From contig OX597816.1 of the NCBI GenBank assembly GCA_951406725.2, positions 44,144,001-44,208,000 on the forward strand: 64,000 bases of DNA. The letters run 5' to 3'. Position numbers and translations under genes: made by a program. The DNA comes from Octopus vulgaris (taxonomy: Eukaryota). How positions within the stretch are numbered: position 1 is the first letter of the stretch; every line of letters begins with the position of its first letter. This document shows positions 1-64,000 of this stretch, piece by piece. The notes under the pieces were generated by a model. The model did no database searches. It worked only from the letters and a program-made list of their open reading frames with translations, and was not told where the DNA came from.

Positions 1-773
1 GTAGCATGATTTTGACGAAACATCAATAGGAATTATTTTGACCCTCATCAGCTCTAATCGAGCAGACACATGATCAAATTCGTTCCTGTTGTGATAATTT
101 CGTATTTTTTATAGTCGGCGATAGCATTGACTGAGGAGACGCAGTTCTATCGAAACGCTGGTTATATTAACTCCTCATATTCCAACGAATCGAGTGCTAT
201 GAACATAAATTTGTCTGGAACGAGAAGTTGTTCTATATTGACGAAACATAACACAAAAAAGATTTACATATTCATGTTCAAATCTGCTGGATTGTATTAG
301 GTATGAATACATAAGCCATCATTTTAATGATCGTCGATCATTGCACATATGAAAATTCATTTTCGATCGAAAGAAATCGGCATGCATCATTAAGTAATTC
401 CATTTCTGAAGTTAGATTCATTACCTTATGCAGCTTCGACTGAGGGGAAACAACGATATTGAAACACCGGGGCTCATGAAGAATGAACATTTAAGTCAAC
501 ATCGTTAGATATAATGCTGCATACTGAATATTTAAAATAAATTATGTTTTTTGTTTAGAAATTTCTGTCGGCTTAGTTCGAGACGCGTGTTCATAGTGAT
601 AAATTAGATGGTTATTGACAATTTGTCTATTTTCGGCATATTTGGCATTAGAATATTTTTCTTTTGCCCTCGTTTATAAGTTGTTTATAAATTTAACCTT
701 TAAAGGTATTTTTTAATATACTGGTCATTGATAAATTTTTTTTCGAAAACTTTTGTCCTATATTATATATATA

Positions 774-2182
774 CAGTTGCGGCCAAAATGTTCAGAACGA
801 AATTGTTTTCGTCAGAAAAGTAAGTATAAGTTTTTACCAAAGTAGTTTTATATTCTAGACATACAATATTAATTGTTATTGTCTGAGATTTTGGTGTAAT
901 TTGAGAGGATACTACAAAAGTTATGGATGATTTAGTGATTTACTGCAAAACCCATGGCGGCCAAAATGATCAGAACGGTTGAAAATATAAAAAAGATAAT
1001 CAAAAATTACAGAGAATACTGGAATTATTTAATATTTAGTGTGAAGCCCTTTAGCTTCAATCACACTCTGACATCTTCGACTGCATGAGGAAATTAAATT
1101 TTCAATTTCTTGCTGGGTTATCTTATTCCATTCTTCCTGAAGGGCTTTCCATAATTGCTCAGTTGTTGTAGGATTTCTGGCTTTCAAACGTTCTCCTAGA
1201 ATATTCCATACATTTTCAATAGGATTGAGATCTGGGCTTTGAGCAGGCCAATCCATAACAATAACCTTTTCAGCCTTGAGGAAGTTCATGACCACCTTAG
1301 CCTTGTGACATGGGGCATTGTCTTGCATGAATATGGGTGAATTTCTCAGCACAGGCAAGACATGATCTTTTACAAGTTGTTTATAAACTCCTGCATTTAC
1401 CTTTCCATGTAATCGCACCAAAGGGCCCACACCATCTCCAGATATCATCCCCCAAATCATGACACTTCCTCCACCGAATTTAACACTAGTCATAAGGCAT
1501 TTAGGTGACAATTTTTCACCTACTTTTCTACGAACGTACCTTTTCCCATCTGAGCCAAATAACATGAACTTAGATTCATCACTGAAATGCACCGTTTGCC
1601 ATTTTTCTTGAGACCACTACACATGTTTGGTTGCAAAGGTAAGACGACACTTTTTATTCTTGGAGCTGATCAGTGGCTTCACTGCAGGTACTCTTGCTTG
1701 TAGGTCATGTTCAACTAAACGACGAGACACAGGTTTTCGAGATAAATTTTTCTTCAATACAGTGCTCTTTTTCCGAGAAACAGCAGCAGCAGTTTTAAAT
1801 CTGTCCTTTTTAACCAACTTTACCATAGCACGATCTTCTCTCTTGGTCGTTTTTTCTTGGCCTACCTGTAAACTTTCTTGCTTCACACGAACCACAATCA
1901 TCGTAGACCTTAAGAATACCGTGTACAACACTTTTTGACTTGTTAACAATCTTTGCAATAGATCCAATACTTAAATTATCCTTCCTTCGAAGCTTAATAA
2001 TCTGCTGACGAATTGGTAACGGGGGTAAGTGGCATTATATTAACAAAGTACACTGCAAATATTCTTACTAACGTTTAGTAAACGAACCGTCACGTAAACA
2101 AATTCAAAACATTAGAGTTCGCCGGTTAAATATACTAAAACACGGAGTAAAAGCAACCGTTCTGATCATTTTGGCCGCCATG
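774..2182 (-). mobile_element. Tc1-family DNA transposon with IR/DR ends; upstream end truncated
   Basis: TA|CAGTTGCGGCCAAAATGTTCAGAACG at 774. Inner repeat CATGGCGGCCAAAATGATCAGAACGGTTG at 953-981 has its exact reverse complement at 2154-2182. A transposase lies between. Confidence 0.93.
1029..2035 (-). pseudogene. Tc1 DD34E transposase, disrupted
   Basis: Motifs FSDESKF, GGGSVMIWG, QDNAPCH and WPAQSPDLNPIENVW, with 34 residues between the second D and E. Probable ATG at 2035, frameshift near 1855, in-frame TAG at 1617-1619. Confidence 0.93.
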
Positions 2183-2253
2183 TGAATGGATTTGGTAGAT
2201 GGAAACGTAAAGAAGCCCATCCTATATATATGTATGTATTTCTGTGCATGTGT

Positions 2254-2307
<54 letters not shown>

Positions 2308-2477
2308 GTGTGTGTGTGTGTGAATCTATCCCTCTGCTATCGCTTGACTACCGATGCTGGTGTGTTTGTTCTCGTAACTTGGTGGTTCGGCGAAAGATAT
2401 CTATAGAATAAGTACTAAGCTTACAAAAATAAGTCCTCGGGGCGTTTTCTTGGCCGCAATCACATGACTGAATCAAT
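2183..2477 (+). mobile_element. SINE family A (tRNA/CORE-like), 5'-truncated
   Basis: Matches the body of the full copies at 26422 and 27298: GGATTTGGTAGAyGGAAAC, internal (TG)n, CCGATGCTGGTGTGTTT, GGTTCGGC, TAGAATAAGTAC. Confidence 0.85.
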
Positions 2478-2495
2478 TCAAAGAACAAATGAATG

Positions 2496-2885
<390 letters not shown>

Positions 2886-3767
2886 AATATATAGATAGGT
2901 AGACATTTTGAAAATTCGGTGATTTTTTTTGTTTAGTTTTTAGAAGTAGCAAAATATATAAAAGGCAAACAATTTCTAAATAGTAGTATTTTGCAGATTT
3001 CTTTGAAGTTAAGTATGTATATAGCTAGGTGCTAAGAAATGTATGTAACATAATTAATGGAACGTGCACAGTTTTTATATCTGAAGGTGAGTATTGAATG
3101 TTTGGAAACATACAAGATTAACTGCTGAAATAAACTTAGGGTGCCAGTAAGATGATGAATTAGTTTACTAATTAAGCAGAGCGGCTAATGTAAAAGAATA
3201 AGGTTGTCGTAGTATGCCTCGTATTATCAATGTTAAGTTTCGAGACTTGATCGATATCCCTGCAAGTAAACGTAATACAAAGTTGAATCGAAGATTAAAA
3301 TCGTGGAAAACAGCAAATACTATTGAAAACAAAATAGAAATACACATGAGATATTTAACAACTAATAAATAATGTTTCAAAGCTCTACTTAAAAACAAGC
3401 TGTTTTCTATACAGAAATATTCTTGTAATACAATGCGCTTATCCTATTTCCGGAAAATGTCACTATAATCTCTTTAAAAATTATTCAGAAACGTCACTGT
3501 AGGTGTCCTAAATTTTCATTGTTGTATCATCATTTGATTTATTTTCTTTCCTTTCTTTCCCTTTGCTCGCTTGCTTGCTTAATTTAATAAGCAATGATTT
3601 CAGTGTCTTCAATTAAGTAGAATTTTTTGTGTAACTTCAATCTTCTTAAAACTAGCGAAGAGTTCGATATATTAATCGCAATCTATTTATATGAGATTTG
3701 TTCATTTATATACAGGGAGAAAAACTTACACAAGTTTATCCACACATACATACGGATATAATCTCCC

Positions 3768-3827
<60 letters not shown>

Positions 3828-4152
3828 GCACAGGCATACAACCTGTCTCGGTAACCCGGAATTTTAAGGAATCTTCGTGTGATTCGGTAGATACCTGCTA
3901 AGATATCACCAACCAATTATAGAATGAAAAGCTAGGGAAGTTCCTTAAGTAATATCAGACGTTACATACACAAATTTGAGGGAGAGAGAGATGGGGTGGG
4001 GCACAAAGAAAAAGCTGTTTGAAATCATGTAAAATCGACATCACTACAGTGAAGCCAGCATATGCTTTCTGAAGCAACACAAATATTTGGGGTGGGTGCT
4101 TTGAAACAGTTTATTTAAAAGTAAATAAGGGTATATATATATATGTATATGC

Positions 4153-4186
<34 letters not shown>

Positions 4187-4234
4187 GCATGTACATATAT
4201 ATCAATTTAATATATATATGTGCATTTAAAGTTA

Positions 4235-4425
4235 ATCCGAACAAGAAAGCACAAAAAAAATCACAACAACGCGAGGACGTGGAACAAATATAGTATTATT
4301 GGACGCTCAGGAAAGAAGGAAAGAAGGAGGGTTTAACGTTTCGAGCGGAGCACGTCGTCGGAAACATAAGAGAAGGAAAGATCCAGAGAAGGGAAGACAG
4401 AGGGGAAAAAATCGCCAACGGTACA
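4235..4425 (-). mobile_element. Short PLE-like terminal fragment with degenerate minimal HHR (4331-4365)
   Basis: Minus strand GTTT-CCGACGA-C-GTGC TCC GCTC-GAAA-CG-TT-AAAC. Similar layout to the elements at 30640 and 57768. Confidence 0.55.
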
Positions 4426-5383
4426 CATATATATTAGCGTATAAACATGTGGCTGAATCTGTGTTTGCTTCGAGATATATCGTTCCAAAACAAGATTTCA
4501 CATTTTTTGGGAAGCTTATATTTTCTTATGACGTCAACAAAATAAACATTAATTTGTCGCTTTCAGATCCGGCTTCAGATGTAACACAGCGTAGACCAAA
4601 ATGCTCATTGTTGCATTTATTTACCTCTCTTCAGTTCCTTCTTCAATTGCCATTGTATACGACCTTGTCTTTCATCCTCCTGCAATCGATAAAACAAGCA
4701 GCATTGGCTAATAATACAAGAAGAAGTTTCCATTAAGAATTTGGGGGCCATTGTGTTGTTAAGTAATGTATGAAATCATTACATTGATATTTATAACTAT
4801 GGCGCCTTACACACACAGCTTGAATAAGAACAACAGTCTTGTCATGACTGGTTCTGCAATATTTCTATCTCTCACGGAGTTCCGTACTTAATAATGAAAA
4901 AACTAAAATAAAAGCAAAACGAAAAAAAAAAAAAAAAAAACTAAAATAATATATATTTACCATGTCTCATTACACAAAATATCCTCCAGCTATTTACTTA
5001 CAATCTAACGTGCACGGGAACATTAGTAAAAAATACTAGCGCTGTTACTTGGTTTCTGTAATTATTTAGCCAATCCTCGTCTGTTTCAGTAGTACAAGTA
5101 TTGGAATGCAACGCTCCACTTTGCCTGTTCTTTTATTTCTTCATTTATTTTCATAGTTTAGTGGTTGAAGTCTGAAATATTGTTCTACGTGTATTCTCTC
5201 ACGGTATCATATACAGCCCTGATATAGACAGGGTCAGACTATTGAAACTAGATAATGTCATACTGCTGTCACAATATATGTCGTTGTTCTGAGCAGCTAT
5301 CATTTGATAAAGTTGACAATGTTGTTATGTCAAAGGGTTCAAATAGACTGAAAATAAAAACAAAATTTCTCCACCTCCGCCAC

Positions 5384-5444
<61 letters not shown>

Positions 5445-5680
5445 ACTCTCACTCTCTTACTCACTCAGTCTCTCTTACATTCGCTTTGCGCATATACAAA
5501 ACACTTTTATTCTCTCTCGCATACACGTACAGAAACCCCAACATCTTCTCTCACTCACACGTACAAACGCAGACATCTACTGCATATATAATATTTCAAT
5601 TCATCTGTGTATATATATATATATATATACTCGTGCAAAAACATATTCACGCTCTCAAGTTTGTATTTTCAAATAACTAC

Positions 5681-5768
<88 letters not shown>

Positions 5769-5917
5769 ATGTCTGTCTGTCTGTGTCTCTGCCTATCTGC
5801 CTTTCTGTTTATGTATCTATTTATTTATTTATCGATCAATCGATTGATCAACCTATCTATCTCAAACATCTCCACTTCTCTCCCCATACACCCCATCTAT
5901 CTCTCTCGCTATATATA

Positions 5918-5977
<60 letters not shown>

Positions 5978-6146
5978 TATATATGTGTGTATGTACCTAT
6001 GTATGTATGTGCGCATGTATGTTAGTGTGTGTGTGTATGCACACGCGGGGCCGGGCACATACTAACGAACAGACATACACACACGTTCACAAACACATTC
6101 ACGGACACACGCACACATATATTCACAATGCGCGTGCGCACACATA

Positions 6147-6186
<40 letters not shown>

Positions 6187-6857
6187 AATACGAACATACA
6201 AACAAAGACACATACACACATATATACACATACAAATACAAAAATTGAAATGTACCGAATTTGGAGCCGAGGACACACACAATGTTTATGCCTACCTATG
6301 AATATCATCACTCGCATACACACACAGAAAAACATATATACACATACACACACACACACACACTCATTCATATGCACGAACGTACGCTTACACAAATAAA
6401 TATAAGTCTCCTATTTTTTTTCAATTATTGCGTTGTTTTCTCATAATGTAAAACGTGTTGTCGATTCTATCAATAAAATAATATGGGCTATGATGTTTAG
6501 AACATGTTGCAGTTTGCTTTTGGAACCTTAAATATGATAACAAATAATGTGTGGAGAATATGCCTATTGAGATTCCGAGTCTATTGTATTATGTAATATA
6601 TTTGTTTTACTGCAGGTGCGCTCAGAAAGAGTATATTTTCAATATTTCTTATATAATGTTGTTTTTCCAAATATCAACGTTAAAACAACATACATACATG
6701 CATGCATACATATGTATATATATATTTATGTTTGTATTTATATATAAACACAATATAGATATATAGACACATGGATATATACATACACTTACACAGACAC
6801 ACACATATGTGTATAATGTATAAATATTTATATATGTTTATATACACAACATATATA

Positions 6858-7060
6858 GGGGCAGGCGTGGCTGTGTGGTAAGAAGCTCGCTTTCCAGCCA
6901 CTTGGTTGCGGGTTCAGTCCTACTGCTTGGCACCTTGGGTAAGTGTCTTCTACTATAGCCTCGGCCTTCCAACGCCTTGTGACTGGACTTGATAGACGGA
7001 AACTCAAAGAAGCCGTCGTATCTATATATATAAAACTGAGAATGTGTCTCTGTCTGTGTG
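6858..7060 (+). mobile_element. SINE family A, 5' half
   Basis: A-box-like GTGGCTGTGTGGTAAG, B-box-like GGGTTCAGTCC, CORE-like GGCACCTTGGGTAAGTGTCTT. Confidence 0.88.
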
Positions 7061-7289
7061 ACTGTATGTGTGCATCACTAAAACTCGAGAAATATCCATT
7101 CAAATTTTACACATACCTTACTTCGTGTCCATGCAGTATCATGGGCCAAAATAAGTTCCAACGTTCTGCCTAATGCGAGCCTGGAGCAATCTCTTACCTC
7201 TTACACTATTTCAGTAGTACGTGTCAAAAGTGAAACAATAACATCTTTATTCTAATGTGAGATAATACTTTCAGTATGTACATAATATA

Positions 7290-8720
7290 CATATTGAAAC
7301 TGTTATCTCTATCCTTCAGTTGCTTATTCAGCCGCTTTGAGATCTTTGACCTGTGTCTCATGAGGACTTTTCTGTCCCTGGGAATCTTTTTTGACAATGT
7401 GCTGGTCTTTCTTTCTGGGATAGATTTAGTGCATATAGCTTGCACTGCTGACATAAATTGGCTGAGTTTCAGATCAGTGTCTTGCATACGCAGAATATTG
7501 GACCAGTTTCGTTTGTGCCTCTCTTTGCGGATTGATTCCCATTTTGCCTTATGAAATTCAGGTTGGACAAGGCTTGAGTCCTCCTGATAGGGTAGATCCC
7601 AAAAGTTCGCACAGGACCATACATAGTTCAACAATGTTCTTTTCTGAGACTGCCGTTGATGTCACCTTCTCATTATAGTTAAGGTATACATTATTTGTGA
7701 ATCATTAGTTCAATATGTTGTTTCCCTTGGTTGGCCTGAGTGTCACTTGCTCCAAGCTTATTAGTAAGTTCAAACAATGACACTACAGGCTTTTATTCAT
7801 GCAGTAACATCCCAGAGAGGATGTGGCCTTCTGGAAATTTAACATGTGGGAGGTTGAAATCATCCAGGAAGTGTATGTTGATGTTCTGGTCTAGGTTTGT
7901 TAATATATCTTCGATGTGCTTGAGGGTATCCTTAAATTTTCCGTCACATTTCGTGGTATTCGGCGGAACATATATTGTGCATACAGCTACATCAGCTTGC
8001 TTTATATGTATTATTGAGGTGTTGCAAACTGAGTTTGAATGTGATAGTAATACAAGAGGTGTGACGTCTTCACGGATGTACATAGTAATTCCACCGTAGC
8101 TTCTTTCTGTACGAAATACAGCACACCCTGGTATATGCACTTCCGCATCTGTTACATCAGGAGCTAGATGCTCCCTCAGAAAGGTTATGTAAGCGTGCAC
8201 GATCATGTTAACACCGTCCAACACTTTCAAAGTACCGACCATAATACCTCCAGTAATACTTGCCCAAATCTTGATGCATCCTTCCCCTATATCGGAGCCT
8301 CAAGTGTTGATGGCTATCTCGTCCATTTACAGCTCATCCCTCGCTCCAACCATCAGGTCCATCAAGGGTAGCACAAGTTTCATTCATAAACAAAAGTTTA
8401 GAAAAATCGACTATCATGATATCTTCTACTCATTTGAAACGATTTTGTATGTGTATTTTGCATACAGTAGGCCTTTTAGCAGATGTCACTGGTTTACCGA
8501 CCTTTTACCGAAGATGACATCGGGTAGTTCTGGGCATAGTTCTTTCGCCAATGCGCATGAGAAGTTTACCACAAAGAACGTTGAGAAACAGCCTTGTTAC
8601 ATATCTTCGTAGGAGCTGCAACATTTTTTTTTCACAGTTTGGTTTATATCTTCCAAATATTTTAGATATTCCTAATGTTGATTTCCTTTTGCATGTTCAG
8701 AAATAATTACAGATTTCTCT
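7290..8720 (-). mobile_element. Decayed CR1/L2-group LINE fragment (APE endonuclease region)
   Basis: ORF 7793-8242 carries degraded APE motifs: DAEVHIPG.AVFR.ER..GG..MYIR, IYVPP (IYRPP) and DDFNLP (GDFNLP). The downstream ORF 7224-7634 resembles the EN-RT linker. Confidence 0.8.
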
Positions 8721-9283
8721 GAAGCAGTTAAGACACATTTACGACCCATAATTACGCGATGATAAGAACACTCGTCAATAATTTGGAACACTGAAGGTTC
8801 ATGGAAATTAGGCAAATGGCCGCGGTTTGTGTACACTTACGCAAAATCGCACTTTCTTTAAAAACCAAGCGTATATAATTTTTGCTATCATTCTGTGGAA
8901 ATTTCGTTGAATTCTGAAGAGTACATTTTAAATAAAATATTAAAAAATGTTACGTCTTAAATAATTCGGTGTATGTGTGTGTATACCTATATATTATATA
9001 TACACATATATACGTTCATACATACATACATGCATACAAATATGTATATATATGGGAGTGTGTGTGAGTGTGTGTGCGTGTGTGTGTGTGTATTTTCAAT
9101 GTGTACAAATAACACGGAAAAAGTAAATAAATAGTTACCAGGGTAGCAAAAAATTCACTTAAGTATCAGAGATGTTACAGCCTACTTATAAAGTTAGAAA
9201 TTCCAGGGTTTAGTAATATGTTTTTGTATGACAAATAAATAAAGAAATGGAGTTAAACGCAGGTGTTATTCGAATCTTTATAC

Positions 9284-9371
9284 TTCCGACATATGCTTCG
9301 AAAAAAAACCATTGCTATTATTCCAGAGGGAATAAAACGCTGTAAAACAATGCGATCTACTCATCAGGGAA
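9284..9371 (-). ncRNA. Type I hammerhead ribozyme motif, long stem II, GAAA mutated to GAAG
   Basis: Minus strand TTCC-CTGATGA-G...(TTATTCC/GGAATAA hairpin, CATTG/CAATG)...C-GAAG-CATATG-TC-GGAA. Stem III is palindromic. Lies in an ~470-bp element (~9095-9565) next to (TA)n. Confidence 0.7.
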
Positions 9372-9561
9372 AAAAGTGACAAACAAAACAAATCAATAAA
9401 CCATTTTAACCGAATGTGAATTTAACCGAAATTATATTTAACGTCAAATGCAATTTACAGACAGAGAAGCAGGAGACAGAAAGAAACTAGCAGAAAACCA
9501 AGAATGGAGAAATGTAGTGTGATAAATAAACGGGATTATAGTTTAAAGACGTGGAAACATA

Positions 9562-9606
<45 letters not shown>

Positions 9607-9691
9607 GCAGAGATTTGAAAAGTTAAGATCTGCTAGTAGTCGGGTTTAACATATAGCCCCACATCGCTGCAGACCTCGATTAAATTCAGGC

Positions 9692-9767
9692 GACTCGCTG
9701 ATGAAGCCAGCCTTAGCAAACATATTCTGTGTTTTGCTAGAAAGAAGCAGAAACCGCGGTACGAGTT
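9692..9767 (+). ncRNA. Type I hammerhead ribozyme motif, long stem II
   Basis: GACTCG-CTGATGA-A-GC...TAGCAAACA/TGTTTTGCTA...GC-A-GAAA-CCGCGG-TA-CGAGTT. Six-bp stem I, palindromic stem III, GUA cleavage triplet. Lies in an element at ~9601-9978 flanked by (TA)n on both sides. Confidence 0.82.
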
Positions 9768-9975
9768 GTTAAAATTATCGGTAAACGTTTTTGATTTTCA
9801 CTCTCGATAAATTCATCCCCTTTTTGTGTTCCCAGCACTCGGCATCTTTATTTAGGAGCCCTTAATTGTATAACCACATGAATAATATTTTTCTATATGA
9901 ATAATATTTTTGTCTTATGACTAATTCGTCTTTTGTGCTGGGCGCCTGGTAGTAAATAATATTACTACCCTTCTT

Positions 9976-10048
<73 letters not shown>

Positions 10049-10088
10049 TGTATATATATATATATAATTATATATATATATATGTATG

Positions 10089-10138
<50 letters not shown>

Positions 10139-10144
10139 TATATG

Positions 10145-10184
<40 letters not shown>

Positions 10185-10454
10185 ATGGCAAACTAAAGTG
10201 ATGGTAATATGGTGTATGTGATTTATTGGTTAGATATACCCAGCCTTAAATATAATAACTGTTTTAACACACGATCTCACATCAAGAATCTAGCCTAATG
10301 AGTAAATGTATGTATGTGTATGGGTGTGTGTATAGAGGTGCTCCAGCATGACCACAATGAAATCACCGGAACACGTAACAGGATACATATATATACGGTT
10401 ATGTAAACAAAACAAATATAACTGAAAGCATGAGTATGTGTATATTCTGCAAAA

Positions 10455-10506
<52 letters not shown>

Positions 10507-13029
10507 CGTGTGCGTGCGTGCACATGTGTGTGTGCATGCATGTGTCGTTGAATACTCGAAATGACGAGTAGGTCGACAGCCCACAAATGATGAAATTCCG
10601 TTCTCCGTACAACTTATCCTGTTTTCCCTTTTCCTCTCGCTTTTTGCGCGTTTAACTCTTTTTATTTTCGTACTTCATGTTGTTTACACAGTTGGTGACG
10701 TCCTGTACCCATATATACATATATGTGCGTGCGCGTGTGTCTGTATGTGTGTGTGGATCAAAACAGTTTCATTCAAATTCGTTGGCAGTCCAAGAGTTTC
10801 AAGCGATATGCCCACATACACATATGTACAGAAGCGCACGCTCATACCATGCAGACATGTACGGAAAACCAGATGAGCGCGTCCACGTACCCACATATAC
10901 AACTATATACTTGCGCAAATTGCATTAAATTGAAAGCAAAGCCAACTAATTAAAATTAAGGCTTGAAATGCGTACGAATAGATCTCTGACTATCGTGTAC
11001 TCCTGTTCAATCATATATCCATCGACGCAAGCAAATATCAATACTTGAAATGGCCCATACATTTATACACATATATTCACAGGCCTGTGTACACAGACAT
11101 ATACAAATACTTGCAATAGCATATATATTGCAAGTATTTTGTTCCATAGAGTGTTCTTCAGCTTTGAATTATGTCTCCTATAGATGCACCATACATATAG
11201 ACATTAGGTTTCAGTGTCTTTAATGAAGTTTTACGGTAATGCATTATCTAATATCGAAGTCGTAAATCAATATTTTGTACATTCTTTAATAGTTTATTGA
11301 TTTCATATGCTATAGACGAACATGGCCGTAGATTGGGTACCATGTGCATATCGGTTGTGGCGTGTTCGCAACAAATTTTCACACCTTTGCTACTATTTCC
11401 TTCATAAAATAATTCGTCAAACAAGGTATGGACCCTTCATCAGTTTCCAGGTTCGTGTGACAATCCATTATTATTATTCATATCCCGACAAGTTGTTTGA
11501 TTTACGAATATCATAAGTGGAGTGATGATCGTATTAAATTACATGTATAAGCAGAGAATGTACTTGCGTCTCATATGAGAGAATAAATTCGGGCTATTTG
11601 TCTTGTCACGATTGTATACCGGTGGAAGTCATAGAAAGTGTTTGCAACGTTGCCGCTGTATATTGACTAACTTCACTCTGAATCCTAGGTAACGTGGTGG
11701 GTATTCAGTTTCAACTTAACCGTCACAGGGAATGAGAACAAAATAGCCTTGTAATCATATATTCTTGTAGCGATACGAAGAACCTCCTTAACTTCCACTT
11801 CCGAGTGTAAACTAAGAAGTAAGCATAAATATGGAACACATGGCTGGTGGTTGCATGCTAATTTTAATTTTTTTAATTTTTTTTTCTTTTTTTCAGATCC
11901 GCAACATCTCGGTAGTTTATCTGTTTGGTCTAAGATCATATCGAGCTGTGACAAGTGAGGCAGAATGGCGGAATCATTGGAGTGTCGAACAAAATGTATT
12001 GTGGTTTTTAATTATGGCTCCTTACATTCTGAGTTCAAATCTCGCTTAGGTCTACTGACTGGTTCCATCAAATATATTTTCAATGAAGTACGGATGACAA
12101 TTTAATCACCAAAACCTCGCTTCTAAATATTAGGCCTTATGCTTGTATTACAAATATTATTTGAGCTGTGATAGATATCAAATTCCGTGTAACTGGAATT
12201 CGCCTTTTATTATTCAGGGTATTTATAACATAAAACTTTTAATGACATTATTGGCTGAATCTAATCCACTCAAGCAACAATCGCAAACTATAGCAAAAAC
12301 GTATGATCTTGTCCCTTTGACTAAAAATCATTATTCGAGTTGTGAGTAAAATAAGATTCTTACTATTTAGATATACACAAACTTATTTTCCAACAAACTC
12401 CGAATCTCTTCTGTTTAATAGAAAACATTGATCTAACGTTAGCTATATTTTATTTTCGTATATCTTTTTTTTTTTGTTTCACAAAGATCTTCCGTTTTTT
12501 TTTCTCTTTTATTCTTTTTTATCTTTTGTTTATATTCGTTATTCATAATATAAAGTTTTACTAAAATGGCAGTTCTCCGTTTTGATTAGAAGTTACCTTA
12601 AACCATACTCTTTATCCAGGTCACGGTTATTTCTACTTTATCACAAAAGAAACTCTGGAAAAAGTCCAAACTTTTGCTTCTGTAATAAAAGCAAACAGCG
12701 GCCATAAACACTGAATGACACACTCTCTACGTTTAGGCCATTAGAATTTGTTAGTATGGCGCTATCATGTCGAAGCTTTCTCATAGATCAAAACCGCATT
12801 TATTCATGCATATATTTATGTGCGGAGACAGCAGTCGTATATTAGACGGACAGCAGATTCATATTTATATTAGACTCTCATATAAAAGAAAATAAAAACA
12901 CACAAACAAAAGAAGCGTTCAGACACTAAATAACGCGTTTGTTCTTATATATATTAAGTAGAAGTTGTCGTGCGTGTATGTTTGTGCGCATGTATGTACT
13001 TATGTATATGGGTTTATAATCTCCCTCTC

Positions 13030-13074
<45 letters not shown>

Positions 13075-13076
<2 letters not shown>

Positions 13077-13120
13077 TTTGCTCTTGTTTCTGGAGACATT
13101 CACTTTCGAACGGTTTCGTG

Positions 13121-13157
<37 letters not shown>

Positions 13158-13215
13158 GTATGTATATGTAAATATTTATATATATATATATATGTATGTA
13201 TATATATATATATTT

Positions 13216-13305
<90 letters not shown>

Positions 13306-13347
13306 GAGAGCGTTCGAAAGTGGATGTCTCCAGGAAAAGAGCAAACG
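13075..13347. repeat. ~45-bp imperfect inverted repeat enclosing a (TA)/(CA) microsatellite
   Basis: CGTTTGCTCTT...TTCGAACGGTTTCGT (13075-13119) versus ACGAGAGCGTTCGAA...AAGAGCAAACG (13304-13347). Confidence 0.9.
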
Positions 13348-14015
13348 AGATTTAGACTAACCACAGCAAGTACCTCAAGAAGAAGCATCTCTAATTACTG
13401 TTTATTTATCTATATTCATTGCTTATTGATTAATTAGTTTATTCATTTACGTATTTAATTCATCGATGGTGGTAACAGCAAGCCACAGATTTTTTTCCTT
13501 ATATAGACCTTCGCTATTACCTACTTAATCACACACCCTCCTACACAAATACACACTGAAAATACACAGATACACACACGTATGTATGTATTATGTATAT
13601 ATTGTGTATATGTATATTTGCATGTATGTATGCGTGTATGTATTGTATTTTATGTGTGTATGGAACTGTTGTGGTGCCATAGAGCAACATGGCTTGTAGA
13701 CTGTATATGTATATTTCATTGATAACAGAGAGATTGATTACTATAATCTCCTCTAAGCTACATATCGTCATTTAAACATCAAGACGTAGAAAAAAAAGCT
13801 ATTTTTTCTTACAGATATGTGTATAAATATACACAAATCTTCATATATTCACAACCACACACTTATATATGCACTCACATACACATATATACACATATAT
13901 ACATGCAAAGATTTATACTAAATATCCACAAAGTACATAGATACAATCACACATAGACACACAAACACACATGCATACATACAAACATACACACACATAT
14001 ATACACACATGTATG

Positions 14016-14050
<35 letters not shown>

Positions 14051-14232
14051 ATATATGTATATGTATATACATACATGCAAACATATTTGCACATGTATAG
14101 ATATATATATACATAAATTCATATGTATATATAATAATAGATACATAATGATATATACACCACAAACACATATATATATATATATAATTACATTATACAT
14201 ATACACATATATAGATACTACATATATATGTA

Positions 14233-14330
<98 letters not shown>

Positions 14331-14717
14331 ATGTATATATATATATATATATATACTTCTAGAGAGGGAGAGAGAAAGGGTATGTACACATATATAGGAG
14401 CGCGCACACATACACACGAAGGCAGATATGAATAACTGTTATATCGCTATTATATTCCAGAGAAACATAAAACACCTCATATATTGTTTGGTTTCCGAAG
14501 ATAACCAAATGATGTATTCGAGAATGGCAGACGCCCAGCTATTTAAGTATTCTTTAATTGGTCCAGCTGGCATTTATCGTACCGTTTTGTCTAAGTGCTT
14601 CGGGGATTTCCTAAATCTTTATGTTGAAACTTCTCTTCTGAATGGTAAACGGAACTTTGCTTGGGCACTGTGTGAGCGAATTTTTCTGAGAAACGAAAGA
14701 ACACTTCAGGGCGTAAA

Positions 14718-15015
14718 TGATGATGATGGTGATGATGATGATGATGATGAGGAGGAGGAGGAGGAGGAGGAGGAATTGGAGGAGGTGGACGACGACGACG
14801 AGGAGCGCGAGAAGAAGAAGAAGAAGAAGAAGAAAGAGGAGAAGAAGGAGAAGAAGAAGGAGAAGAAGGAGAAGATGATGGAGAAGAAGAAGAAGAAGAA
14901 GAACAACAACAACAACAACAAGTGGAAGAAAAAGAGAAAGAAGAAGAGGAAGGGGAGGAAAAAGAAGTCGAAGGAGCACGAGAAGAAGAAGAAGAAGAAG
15001 AAGAAGAAGAAGAAA

Positions 15016-15107
<92 letters not shown>

Positions 15108-15340
15108 AAGAAGAAGAAGAAGAAGGATGAAGAAGAAGAATTGGATGAAAAAGAAAAGGAAGTGGAAGTGGAAGAAGAGGAAGGAGAAGAAGTACAACAA
15201 CAACAAAACGAAGAGGACAACATACAGGACCATCACGACGACGATGTTGATGAAAAGGATGATCAGAGGAAAGAGGGCGGAAAATGAGGTAGCGGAAAGG
15301 GAGATGGTGGTGGAGATGGTGGTGATGGTGGTGGTGGTAA
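14718..15340. repeat. Compound trinucleotide repeat (GAT/GAG/GAC/AAG/AAC/AAT/GGT)
   Basis: Directly visible. It explains the homopolymer ORFs on both strands. Confidence 0.97.
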
Positions 15341-16242
15341 AAGTGAGAAATAAAACATAAGTGAGTTATAAGGGTCAATATCGAAACGGTCATGAGAAAC
15401 GTGTTCAGGGTATATAATCTTGCGTAGCTGATATCAGTTTCTCTAATGAACGTAGCCTTTAATTTCTATAATTGAGGTCGTTTGGCCGATTTCCAGTGAG
15501 ATATGTTCCTTTGCTGTTAGCTAATCAGAGAAACAAAGCTGCTGTAACCTTTAGAGGTACTTTCATGCCGGCTAGATTGTTGTAATGGACGTATATTTAA
15601 ATATCTCAGTAGAGGAAGTCGATAGGGTATCCCTGAAGATGGATTATTTGTGGAAGTATGATTGAGTTCATTGTTTAAGGTTGAATTGTATTTTTGTGAA
15701 AGCACATGACGTATTACTAGTGATGGGTCATTTAATTGTTCCTAGGTTGAGCAGAATACAAAGTTAAAAGTAGCAGGGAAGTTTTATTCTGTTGCAGTAT
15801 CATTAGAAGACACAAGGAACTGAAATAACTTGGCAGCGTCCATTTCTCTTTAAAGGGCCTTAAGCCCTAGTAGGAGAAATGATGGAGGAAAATATCTCCA
15901 CACTAGAAAGAGTGTCCAAATGCTTACAGCAGAGTAGACGGAGGGTGGGGAGCCTTCACCCAAGTACGGGTGAGATTTGAACTCAGAACGCAAAGAGCAA
16001 GAATAAATTCCATAATTGTTTCGGTGTTCTTACTTTTCTGTGTACCCACTAAATTGGAATGGAATATTTTAATTGAACCCGAAAAGAAGAGAAGCAAATT
16101 TAACGACCTTGGAATTTAAGAGTCTACAGAAATAAAGCATGACAATTTATCTGATTCCCCTCATTGCCCACTAAACACAATGATCTGAAAGCTTATCCTA
16201 TGCTTGTAATATATACATGTGAAACTAAATTAATCTTCCTCA

Positions 16243-16283
<41 letters not shown>

Positions 16284-16849
16284 ACTTGTTTGATATCGGT
16301 TACTGGAGATGAAAATAATATATGAATAACATACCCACCTGATATAGTTTTTATCCTAACTACCCTTAAATTTTCATCAATAAAATTCGTTTCCAGATTA
16401 TTCTCACATATTATATGATATGTCAATGAAAGGAATTGGTGCTATTTCGGAATTGATATCGTATATGTTTTATGTGTAGTCTTAGTTGCTCCTCTCATTC
16501 GTATAAGAATTGATCGAATATGTACATAGTACTGAAAATGTTATATCCTGTTCTGCTCTACGTATGTTAGTTATGATTTCAGCCGTTACTATATGAAACA
16601 GTTTATCAATGTTAATAGAAAAATTTCCACTTGGATTTACTTAAAAGACAGCTAAGTTTAATCTCTGCAACAATTCACAAATATCCTCCGCGAATTCCTT
16701 AATGCTCTCAAAAATTATGTGTTGGTCCCCTGAAGAGCTTTTATATTAAGTGATTATAGTAAAAATGAGCCATCATAGGCTTTCAGCAATTATATTTATT
16801 TTCGAAAATATATAACGTTCTAAAAGGTAAAAGAAAAATTTAGCAAAAT

Positions 16850-18700
16850 CTATGGAATGAGTGACAGAGTTATATTTTTGTGCATATTTCTTTGAAGTCT
16901 GGTTTAATGGCAAACAGCTGCATTTTCCTATCTGTCTAAGCATTTAATCTATGGTAACAATTTTTCTTTTTCTTTTTGAGTATGCAGAAAATCTTGTTCC
17001 ACTTAAATATGTAGATGGGAAGCGACAAAGTACTTTAATAACGCTGGCTGATAGCAGCAAATATTTTTTTTTCATAGTAAACCAAAATTCAGAGTATTTT
17101 AAATATGCTTCATAAGAAAAGCGGAATCTGAAGTGATGTTAATAAACGTTTCATACTCTGCCGCAAATAAATTTGCTGGTCTTCGTTACAAATTTAATGG
17201 ATCGTTAATCTATGCTTCATTTTGTAACATGATGCTTTGATTATTTGGAAAGCATTTACTTACTGAATTATATACATATTCTAAGTAGATTCACATCATT
17301 AAAATGCATCGATAATTCATTTGCACTGGTGTCACTAACCCACTTAGCGCGATATATCTTTCAGAAATTGTAATTTCTTGTTACCTGCTTACTTACTATG
17401 AAACGTTTACTTCATCTATTTGGGAAAAAAATCTCAGCCAAGTCGGAGCAACTACAGCTTGTTCACCATTGTTATGCTCCACAGAAGAAAAAAAAACCTG
17501 ATGGCGCATTTCTTAGTTCAAAATCACACATTAAAACCTTTCCACAAGATAGCAACTGTATTTCGGTATGCAATTGAAAGATGTTGTGGGTATTTCTCAT
17601 TTCCTTTTCACAGGTCATTACAGAAAGGTTAGGTTTTCACAGAATTAATAACTCTACTGTGTTATCAAGAACCATGATATTTTTTAACGGTAACAGCAAG
17701 ATAGTACAATTCCAATGGTGATACGTACGGTTATGATAAAAATCAATCGTACCGACCTTATATTTTACACAATCAGCACAGATATATGTACAATTACTCC
17801 ACGGTAGAATGTCAGTTTTAAAGATCTCAGTAATCTGAACACCTTCACTGCTACTTATAGTGCCCAGCAAATCTTGCTAAAGAGCAACTCCTCTTCAATT
17901 CTTCGTTGATAGGGAAAACTTAAAAAAACAAATTAACAATTCCAGAAAAATTTATTGATTTATCTACTCGCATGGTAAATTTAAAATTTTGATTTCGAGT
18001 TACTAGCTCAGTGCTAGTTGATAATTTTTTTTTAACCGATCATGTTATGTTTACCATCAAGAACTGGAACCATCGTGACTTCTTTCACTCACTTCTCACT
18101 CAGCAGGGATTCACATATATCTGCAACAGAAGTATTTTCATGTTGCTTAACTATTTTTAATACAACTCCAGTAAACGTGATGCGAGAATTTCCTCTGTAA
18201 GAAGTTTTTATGCTTTTGTGAATTTTTCCTTGTGTGTATGAAATGTAGTAAATGGGTTTATGCCTTTGGTTAAGTTCATGACAGCTGAAAAAAGTATATA
18301 CAGTAATACCTCGACTATCGCGGGCGTTACCTTCCAAAACCCCACGCGATAGGTGAACACCCACGAAGTAGAAACAGTACTGTACAGTATTTTTTATTTT
18401 TATTTCTATAATTTGTATATATTTATTTTAATATAAACGCAAAACAACACAACAGAGAAATCCATGTAAGCTTAAATAATAAGCCGTGATAGGTGAACCG
18501 CGATATGGCGAGGGTTTACTTTATATTTCTCTTTTCTCAACGTTTAGCCTCTCAATGACCTTGTACCTTAATTGGGACAAAAGCCATGTTTGATAATGTT
18601 TTCTGGGATGATATGCAACAAGGTGAATCAATAAAGGCTATAAAGCTGAGAGAAAGATATTCATCGTAGTATCTGTATTTTCTGTTGACAACGCATTGCA
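16850..18700 (-). mobile_element. Decayed hAT (Buster/Charlie type) transposase
   Basis: Manual minus-strand translation gives motifs in the expected order: YDEYLSLSF..PCC..LSN.A.VP.K...H (BED finger), FTMRVDKSIN (FALQLDESTD), EEELL, ICAD, HTEIQLLSCGKVL (HTEVRWLSRGKVL), and FW...VLCRFPSTYL...FS...RLNA...QL..IKPDF (C-terminal dimerisation domain). Confidence 0.82.
18301..18521. mobile_element. pogo/Tigger-like MITE nested in the hAT element
   Basis: TA|CAGTAATACCTCGACTATCGCGG ... CCGCGATATGGCGAGGGTTTACTT|TA. Imperfect TIRs, TA flanks, internal repeat GATAGGTGAAC. Confidence 0.78.
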
Positions 18701-19133
18701 GGTTTTTCGATTAAGATTAGTGGTTTTCCCTCTTCTAGGAACATTCACTCAATCTGAGAACAAAAATCGGAGAAAACAACTTTAACGGCAACACCGTATG
18801 TAGTCAGAGATTTAGTTTGTCTCTACAATAATTTTATTTTTAAGTTAACGAAACATTCTTTAAAATGAAGTAAAATTATTAATTAAAACACATAAAGAAT
18901 AACTAAAACAGTATTTTTAAGGCTTATGTAGACACTTATTCAAATTATTTCAGTTAGGAGGCTCACCTTTGATATTTTCATTTGAAAAAAGGGATTAATT
19001 TAACGTTTTATATTTTATTAAAATATAAAAGGAGTTTGATAAAAAGAAAAATCTTATATATACTATTTCAAGTTAGAAAATATTTTAATTGAAATACATC
19101 TTGGAAGAAATATATTTGCCATTTACAAACATG

Positions 19134-20351
19134 CGAGGGTCGGCTCAAAAGTGCATAAACTGACCAAGATATTCTCATGGAATGTAGCCAAATGATGGTT
19201 ATCAACATTGTCCACTTTGCGGTCCACACGCTTCTTCTATTGGTATTGTTGTGCTTCTATTGGTATTGATGAAGTATCTTTCATCCAGTCGGTCAGAAAA
19301 GGCAACAGTAGATAAGACGTCATTATCACTGCGATACAGGTTACCAGCCAAATATGTTTTCATACTGTGGAACAGATGATAGATGGGGTCCAAATCATAA
19401 GAATAGGGAGGATGATTAACCATCTGTACACGCACAGCAACCATTGATATCTAGGTCTTATGTGGCAGAGCATTGTCTTCGTGAAACAAGATCCGTTCGT
19501 CAGTTTTCCTAAGAGCTTGGTCTTGATAGCCTTTCGTATTTGCCTCAGCAATTTGGCATATTCCTCTTCATAGATGGTGTGGCCCTCTCAAAAATAGTCA
19601 ATTAACGCAATGCATTCTGTATCCGAAAAACTGAGTCCATCATCCTCCTTACAGATGAAACGACCTTGGCCCTCTTTGGAGAAAATGCTGAGGAAGTTTC
19701 CGTTGCATGTGTCTGGCTAAAAGTGATGAACCCAAACTCACTCTAGGTTAGGAAACGTTCAAGGAAACCATTTGGAAACATCTCAAACAGTTTCAGATGT
19801 TACCGTGATGCGATCAAACTCGTGCGCTTTTGATCAGGTATCAAAAGACACGACATTCAGAAACCTTCGTTATGCCAAGTTTATTATGCAAAATATTCTC
19901 AACTTCTCACAGGATATGCTAATACCATTAGCTATTTTATTTATAGTCATTCGTTTGTCATCAATCATCATGTGGCAAACATGACCAATGTTTCCCACGG
20001 AGGCGTCATTTACAGGACGTCCATACTTTGGGTTATCTTCAAGACCATTCCTTTCTCTCCTAAATTCAGCTTCCAACTTTTGTACCGTTGAAAAAACTGG
20101 AGCATTATCCCCGAATGTAGTCCAAATAAGCCTGAATGTCCTAGGGGGCTAATCCTTTTATTCTGCAGGTACTTGGTAGCATCATTTTGGAAGATTTTGG
20201 AAAGTCAGATGTCAGTTTACGTTGACAGGAACTATGCAGTTATGCAGTTATTAATAAAAATAGTTCAAAATTAACACAAGCAAGATTTAGCATGCACACC
20301 TCTAGCATCGCTCCTTCATAGTCAGTCTATAAATATTTCAGCTCACCCTCG
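19134..20351 (-). mobile_element. Near full-length decayed mariner element
   Basis: ~31-bp imperfect TIRs (CGAGGGTCGGCTCAAAAG... / ...TTTCAGCTCACCCTCG|TA). Fragments LEDNPKYGRP, DKRMTINKIA and HPPYSYDLDP (YSPDLAP). Length ~1.2 kb. Confidence 0.88.
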
Positions 20352-20787
20352 TAAAAACTGTTGAAATTTATTTAACATTTATTTTTGTGCGTCGGAAATG
20401 GTTACAATGGTTTTTCCATGATGGAAAGCTTCAGTTTCAACATATTGAATTTGACCATGTTATTTAATAGACAAATACAACTCATAAATTATTGCTGTCA
20501 GTTAGTTTTATACTTATAATGCAGCAAAGAACATCGTCGAAAAAGTTAGATTTCTTTAAAATTGTTATAAATTCAATTTTTCAAAACAATTTCCAAAACA
20601 TCGCAAATGGATCGAGGGGAAAATTACAAAAAAGAAAAGAAGAGACTTCGACAAAGGATTGATTTAGTGTAATATTTATGCGATTGATTAATTCAGAATA
20701 TTGAATACTTCATTCTGTTTTGGTAAACGTGTGAATGCTGTTATATAAATTATGATTGTGCATAAGTTATGAGTTGAAAGTTAACAT

Positions 20788-20825
20788 GGCGTAGGAGTGG
20801 CTGTGTGGTAAGTAGCTTCTTACCA
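20788..20825 (+). mobile_element. SINE family A head (left part of a split copy)
   Basis: GGCGTAGGAGTGGCTGTGTGGTAAGTAGCTTCTTACCA. The copy resumes at 23024. Confidence 0.88.
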
Positions 20826-23023
20826 GACAGACGTGTTGTTTTTTGCTCCTGCAAATGTCACGTGTTTGAACGTGAAATGTTGAACTTTTGACTCGGTGAC
20901 AGGTAAGACGTTCTGTATTTTTAGAAGCATAGTGAAGTTTATTGCTTGCTTAATGTTATTTAGCAGTTAACGTTATCTAGCATTAATATTTTTTTGCGGG
21001 TAATAGACTTCACTTTACTTCAGATATATTTCTCTGCCTGTTGTCGTGTCTAAGGTCTCACTCTTTAGTGAGAATTGTGCTTTTTGAGGAGGCGTAGCCC
21101 CTCCGCAAAAATTAATTTGTTTGCTTGTGTTTTACTACTTCGCAAGAAAATTATAAAAATAAGCCACTATTGGATTACCTTTCGGACCCATTTTTGTGGA
21201 GGTTGTGTTGCAGTTGCGGCGTTCCAGGTTCAACCCAGGCCTGGAGTACCGCAAGGCCAGAATATTTTTGCTGTGTTTTTTCTGTTTATTAACTTTCTTT
21301 TGAACTTCATTTAACCCCCTCCCCTTTTGTTTTTTTTTCTTTATTGCGACTTTCCGTTAATTTCTTCCCTTCTGTTGTACTTTCTCCTTTTTGTTTTTTC
21401 AAAAATCTATCAAATTTTATTTAGACTTTTGAACTTTTTTCTTCCTGCTTTTGAGTTTAATTTGAATATATTTTTAAAAAAACATGGCAATGAAAAATAA
21501 CAAAATTTTGGAGTGGGAAATCATACCACCCAAAAAGTGGTTAAAAGACCGTGAAGATAGGACGGTGGTGTTGAGAACCTACTCCAAGGCACTTGACACC
21601 ATCGCCCTATTCGAAAAGACGGCAATTGAGGAGGAGTTGGAAGAGTATTTGCCAACAATTAAATTCATTTCCAGGGGTGTCAAATATGCAACGGTGTGGT
21701 TGCTATTTGACACCCCTGAAGAGGCTTGCATATTTGCTAGCAAACCCTTGGAGGGTAAGGAAATCTTATTCCTGCCCACGTACAAAAAAAGAAATTGATG
21801 AAAGCTTGGATCTGCGGACTGCCACCCGACATAGAACCCAAGTGGATAGAGGAGACTATCCGCCGGGGTCTGGGTGACAGCGAAACTAAGCTCCTCAATG
21901 TAAAGTTCTTCCTGCGGCTGCTTGGGTTGGGTCGAAAGCAATTTTGACTCTGTGGACACAATCAGCCAATCTGGTTCTTCCAGATTTTTTGAAAATGGCC
22001 GGGTGCAGATACCCGGTGATGCTTGAGGGTCGCCCCCCTAAGTGTCATCGGTGCTTGGAGTCCGGCCACATAAAGAAGAACTGTCATCGGGAACAAAATA
22101 GGATCCCGGAACAGTTAAGTAAAACCCCTCTAGAAGAGGGAACGATAACGGCCGAGAAAGCAGAGGACTCCTCAAACAGAGGCCGAAAGAGGAAGGTGAG
22201 CAACAATGGGTGCTCACCAAAGGATAATAGGGATGAGGAGAGGAAGGCGAATCTTCCAGCCACGGAGGAGACGCACCCTCCCTCAGTTGAAAAGGAAAAA
22301 AAAGAAAAAGAGGAAGAAAAACGGGACATTACCGGCTGTCAGTGTAGCACCGGAATGTCGCGGAACTACGTCGGTTGGGGTTGTGCCACCGACAAGAGAA
22401 GGAATACCGTTGGCACAAACTGTGCCGCCAACGAAAAGAACTAAATGTGTTGGTCCTCTTCTATAGAGGAGGAGAAATTGAAAAAGTGATGGAAGAGCAC
22501 TACAAGGGAGCACCTTTAGCCTTCACACAGGACCCCGAATGGCCTCCGCAGGTAGCTGTGGAGGCCGTGGCGTTCGACGTGACGCTAGGGCTAAAGGAGC
22601 TCAACGAAGATTATAACTTGGTCCCGGGCGACGCGAACTCGGAACTTGACTACGTTCTGAGGGAGGCGTGGTTGATGGTGGAGGGCGCGGGCACAAGCTA
22701 TTTCGAGGACGATATGTATTATTAGTAATGGACTTAAGTCCAAAAATTGAAAAATTGTAAGAGGATTAATACCTCGTTTTGTATTAATAATGGACTGCTA
22801 AGCCCAAAAATTGGGAAAAATTGTAAGAGGTTTTATACCTCGTTTTGTGTTTATCTTTTTAAAAAGAACAATGTTTTAGAGAAGCAAAAATCGGCGGGCG
22901 CTTTCTGTCTTCTCCCATCCTTATCATCTTTCTTTCATTATCATTCACTTCATTAATGTCCTCGTCCAGCCCGCAAAGCTAACTTAATCTGTGTACTGCC
23001 TTTATGGCAAATGTTTTGAAATA
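20826..23023 (+). mobile_element. ORF1-only L1/Tx1-related non-autonomous retroelement (HAL1-like)
   Basis: Flanked by a ~16-17-bp TSD (AAGTAGCTTCTTACCA 20810-20825; AAGTAGCTTGTTTACGA 23024-23040). One frameshifted ORF, ~300-bp 3' UTR, AATAAA at the 3' junction. No EN or RT motifs seen. Confidence 0.8.
21484..22725 (+). pseudogene. Tx1/L1-type ORF1 (RRM-like plus CCHC zinc knuckle), frameshifted
   Basis: Joined frames read ...ATVWLLFDTPEEA... / KAWICGLPPDI / LPDFLKMAGCRYPVMLEGRPPKCHRCLESGHIKKNC (CX2CX4HX4C). This is followed by a basic linker with RGRKRK and an acidic C-terminal segment ending at TAG 22725. Confidence 0.82.
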
Positions 23024-23155
23024 AAGTAGCTTGTTTACGAACAACATGGTTCCGAGTTCAGTCCACCTTGGGCAAGTGTCTTCTACTATAGCCGCGGGCC
23101 CACCAAAGCTTTGTGAGTGGATTTGGTAGACGGAAACTGAAAGAAGCCCGTCGTA

Positions 23156-23198
<43 letters not shown>

Positions 23199-23420
23199 GT
23201 GTATATGTTTGTGTGTCTGTGTTTGTCCCCCCAACATTGCTTGACAACCGATGCTAGTGTGCTTACGTCCCCGTAACTTAGCGGTTCGGCAAAAGAGACC
23301 GATAGAATAAGCAATAGGCTTACAAAGAATAAGTCCCGTTGTCGACTTGCTCGACTAAAGGCGGTGCTCCAGCATGGCCACAGTCAAATGACTGAAACAA
23401 GTAAAAGAAAAGAAAGAAAA
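23024..23420 (+). mobile_element. SINE family A (right part of the split copy)
   Basis: Continues AACAACATGGTTCCGAGTTCAGTCC...CCTTGGGCAAGTGTCTT...GACTGAAACAAGTAAAAG. Confidence 0.92.
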
Positions 23421-23424
23421 AGAA

Positions 23425-24021
23425 TGCAACTTACGGCGACGAGGCAATGAGTTGTAGGCAAAGTTTCGGGTGGCACGGGTGATCAAAAAGTAGGTGAAAG
23501 TCCCTGGGAGACGATGAGTGATTGGGAGACCTACCACGAAAGTCACCCCCGGAAATGTGTATTGTGCATCGAGAATACGTCCCCCGGTACCAGGCCGTTC
23601 TATTGCGATGTTTGAAGCGTTTGAGGGAGAACATTCAGCGAAAGCGACCGAATCTGTGGAGCGCAAGGAATTGGATTCTTCACGAGAAAAATGTACCCCG
23701 TCGCGGAGCAGTCCTCACTTGTGAGTTTCTCGTCAAACGTAACATGGCATGTCTTCCACACCAGCCGTATTCACCAGATTTAGCACTTGCAGACTTCCAG
23801 CTCCCCCACCCCACCAGATAAAAATGCAGCTGAAAAGACACCATTTTAACACATTTGTCGAGATGAAGAGCGAATCGCAGAAGGTTCTCGATTCACTTAC
23901 GGAAAACGACTTCCTGGCCGAATTCCAAATGTGACTATTTCGAAGATGACGTTAAACCTGAGGTAAATAAGATACTTTTTATTAAACATAACTAGTCCGC
24001 GAATTTTGTGATACCACCTCG
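23425..24021 (+). mobile_element. Internally deleted mariner remnant
   Basis: YGDEAMS, WILH, HQPYSPDLALADF, and a TIR-like end TGATACCACCTCG|TA. Confidence 0.8.
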
Positions 24022-26421
24022 TATTATATGATTCTTTACAGTAGCTGTTATATGGATTGTCTAAAATATATGTGGCAGTCTTCTGGTGTCTTGTTTCTTT
24101 CCATTTTCCTAATGAAAATTGCGACTGCTCCACAATAACACTCATATCTATATTTTCATATTTCTTCATAATCAATGTTTTTAATAACCTATAAACTACT
24201 TAAATTCTCACCGAGCCAACAAAAGCATCGAACCAAAACAAAAGAGAAGCCTTTATGGTGTAGTTTGAAACAGCTTGAAACAGCAGACAAATCTCTTTCA
24301 AATTGTTGCCTACTTTCTAATATAAAGAAAATACATCCTTACATAATATAGGTTTGAAATGTTGGCACAAGGCCAGTAAGTGTGAGGAAGAAATAAAGTC
24401 GATTACATCAACCCCAGTGCTCAACTAGTACTTATATTATTGCATTATATAGTTCCATATATTCATTCTCATATAAAAACAGACGAAGACAGAATTGAAC
24501 GTCTGTCCCCATATCTCGATGATAGGTTAACCTATATCTAAACAAAAACAACAACAAAAATGATAAAGTTTATTGCATAAATCTTATGTTTGTTGTTAAA
24601 TATGATAAACTTTATATTTTATAAACTTTACCATGTTTGTCGCTGAAAATTTCAAACTGAATATAAACACATAAATCAGACATCAAATGAAAAATATCGA
24701 GCATTTAAGCAGATTCAGTTTCTTGGATTTTATATATAATTAATTTTATATTCACGTAAAAAAACACTAAGCTTTAAACCATGGTTCTTGATAATGAGAT
24801 GTCTTATTCATGTTGTAATCCTGTCAAAGATAACTTTGAGGTGTATTCAAAATACAAGTTTTACATGCCGAGCTTAAAATATATGGTAACAAAAACAACA
24901 ACCCGTCTAAACACCCAGTTACCCTCAGATTTTTTGCCCTTCCGGGAGCTCACACTGTCCCCAGGTAGGACCAACAAACCGACCAACCACTTTAAGGACC
25001 ATTTCTTTAAGACAATTCATTTTAAAATCCATTCAACAACCATGTTTCAAAAGAATACAAAAACAGAGGCAATTCATTTTTTATTATTCTTAACCCAAGT
25101 CTCTGTATAAATACTTAACCTGTCACTGGCAGTCGAAATTTTATAAGTGACAGATATATCAAGACAAGGTGACATTTATAACCAACAAAATTCAGGTAGG
25201 AAAAGCTAGAAAGCTATTATTTATGGCGTATATACAATCCTGTTTAATGTGATTCAGTGTATCTAGAAACATAAGAACTGCAAAGGTTAGGGTTATGTGT
25301 TAAAGCTTCACTCTAAAGAGAATTAGACATGAGGAGGGGATGAAACGTGGGAGCGAAGTTAAAATATTTCATGACTTTCCTTGACAGTTTGATAGGCAAA
25401 CGCACTAACAACAATGCTATCACGTGGAAAGCAATGACAACAAATGTTTATCAACACCACCACCAACAATAACAACAACAACATTGATATCAACGTCACC
25501 AGCAACACAATTATAAATTGTTAATTAGCGATGGATACTCAAATTTCTGGTGCTAGGGGAATTAACGCTATAATTGAAGCTGATGAAATCCTTAAATCAA
25601 ATTCTGACGTCTATTCCATTAGCCAATAATGTACCACGTATCACGCTGGCTTCTTAATTAGGAAAGAAACCATAGGCTAGTAGGGTCATATGTATGCTCT
25701 ACCCAGGTCATACTGGCAACTTTCAAGTGGTATAGTCTGTGAGAACAGAGGGCGCTAACCGAAAGCCGCACGAGGAATTCGAGTGAACACGATAGAAATT
25801 TTGTAATATAAATGTATGTGTATCGGCGTATGTGGGTGTATATGATGGATCTTCGTCGGTTACCACGATAAAAATTCAGCTGTTTAATCAACTGAGTTGC
25901 TTGGACATTGAATTACCAAGTGTCCAACCATATTCTATAAACGCGCGCACGCACACACACTCATATACACGCGCACACACACTTTAATTCACGGACGGCC
26001 ACACCAGACACACACCTGCATATTTAATTCACATTCAGACAGAATCTGCCTGATTTAATGTTTGACCAAACTATTCCACTGAATTACATTACAATATATC
26101 CGTGAGGCTTCAGCATAGTTTCTGTCTATACAGCTTCATTCATTAGGATCTTCAAGATGCCATCGTGACCAAGTGGTTCGAGAGATGACCCCAGCATGAT
26201 AAGGTCGCGTGTTCGATTTTTGAAAATGGCTGTTTCGTTGAGTGCTTGACTGAGGTACTTGATGTTACATTACTACTATCGTGGCGTAGTCTTCTCGACT
26301 AATGCTGACCACAACTGCGTAAAAGTAAAAAATGATTTTAAAAATACACAGCACCACCACCAACGACAACAACGAAAATAGCAAAACAATGTTGAAGTTA
26401 GCTGATATAGGATACTGAACG

Positions 26422-26843
26422 CTCTTTTACTCTTTTACTTGTATCAGTCATTTTGATTGCGGCCATGCTGAAGCACCGCTTTTAGTCGAGCAAATCGGAC
26501 CTAGGACTTATTCTTTGTAAGCATAGTACTTATTCTATCGGTCTCTTTCGCCGAACCACTAAGTTACGGGGACGTAAACATGCCTGCATCGGTTGTCAAC
26601 AATGTTGGGTGGACAAACATAGACACAATACACACACACACATACATACATACAAACATATATATATATACACATATATACGGCGGGCTTCTTTCAGTTT
26701 CCGTCTACCAAATCCACTCACAAGGCTTTGGTTAGCCCGAGGCTATAGTAGAAGACACTTGCCCAAGGTGCCACGCAGTGGGACTGAACCTGAAACCATG
26801 TGGTTGGTAAGCAAGCTACTTACCACAGAGCCACTCCTACGCC
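26422..26843 (-). mobile_element. SINE family A, full length
   Basis: Complete tRNA-like head, CORE-like block, internal microsatellite and (GTAAAAGA)n tail on the minus strand. Confidence 0.93.
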
Positions 26844-27297
26844 TATTGATGAATTCTTAAGAAGTAGCAGCGAAGTTGACCCAATTACTATTAAAAGTCG
26901 TTAAATTGTAACACATAAATAGTAATCCTAGATAGAATTGCTGACACAAATGTTTTCAAAAGGCTGGAAATTATGAGAGATTTCTTTTGGTAATTAGAGT
27001 CAGGGGTTGAATATCAATGACAACAACATCTAGCGAGAGTTAGTAATATCATAAAGTGCAAAAAGAGAACCACAAAATCCTGAACGCCACCTACAGCATC
27101 ACAACCACCACCGCCAACAAAATCATGATCAATAAGAACATGAAAAACAATAACGAAGAACCAAAGCAATGCCTTCATTAATAATCATCAAAACATCACA
27201 CTCGTCCAAATGAATTTGCGAAATAACAAGGGCGTTTTTGCACAGCCACTCAACATTATAGAAACAGAAGACTCATTTCTCTGAAATAACATTGCAT

Positions 27298-27698
27298 AGT
27301 GTAGGAGTGTCTGTGTGGTAAGTTGCTTGCTTACCAACCACATTGTTCCGGTTTAGTCCCACTGCGGGGCACCTTGGGTAAATATCTGCTACTATAGCCT
27401 CGTGCCGACCAAAGCCTTGTGAGTGGATTTGGTAGACGGAAACGGAAAGAAGCCCGTCGTATATATGTATATATATATACGTGTGTGTGTGGGGTGTCTG
27501 TGTTTGTGCCCCCAACATCGATTGACAACCGATGCTGGTGTGTTTACATCCTTGTAACTTAGCGGTTCGGCAAAAGAGACCGATAGAATAAGTATTAGCT
27601 TACAAAGAATAAGTCCTGGGGTCGATTTGCTCGACTAAAAGGCGGTGATCCAGCATGGCCGAAGTCAAATGACTGGAACAAGTAAAAGAGTAAAAGAG
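27298..27698 (+). mobile_element. SINE family A, full length
   Basis: Same organisation on the plus strand, tail AAGTAAAAGAGTAAAAGAG. Confidence 0.93.
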
Positions 27699-27741
27699 AG
27701 TGTTTAGTAAATCAATACATAAATTAAAACAAAAAAGAAAG

Positions 27742-27950
27742 AAAGCTGGCAGAATCGTCACCGAGCCAGGAGAATGCTTCGCAACATTTCGCCCTGCTTT
27801 TAGGTTCTGAGTTCAAATTCCGTCCAGATCGACTTTACCTTCATCTTTTTACGGGGTTGTAAAAAAAAATAAGAAACTGTTGAACACTGGGGTCGATATA
27901 ATCGACTTAGCTCCTCCCGTCAAATTGTTGGTCTCTGCCAAAATTTGAAA
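27742..27950 (+). mobile_element. SINE family B (tRNA-derived)
   Basis: AGCTGGCAGAATCGT...TTCTGAGTTCAAATTCC...CACTGGGGTCGATATAATCGACT. Confidence 0.85.
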
Positions 27951-28526
27951 TTCATATACAAATTGAAAAAATAAAGGAATACATTGGAAAATTGAGACCA
28001 AGTAATAAAAACAGTCGAGATAGGGTTAAAGGCCGCTCAGTTACGGTTAACCTGGAGTTAGTAACATAGAACGAAAAACGTGTGAACCGTACGTTATAAA
28101 AGCTAAAATGAGGCTATTCTAAAATTAATTTAAGAATAAGGACAAAGAATTTAATGAACCAAAGTACAATCAAATTCATTGTACATCTTCGAGATGAATG
28201 GAACTCCAAGTTTAATGAAGAGTTTTGTGCTATTCTCATTGGTGGTGGCCATAGTGGTAGTGTTCGTTAGACAAAATATATAGTTCAAAGCAACATGAAC
28301 TATATGTGTGCGTATCTGTTATCTTAGATGATACATCTGTGTATTCCCATCCAAGATGGAGACGAGTATCGACATTCCATAAGGCAGTGTTGATAATTTT
28401 TGAGAAATTCTTCTCAGCATGAAACCAAAGGAACACTCGGTAACCAAGAAATAACGAATACTTCTCCATCGATGCGGTATTCAGTACTCATTCTGAATGT
28501 TTGATATTAGGGTATATGTATGTATG

Positions 28527-28560
<34 letters not shown>

Positions 28561-28699
28561 TGTATGTATGTATGTATGTATTATGCATGTATATATATAT
28601 ATGTATAAATATATGTATATATATGAATATATGCATGTGCATGTATGTATGTATGTATATATATACATATATGTTTATGTATATATACATATATATGTC

Positions 28700-28739
<40 letters not shown>

Positions 28740-28947
28740 CATATATATATACATGATTATATATATATATATGTTTATGCACATATGTATATATATACAT
28801 ACATATAGATATAGATATAAATACACATACATACATACATACATGCATACATACATACATACATACATACATACATACATACATACATACATACCTACGT
28901 ACATACATACATACATACATACATACATACATACATACATACATACA

Positions 28948-28983
<36 letters not shown>

Positions 28984-29029
28984 TGTGTGTGTGTGTGTGT
29001 GTTTGAATTTTTAAACCCAAGCCAAAAGA

Positions 29030-29905
29030 TGACAAAGGAGATCTGCGATCTGCTTGAGCGGCCGAAGCCAGCTCTAGAAGAAAAAACGAATATCTTTGGT
29101 TTCAAGACGAAAGGTGTTCTTTCATCAGGATAATGCTCAGCCACATACAGCGAGGATGACACTCCAAAGGCTGGAGCAGTTTGAATGGGAAACCATGCCC
29201 CGCCCACTATATTCGCCGCACATTGCCCCATCTGATTATCATATATTCCGCAGTCTTCAAAATCATTCGGACGGAAAACATGAATTCTGTAGACGAGGTC
29301 AGAACAGTACTGGAAGAGTATTGTTCGTCACGGTGTTTTTTAGACTACTTTTATTTCACATAGTTACAATGCTCTTCCATCTATCTGGCAGACTTGCAAG
29401 GTCCCTTCCAAAATTCACTTGTCCGTGATGATCAATACTCCTCCAGTATTGTTCTGACATAATTTACAGAATTCATGTTACCAGTAACTATTCGGTCGAA
29501 AAAAGGTTCATTCGGAGACATTACAGCAAAGAAGAGCACCCGTTAAATCTCTGCGTACGATAGGAACACATTGACCCAATTTGCTGACTTTTCCGATGGG
29601 ACGCAAGTGTCGATAAATGGTTGAATCACAAAATCCAAGATTCTCTACTTGTTCCTCAACAGTTAAGACGGGATTTTGTTCCACCTGGGTTTGCAGGACG
29701 TCCGCATAAATCTCTATAAACCTGCAGGACTAGATCATTTTCTAGGCTTTAGTTTCCGGCTCGGAATTTCTGGAACAACCGTTGACACTAGGTTACGCTT
29801 CTTGTCCAATTCCAATATACTGCATTAATATTCCTCACACTTACCTTTGCGTTCTTGCCTTCCTTGAACACATAAAGCAAAATTAACTTTTAGTTCATGC
29901 ATTAT
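29030..29905. mobile_element. Two mariner fragments, tail-to-tail
   Basis: Plus piece 29030-29333: FHQDNAQPH, LYSPHIAPSDYHIF. Minus piece ~29340-29905: LASLPDRW and the N-terminal HTH region. The shared segment forms an inverted repeat (29298-29333 / ~29423-29458). Confidence 0.8.
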
Positions 29906-29909
29906 TTAT

Positions 29910-29950
<41 letters not shown>

Positions 29951-30167
29951 AATTGCAGCGTGGAAGCTATTGAAAAAGCGACGAAAATATTTTGACAGAT
30001 TAAATTTAAATGTTGAAATGATTCTAACGGTGTTTTGTGTTTTTAAATGGCTTCTAAACACATTCCAGCGTGCAACTGTTTTTCTTTCAGCACACGATCA
30101 CAGATCAGGTCACCTGCTATAGAAGTACATCTCTGTAATACATACATACATACACACACACACTCAC

Positions 30168-30198
<31 letters not shown>

Positions 30199-30284
30199 CA
30201 TACATACATACATACATGCATGCATGCATACATACATACATACATACATACATACATACATACATACATACATACATACATACA

Positions 30285-30365
<81 letters not shown>

Positions 30366-30639
30366 CCTCCCTTATAGATAGTTACTGATACAGATCCTGA
30401 AATCCTTACAATATTTATGACCATACTCAACTATAAACTGTCACCTCACTCCTGCCCTTCATTTTGTGTGTGTGTGTGTGTGCGTGCGAGCGTGTGTGTG
30501 TGTGCGCGCGAGCGAGTGTGTGTATGTGTGTGTTTATTAATAGTCATGTATGTGCATATAGATATAATCATATATCTACAGATATGTCTATTTAAATGTA
30601 TTTGTATGCGTGTATACATGCAGTTATTCAATGTTTAAA

Positions 30640-30900
30640 TAGAGGGAGAATTCACAATAAAACAAAAGACGAAGACAGGTGGTGTAGACAACAAACAGTT
30701 GTATTAATATAACGCTCGGGAAGTGAAAATATCTTTAACGTTTCGAGCGTACGCTCTTCCACAGAAAGCAACAGAGAAAGAAACAAGGAGAGAAAATAAA
30801 GAATGTATAGTGGCTAGCGATCTATCATGGCGAATGCCGGACAGAAGGGTAACACAGGAGAGCTAGGCAGCAAGGGAGATAATAAAGTAGTGGTGTTATG
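30640..30900 (-). mobile_element. Short PLE-like terminal fragment
   Basis: Homologous to 57768-57925 (ACAAAAGACGAAsACAGGTG...CAACAArCAG.TGTATT...GCTCGGGAA). Contains an HHR motif. Confidence 0.65.
30733..30768 (-). ncRNA. Minimal hammerhead variant (CUGUGGA plus extra A)
   Basis: Minus strand CTTT-CTGTGGA-A-GAGC GTAC GCTC-GAAA-CG-TT-AAAG. Confidence 0.6.
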
Positions 30901-30961
30901 TATATACAATGTATGTATGTATGTATGCATGTATGTATGTATGTATGTATGTATTTATGTA

Positions 30962-31014
<53 letters not shown>

Positions 31015-31085
31015 ATAATAATAATAATTTAACGTCGATTGGTCAAGTACGTATGTTAATTATCAGTGCCCTCAAATTTAAAATT

Positions 31086-31118
<33 letters not shown>

Positions 31119-31192
31119 ATAATAATACTTTAACGTCGCTTGGTCAAGTACGTATGTTAATTATCAGTGCCCTCAAATTTAAAATTTGAAAT

Positions 31193-31275
31193 ACTGTACT
31201 GATGAGGTGAAAGAGTGAGTAGAATTATGGTTTTACATTTTTTACATCGCTCTAACTCCGAAACGCGTATACAGT
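31193..31275 (+). ncRNA. Type I hammerhead ribozyme, canonical core, long stem II
   Basis: ACTGTA-CTGATGA-GG...GAGTGA GTAGAA / TTTTAC A TCGCTC...CC-GAAA-CGCG-TA-TACAGT. Perfect 6-bp stem I and palindromic stem III. Lies in an element at ~31120-31463 embedded in (TATC)n. Confidence 0.88.
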
Positions 31276-31463
31276 CAATCAGAGACGGGTGGATTCCTTA
31301 CTTTTTTTTCTCTTTACCTGCGTGAGTTGTTGACTATTGCTGTCTGGGTGATATCTTATGGTAGTAAAATAGTAGTTTAACTGCTTTTCTAAATTTCGGT
31401 ATGTGGTGAAGCAAATTTTTGCTGAACCCTATTTATAATTATACTCATAATTATAGAATTTGG

Positions 31464-31704
<241 letters not shown>

Positions 31705-32184
31705 CATACATACGTACGTACACACATATCTATACATTACACAGTACTTTCATTGTGCTCCCATAGTTCGTGTTCAATAAAAGTAAAGCAAACAAACATT
31801 CATGTAACGATGATGACCTTCTGTCTGAAAAACTGTTGAACTCTAATTATTTACTTGGAATTGGTTAAGGTTTTTATTGTACTGCTGCAACGTGAAACTT
31901 CTGCAAAACTTACTCCATTATTTACAGCCAATTCTTGCTTCTTTTTTAGCTTTGCTTTGCCAATTCCGTTCATAATATATTGTTTCGAAGTGATCACGGC
32001 ATGATAAACCGAAATAACTAAATTAAACAACAGAACGCTATTTACAACAGATAGTAATTTCCCGCTGCATTCTTCTGTTTTCCGTCAACGTTACTATTAC
32101 TCACATACTCACCCCTCACCATCCATCATCCTTCTTTTTCTCCGCCACACTCTCTTAAACTCTCTATATTTCTTTCTGTCGCTC

Positions 32185-32225
<41 letters not shown>

Positions 32226-32451
32226 GTGAGTGGTTTTCTCTATATGTTTTCCTTTCTTTACTTTCTGCCTCTCCTAATTTCTCGCGCTTTCTCATATGTT
32301 GATGTGCTTATCTGTTTGATACACTCCAGCTGAGATCAGTTTATATGATATTTCTATAAGCTCACACACGCGCGCACACGCACGCATATATACCCCGAAA
32401 CTAATACATACATATATCTGTGGGTTCACATATATATATATATATACATAT

Positions 32452-32499
<48 letters not shown>

Positions 32500-32741
32500 G
32501 TATATATATATATATATGTATGTATGTATATATATGCATATATACATATGTAAATGCGTATATATATACACACACACACATATATATGCATATATATATA
32601 AATATGTATATATATATATATATATATATATCCATATAATACATATATACACATATTTGTGCATATATTTATGTATATATATATATTCATTTATATACAT
32701 ATATACATATATAAGCGTATATATAAAATATATATATAGGC

Positions 32742-32794
<53 letters not shown>

Positions 32795-32851
32795 CGTGTG
32801 TTTGTGTGTGTATAGACAACCATACATTCCTGAACAGATACACACATTCCT

Positions 32852-32909
<58 letters not shown>

Positions 32910-32912
32910 TAC

Positions 32913-32945
<33 letters not shown>

Positions 32946-33032
32946 CATACATACATACATATATATATATATGTATAAAATATATATATAAAATTACAAA
33001 ATGGGACAAGAACGCAAAACACTCAAAGAGAC

Positions 33033-33081
<49 letters not shown>

Positions 33082-33494
33082 ATAATCGCACATATATATA
33101 TATATATACACATACATACAAATACACACACACACATATTCAGACATATACCTACATAACCACGGAGGTACACATACAGCAACCCCCAAAAATATATACA
33201 TATAAACCACGACACAATTATCACTTCCTTCCGCTCACAATTTCGCTTTCCTTCTCCAGAAAATTACATTTACTTTTACGTTCAGTTCCTTTATCAAATC
33301 GATGTTCGTCACTGCAAAGAATAATGGCAGGCAATAGCAGAAGATAAACTGTTGCACAAGACATCTTCATAGCATATCTCGTAGAACGTGAGGTTTAGCA
33401 GCCGACCGTCTGTTTCATGTTACGCTGTATTCGACCAATGACAGGAGCAGTAACTAGTAATCAATACGGTAATACGAAAGAGAGTCTTTTGCAT

Positions 33495-33552
<58 letters not shown>

Positions 33553-33567
33553 GCACACATACATATT

Positions 33568-33620
<53 letters not shown>

Positions 33621-33664
33621 CTTCCTCTGTGTTTAGCCCCCTTTGGCAATAAGTATATATATAC

Positions 33665-33741
33665 ATATATATGAAAAAACAAGTCAAAAATAGAAAATGC
33701 TAAAATAATTTTCTATTTTTGACTTGTTTTTTCATATATAT
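33665..33741. repeat. Perfect 34-bp inverted repeat with 9-nt loop
   Basis: ATATATATGAAAAAACAAGTCAAAAATAGAAAAT - GCTAAAATA - exact reverse complement. Confidence 0.95.
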
Positions 33742-34765
33742 CAACTCGTGTGTTCCTTTTCACCCTTATACATATACATATATATATATATACTTATATA
33801 TATATAATGTGTGTTTGCGTATGTGTGTGTGTATGTAAGTATATATAAATACACATACATCCATACAATTAGACATGCACACACACTCTCGCGCAGAGTT
33901 ACACACGCAGATGTAGTTATGTGTATGTGTGTGTATGTGTGTGTATGTGTGTGTGTTCGTGTGCGCGAGTTTGTGTCTGTATGTGTGTGTTTCTGTAAAT
34001 ATGTTCACTTACAAATGTGTTTTAGTATGAATATTTGAATGTTGCGGTCGCTCCGTACTAGAAATGACGTCAACGTTAAACTACAATGCCATATATGGAA
34101 ACCTAATCAATTATACATGATAATCACCAGCCATTGGCGTCGATAATACCCGGTTGGCTTTCGTAGTTTTATTGCACTTACTAGACAAATGCACTGAATA
34201 ATTTGACAATGTTTTCACGGGTCTTTTAAAGTTTATCACCTTAAACGACATTTATTCCAATTTTTATTTTTATTCAACAATTGATTAAAATATATAACAA
34301 GAATATGCTGATATTTTTTTACGTTAAGTAGAAAACGTTTATAGCATTTTCTGTTCCTTCCACATTTTCGTTTCACTTGGAATTATTCAAAATTACAGAA
34401 TAAGTTCCAACAATAAAATAGAATAGATTCTATCGTCTCGATATGCAATATTGAAGCTCGTGAACGGAATTGTGATTGTCGCCGGAGAATTTTAGTAATT
34501 TCTTTTCACTTAAGCGGTGTTAACTTCGTCATTCCTGTAGACAATTACATTTCCTATCGATATAAGTCAGTGAGCTAACAAAATTTGTGGCACGCCGATC
34601 AAACTGCTTAACGGAATTTCATCTACCTTTATGTCCTAAGACGAAATTCTACTGATATCGACTCAACATTCATCCTCTGAACACTGGCTTGGGAACGAAA
34701 TTTACTTAGGGGGTGCAAGCCCAGATATAAAATATTTTACGAATAAGTTCATGTATATATATATA

Positions 34766-35107
34766 TTTTACCTCCGCCTTAGCGAAGGCGGACGTATTGT
34801 TTTCAGTAGCGTTTGCTTCCTTGTCTGTGGACAAGATATCTCAAGAACCGCTGGATGGATTAGAACTGGCACACGAACTGATTAAATTTTGTGATCGATC
34901 TGGTATCGGACAAGGATTCTGGATTATTTTTCTTTTTTTTATTTTACTTAATTTTTGAAAGCGATCGGGTTAATTTTAAATGCTCTCGTTTGTGAGGGCA
35001 GCCGAGTTATTTCAGATATTCTCATTTTAAAAATCATGTCTGCAAAATCGTTCAGAGGACATTGGTGTTACCTTGGCGGAGGTTTTCGCTCTCTGAGTGT
35101 TCTTGTT
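34766..35107 (+). mobile_element. Helentron-associated non-autonomous element (HINE-like)
   Basis: 5' TTTTACCTCCGCC plus a hairpin, followed by GTTTG..TGTCTGT. 3' subterminal inverted repeat CCTTGGCGGAGGT, then GCTCTCTGAGTG..CTTGTT. T-rich flanks. Confidence 0.78.
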
Positions 35108-35673
35108 TATTCATGTTCTTTGTTCTTTAACAAGAAACCTAATTCAAGGTACTTTTTACACATCACTTTTTACTGACTGTTTTCTATACCTGAGGAAAGT
35201 AAGTTCACGGGCCTATGCCTCTGGAGAGGTTACAAAATGAGTTTCACTTGAGTAGTTGGGGCGTTGTAATTGACTGGCACCCTTCCTAAAATTTCAGGCT
35301 TGTGTCTATATAGTAGGCAGTATCGGTAGCACTTGGAACAAAATGCATAGCAGCATTTCTTCTGGCTTTACGTGCTGAGTTCAAATTCTGCCGATGTTGA
35401 TTTTTGCCTTTCATCATTTCGGGGGTATCCGTTGATCATTGGCGTCGATCTAATCGACTATCCTCACCGCCAAAATTTCAGAATTCATGCCCACGCTAGA
35501 AGTACTCCTTTTCTATCTATATCCAAACCAAATAAGGTGGCTAGCTGGTAGAATGTTAAGCACACCGGGCAAAAATCTTAGCGGTATTTTTTCCGTCTGT
35601 ACGTATTAATATTAATAGTAATACATAATACGATGAAGGTTTTATAGATAGAATACGATATAGCTTCTTTTAA

Positions 35674-36070
35674 GGCGGCGAGCTGGCAGAATCGTTAGCA
35701 CGCCGGGTGAAATGCTTAGCGGTATTTCGTCTGCCGTTACGTTCTGAGTTCAAATTCCGCCGAGGTCGACTATGCCTTTCATCCTTTCGGAGTCGATTAA
35801 ATAAGTACCAGTTTTGTACTGCGGTCGATATAATCGACTTAATCCGTTTGTCTGTCCTTGTTTGTCCTCTCTGTGCTTAGTTCCTTGTGGGTAGTAAAGA
35901 AATAGGTATTTCGTCTGCCGTTACGTTCTGAGTTCAAATTCCGTCGAGGTCGACTTTGCATTTCATCTTTTTTCAGGATCGATAAAATAAGCTACCAGTT
36001 GAGCACTGGGATTGATCTAATCGACTCACATCGTACCCCCTAAATGACTAGCCTTGTTCTAAAATTCGGA
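35674..36070 (+). mobile_element. SINE family B, dimeric copy (degenerate copies also at ~35270-35605)
   Basis: GGCGGCGAGCTGGCAGAATCGTTAGC (A box) and GAGTTCAAATTCC (B box). A second unit starts after GTAGTAAAGAAATA. Confidence 0.92.
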
Positions 36071-36634
36071 GCAAATATTGAAACCATATGATAATCATTT
36101 ATCAATCAATCTGCAAGTGGTTGTTACATAAGATGCCATTGATTGCTACAGAGCATCTGTAACAATCTGTAAACTTGGCTTTTTTTGAGTAATCGAAAAC
36201 ATTTCTTGTAAAGTATCATCAAACGGCTCATTACTTCTGAAGTCGTACTCAGCAGAAACTTTTTGTGATGTTGCTCTTTATTCAAAAAATATCACACACA
36301 CACACACAGAGGAGGAGGAAAAGATATTCATGAAATATTTGTAGTGCGCATCTCATCATAAAAGTGGGGAAAATAGAGTTTACATCCAAATAATTCTTGG
36401 ATAAATTTAAAACCTTTCAAAGCATATTTTAATTTTAATAAACGTGACAATTAATACTTCTGCTTTTCACTCTTCATAAATTCCATACTTAAGGAGAAGC
36501 CCTAATTTAATGAACTCCACTTATCTGTTTGTTGAACTGGTAACGAAACTGCTTTCACGACCATCTTTAACAATAGAGTTGATGCGAGTATGTTTGAATA
36601 GCAGATTAGAGAGAGAGAGAGAGAGAGAGAGACA

Positions 36635-37512
36635 GTGTTATCAACAAGTATCCAGACTGTTGTTATAGTAACGAAGCTAAAGCTCGCAGAGTAAAACAGC
36701 TTGGCACAGACTGTTCTTGATCTCTGCTGCTGTGCATGCGAACTAAGTTTTAATGTTCTAGCTCACAACTTCGCTATTTACAGCAGCACTTGGAAATAAG
36801 GTGTGCAGCGTGTGACGGTCGCATTGACCATGAGAGAAAGTTGCTATGGCGATACCTGCTCAGAGGACTACACTACACAAAGTTGCAGGAAGTGTATGAA
36901 GAGGAGCGTAAGAGCGGCACACAAGTGTACGAGTGTTTCAGATGTTTCTAAGATGGCCGAAAAAATGGCGATATTGACAAATGTTCTGGGAGACCCACAA
37001 CCAGCAATACTGAGAAAAACATCGCAGATGTGTGTGCAGCTGTGGAGGGAATTTGTCGAATTACCATCGGGGAGTTATGAGAAGATGTGCAGATTAGTTA
37101 CGATCAGTTCAGTTCATTATTCATGAAGATTTGGGTATGAGACACATGTCGGCAAAATTTATGTCAAAACTGCTTTCAGCTGACCAAAAAGACACTTGGA
37201 TTTCAGTTGCACAAGATCTCCTTGATTGTGTTGATATCGATGAAAACTATTTTAAAAATCTGCATAGGACTCTGAGCAGGTTTCGCCAAGCTTTTGGAAA
37301 AATTTGATGCAGATTCTATGCTCCGCTTTCTCTGTCATAGTTAATGCAACGACCACATGCTATACACGTTCCTTCCAAGCACTGCTGTAAACAGCGAAAG
37401 TGAGCTAGAATGTTAAAACTTAGCGCGCATGCACCTTAGAGTTGAAAGTCAAACTGTGTGCTTTAGCTTCCTTACTGTGGCAACAGTCCGGGGACTTATT
37501 GATCATACCACG
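36635..37512 (+). mobile_element. Mariner derivative with ~200-bp inverted ends and only the N-terminal transposase region
   Basis: 36635-36840 is an imperfect inverted repeat of 37326-37512. The interior reads QKLQEVY, SGRPTTSNT, EDLGMRHMSAKF..KLLS.DQK. Confidence 0.82.
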
Positions 37513-37559
37513 TATATGTCTGGTACATAATGCATAAAAAGGTTTCTGCAAACTGTATT

Positions 37560-38540
37560 GAATGGCCCCCAAAATATTGGGGGTAAATAGTTTTCACTCT
37601 TCATAGATGCATTAATATATATTTTTTAATAAGATATACACGTGTGAAAAATAATTGTTGTATTAAAAATATATAAATAAATAAATATAAATATGTATAA
37701 AAATATATGTAAATATGTACAAGTATAAATATATAATGTACAGTTTAAAAGTTTTGAACTAATTATTTAAAGTATCTTACGATCGTTTCACAGAAGAGTT
37801 GTCCCTATAATGAAATCCTATATTGATAAGCATTTATAGACAACGCTTCTGTTGTTTAGAGATATAAAATTTGAATTCTGTATAACATATCGAATGATAG
37901 TTTTTTTTTTTTAATTTGAACTAAAACTATAAAATGGCGTTTGTTTGAAAGATAAATTAAAAATTAAAAATTACTACTTTTGATGAGAGTTTTTAAATCC
38001 ATATATACTTCCTTGGTTATTCTTCTGCAATAATCCATAATATTCATATGTAAAATCCGTCATATTATCTTGTGTTCCAAATATAGTACATCTAGTTAGT
38101 TTTGAAATGTGAAATTTGTATATACTTTAGTATGAGAATCTTGAAATTCATATGTCTTCTTGGTAATTCCTTTGATAAATGCATTAATATAAATGCGATA
38201 AAATTAATTATTATCCCTGCTAGGAAGAGCCTACATCCTACGCAAGAAACTATCAATTCAGGAATATAAAATAAAATAACCCACAAACACAAGATAATCT
38301 ATACAGCAAATACCCAGCGAAATAAACTTCCATCAGCAAGGTGATTAACCAATGCATTACGCACTCAACACACAATATAAGCAGTAATACAACAAAAGAC
38401 TGCACCATGCCCAAAGACGTAAACGACTGAAGGAATACTATACCAGGAAGAGTTTGCATACTCTCAACAATAGAAATGAACACACAATTTTGCGCACAGC
38501 CCAGTAACACGGTGGTGTATCAGGTGATGGAGTACAAATT
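37560..38540 (-). mobile_element. Decayed Penelope-like 3' fragment with degenerate HHR (37773-37864)
   Basis: LLYRLSCVCG / SCVGCR-like GIY-YIG remnants. Minus strand TATCT-CTAAACA-ACAGAAG..GTTGTC.../..GACAAC.CTTCTGT-GAAA-CGATCG-TA-AGATA. Confidence 0.55.
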
Positions 38541-38580
38541 TGCCTGAAACTATCTAATGTTGGACAATTATATGATAATG

Positions 38581-38632
<52 letters not shown>

Positions 38633-38765
38633 TAATAATAATGATAATAATAATCATGATGATGATGATAATAATAATAATAATAATAATAATGATAATA
38701 ATCATGATGATGATGAGGAGGAGGAGGAGGAGGAGGATAATGATGATGATGATGATGATGGTAAT

Positions 38766-39989
38766 AATTGGAAATTTGAAGGTGGAGTACTTGCGCCGAC
38801 TGAGACTGATTCTTAAGTCGAAATTACACGGACGGAACAAGATCGAAGCTATCAGCATGTGGGCAGTTTCACTCCTTAGATATGAAGCAGGGGTAATCTC
38901 ATAGACAGTTGATGAACTAAACAGCTTAGACAGAACGAGAAGGAAGTTGCTAAGTAGATTTGGGATTCTCTACCCAAAAGGTGGCACAGACAGACTGTAT
39001 GTACCAAGAAAAAGAGGGAGAAGCGTACTTATTGGATGCGAAAACAGCATTAGAGCAGAAGAAATATCATAGCATGGTATGTAAAAAATACCAAAGAAAT
39101 GCTATTATTGGAAGAAGGTCAGGCTTGTGTAGGATGAAAGATTGCAAAGATAAAGCACTGTCAAGCAATTGAATACGAATGAAACCAAAAATAGCTGGGT
39201 ACAGAAAACAATGCATGGACTATTTGATAGGGATGTTGAAGATAAAACAGAAAGAGAAAAAAGATGTCTGTAGATGACTAAAAGTGATTTAAAACCGGAA
39301 ACGGAGGCTCTAATCTGTGCTGCCCAAGAGTAAGCACTATGAACAAACTACATAAAATACAGAACGGCCAACACATCAGAAAGAGATAAGTGCAGAATCT
39401 GTGTACAAAATAGTGAAACCGTATTGCATATTACCAGTCAATGTACGCCGCTAGTCAAGAAGGAATATAAGAGACGCCACGACAGTATAGCAAGGCTTGT
39501 CCATTGGATACTTTGTAACAAGTATGGACTTGAAAGAGCAAAAATTTGGCACGATCACAAACCCCAAAGCATCATCGAAAATGATAATGCAAGGATCCTG
39601 AGGGATTTTATGATTTAGTGCGACCATGAGATAGACAATAGGAAGCCACATATGGTCTTAATTGAGAAAGAAAACAAATGATGATGGATCGTAGATATAG
39701 CATGCCCAGCTGACAACAAAGATATGCGATTAGGAGAGAAAATTCGATAGATAGGACAGGTTAGCTTGGGAGGATAAGCAGTTGTGGTAGTAGTACCAAT
39801 AATTGTCGGAGCCCTGGGAACAGTGAGTAAAAAGCCCGAGAAGTACGTGGAACAAATAGAGGCTGCAATAAGAGTGGAGCACTTGCAGAAAACAGCACTG
39901 CTTGGAACCGCTCGAATACTCCGGAAGGTATTCGAAAAATAAGTGGTATTGCCTAAGTTCACTGGTAGCGTTAGAAGCTGTGCAAAGGC
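38766..39989 (+). mobile_element. R4/Dong-like LINE 3' fragment (RT C-terminus, CCHC, RLE)
   Basis: EYLRRLRLILKSKLHGRNKIEAI..WAV, DRLYVPRK, CRIC....ET..HI.S.C..L...EYKRRHD, DIACP, PIIVGALG, LQKTALLGTARIL. Flanked by (AAT)n. Confidence 0.92.
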
Positions 39990-39996
39990 AATAATG

Positions 39997-40060
<64 letters not shown>

Positions 40061-40084
40061 GTATCAAGATAATGACAGAATGAG

Positions 40085-40730
40085 GTAGCCTGAAAGTGTA
40101 CTCTGCTATAACAAACTTGAGAGTATTGACCACATTATTGCCGGTTGCTCAGTCCTTACTCTCCACAGAATATAAAACCAGGCATGATCGAGTTGGCCAA
40201 TACTTGCACTGGAGCATGTGTCGTCACTATGATATCCCGCACTCCAAGAACTGGTATGAACCCCATCCAAAGCCAGTTACTAAGGAAGAGAATGTTACCA
40301 TCCAATGAGATTATGGGATACATACAGTCAGCCAAATAAGTGCTAACACTCCAGGCATCATCATAAAAGACCTAAGATAAAAACACTCGTTAATTGAGAT
40401 AGCAGTGCCCACAGACAGATACATCTCAACAAAGGAACATTAAAAACTGTCGAAATATAAGGACCATGAGATTAAGATATCTTAGACGTGGCAATTAAAT
40501 ACCAAAACAGTCCTTGTTGTTGTAGGTGCCCAGGGAATGATCAAGAAATGTACTGACGAATTTGTTGACCAGATTCCTGGGAAACCAACAATCTATGAGA
40601 CTCATAAAAATGTGTTGACATCAACGGTGCACATTTTCTGGAAATTTTTGTCCATCTAATATATACGTGCCTCCTTACTCTGGTGGAGATCCGGTCGGAA
40701 GGTGAAGTAAAATGCAAATCAATCGGAAAA
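40085..40730 (+). mobile_element. R4/Dong-like LINE 3' fragment 2
   Basis: EYKTRHDRVGQYLHWSMC, NWYE.HPKPV, KLSKYKD, PVVVGA.GMI. Confidence 0.88.
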
Positions 40731-40749
40731 TAATAATTTTCATTATTAT

Positions 40750-40970
40750 TATTTTAATAATCTTTTCTACTAAAGGCCTGAAATTTTGGAGGTGGGGAGC
40801 GATTAGTTCATTGAATCTACCTCAGTATTTTCTTGGTACTTAATTTATCCACTCTAAAAGGATGAGAAGCAAAGTCGAACTCGGAGGAATTTTATCTCAG
40901 ATCATAAAGACAGCCGAATACAGATAAGCATTTCGCCCGGCGCAATAATGTTTTGTCAGCTCACCGCTTT
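40750..40970 (-). mobile_element. SINE family B
   Basis: Reverse complement of family B, ending GCTCACCGC. Confidence 0.82.
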
Positions 40971-40971
40971 G

Positions 40972-41035
<64 letters not shown>

Positions 41036-41106
41036 TGATGATGATGATGATGATAATAATAATAATAATAATAATAATGATGATAATAATAATAATAATA
41101 ATAATG

Positions 41107-41161
<55 letters not shown>

Positions 41162-41166
41162 TCATG

Positions 41167-41207
<41 letters not shown>

Positions 41208-41226
41208 GATGATGATGATGATGATG

Positions 41227-41317
<91 letters not shown>

Positions 41318-41332
41318 TAATAATAATAATGA
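40972..41332. repeat. (AAT)n/(GAT)n array
   Basis: Directly visible. Similar arrays at 38570-38766, 39990-40060, 44450-44938, 46215-46356, 55943-56178 and 56627-56766. Confidence 0.98.
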
Positions 41333-42051
41333 TGTCGTCTCCAAATGCAGTCTTCTAGCGCCTACAGAGTACCTCAACAAGCATCATAGAGCTGCACATA
41401 TATTCACTGGGTAATCTGCAAAAACCTGGATTTGCCCCATGAAAAAAACCGGTGGGAACACAATCCACCTCCAGTGCTTGAAAATGACCACATCTCACTC
41501 CTCTGGAACTTCACCATTCAAACTGACAGAAAGATAGATGCAAATAGGCCAGATATCATATTGAAAGACTTCAGACAAAGAACATTCCTCCTCATTGATA
41601 TGACTGTCCCAATCGATATAAACGTATCTGTCAAGACCTACCAAAAACTGAGCAAATATAAAGATCTTGAAATAGAAATCAGCAAAATGTGGAACCTGAA
41701 GACTAAAACAATACCTGTTGTCATAGGTACCCTGGGAATGATAGCGAAAGGGGCTGATTGCTACCTAACTCAGATACCAGGAAACCCCAAAATGGCAGAA
41801 ATTCAAAAGATAGTGCTCATGGGAACTGCTCATATCCTACGCAAAATACTCTCTATGTAATCCCAAGGGTTAAAACAAACTTTTTTTTAAAATTTATGTA
41901 TTAGACATTCACTAGTACAACACCAAAAAAAAAAACCCAAATATATGGCACGCTAGGCATAACAACAACGTGAACCTCCAACCTGTTGTCTCTTGAGGTC
42001 TCTGGGTGAGACTTGGAGCCAACTTGTACAGACATAAAGCAAAAGTCAAAC
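41331..42051 (+). mobile_element. R4/Dong-like LINE 3' fragment 3 (best preserved; RLE ORF 41432-41860)
   Basis: LLWNFTIQTDRKIDANRPDIIL...LIDMTVP...KLSKYKDLEIEI..MW...IPVVIG.LG, a PD-(D/E)xK restriction-like endonuclease. The 3' UTR is followed by an (AAT)n tail. Confidence 0.94.
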
Positions 42052-42123
<72 letters not shown>

Positions 42124-42124
<1 letters not shown>

Positions 42125-42657
42125 GTGGCTCTCATGGCTTCTGATCTTAACTGATTGGAAGTGTTATCATGTACATTGTTTTGTCTTGGTATAAAAGATG
42201 GGCTACAGCAAATATTCTGCTCAATACCACAGATTTGCTTGTCAGTTGTTTGACCTTAACCAGTTGAGCATGTCCCTTAGTGGCTGACGATATGTGCATC
42301 TCTGATCACGAGCAGAAGTAGTGGGGGAGCATCATAGCCATGTGTTGAGAGGGATTCTTTGGGGTTTGAATAATTCACCTCTGGAAACATGGGTGGTTCT
42401 TTCAACATCCTTAAACAACCCTTATTCAGGGACCTCTTGAGCGGGATGGGCTACTCAACCTGAAGAAAATTCTAACTGGGCCCCACCTGCAAGGTCATGT
42501 GCTGTTTATCTTGATATGAGATCACCATGTCGCGCACATATGGTTGTGATGCATGTACCTGGTGTACCTTTATCAGACGGGTAGTCATGATGGGTATATT
42601 GGGCTTCGTATATTTTACCCCAGTGTCACTTTGATGGCATGAACTGCTCTCTCACTC
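42124..42657 (+). mobile_element. ~530-bp non-coding interspersed element between (AAT)n tracts
   Basis: A second copy lies in reverse at 56179-56626, also within (AAT/TTA)n. Confidence 0.8.
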
Positions 42658-42949
42658 AATAATAATAATGATAATAATAATAATAATAATAATAACAATA
42701 ATAATAATAATAACTGTAACTTTGGGAGGGGAAGTATTTTGCCCGGCGTGTTAACGATTCTGCCAACTCGCCGCCTGTAATAATAGCAATCATTTCCTAC
42801 TAAAGGTGCAAGGCCTGAAATTTGGTGGAAAGGTAACTTGCCGATTTCCTCGACCCCAGTGTTTCACTGGTACTTATTTATTGTCACCGAAAAGGATGAG
42901 AGGCGAAATAGACCTCGGTGTAATTTGAACTATAAACGTAACTTTCGAT

Positions 42950-43335
42950 AGACTAACTTGCTAAGAGACTGGCTTAGCCAGTCTCTGAAAGCTGGATGAG
43001 CCGAAAAGGAAGCGTTCAACTTGCAGTGTCCGGATCCCTGCTTATGAAGCCTATCTAGATAAACCATACAGATCACAGATTGATGAATTCATATTGTGGA
43101 CACCCTATGTTGTTCCTATTAGATGGCCTACAAAATACCGTATCTAGATAAGATCTGGATGACCTGACACTGTTTGGCAATGTCCAAAATGGAGTCTTCG
43201 GGAAATCCAGTTTCAGCCTGTCCGCCAGCTGGAAACGACTGAGCAGGTTTGTGAGATTTGCACACCCTACTTTCCTATACGCCAGTCCCACCCAATCCAC
43301 ACGTACATCCAAAACAGTATTCCAAACGCCCACTA
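42950..43335 (-). mobile_element. Tx1/L1-clade ORF2 APE endonuclease fragment
   Basis: WN.VLD...D, FQL.DR..LD.P..P.WT, SYLD.VF, then GSG..KLNAS (GxGxWKLNxS). Confidence 0.75.
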
Positions 43336-43360
43336 AAACTAAAGAACAATATGTCCTTAG

Positions 43361-43729
43361 AAATTCCTCCGAGTTCGACTTTGCTTCTCATCCTTTCAGA
43401 GTGGATAAATTAAGTACCAAGAAAATGCTGAGGTCGATTTATTGAACTAATCGCTCCCCACCTCCAAAATTTCAGGCCTTTAGTAGATAAGATTATTAAA
43501 ATAATAATAATGAATATTATTATTTTCCGATTGATTTCCATTTTACTTCACCTTCTGACCGGGTCACCACCAGAGTCACGAGGCACGTATATATTAGATG
43601 GACAAAATCTTCCAGAGAATGTGCACGGTTGATGTCAACACATTTTTATGAGTTTCATAGATTGTTGGTTTCCCAGGAATCTGATCAACAAAGTTGTCAG
43701 TACCTTTGTTGATCATTGACTGGGCACCT
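43361..43729 (-). repeat. Inverted duplicate of 40524-40892
   Basis: Reverse-complement alignment over ~370 bp, crossing a LINE-tail/SINE junction. Roughly 90% or more identical by eye. Confidence 0.92.
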
Positions 43730-43734
43730 CAGGG

Positions 43735-44450
43735 AAAATGAAAATATACCGCACAACTGCAACGGAACTCTGCAGACTGCGTGGGAAGAGGGTCGACATC
43801 TTGTCTCACATTGTTAGTACTTGTGAATGTCTTGTGCAAAAAGAGTACAAGCGTATACACGACAAGATAATCCAAAACCTCCACTGGCTACTATGCAGTA
43901 AGTATGGATATGAGGTTACGGGTACTTGGTACCACCATACACCGGAAATGGTAATGGACGGAAGGTGGAAGGCAAAAGTACTCGGGGACTTTGACCTCTA
44001 GATGGACAAGGTAGTAGAACACCGAAAGCTGGATAGAATAACCTTTAGGAGAGACAAACAAGAGCGTCTAATAATTGACGTGAAAGTGCGAGGAGATCAA
44101 CATATCATCATGAAACAAAAAGAAAAGTTTGTTGAATATGGAGATTTGAGAATCGAGATGTCTAAAATGTGACAGCTAAGTGAGTCGAACACATAGGTTA
44201 TCCTTATTGTCATCAGAGCATTGAGTTCAATACCACCCAATTTGAAAAAAAAAAAACATCTGAAACTTTAGATTTACCCTACAATCTAGGCTTTTTTGGA
44301 AAAGTCGGCATTACTTGGAACTGCATGCATATTGCGTAAAGTACTGTCGATATGATGCCCCTGCTGTGACTTGACAAACAGTGCAAACCCCCGGTAGACA
44401 CAATATCTTCAAACAATAACCTCACGATATTGTATACTGTGTGACGTCTA
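43735..44450 (+). mobile_element. R4/Dong-like LINE 3' fragment 4
   Basis: CRL......SHIVSTCECLVQKEYKRIHD, LHWLLC, LLGTACILRKVL, then an (AAT)n tail. Confidence 0.88.
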
Positions 44451-44475
44451 TAATAATAATAACAACAACAACAAC

Positions 44476-44507
<32 letters not shown>

Positions 44508-44602
44508 TGATAATAATGATAATAAAAACAGCAACAGCCACAACAACAATAATAATAATAACAATAATAATAATAATAATTATGATGATGATGATGATGT
44601 TG

Positions 44603-44657
<55 letters not shown>

Positions 44658-44740
44658 CAGCAACAACAACAACAACAATAATAATAATGATGATGATGAT
44701 GATGATGCTGATGATGATTATGTTGATGATGATAATAATG

Positions 44741-44795
<55 letters not shown>

Positions 44796-44824
44796 CAGCA
44801 ACAACAACAACAACAATAATAATA

Positions 44825-44866
<42 letters not shown>

Positions 44867-44896
44867 CTGAAGATGATGATGATTATGTTGATGATG

Positions 44897-44938
<42 letters not shown>

Positions 44939-44939
44939 G

Positions 44940-45600
44940 ACATGACAGTGTCAGCCAGTATTTACACTGGACAATATGTCGGTATTGTAAAATCAAAACC
45001 GCTGACAAATAGTATAAACACCATCCTGAAGCTGTGGCTGAGGGAGAAAATGTGTCGATTTTATGGACACTTCTCCGTACATACCGACAAAGCTATAAAA
45101 GCTAATAAACTGGATATTATTATAAAAGATCAGATAAAAACGGTGTGTTTATTAATTGACATGAGTATCCCTAGCGGTCACAATATAGCGGCGAAAGAAT
45201 TTGACAAGATCAGTAAATGTAAAGACTTGCTGATAGAAATTGAAAAAAAATGTGGCATCTCAACGCGACTACAGTACCAGTGATTGTAGGAGCTCTAGGA
45301 ATGATACAAAAATAGAAAAGGTACTCAAACCTATTTGAAAATGATTCTAGGCTTACGACCCCTACAGGAAGTGCAAAAAATCATTTTAATTGGAAAGACT
45401 CATGTACTGAGAGGAGCATTATCGCTGTGAAAACAACATCCATTCATGAATTTATTTATTTATTAATTTTTTTAATTCATATTTTACCTGTGGATTTGCG
45501 TGTGGAATCTGGAAATGCACACGATGACCTTCTCTGCCCTAGGTGTACTGAAATCACTCGGCGAGAAATGGAAGAAAATTTGAAGAAGAAGGAAATAAAC
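44940..45600 (+). mobile_element. R4/Dong-like LINE 3' fragment 5
   Basis: HTDKAIKANKLDIII...LLIDMSIP...KEFDKISK.KDL.IEI, PVIVGALGMI. Confidence 0.88.
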
Positions 45601-45617
45601 AAAACAACAACAACAAC

Positions 45618-45682
<65 letters not shown>

Positions 45683-46002
45683 TAATAATAATAACAACAA
45701 CAACAACAGCATTAACCATAATAATTATAGAAATAATAATGATAATAATAATCGATTTCAAATTTTGCCACAAGGTGAACCAGTTGGGTACTTAATTTAT
45801 TGACCCCGGAAGGACGAAAGGCAAATTCGAACTCATCGGAATTTGATCTTAGAACGTAGCGACAGTCAAAATAATTGCTAAGCATTTTGTCCAGCGCGCT
45901 AACGATTCTGCCAGCTCGCCATCTTAATGATAACAACAACTAAAACAAAAATAACCACAACAACTACAACAATAACAACAACAACAACAACAATAATAAT
46001 AA

Positions 46003-46214
46003 CCCTCTCTACTATAGGCACAAGGCCTGGAATTTGGGGAGGGTGACTAATCGATTACATCGACCCCAGTGCGTGACTGGTACTTATTTAATCGACCCCG
46101 AAAGGATGAAATGCAAAGTCGACCTCGGCGGAATTTGAACTCAGAACACAGCGGCAGACGAAATACGGCTACGCATTTCGCCCGGCGTGCTAACGTTTCT
46201 GCCGGCTCACCGCC
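46003..46214 (-). mobile_element. SINE family B, well preserved (other minus copies at ~42720-42940, ~45755-45922, ~59095-59285)
   Basis: Reverse complement of GGCGGTGAGCCGGCAGAAACGTTAGC...GAGTTCAAATTCCGCCGAGGTCGACTTTGC.TTTCATCCTTTCGGGGTCG. Confidence 0.92.
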
Positions 46215-46274
<60 letters not shown>

Positions 46275-46289
46275 GTAATAATAGTAGTA

Positions 46290-46341
<52 letters not shown>

Positions 46342-47138
46342 TAATAATAATAATAATTGGCTAGAAAATATGATGGCGGTGATGACCGTGATGATCGTGA
46401 TACTGGTTATGATGGTGCTGGTGACGATTGCGACGTTGGTGATGATGATGCTGATGAGGATAATCGTTTGATACGATTCGTCATTACTGTATCAGTGTTT
46501 GTTGTTATCCTCCCTTTGCATGTTGTTTATGAATAAATTGCGATCACACAAGTACGACAGTCGGTAATGTCTATAGAACTCGGAACCATTGAATTTGGAC
46601 AGAAAACATTTATGACTGCACATATTCTGTGTCTTAAATCTCTATTGCCATAATATCACCATGGAAACTGGCAGAAATACAACTCTTTGAAGCTCCAGTG
46701 TTTTGTTTGTTTGTTTCGTTGTTTTGGGGTTTTTTATATTGTATTTTTTTTTTCTTCTTCTTCCTGCTTGTGAATTGCTATTCTGAATGTTTTTGTTATT
46801 TTTCTTTTTTTTTATATTTTCTGTTAGCCGTTGCTGCTGATGCTGCTGATGCTGCTGATGCTGCTGATGCTGCTGATGCTGCTGTTGTCACTATGTATTT
46901 GTATAACTGATATTGCTGCTGTCATTTTTTTTCTTCTTTTGGTTATTGCTAAAGCTGTTGCTGCGGCTGTTGCTGTCACGGCTACTACTGCTACTGCTGC
47001 TACTACTACTGCTAATGTTGTTGTTGCTGTTATTTTCGCAATATTTGTTTATGCCGTTCCAAAATTTTATTATTGGTAAAGTGATGTATGTTGTTGTTGC
47101 TGTTGTTGCTGCTGATGATGATGGCTTTCTTGTTATCG

Positions 47139-47173
<35 letters not shown>

Positions 47174-48079
47174 ATAGTTGTGGCTGCATTTGTTTTCTTT
47201 GCATACTTTAGGGTGACGGTGGTAAAGGATGGAGGGGAGCAGTAAATTTGGTGAGAAGAATGAAATATTCACTCGTGGTTTCCATAATGTAGTTTTAATA
47301 TCTCGGGAGATAGTGTACAATCTCTGTTTTGTAAGTAATTGGAATAATCTAACGTTTCTCTGAAAGGAAAAATATTGCAACTAAAAACACAAAACACAAA
47401 TGATACAGCATGGAAATATGTTTATGAAAAGAGAAAGCTTAGATAATATAAATTGGGAAGCGTTTTATTTATTTATTTATTTATTTATTTTAATGTTTTC
47501 GTTTAGTTTTCGTAGTAGTTATACACTCCGCATTACTTGCTCCAGCTACGCGTTAGATTAGAGTAGCGCTACCAACGTGTTAGTTATGACATTGATAGAG
47601 ATTTATGGCCATAGGTAACATTAAGTTCTACATTGTTTCAGTTCTTATATTTGCATAAAGTTTACAACTGTCTGAGTGAAGAAGCCGTTTATATATTTTT
47701 GTTTTTCAAATTGCAACTGTATGGTTTGTGTGAAGTAAATTGACTTTAACCATAAATCAAAACCAAGTCCGATTTTTCCCATTTCGGAGGACAGTACGCT
47801 ATTTAATTATGTCTGAATGAAGATTCGAGAAAAGAAATATTAAATTAGTTCTTTGAGATTCTGCAATTTAAGAGTCACATAAATTCACAGAAAAAATTCA
47901 TTATTGCCGTATGATTGCGATGTTTACTGCTGAAGCAAGTACCTGATTACACATTGGACATAATTTGCATGTAAGCACGTACAAGTGATTTTTTTCTCTC
48001 CTTTCGTTTGACTAATGCTTCTGGGTGGAATTTTACACACGGAAACTATACATAAGTACGTTGCATATCTCTTTAATCA

Positions 48080-48460
48080 TTTCTTTCTTTCAGTCATTGG
48101 ACTACAGGTATGCTGGGGTGGGCTAAGGCGGACGTCGAGGCGGGCGTCAAAAGGCGGCGAAAGTGAGCTAAAGCGGGCAAACGCGGGCATCAACGGGCGA
48201 GAGAATGCAGCGTCTGAAAGGCGGGTGGTGTAGCGGCGGAAATTGGAGGACGCGCCAGCCGTGTAGAGTCGATCTTGCACCGGCAAACGGGGAGCTAACC
48301 GCTTCCGAAAATTCTATCTGAAAGCGTCGACCCTGCTTCTTATTTTAAAAGCCTAGTTCTTGGTCTATCGTTCTATTTTGCTAAATCGCTTAAATAACGG
48401 GGACGTAAACACACCAAAACCGGTTGTCAAGCGGTAGTGGGTGGCAAACGCAGCCACAGG
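48080..48460 (-). mobile_element. SINE family A 3' part interrupted by a GC-rich insert
   Basis: TTTCAGTCATTGGACT...ATGCTGG, then an unrelated ~210 bp, then TCGACCC...AACGGGGACGTAAACACACC...CGGTTGTCAAGCG. Confidence 0.72.
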
Positions 48461-48468
48461 GACATATG

Positions 48469-49298
48469 CGTGGTGCGATGAATAAATTGTTACCATTTTA
48501 TATTGTTAATTTCGCGTATGTGTATTGTTTGTCTTTGTTATACATAATGTAGTAAGGTCAGTTGGGCACCGTCTGTGAGAAAAAACTGTACCGTAGCGCA
48601 ATTGACTCTACCAGACAATTGGAAACAACACGCTGTACTGTCTGGCATTCGCGCCGGAAGCTCCAATGCGAACATGTACCAATATGAACATACATCGACA
48701 GCGATAAAAGTCAAACATCCAGTCAACATCATGGAATTTGGGGCGATTGCTAGTGATGGCGACGTTATGCTTCCATTCATCTTCACACACAGGCTCAGAC
48801 TCCAAAACGGATTCCTACATCAGTTGCCAGGAGGGGTTAGTGCTATCTTGGGTCAAGAGGGTGGCTGCTGGAAGACCCTGTGTCTGGCAACAGGACTCTG
48901 CACCACGCAATAGAAGCAGAAGGACCCAGTCATGGCTGTCAGATAATTTCTGCTACTACATCACCCTTAACATCTAACCACTTAAATCCCCAGACTGAAA
49001 CCCACTTGATTATTATGTGTGGGGCGCAGTTGAGCAAGAGACTAACGATGAACTCAAAACAGGGATTATGGTAGCATTGACCAACTTAAACAAGGAGACC
49101 GTCCAGATGAGTTGCATTAGATTCCGAAGCCGGCTGGAGGCCGTGATTGAAGCCAATGGCAATTTTATTGAATAAGGTTACTCTTTAGTATTTCGAGACA
49201 TATTTATGTAATTTTGGTAAATATATCTGTTAAAATGAAGTGTCAGTGTTACTTTCATTCTTGCAAAAATTAGACGACAGTTTATTCGCCGCACCCTG
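48469..49298 (+). mobile_element. maT/DD37D-like Tc1-mariner element, internally deleted
   Basis: Imperfect TIRs GGTGCGATGAATAAATTGT / ACAGTTTATTCGCCGCACCCTG. Motifs KHPVNIM.FG.I.SDG...PFIF, WQQDSAP, PLDYYVWGAVE. Confidence 0.82.
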
Positions 49299-49331
49299 TC
49301 CATATACGGTATATCTATATCTATCTATCTA

Positions 49332-49411
<80 letters not shown>

Positions 49412-49413
49412 TA

Positions 49414-49465
<52 letters not shown>

Positions 49466-49509
49466 CATACATATATATATATATATATATACACATACAT
49501 ACATACATG

Positions 49510-49534
<25 letters not shown>

Positions 49535-49543
<9 letters not shown>

Positions 49544-49596
49544 TTACTGTTCTTATACGATATATATATATCGTATAAGAACAGTAATAAATATAT
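49535..49596. repeat. Perfect 62-bp palindrome centred on (AT)6
   Basis: TTATTACTGTTCTTATACG-(AT)6-CGTATAAGAACAGTAATAA plus ATATAT flanks. Confidence 0.95.
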
Positions 49597-50135
49597 GTTG
49601 AACACTTTGTTCTGCTTACAGATTGAAGTTGTAAGGTGCGTGGTAGCTGAACTCTTCTTTGTCTAAATGTTTAAGCTTTTCCAGATGGTAATTTAAACAT
49701 GCAATAACGAAACCAAGCAACCCATAATTACTGGTATTAATGTGAATTTATATCTATGGTAGAGACGCTACAGGTTTCGAAGCGTTTCGCCATGACTATT
49801 GTTTTTACTGACGTTCATAGGTACAAGACTATTAGTCTCTACTGTTATACATGGTACATGTAGTATGCATGCATTCATATATACCTGGATGGATGGATGG
49901 ATGGATGGATGGATGGATGTTAGTGTGTGTAAAGTAGTGAATTGTAGAAATGTGAAAGGTCATTATTCGTCCTGGCTCTACACTATGAGTTCAAATTCAA
50001 ACAAGGTCAACTGTACCGAGACTTCTTTTGGGGTCAATCATTAAAGTACATATACAATACTGGGAACAAGCTTTCTCTTCTATTTCCTGCTTCTTTGTGG
50101 CCATCTCTAGCTCTCTGTCTCTCTCTCTCTCTCTG

Positions 50136-50177
<42 letters not shown>

Positions 50178-50571
50178 TCACAAACCATGGAAAATACTCC
50201 TTTCCTTGGGGTCTATGAATCTTAATATATAAAAAATTACACTGAGGAGATTCTTGCCCACAAACAATGGATTTTTATAATTTTATCATGGGTAAGAATC
50301 GAATCAATTGCATGCAATTTATATATAATATTAATTATTAATCATATTATGTTATGTTATAATAAGAATATAATATAGTATTATGCCAATAAATTAAAAA
50401 TTTTAATTTTTGAATTAGCAATTGTTATATATATATATCTCCATTTGCTATTCATTTTTATAAATTTAATATATACCCATGTGGCTTGCAAGGCTTCCTC
50501 TGCAAAATTGGGTTTTTAACAGTGGAGCCAGTGAAAGATTGGATGTTTTCATCCCTATATTCTATTTCTTG

Positions 50572-50622
<51 letters not shown>

Positions 50623-51696
50623 CGCAATGACAATATTGATACGGAGATATTTATATGTGTATTTACATAGAGTAAATCCGAGTGTAGCATATTGTAAGTG
50701 GACTCAAACCGTTTGAACTATAATAACGTATGAAAATAATATATATTGGTTTGTTCTGTTTCACTAATGAGACTCGTCGTTGGAAAATAAAGCCGATAGT
50801 ATCTGCTGGCCCTTTTTGCTAAATCCATATCTCTTTGATCGTTTTCATCATCATTTTTACTACCAGTTTTGTATTCGTTGTAATGTTTTTTCTATTTTCC
50901 TCGTTATATTTTATGGCTATCATCTGTGTTTCATATATATATACACAGAAAAAAATTCTCACAAATACGCCCAAGCCCACACATACATTCTCATACACAC
51001 ACATACATATATGTATGTGTGTGTGTGTGTTTGTGTATGTATGTGCGTGTGTGGTGTGGGCATAGGGATACTAATAATATGATGTTCTAAATCAATAAGC
51101 ATGTGCTTCAGAATAAAGAGTTAGTCGAGTAGAGAGCATAATATGAAATTATATAAATGTCAAATGAAGAGGAAATTGTGCTATGAACTTCATTAGCTTA
51201 CGGCTTTTTCTGCTATGAGATGCAGTACATTCAAAGTTCAGTGCTTGATCATCAAGTTACAGCTTCAGGGGCGCTTTAAAAATACATGTTTAGAAGTGTC
51301 CTTAAAGAAATATCGTCAGATGGGGTGCATGTGGCCAAAAGAAAGAATTTCAAGAGCGTGGAGATAATTTTCAAAAGCGAAGCCCTTACACTCAAGCATT
51401 CCATTGTTTCCATACCTAACATGGAATTGGTCCTTTACCCACAATTTTAAGGAGATTGAAGCGGCGTATTAAAATAGAACAAAGTTCCCCCAGGGATGGA
51501 TATTTGGTAGAAATTTGCCAGTGTTGTCTTTGGGGTCGGCAACATTGTCCTTGACGTAAAACGAAATGAGCGGGAGATTTGTCGTGGGACTAAACCGGAG
51601 ATCTTCTAACTGATGGAAACGGAAAGAATGATATCCATCGCTCGACCGAGAAGAGTGGCGTGTTTAAATTAAAGGGACAAGGACAAGATGCCACCA

Positions 51697-52115
51697 TAAG
51701 GCTGCGAGCTGGCAGAATCGTTAGCACGCCGGGCGAAATGCTTAGCGGTATTTCGTCTGCCGCTACGTTCTGAGTTCAAATTCCGCCGAGGTCGACTTTA
51801 CCTTTCATCCTTTTCGGCGTCGATAAATTAAGTACCAGTTACGCACTGGGGTCGATATAATCGACTTAATCCGTTTGTCTGTCCTTGTTTGTCCTCTCTG
51901 TGTTTAGCCCCTTGTGGGTAGTAAAGAAATAGGTATTTCATCTGTCTTTATGTTCTGAGTTCAAATTCCGCCGAAGTTAACTTTGCCTTTCATCCTTTTC
52001 GGCGTCGATAAATTAAGTACCAGTTACGCACTGGGGTCGATGTAATCGACTTAATCCCTTTGTTTGTCCTTGTTTGTCCTCTCTATGTTTATCCCCCTGT
52101 GGGCAATAAAGATAT
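51697..52115 (+). mobile_element. SINE family B dimer with 12-bp TSD
   Basis: AAGATGCCACCA at 51685-51696 and 52116-52127. Two tandem units joined at GTAGTAAAGAAATA|GGTATTTC. Confidence 0.94.
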
Positions 52116-53384
52116 AAGATGCCACCAGTGTGAATCTGAAAACATCTTAAGACTTCTTTTGTCGGGAAGATAATCAGGAGAGGAGGTTTCTATACATGCC
52201 GACACCAATACCCCAACATTGCCGCTTACTTCATTAACTACAACAGTGAAGAGAGCAAGGCAAAGACCAGTAGCACCAGCCCCATCAACAGTAGCCATAG
52301 CAACAGCAATAACACAACGACAGGTAGCAATAGCAGCAGCAAGACAAACAATTGCAGTTACGACAACAACGACGATAGCAGCAGTGGCAGAAGTTCAGGA
52401 AAGGCAGCGTGACTCTAGCAACATCTAGAACTCCTAGCCCCCAGGAAATATTTAAAACCTAATTCCTTCTCCTTTCACTTTCTTCTCTCAAATTTATATC
52501 TTTTAGACACGAACACAGACACACATGAAAACAAACCACCTCCTATACGCGAATCCGTTTTTGCTAACACGGAATCCTTAATTTGTGAGGAGGAGGGAAA
52601 AACAAGAAAATCAAAGAAAGAAAAAAGGACAATAAAAGATTTCAAATAAACTACACTTTCGTGAAAGATACTATCAGAATCGTTACAATATTACCGAAAT
52701 CTCACCCACAGAAAACAGACAAATCCACTACTCCGTCACCAACAACAACACCCGCCTGCACTAAAAGAAAATACACAGGAAGAGCACCAACTGAGACACA
52801 GAAGTCCAACAACATCAAAAGATACCTACCCCAAACTTTATACTGATAGCGCTCTCCAAATCAAAAACGGATGTCCTTTATCGTAATACAAATGTAGAAA
52901 CAGAAAGAGAGGTCTTCAGAACCATGATTTTCAAGCTGCTACGAAATTTGAAATAAAAAAGGTTTTACTTTTGGACCTACAAAAAACGAATGAGGGATAA
53001 TTTCCTCAGTGACGTGAGAAGCCCCAGTGCAAATACCAGGATTATGTTCCTAAATGACTTCCCAAAGGAACCATAAAATTTCGTGGAGGCCAAAATAATC
53101 GGCCTCCAGAACGACCCGCTTCTTTTTCTCCACCATCTTGTCTTCTCTCGCGGTAGCTCTAACACTGGTGTCTATAAATGCATCTGGTTATGGTTACTGT
53201 GGACGCAGAGTCACCTTCTCAATGTCCAGGTTTAGAGGTGATTGCCCTTGCCAAGACAAGGATTTCTGACACCTGCCTCTTAGCGCCCACTTTTAATAAG
53301 TTTTGAATCTGCGTATCTTTTTCTCGGCCTGGAATAGAATGCAGGTTGCCGCACAGTTTTAGAAAGACTGAACTTCGAGATTTT

Positions 53385-54061
53385 TGACAGCTCCAGCTGA
53401 TTTCCTTGAATGTTTCATAATCTGGGATGAGTGATGGATTCCTCACTTTGAACCAGAGACAGTACATTCAGTGTCTCTTTCAGTTCAATCAGTGGAAACA
53501 CTCTTCCTCGCCTGTTTCAAAGGGAGTCAAGGTCATTTCAGCTATAAGGAAGGTGGCAGCCTGTTTATCGGGTGCAAAAGGCATTGTGTATATTGAGTAT
53601 CTTCTAAATGCTGCATCATAAAAGGAGAGTACTACGCCAAATTGTTGAGGCAGTTACAAAAGACTAAACACATCAAATGCCCAAGAAAACTGAAGGAAGT
53701 GGTATTATTTCATCAAGACAGTGCCCCAGTACATATGTCCTTGAGTTCAATGACTGCTGTGCCTGACTGTGACTTTGAATTGGTCGATCACCTTCCTTAT
53801 GTTCTTCTGATTTGGCCTTATCTGACTATCAGCTGCTCCACTTAGATGTGAAGAAGTATCGCAATGATGGAGTCATATCTGCTTTTGAGATTTTTACCAA
53901 AAGTATGAAAGGTTCTTCACCAATAGGATCGAAGCATTGTTAATCGAGGCATTGCAACGGTAACAGAATTGTGAAGATTGCAAGGATGACTATGTTGGAA
54001 AATAAACCTCTTTTGTCACATCCTGTATCTTAGTCAATCTGAACTTTACAGCCGGCCTTCG
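53385..54061 (+). mobile_element. Mariner 3' portion related to the 19134-20351 element
   Basis: DE.WI.HFEPE, FHQDSAPVH, LVDHLPY, and an end TAGTCAATCTGAACTTTACAGCCGGCCTTCG resembling that element's TIR. Confidence 0.8.
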
Positions 54062-54259
54062 TGTTTAATCAGGAGTTATTGTGGGCAATCTTCGATTGAT
54101 GTAGTGTTAACCCTGGAAAGATCTATTAGATACGAGTAGATCAGGTTTCTCAAAGAAATAGTGAGAGTAAAGTTTAGAATAGAAAGAGATTTATTTTGTA
54201 ATATATAAGTCACGCTTAGAAAAAGCACAGTGACTGACGTCACTTAGCCAATTTTTCAA

Positions 54260-55300
54260 AGTAAAGCACGTAGGTTGTATTGCTGGAGTTATGGAACGTG
54301 CTCTAAGACATGAAGTAACAAAAGACGTTCGATGATCTCAGAGGTATAATAAGGTAACAAAGACATTTACGGCCTTTGACGGGTACAGGTTTGCAGACTT
54401 CAAGCATATTTGGCTGCTGTCCTCCAGGCGGTTGCTTTGGAGCCCAACTTCAGAAGCTGAATCACTGATGTGTACAGTGTCATTTGCTCGATGGTCGTGC
54501 CCCCTTCCTCCTTATGTATGTGCTGACTTTAATCAATACTGTAGATTTGGGAGGCTTCGAGGGGTATCGCTCAACAATTAACCTACAAAGGATAATCTTG
54601 CATATGCTTGCAACTTCAATTAATAGCGTCGGACTCCAAACACATGAAAATGTTGGCATTACTGTAAGCACAATACGAAGTGGTAACAGGAGAAAAATTA
54701 ACTAGCAGATCAACACCTAGAGACGCAGGACCACGTTATCCAACAATATGTGGTAATTCTGCAGTGTAGTTTGTACACAGGGTATCTTCAGGTACGGCAG
54801 TGCGGACAATTTATAGAGCAGTGGTGATGGACAAGATCTATGATATGTTTGGCGAAATTCTGTGCATCAATTAAATTCAACTGGCAGGTCTTTTTGAAAG
54901 GAGTTTGAGGTCTGGGAGCATGGAAAACTTCCAGAAATCGCTGGTTTGGCTGTGCTACCTGGGTGAGAGAGATTGCGATTCCGAGATAAATTCTAAAGAC
55001 AAGTTAATGTCGTAACCCGAGATTTCAGCAGAGCGACAAAGCCGTCTTTCTCATGCTTGCATAGTAATTCGAAGATTTCTGACTTGAAGTTAAGTTGCAT
55101 AGCTATTATCACATATATGATGGAACCGGCTATCAACCAATTTCGTACCTCAATGCCTTCCAGGTTTCTTCTGTTTCATGACTGTTGACAACAGGACATG
55201 TGATGGACGAGACTGAAACAACTAAATTTAGACATTGCTTTCTCACCAAGCATTCAACGAATTTTTCAAGTTCCAGATGAAAAAGAAAGGCGAGGGTTGT
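54260..55300 (-). mobile_element. Possible highly decayed BEL/Pao LTR-retrotransposon pol fragment
   Basis: Only weak remnants in plausible order: KPAIS (NPAD), EV....II....V.R, PVPVKG, TSCLRA. Confidence 0.35.
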
Positions 55301-55471
55301 GACGGAGGTAATGCCCCCGTTGAACTTGTTAAAAGGTAGGTGAATGTAGCAAGGAATGGCGGAACATTACAGAGGAGAGAGGAGGTGTTGCCTCAGTATT
55401 CCTTTTGAGCAGGGTAACTTGGAATCTAGGGGTATTCATTGTCACCCTTGGGTGATATTTCCTTCTTATTA

Positions 55472-55832
55472 CTCTTTTTATTATTTTACTTGTTTCAGTC
55501 ATTTTGACTGTGGCCATGCTGGAGCACCGCCCTTAGTCGAGCAAATCTTTGTAAGCCTAGTACTTATTCCATCGGTCTGTTTTGCTGAACCACTAAGTTA
55601 CGGGGACGTAAACAAACCAGCATCGGTTGTCAAGCGATGTTGAGAGGGTGGACAAACACAGACACACAAACATATACACACACATACATATAAATATATA
55701 CATATATACGACGGGCTTCTTTCAGTTTCGTCTACCAAATCCGCTCACTAGGCTTTGGTCGGCCCGAAACCATAGTAGCAAACATTTGCCCAAGATGCCA
55801 CGCAGTGGGACTGAACCCGGAACCATGTTGTT
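55472..55832 (-). mobile_element. SINE family A, head-truncated
   Basis: Matches 26422-26843 up to GGGACTGAACCCGGAACCATG. Confidence 0.92.
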
Positions 55833-55942
55833 TGTCTATTAATTTCATTTGCTCCTAAATGTTAATATATATATAATTTCACACGCATCTTTGTCTTTTC
55901 ATATTCTGTAAATTTTTTTTCACCTCTCGGGCCAATAAAGAA

Positions 55943-56001
<59 letters not shown>

Positions 56002-56036
56002 TATTATTATCATCATCAACATCATCATCATCATCA

Positions 56037-56089
<53 letters not shown>

Positions 56090-56138
56090 TTTATCATTAT
56101 TATTATTGAGTGAGAGGGCAGTATACCCATCATCATCA

Positions 56139-56733
<595 letters not shown>

Positions 56734-56863
56734 CATTATTATCATCATTATTATTATTATTATTATTTTTGCTGTTGTTGTTGTTATTGTTCTTTCCCTC
56801 GGGTATCTCTTGCACCTTATATTTTGGTAGACTTGCTTTCAGTGTTATATACATGTTTGTACA

Positions 56864-56949
<86 letters not shown>

Positions 56950-57857
56950 GTATGTAAAGACACACACATATGCGAGCGTACTTGTGATTGCATATATTTA
57001 GTTGCTTCAGAAAGATAGCAGGAGAGTGTTTCAAGTTTTCATTATAGGTCTACCTGTAAAACGGATTCATGCAACATCGAAACTAAGTTTCCTTTGAAGA
57101 AATTGATAATCATTTAGATGTAATCGTTTTCTAACCTTTAACCGCTAGAAGTAAACTCCAAGATCAACCTCGAAGAAACTAGATGAAAATGAACATAATT
57201 TCATTTACAATTTCATTGAAAGCTTGCAATAAAGAACTGTGTTCGCCAATCATCTCTCTCTCTCAATAGTATTGATATAGGTTTTAGCGCGAATGATTTT
57301 TAATTTGGATGCCTTAGTCGGAAATGGAATCGTATTGTAACTTGTTAGACACAGTTACGTTATTAGGTCAATATGTCGTTATCGGTTTCATCTAAAGGTG
57401 AATAACTCGTCAGAATTAAACGATTTCCAATTTCTGGAATAGTAACTCAATTTCAAAGACACTAGGTTTCCTATACGGATTTCACAATATTAATTAAATT
57501 CCTTTGAATAGGTTATTATTGGTAGTTTCAGCCTGTAAAAGCTTTCCGATTGTGAAAGAGGAAAATAAAAGCAGTAGCGACATTTTCTTTTCTATTATAG
57601 TTAAGGGATATCTGAGTAGTTTGAGTAACATAGGAACACTGTTTAATGAATCTAAGGTATTTCTGTTGAAGTGTTACGAAATCTTCGTTTCGAGACGCAA
57701 AGAAGTATCATATATATCTCTCTCTTTCTCTTTCTCTCTCTCTCGCTCCCCTCCCCCACACATATATATAGTGGAAATTTACAGAGAAACAAAGACGAAC
57801 ACAGGTGCACGAACAACAAGCAGGTGTATTGTATTGATGCTCGGGAAAGTGAGGAAG

Positions 57858-57895
57858 TATTTGACGTTTCGAGCTTACGCTCTTCAACAGAAATA
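57858..57895 (-). ncRNA. Minimal hammerhead variant (CUGUUGA plus extra A) in a PLE-like fragment at 57768-57925
   Basis: Minus strand TATTT-CTGTTGA-A-GAGC GTAA GCTC-GAAA-CG-TC-AAATA. Stem I differs from the 30733 copy but still pairs. Confidence 0.65.
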
Positions 57896-58292
57896 AATAA
57901 GAGAAAATATACGGAGAGAGAATAAAATAAACTGATCTATACCATCTGAATAACAGTTTTTTAAATTTATTTTTAACTAAACAGTTTGAAAGTTCGAATA
58001 ATGGTAGAATTTCTCACGTAGAAGACGGTTTATTCTGAATGTTTTTGACAAAATTTCCTATTTTACAAGTTATTTCGTGTTAAAGATGTCGTATCGGGAT
58101 AATTTCAACCAATTATGTTACCATTCACAATCATCTTATATTTTATCTACGCATTCGCACAAGTGATATGAACAAATCCACACATACACAAGCATACGTA
58201 CAGAAATGCAGACATATAAAAATATACTTATATGTGCCAATATGTCTAGATTTGCTGATATATATCTATATTCAATATAAACATAAATATCT

Positions 58293-58355
<63 letters not shown>

Positions 58356-59409
58356 TGTGTGTGTCTGTGTAGTGAAGAATTACTACTTGCGATGAAATAA
58401 ATAACGTTTAACCAGAGATTAGAACACCATATATATCCTTGTATATTCAAATTCCAATCAAGTATTAAACAATTTGTGATAGTTTCTTATGGTGTTGTGT
58501 AAACTTGAATAAACCCTAACCAAGTTTCAATTTCCCCTCTCTACAGCATTCTAAAACCATTTAATATTGTTAAGTTAAAATTTTCTTTGACGACTTCTTA
58601 GGTAGTTGAGTTATCTTTTCCCACAGATATCCTCACAACAGTAATTCTTGTTGGGGCTGCCTGCTGGAGCCTATGCGGCAGGTATTTAAAGGGAAAACTT
58701 TGACAAGACAGTCAATCACCGGCTGACACTCGCTGACGATACATCGAAGAGGCCAGGGAACATAAGAAAGAAGAAGAAAGAAGACATGCACCCAACGCCA
58801 GAGCTGAAGACACCTCCGAAAGGGAGGGGGCCGCCACGTCAAAACGGTAGAGGAGTAGGGACTGAAACCGGACGTAGTTCCTCCTGATGATGTCTTGAGC
58901 TAACTGGTTCCTATAAAGGAGTTGTTGTGGTAGCAGACCACAAAACACGCTGGTAATTCCTCGTTTCTTTCTCTCTTTATTTCTCTGATAAATATAATAA
59001 TACCATGCTCTTTCTAAACTATTAGATGAATAAGGTTTGTTTTTTTCCCGTTTTTAAAACATTTTATGCACATTTCCAATTTAGCTCTGTCAGCCAGCCT
59101 ATAATGAGTAATAATCCTGAAATTTGGGGTATGGGGATTAGTCAATTACATCGACTCCAGTGTTTCACTGGTACTAATCTTATCGTCCCCGAAAGGATGA
59201 AGGGCAAAGTTGACCTCAGTGGAGTTTGAACTAGGAGCATAAAGGCGGACGAAATGCCGCTAAGAATTTTTATCCGGTGCGCTATGTTCATTACTAATAT
59301 TCGTTAGCGAAAAACGTGTAAAGATTATATGATTTATATTATAATTAAAAATGAACTAAATGTCGTATACATTCGATATATTGGACCGGGATGTGTGTTG
59401 TGTTCTTTA

Positions 59410-59650
59410 TTTCACATTCTCCAATTCATACAGTTACAGAAATTAGTCGCGACCTCACTAGTGCCAAGCTGTATCGGCCTTTTCCCTTCGCTTGGATAAC
59501 ATCGGTGGCGTGGAGAGAGTAGCTTATATGCATGGGCAACTTTTGATCTTCCATAAACACTCTTGCTCGGACTCGTGCCTCGGAGAGGAACTTTCAAGAT
59601 ACAATCCCATGGTCATTCATGACCGAAGGGGTCTTTACCCTATTTTTACC
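59410..59650 (+). mobile_element. Probable SINE/LINE 3' end with RTE-like tail
   Basis: Ends CCCATGGTCATTCATGACCGAAGGG...TTTACCC, a stem-loop plus short repeat tail. Confidence 0.45.
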
Positions 59651-59667
59651 CTGTAGGTATGTATATT

Positions 59668-59740
<73 letters not shown>

Positions 59741-59744
59741 TTGT

Positions 59745-62376
59745 ATATAGTAACACACAGGGAGGAATTTCGATTATCCGAACGTGGTGAGTTGCAATAC
59801 TAAAAATATTTACATGTATTTAAATAAATATTTGCATAGCTTTAATACATTTTAAAATATATTTTATATTGTGACTGTGTTTGTCGACCGGTTTCGCTTT
59901 CGCTAATCATGACATTGAAAGTATTGTAATTTCGTATTTTCTTAAGAAGATTTTAGTCCATGTTGTGTGTGGAGAAATTAACGAATGAGTGATTCAACAA
60001 GTAGAAAAATCTAAGAGAGTTTAGTAATTGGTGATCGTTATTATAAGAGGAAGATAATTATTTCTGTTTTTAAAAAGTGATTCATCCTCATTGTCGTAGT
60101 CAGTTGGTGCTTCTGTGAATCGTATTTTTCAGCAGAATTCCGAAATATTGTCTTTAATTTCATTCTGGTTAAATCTTCGTGGGGTTGGGGTAAACTTTAA
60201 TCCTATAGCTAGTAAACTGATTTTTTTTGCAGCTAGAGTTTTCTTTGATAAACTTATTACTTTGAGTTTCTCTTATATGCTTTGTTTCAACGTATGTCCC
60301 TGTTTCTCTCAACGCGGTCTAAAAAATGTTTACTGTAGAAGTCATCAGTGATTCGTTGAAGTTATCAGGGTTATTATTGTTATTAATTATATTAGGACTG
60401 TTGGGAGACTGATGTTGTTGTCTGGGTAAATTGGTTGGAAGTACGTGCTTTAGGTTTCTTCGTTAGAATAAATCGTTGGGATTCTTAATTATGTTTGAGA
60501 TGCTGAGGAGTTAGTTTTGCTGTCTAGGTAAATAAGCTGGAATTCCGTAGGTTGAGTTTCCTTGATGGGGAGTAGAAGTTCCTTGGACGTTACTAGTTTC
60601 TGGGGAGAAATAGTTACGCCTAACCCTAGGTTGGTTTCTTCTAGTATTTCTTATTACTGAGTTGCCACTATTACTAGATTGAAAACGGTTTACTTCCACG
60701 TGAGAAGTTAGTTGTGTGTGTTTGTGTTCTTTTAGATGCTTATAGTTTGTTTTTGCTCTGGATTTTTTTCAGGAAGGAGTTATCTGAAATATAATCTCTA
60801 TTACACTGAGTTTCGAAACTAAGGACGAAATTAACACTGTTTTCCTCCCGTTGCAGGGAATTTATTTCTTCCAGCTCACAGCTGCCCTTCCATAGATTTA
60901 TAACAGCTTCCAAAAGTTGTTCATCAGTATGTTTAGTGAGTTCGGTGTACATTTCTTCATCGATCGCTTTATATTTTTGCTCGTTATTCGATGCTCTAAA
61001 TTTAAGTAACTCAATCTCTATTTTCATTTTCTCTAGTGCTAATTTCTCCCTGGCTGTCTTTGTTGTTCGGGCTTTTCTGAGATTGGTTTGATTTGTAGTT
61101 TGCGTGGGGGAATTAATGGTGCTGAGTTAATCCATTTTCATATATTTCTGCATTATTATTATTTTTTATTATGTTAGAGCGTTATGGTTTTGGGACTAAA
61201 TATGGCTAATGCGGCTATTAATTAAATGGGCTGACATTGAAATATTTTCATTATGGCTTAGGTATTTGGGTGATAATTCTTTTTCAAAATTGTTCATGAA
61301 AACTGAGTGCAATGTTCTGCATAGTTCGTTCAAATTTTGACTAACCTTCTCAGTAGATCGTCTTCTCTATTCATTTTCAGCTTCTTCTCTGGTGCAGTAA
61401 CTTAATCCACAGATTTTGTTAGAATAAATAAATTTGAGTTACTTGTGTGTAATTCCCTCAATATGTCCTCGTTGATAATTTTATCCGATGTGTTTATGGT
61501 AGGTTTCGAGGCATTTTCCGTTCACGTGTGGTAAATAGTAGTAAAACAAAAAGAGGAATTGCGATTATCTCCACGTGGGGTGTTCAAATATCACAAATAT
61601 ATACATGAAATAAAAGAAGTAAAATGCAGCTACTTTACATCATTATATATGTTTTTAAATACATTTTATATTGTGTTTTTCGACCGGTTTCACTTTCGCT
61701 AATCATGACATTGAAAGTATTGTAATTTTAGTCCGTGCTGTGTGTGGAGAAATTTACAAATGACTGATTCAACATATAGAAAAATCTAAGAGGAGGTAAC
61801 TGGTGATCGTTATTATTGGGGACGGGGGAGGTAATTGCTTATCTTTCTAGGAGGTGATAATATAAACAAAAAGTCAAAAGGTAAAGTAATGAGTTGAAAT
61901 ATGTACAGTGCTGGGTATATGATCATGAATTAAAATATATATTAAGATCAAAGTTGGTTATGCGTTCATATTTAGACGTGTTCTGCATTTTTCGTTGAAC
62001 AATTTTTTTTATTTAAAGTTCCTGTTATAAAAATTGTTTCTTTACACGCTGAGATGAGGAAAACTGTGAAGTTTGGTTGGATATTATCTTCACATCTCTC
62101 TATGTATTCACTCAAAGGAATTTATGTGTATTGCGGGAACCGGATGTGTTCCTTATGTAGTGTGGTTCTTCATTTTAATGGCATACTTGTCTTTTCTATA
62201 TAGTTATGCCCACAACCTCAGCAAGTTATAGCATAAATTAGATTCTCGGAAGCACGAATCTTCTTAAGAAAATACGAAATTACAATAATTTCAATGTTAA
62301 GATTAATGAAAGTGAAACCGATCGACAAGCACAATATAAAATATATAAAAACTATGTAAAGTCCCTGCATTTTCTT

Positions 62377-62380
<4 letters not shown>
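59745..62380 (-). mobile_element. Penelope-like element, partial tandem with inverted 5' pLTR, RT deleted
   Basis: Direct repeats at ~59762-60045 and ~61553-61816. ORF remnant from ATG 61514 including KVISLSKKTL....ISLL..GLKFTPTP. GIY-YIG remnant SENLIYAITC.GCGHNYI..T...L..R...H at ~61950-62255. Inverted pLTR piece at ~62257-62346. (TA)n on both flanks. Confidence 0.9.
59882..59914 (-). ncRNA. 33-nt minimal hammerhead with A3-U8 core (AUGAUUA)
   Basis: Minus strand TGTC-ATGATTA-GC GAAA GC-GAAA-CCGG-TC-GACA. Repeated at 61678-61710 (-) and degenerate at 62295-62327 (+). Confidence 0.75.
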
Positions 62381-62465
<85 letters not shown>

Positions 62466-63384
62466 GGAGGTAGGAGAGCGACGGATGGCTCAATGGATGG
62501 ACAGATAGATAGATTCTAATAATGATCTCATAGATATAATTTGAGTTATAAAGTCATAAGACTAAAAAGATTACTCAGAAAGAATGAGAGACAGACAGAG
62601 AGAGATACACGTTGATATGGCTGATAGGTAGAACAAACTCCAGTGTTGTTACAGAGTCAAACTATTGGCCGATAAATACATTGTATATGATAAACACCGC
62701 ACACACACACACACATTTACAAGCATGCGCAGACGCACACACAGAGACACACACACATATACACAATCACGTATGCAACCCCACACAATGAAAACATTTA
62801 TAAAATCTTTTATGTTCTAAACTGCGTAAACATGGATCTCTTTGGGAAACTAATTCGTTCTGTTTCTATCTCCGAAATAGAAAGAAAGAAATTGTATGAA
62901 ACCGATGCTGTAATTAACAGAGATAGATAATGTTCTTTGATTAATAGCTTGCTATATACTTTGTCTGTACATTGAATACTGCACATAATTATAGGTTAGA
63001 ATTTATTTTAATTAATGATAACTTTTGCCTTCAAAAACCTGACAGAAATGAAAAAAATAAATAAAAATGCTCATCTCCGAATATAACTTTAGATTAATTA
63101 TTTTCTTATCGAAGTCATCATGGCTGTTGTTGCTGCTGTTGCTTCTGTTGTTTTTGATATTTTTAGTTTTGAATCGGTAGAAAGTTGAACAAAAATGCTC
63201 TTCAATATGTGTTCAGGTTTTGTACGTTCTGTGTTCAAATTCCAGCAAGTTATACTTTGCCTTTCGCCCTTAAGTTTCAGTGACGTAAAGTGCCAAACAA
63301 GTACTTGAGAGTTTATTTAATCGACCAGATATCCTCCAGATTTCTGGCTTTGGGTTTCTGTCAGAATGTATCATTATTATTATT

Positions 63385-63739
63385 CAGTAGTTTTATTTTT
63401 ATATCGTGCTTTCACTTCACTACCGAGCGCAGCTCTGTGTGCCTTGGGTATGTGCTGTGGTTTGTCGTGATGCTCATATGGTTATTGTACGGAAAGTGTT
63501 TTTGTCATACCTAATGCGCCTACTATGATAGGAATTGTCTCTGTTTTTAGATTCCACATTCGAGTTACCTCTGTTTCGAAGTCTTTGTAATTTGAAAGTT
63601 TCTCCATTTCTTTTAGAGAAACGTTGTCATCTGCTGGTATTACTACATCAATCAGAAAGCATTTTTTTCTTCATGATCTCTGACAACTATATCTGGCCTA
63701 TTGGCCTTAATTTCTCTATCTGTGTGTATTGGCATATCC

Positions 63740-63740
<1 letters not shown>
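63385..63740 (-). mobile_element. R4/Dong-like LINE 3' fragment 6
   Basis: PADDNVSLKEMEKLSNYKD.E.EVTRMWNLKTETIPIIVGALG, adjacent to (TTA)n at 63741-63788. Confidence 0.85.
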
Positions 63741-63789
<49 letters not shown>

Positions 63790-63790
<1 letters not shown>

Positions 63791-64000
63791 CTGAGCTGTA
63801 AGAAACGTTAGCACGCTGGATGAAATGTTTAACGGTATTTCGCTCGTTTCTACATTCTGAGATCAAATTTCGCCTAGGTCGATTTTGCCTTTCATCCTTT
63901 CGGGAGCGATAAAATAAGTACCAGTTGAACACTGGGGTCGATGTCATCAACTCATCCCCTCCCCTAATACTGCTACCCTTGTGGCAAAATTTGAAGCTAT
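63790..64000 (+). mobile_element. SINE family B
   Basis: GAGCTG.AAGAAACGTTAGCACGC...GTCGATTTTGCCTTTCATCCTTTCGGG...CACTGGGGTCGAT. Confidence 0.88.

Follow-up and report, generated by a model that had tools for sequence, protein, structure and literature searches.

An A3-U8 hammerhead motif and its core-pair variants in the terminal repeats of a putative Neptune-type Penelope-like retroelement

Structure of the locus

The window analysed here is a stretch of 64,000 nucleotides of Octopus vulgaris DNA (assembly GCA_951406725.2, contig OX597816.1, positions 44,144,001 to 44,208,000), and coordinates are counted from its first letter. Its segment 59,745-62,376 holds the remains of a Penelope-like retroelement read from the minus strand. 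The downstream terminal repeat (pLTR), made up of the 3' UTR and tail, occupies 59748..60044 (-) and recurs as a direct repeat, the upstream pLTR, at 61542..61816 (-), with 73.5% identity between the two, gaps included. The frameshifted N-terminal part of an ORF lies at 60048..61134 (-), the RT core and endonuclease of this unit having been deleted. A broken remnant of a C-terminal GIY-YIG endonuclease at 62002..62253 (-) belongs to a 5'-truncated upstream unit; it is 62% identical to the ORF of a related A3-U8 locus (L333) and ends about 290 nt before the hammerhead. Next to it is an inverted, 5'-truncated pLTR fragment (62257..62396, +). Upstream inversion is usual in Penelope-like insertions, and the layout is that given in the legend of Fig. 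2 of Craig et al. (2021, PMC8557442). The element adjoins a (TA)n microsatellite at 59652..59740, and a second one lies at about 62385-62460. The low identity of the direct repeats indicates either that the insertion is old or that the two units came from different templates. The inverted fragment is 85% identical to the downstream repeat, which is above the value for the two direct repeats. What is left at this locus is a decayed fossil, and activity as an element is unlikely.

Two related loci (L159 and L333) have open frames of 635-649 aa that contain the RT, a Cys-rich linker and a GIY-YIG endonuclease. The L159 frame matches RVT_1 at E=4e-6 and GIY-YIG at E=0.005, both under Pfam's cut-offs, and its homologues carry both domains. 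The linker (CX2-5CxxC) is present between RT and endonuclease in L159 and L135 and matches the Neptune rows in the available part of the supplement to PMC8557442. Judged by this linker and by the layout of a single ORF with an RT and, at its C terminus, a GIY-YIG endonuclease, the element is probably of Neptune type (PMC8557442). Named homologues of the ORF include bivalve proteins. Several Penelope-like ORFs (P0027, P0043, P0049, P0060, P0067 and P0077) are filed under bacterial gill symbionts of bivalves, and these are likely to be host DNA in the assemblies.

The hammerhead copies

The downstream pLTR carries an intact minimal type I hammerhead motif at 59882..59914 (-), which is a real feature of this DNA. 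Read on the minus strand, its 5' part consists of a 4-bp stem I, the core AUGAUUA and a 2-bp stem II with a GAAA loop, and its 3' part of GAAA, a CCGG insert and the GUC site, after which the predicted cut falls between 59886 and 59885. The core residues U4, G5, A6, A9, G12, A13 and A14, the A15.1-U16.1 pair and H17 are complete; the same residues are invariant in the 13 subfamily representatives described below and are kept in copies picked by their protein. The literal C3 and G8 of the CUGANGA consensus are replaced by A3 (59910) and U8 (59905), which make a Watson-Crick A-U pair. Published motifs too depart from C3/G8, as natural U3-A8 hammerheads are in print (PMC4209133, PMC3088659), so pairing rather than the identity of the two bases is taken here as the defining feature.

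The second copy, in the upstream pLTR at 61678..61710 (-), lies 1,796 nt from the first; motifs are spaced 3,977 nt apart in L338, a full tandem relative, so about 2.2 kb has been deleted from the unit in the window. In this copy A3/U8 is retained, but 10.1-11.1 is a G-U wobble and stem I contains one mismatch, leaving only the first copy intact, and a scan of the whole window with a generic motif and perfect stems gave the 59882-59914 copy as its sole match. A third copy, inverted and degenerate, is found at 62295..62327 (+); it retains A3/U8 and has lost U4 and G16.2. The motif thus stands in both the direct and the inverted repeats of the Penelope-like element. A first-pass annotation of the sequence had reported the core AUGAUUA with A3/U8 in both direct repeats, and the persistence of these two bases in the inverted copy, and both observations hold, the former in the minus-strand reading. 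Its description of a 2-bp stem II, a GAAA loop and a GUC site fits the first copy. Its stem III needs amending: the CCGG is present, but it cannot close within one molecule, being part of the palindromic 15.2-16.2 segment, ACCGGU, which would pair between two copies. Among the three stems expected of a type I hammerhead, stems I and II are therefore present and covary across subfamilies, and stem III is predicted to be intermolecular only. It had further been supposed that standard searches would overlook the motif. The core is incompatible with CUGANGA, and an Rfam scan of 55000-64000 at E<=1 returned 13 matches with none to hammerhead families, which agrees with that supposition.

Distribution of the A3-U8 state

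Matches to the motif were counted across the 2.8-Gb animal genome in which the window lies. With the stems fixed and positions 3, 7 and 8 free, A3-U8 was found in 45 of 53 matches and C3-G8 in none. A looser pattern with the same positions free gave 1,110 matches and its reversed control 0, so the family motif is not a chance occurrence; A3-U8 was present in 1,021, and the 14 matches changed at both 3 and 8 comprised 13 with U3-A8 and one with C3-A8. Selection by endonuclease protein alone, independent of the motif, yielded 30 loci out of 150 scored, of which 27 have A3-U8 and the other three were without a motif call. In these 27 copies the hammerhead follows the endonuclease by about 260-350 nt and lies upstream of the next ORF. 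A protein-picked set for U3-A8 behaved similarly, with 26 of 30 copies keeping U3-A8. C3-G8 is absent from all three A3-U8 sets (53 exact-flank, 1,110 looser and 30 protein-picked). The proposal that A3-U8 is a family-level state is thereby borne out: A3-U8 prevails when genomic copies of the pLTR are compared, and a C3-G8 consensus was not seen in any copy set.

Contigs from four public runs with four organism codes were also aligned to 59770-60060 at 80% likeness. Positions 59910 and 59905 were invariant among the 40 contig rows listed, and position 7 was variant in about one fifth of the depth in three runs and in most of the depth in the fourth. A search of metagenomes with the A3-U8 pattern gave 16 matches, each with at most one stem I pair, and these were read as chance.

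Covariation of the 3:8 pair

A broader count covered motifs with a 2-bp stem II, a 3-7-nt loop and CCGG, by exact patterns only, so that the numbers are lower bounds. The genome contains 3,888 motifs of this architecture, and the control pattern gave 2. A-U occupies 3:8 in 1,138 of them, U·G in 199, G-C in 89, G·U in 21 and C-G in just 2; a further 111 are unpaired, and U-A, obtained by subtraction, accounts for 2,328. The two positions are paired in 97% of motifs, as against about 54% expected under independence, though the copies cannot be counted as independent events. Motifs with an unpaired or G·U 3:8 occur with many different loop types, as expected of decay after insertion, and the full lists of the 111 unpaired motifs contain no sign of an amplified family with an unpaired 3:8. 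The U-A, G-C and U·G motifs are located behind endonucleases of the same lineage.

These counts bear directly on the idea that the motif is a chance look-alike inside a repeat. Such a view could appeal to the Rfam result and to a length of just 33 nt, but controls of 0-2 matches against 1,110 and 3,888, the fixed place behind the endonuclease and the covariation of the stems reduce its probability almost to nothing.

Two subfamilies of the same family illustrate the exchange most closely. Over 623 nt, L254 (G3-C8) and L310 (A3-U8) share 89.9% identity, and the motifs picked for them differ at positions 3 and 8 alone. Among 13 subfamily representatives, 3:8 is paired in all 13 (A-U in six, U-A in four and G-C in three), a count that leans towards pairing given that the representatives were hand-picked by motif pattern with U·G families excluded. 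All six pairs of stem I change on both sides in this set, and 95.8% of cells are paired, compared with 25-40% in slid controls. It is likely, from these sequence comparisons, that the 3:8 pairing itself is what is kept. The swap had been described as a compensatory change, and the occurrence of U-A and G-C at the same positions in relatives supports this. A one-step swap from C3-G8 is not what the data show, however: C-G is found in just 2 of 3,888 motifs, and one family contains both G-C and A-U subfamilies at about 90% identity, so that the closest relatives of the A3-U8 motif are G-C and U-A rather than C-G.

Protein phylogeny and changes of state

A protein tree was built from 301 columns spanning the RT thumb, linker and endonuclease, with 28 rows chosen for coverage and ORF homologues as outgroups. 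Three clades are supported: the A-U families to which the window belongs (100/100), a mixed G-C/A-U family (100/100), and the U-A and U·G families (99/99). Mapped on this tree, the 3:8 state requires at least five changes, and U·G appears in two separate places. A3-U8 is found in two separate protein clades, and a single A3-U8 clade, a group named after earlier trees, was rejected (p-AU 9e-5). The window A-U clade and the G-C/A-U clade were sisters at bootstrap 100 in two earlier trees, a grouping not settled in the 28-row tree.

A C3-G8 sister family was considered as a canonical outgroup. Its pattern gave 7 matches (control 1), of which 3 fell in family G, and family G was dropped from this role because it is mostly U3·G8 (17/27, with C-G in 2/27).

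It might be argued that the ribozyme is degenerating without selection, and that A3 and U8 arose as two neutral changes whose pairing is coincidental. Retroelement bottlenecks can fix linked neutral changes, and the independent events are few, at least five changes of state on one tree. A neutral origin nonetheless seems very improbable, since 3:8 forms a Watson-Crick or wobble pair in all amplified subfamilies observed, G-C and A-U alternate within one family (L254 and L310), A3-U8 occurs in two separate clades, and the core is fixed although the adjoining 3' UTR cannot be aligned from one clade to another. Retention of the pair across several double changes speaks for selection acting on the active fold.

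Little-diverged and older subfamilies were distinguished by branch lengths and search identities. The loci L283-L302 and L338 form little-diverged U3·G8 subfamilies in which one base on the 3' side is missing, so that 2.1 is unpaired; L338 (G000:C1:70847500-70854000) is a complete tandem unit, its ORF frameshifted. An older family (L178-L202), mostly U3·G8 (17/27), has a loop II of 3 nt and an additional base separating stem I from position 3; it stands in a separate branch from the younger U·G group and shows the same trait pairing.

Folding and catalysis

The preferred reading, to which we assign a probability of about 0.7, is that the A3-U8 type I motif in this Neptune-type terminal repeat self-cleaves slowly, as a dimer or with the aid of protein, with A-U in place of C3-G8. 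Self-cleavage of the motif is a prediction. In a nearest-neighbour model, the monomer of the window copy has a hammerhead fold at +1.9 kcal/mol and a misfold, in which A3 pairs with U16.1, at -4.2 kcal/mol. For two copies, the same model gives the hammerhead dimer the lowest energy (-16.5 kcal/mol), stem III being formed by the ACCGGU palindrome. The hammerhead dimer was lowest in two of the six families folded, and a different dimer was lower in the other four. Dimer cleavage at low rates has been published for min-HHR motifs (PMC4209133; PMC6765202). In the predicted arrangement, two copies would pair through the palindrome to build stem III between molecules, and the cut after GUC would trim a tandem transcript to unit length.

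In established hammerhead chemistry G12 acts as the general base, and the 2'-OH of nucleotide 8 is considered to act as the general acid (PMC6155905). From this chemistry, the base at position 8 would serve mainly to place its ribose through the 3:8 pair, and another Watson-Crick pair could replace C3-G8 because the 2'-OH of nucleotide 8, rather than its base, would act as the acid. Przybilski and Hammann reportedly found in 2007 that any Watson-Crick pair is active in two type III ribozymes. That work is cited for the activity of covariants by Perreault (2011, PMC3088659), where 3:8 covariants are active in vitro and 2-bp stems II common. When all double mutants of one type III hammerhead were scanned, the swap to G-C alone rescued activity and the other double mutants of the region were low; the 3:8 pair is described in the same paper as a feature of the active conformation (PMC9901934).

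The most serious competing explanation is that the hammerhead fold, including 3:8, is kept as a structural signal, either a binding site for the RT-endonuclease or a mark of where reverse transcription starts, with cleavage negligible or dispensable. The hammerhead of a lizard (Poseidon) element cut only with the element's protein, its ribozyme mutants were without effect on insertion in vitro, and no RNA-seq ends were found at the cut site (PMC11167929, available part). The mutant result speaks for a purely structural role, as do the low activity of an A-U swap in the one mutational scan (PMC9901934) and the spread of U·G subfamilies despite the unpaired 2.1. The pattern of conservation is the one expected for catalysis, however: U4, G5, A6, A9, G12-A14 and A15.1-U16.1 are fixed, whereas variation is seen at position 7, in loop II and at position 17 (C/A), and the 3:8 pair belongs to the active conformation (PMC9901934). 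On balance a structural signal is an unlikely explanation, albeit one carrying appreciable weight, and slow, assisted self-cleavage is preferred. Fast cleavage is another matter. The young U3·G8 subfamilies amplified well, with 199 U·G matches in the genome, and in the older family G most copies have U3·G8 and stem I is poor; these two observations hint that the element can do without fast cleavage, and the spread of the U·G subfamilies argues that the demand on the active fold is loose.

Relation to known hammerheads

The 2017 study by Lünse is said to be the largest survey of small Penelope-like hammerhead variants. Natural A3-U8 or G3-C8 hammerheads were not found in the literature searched, in which spellings of the pair with a colon or slash went unmatched, and that survey may contain them. 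The variants of Lünse et al. (RNA Biol 14:1499, via PMC6765202) resemble the present motif in their short stem III, dimer cleavage and element class. The motif is also like the minimal hammerheads (min-HHR) that Cervera and De la Peña (2014, PMC4209133) described from metazoan Penelope-like elements in being of type I, in its pLTR location, in its short stem I, in a palindromic stem III that needs a dimer and in keeping G10.1-C11.1. It differs from min-HHR, as described in the available text, in its A3-U8, or G3-C8 in relatives, and in having a 2-bp stem II and no extra base, where min-HHR has a long helix II and an additional base separating 9 from 10.1. A U3-A8 variant with about 1,300 matches in Schistosoma is reported in the same paper, and the 56 motifs of its Fig. 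S3 comprise 53 with C3-G8, two with U3-A8 and one with U3·G8, and none with A3-U8 or G3-C8. The natural core variants of Perreault (2011, PMC3088659) share covariation at 3:8, stems II down to 2 bp and weak palindromic stems III; unlike in the present lineage, U3-A8 is the sole natural covariant named in the part available, with no purine-3/pyrimidine-8 pairs. The available text of PMC13725137 contained nothing on the 3:8 pair. In endonuclease-bearing clades such as Neptune, canonical hammerheads have been called universal (Craig et al. 2021, PMC8557442), whereas C3-G8 is nearly absent here.

The literature thus already contains hammerheads of Penelope repeats, their cleavage as dimers, stems II of 2 bp and natural U3-A8, and A3-U8 alone is a modest addition. 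The stronger observation is that a single lineage, nearly devoid of canonical copies, uses four pair types, which provides evidence from nature for the pair. It is possible, though we put it at somewhat below even odds, that a lineage in one genome left C3-G8 and cycled through U-A, A-U, G-C and U·G while active, and that its members include the first natural A3-U8 and G3-C8 hammerheads.

Crystal structures and mutants established the 3:8 core pair of the hammerhead, and the mutant studies are at odds over which swaps function. A lineage with a wobble and three Watson-Crick pairs other than the canonical one, on an otherwise fixed 33-nt scaffold, makes this question directly testable with short RNAs, and it bears on whether Penelope hammerheads need to cut at all. 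About 3,900 such motifs in the genome, a lower bound, escape CUGANGA searches, which exceeds the 1,462 raw matches (control 228) to the canonical C3-G8 core, these latter belonging to other families with longer stems II. If the lineage did cycle through these pairs while active, nature has provided a series of variants of the core pair, and CUGANGA descriptors overlook such ribozymes by the thousand; for that reason, some Penelope-like families reported to lack hammerheads may have ones with swapped cores.

Other observations

Other hammerheads of the genome include a large family (L075-L103) whose minimal hammerheads have the canonical C3-G8 and a stem II of 5 bp; in L082 and L083, a distant Penelope-type RT remnant lies upstream of the canonical hammerhead. 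A tandem repeat of about 359 nt (L090-L096, G000:C1:20000778-20006042; also C1:67409518 and 67409876) is retrozyme-like, with one hammerhead per unit. Such arrays have C3-G8 in some cases and U3-A8 in others, on a near-identical scaffold.

Elsewhere in the window, a 195-aa frame at 1029-1616 (-) is, judging from its motifs, presumably Tc1/mariner transposase-like. An inverted repeat of 369 nt with 93% complementarity (40524-40892 and 43361-43729) lies around a 156-aa frame at 41390-41860 (+). We take this frame to resemble the restriction-like endonuclease end of a non-LTR retrotransposon, with a similar remnant at about 44900-45280.
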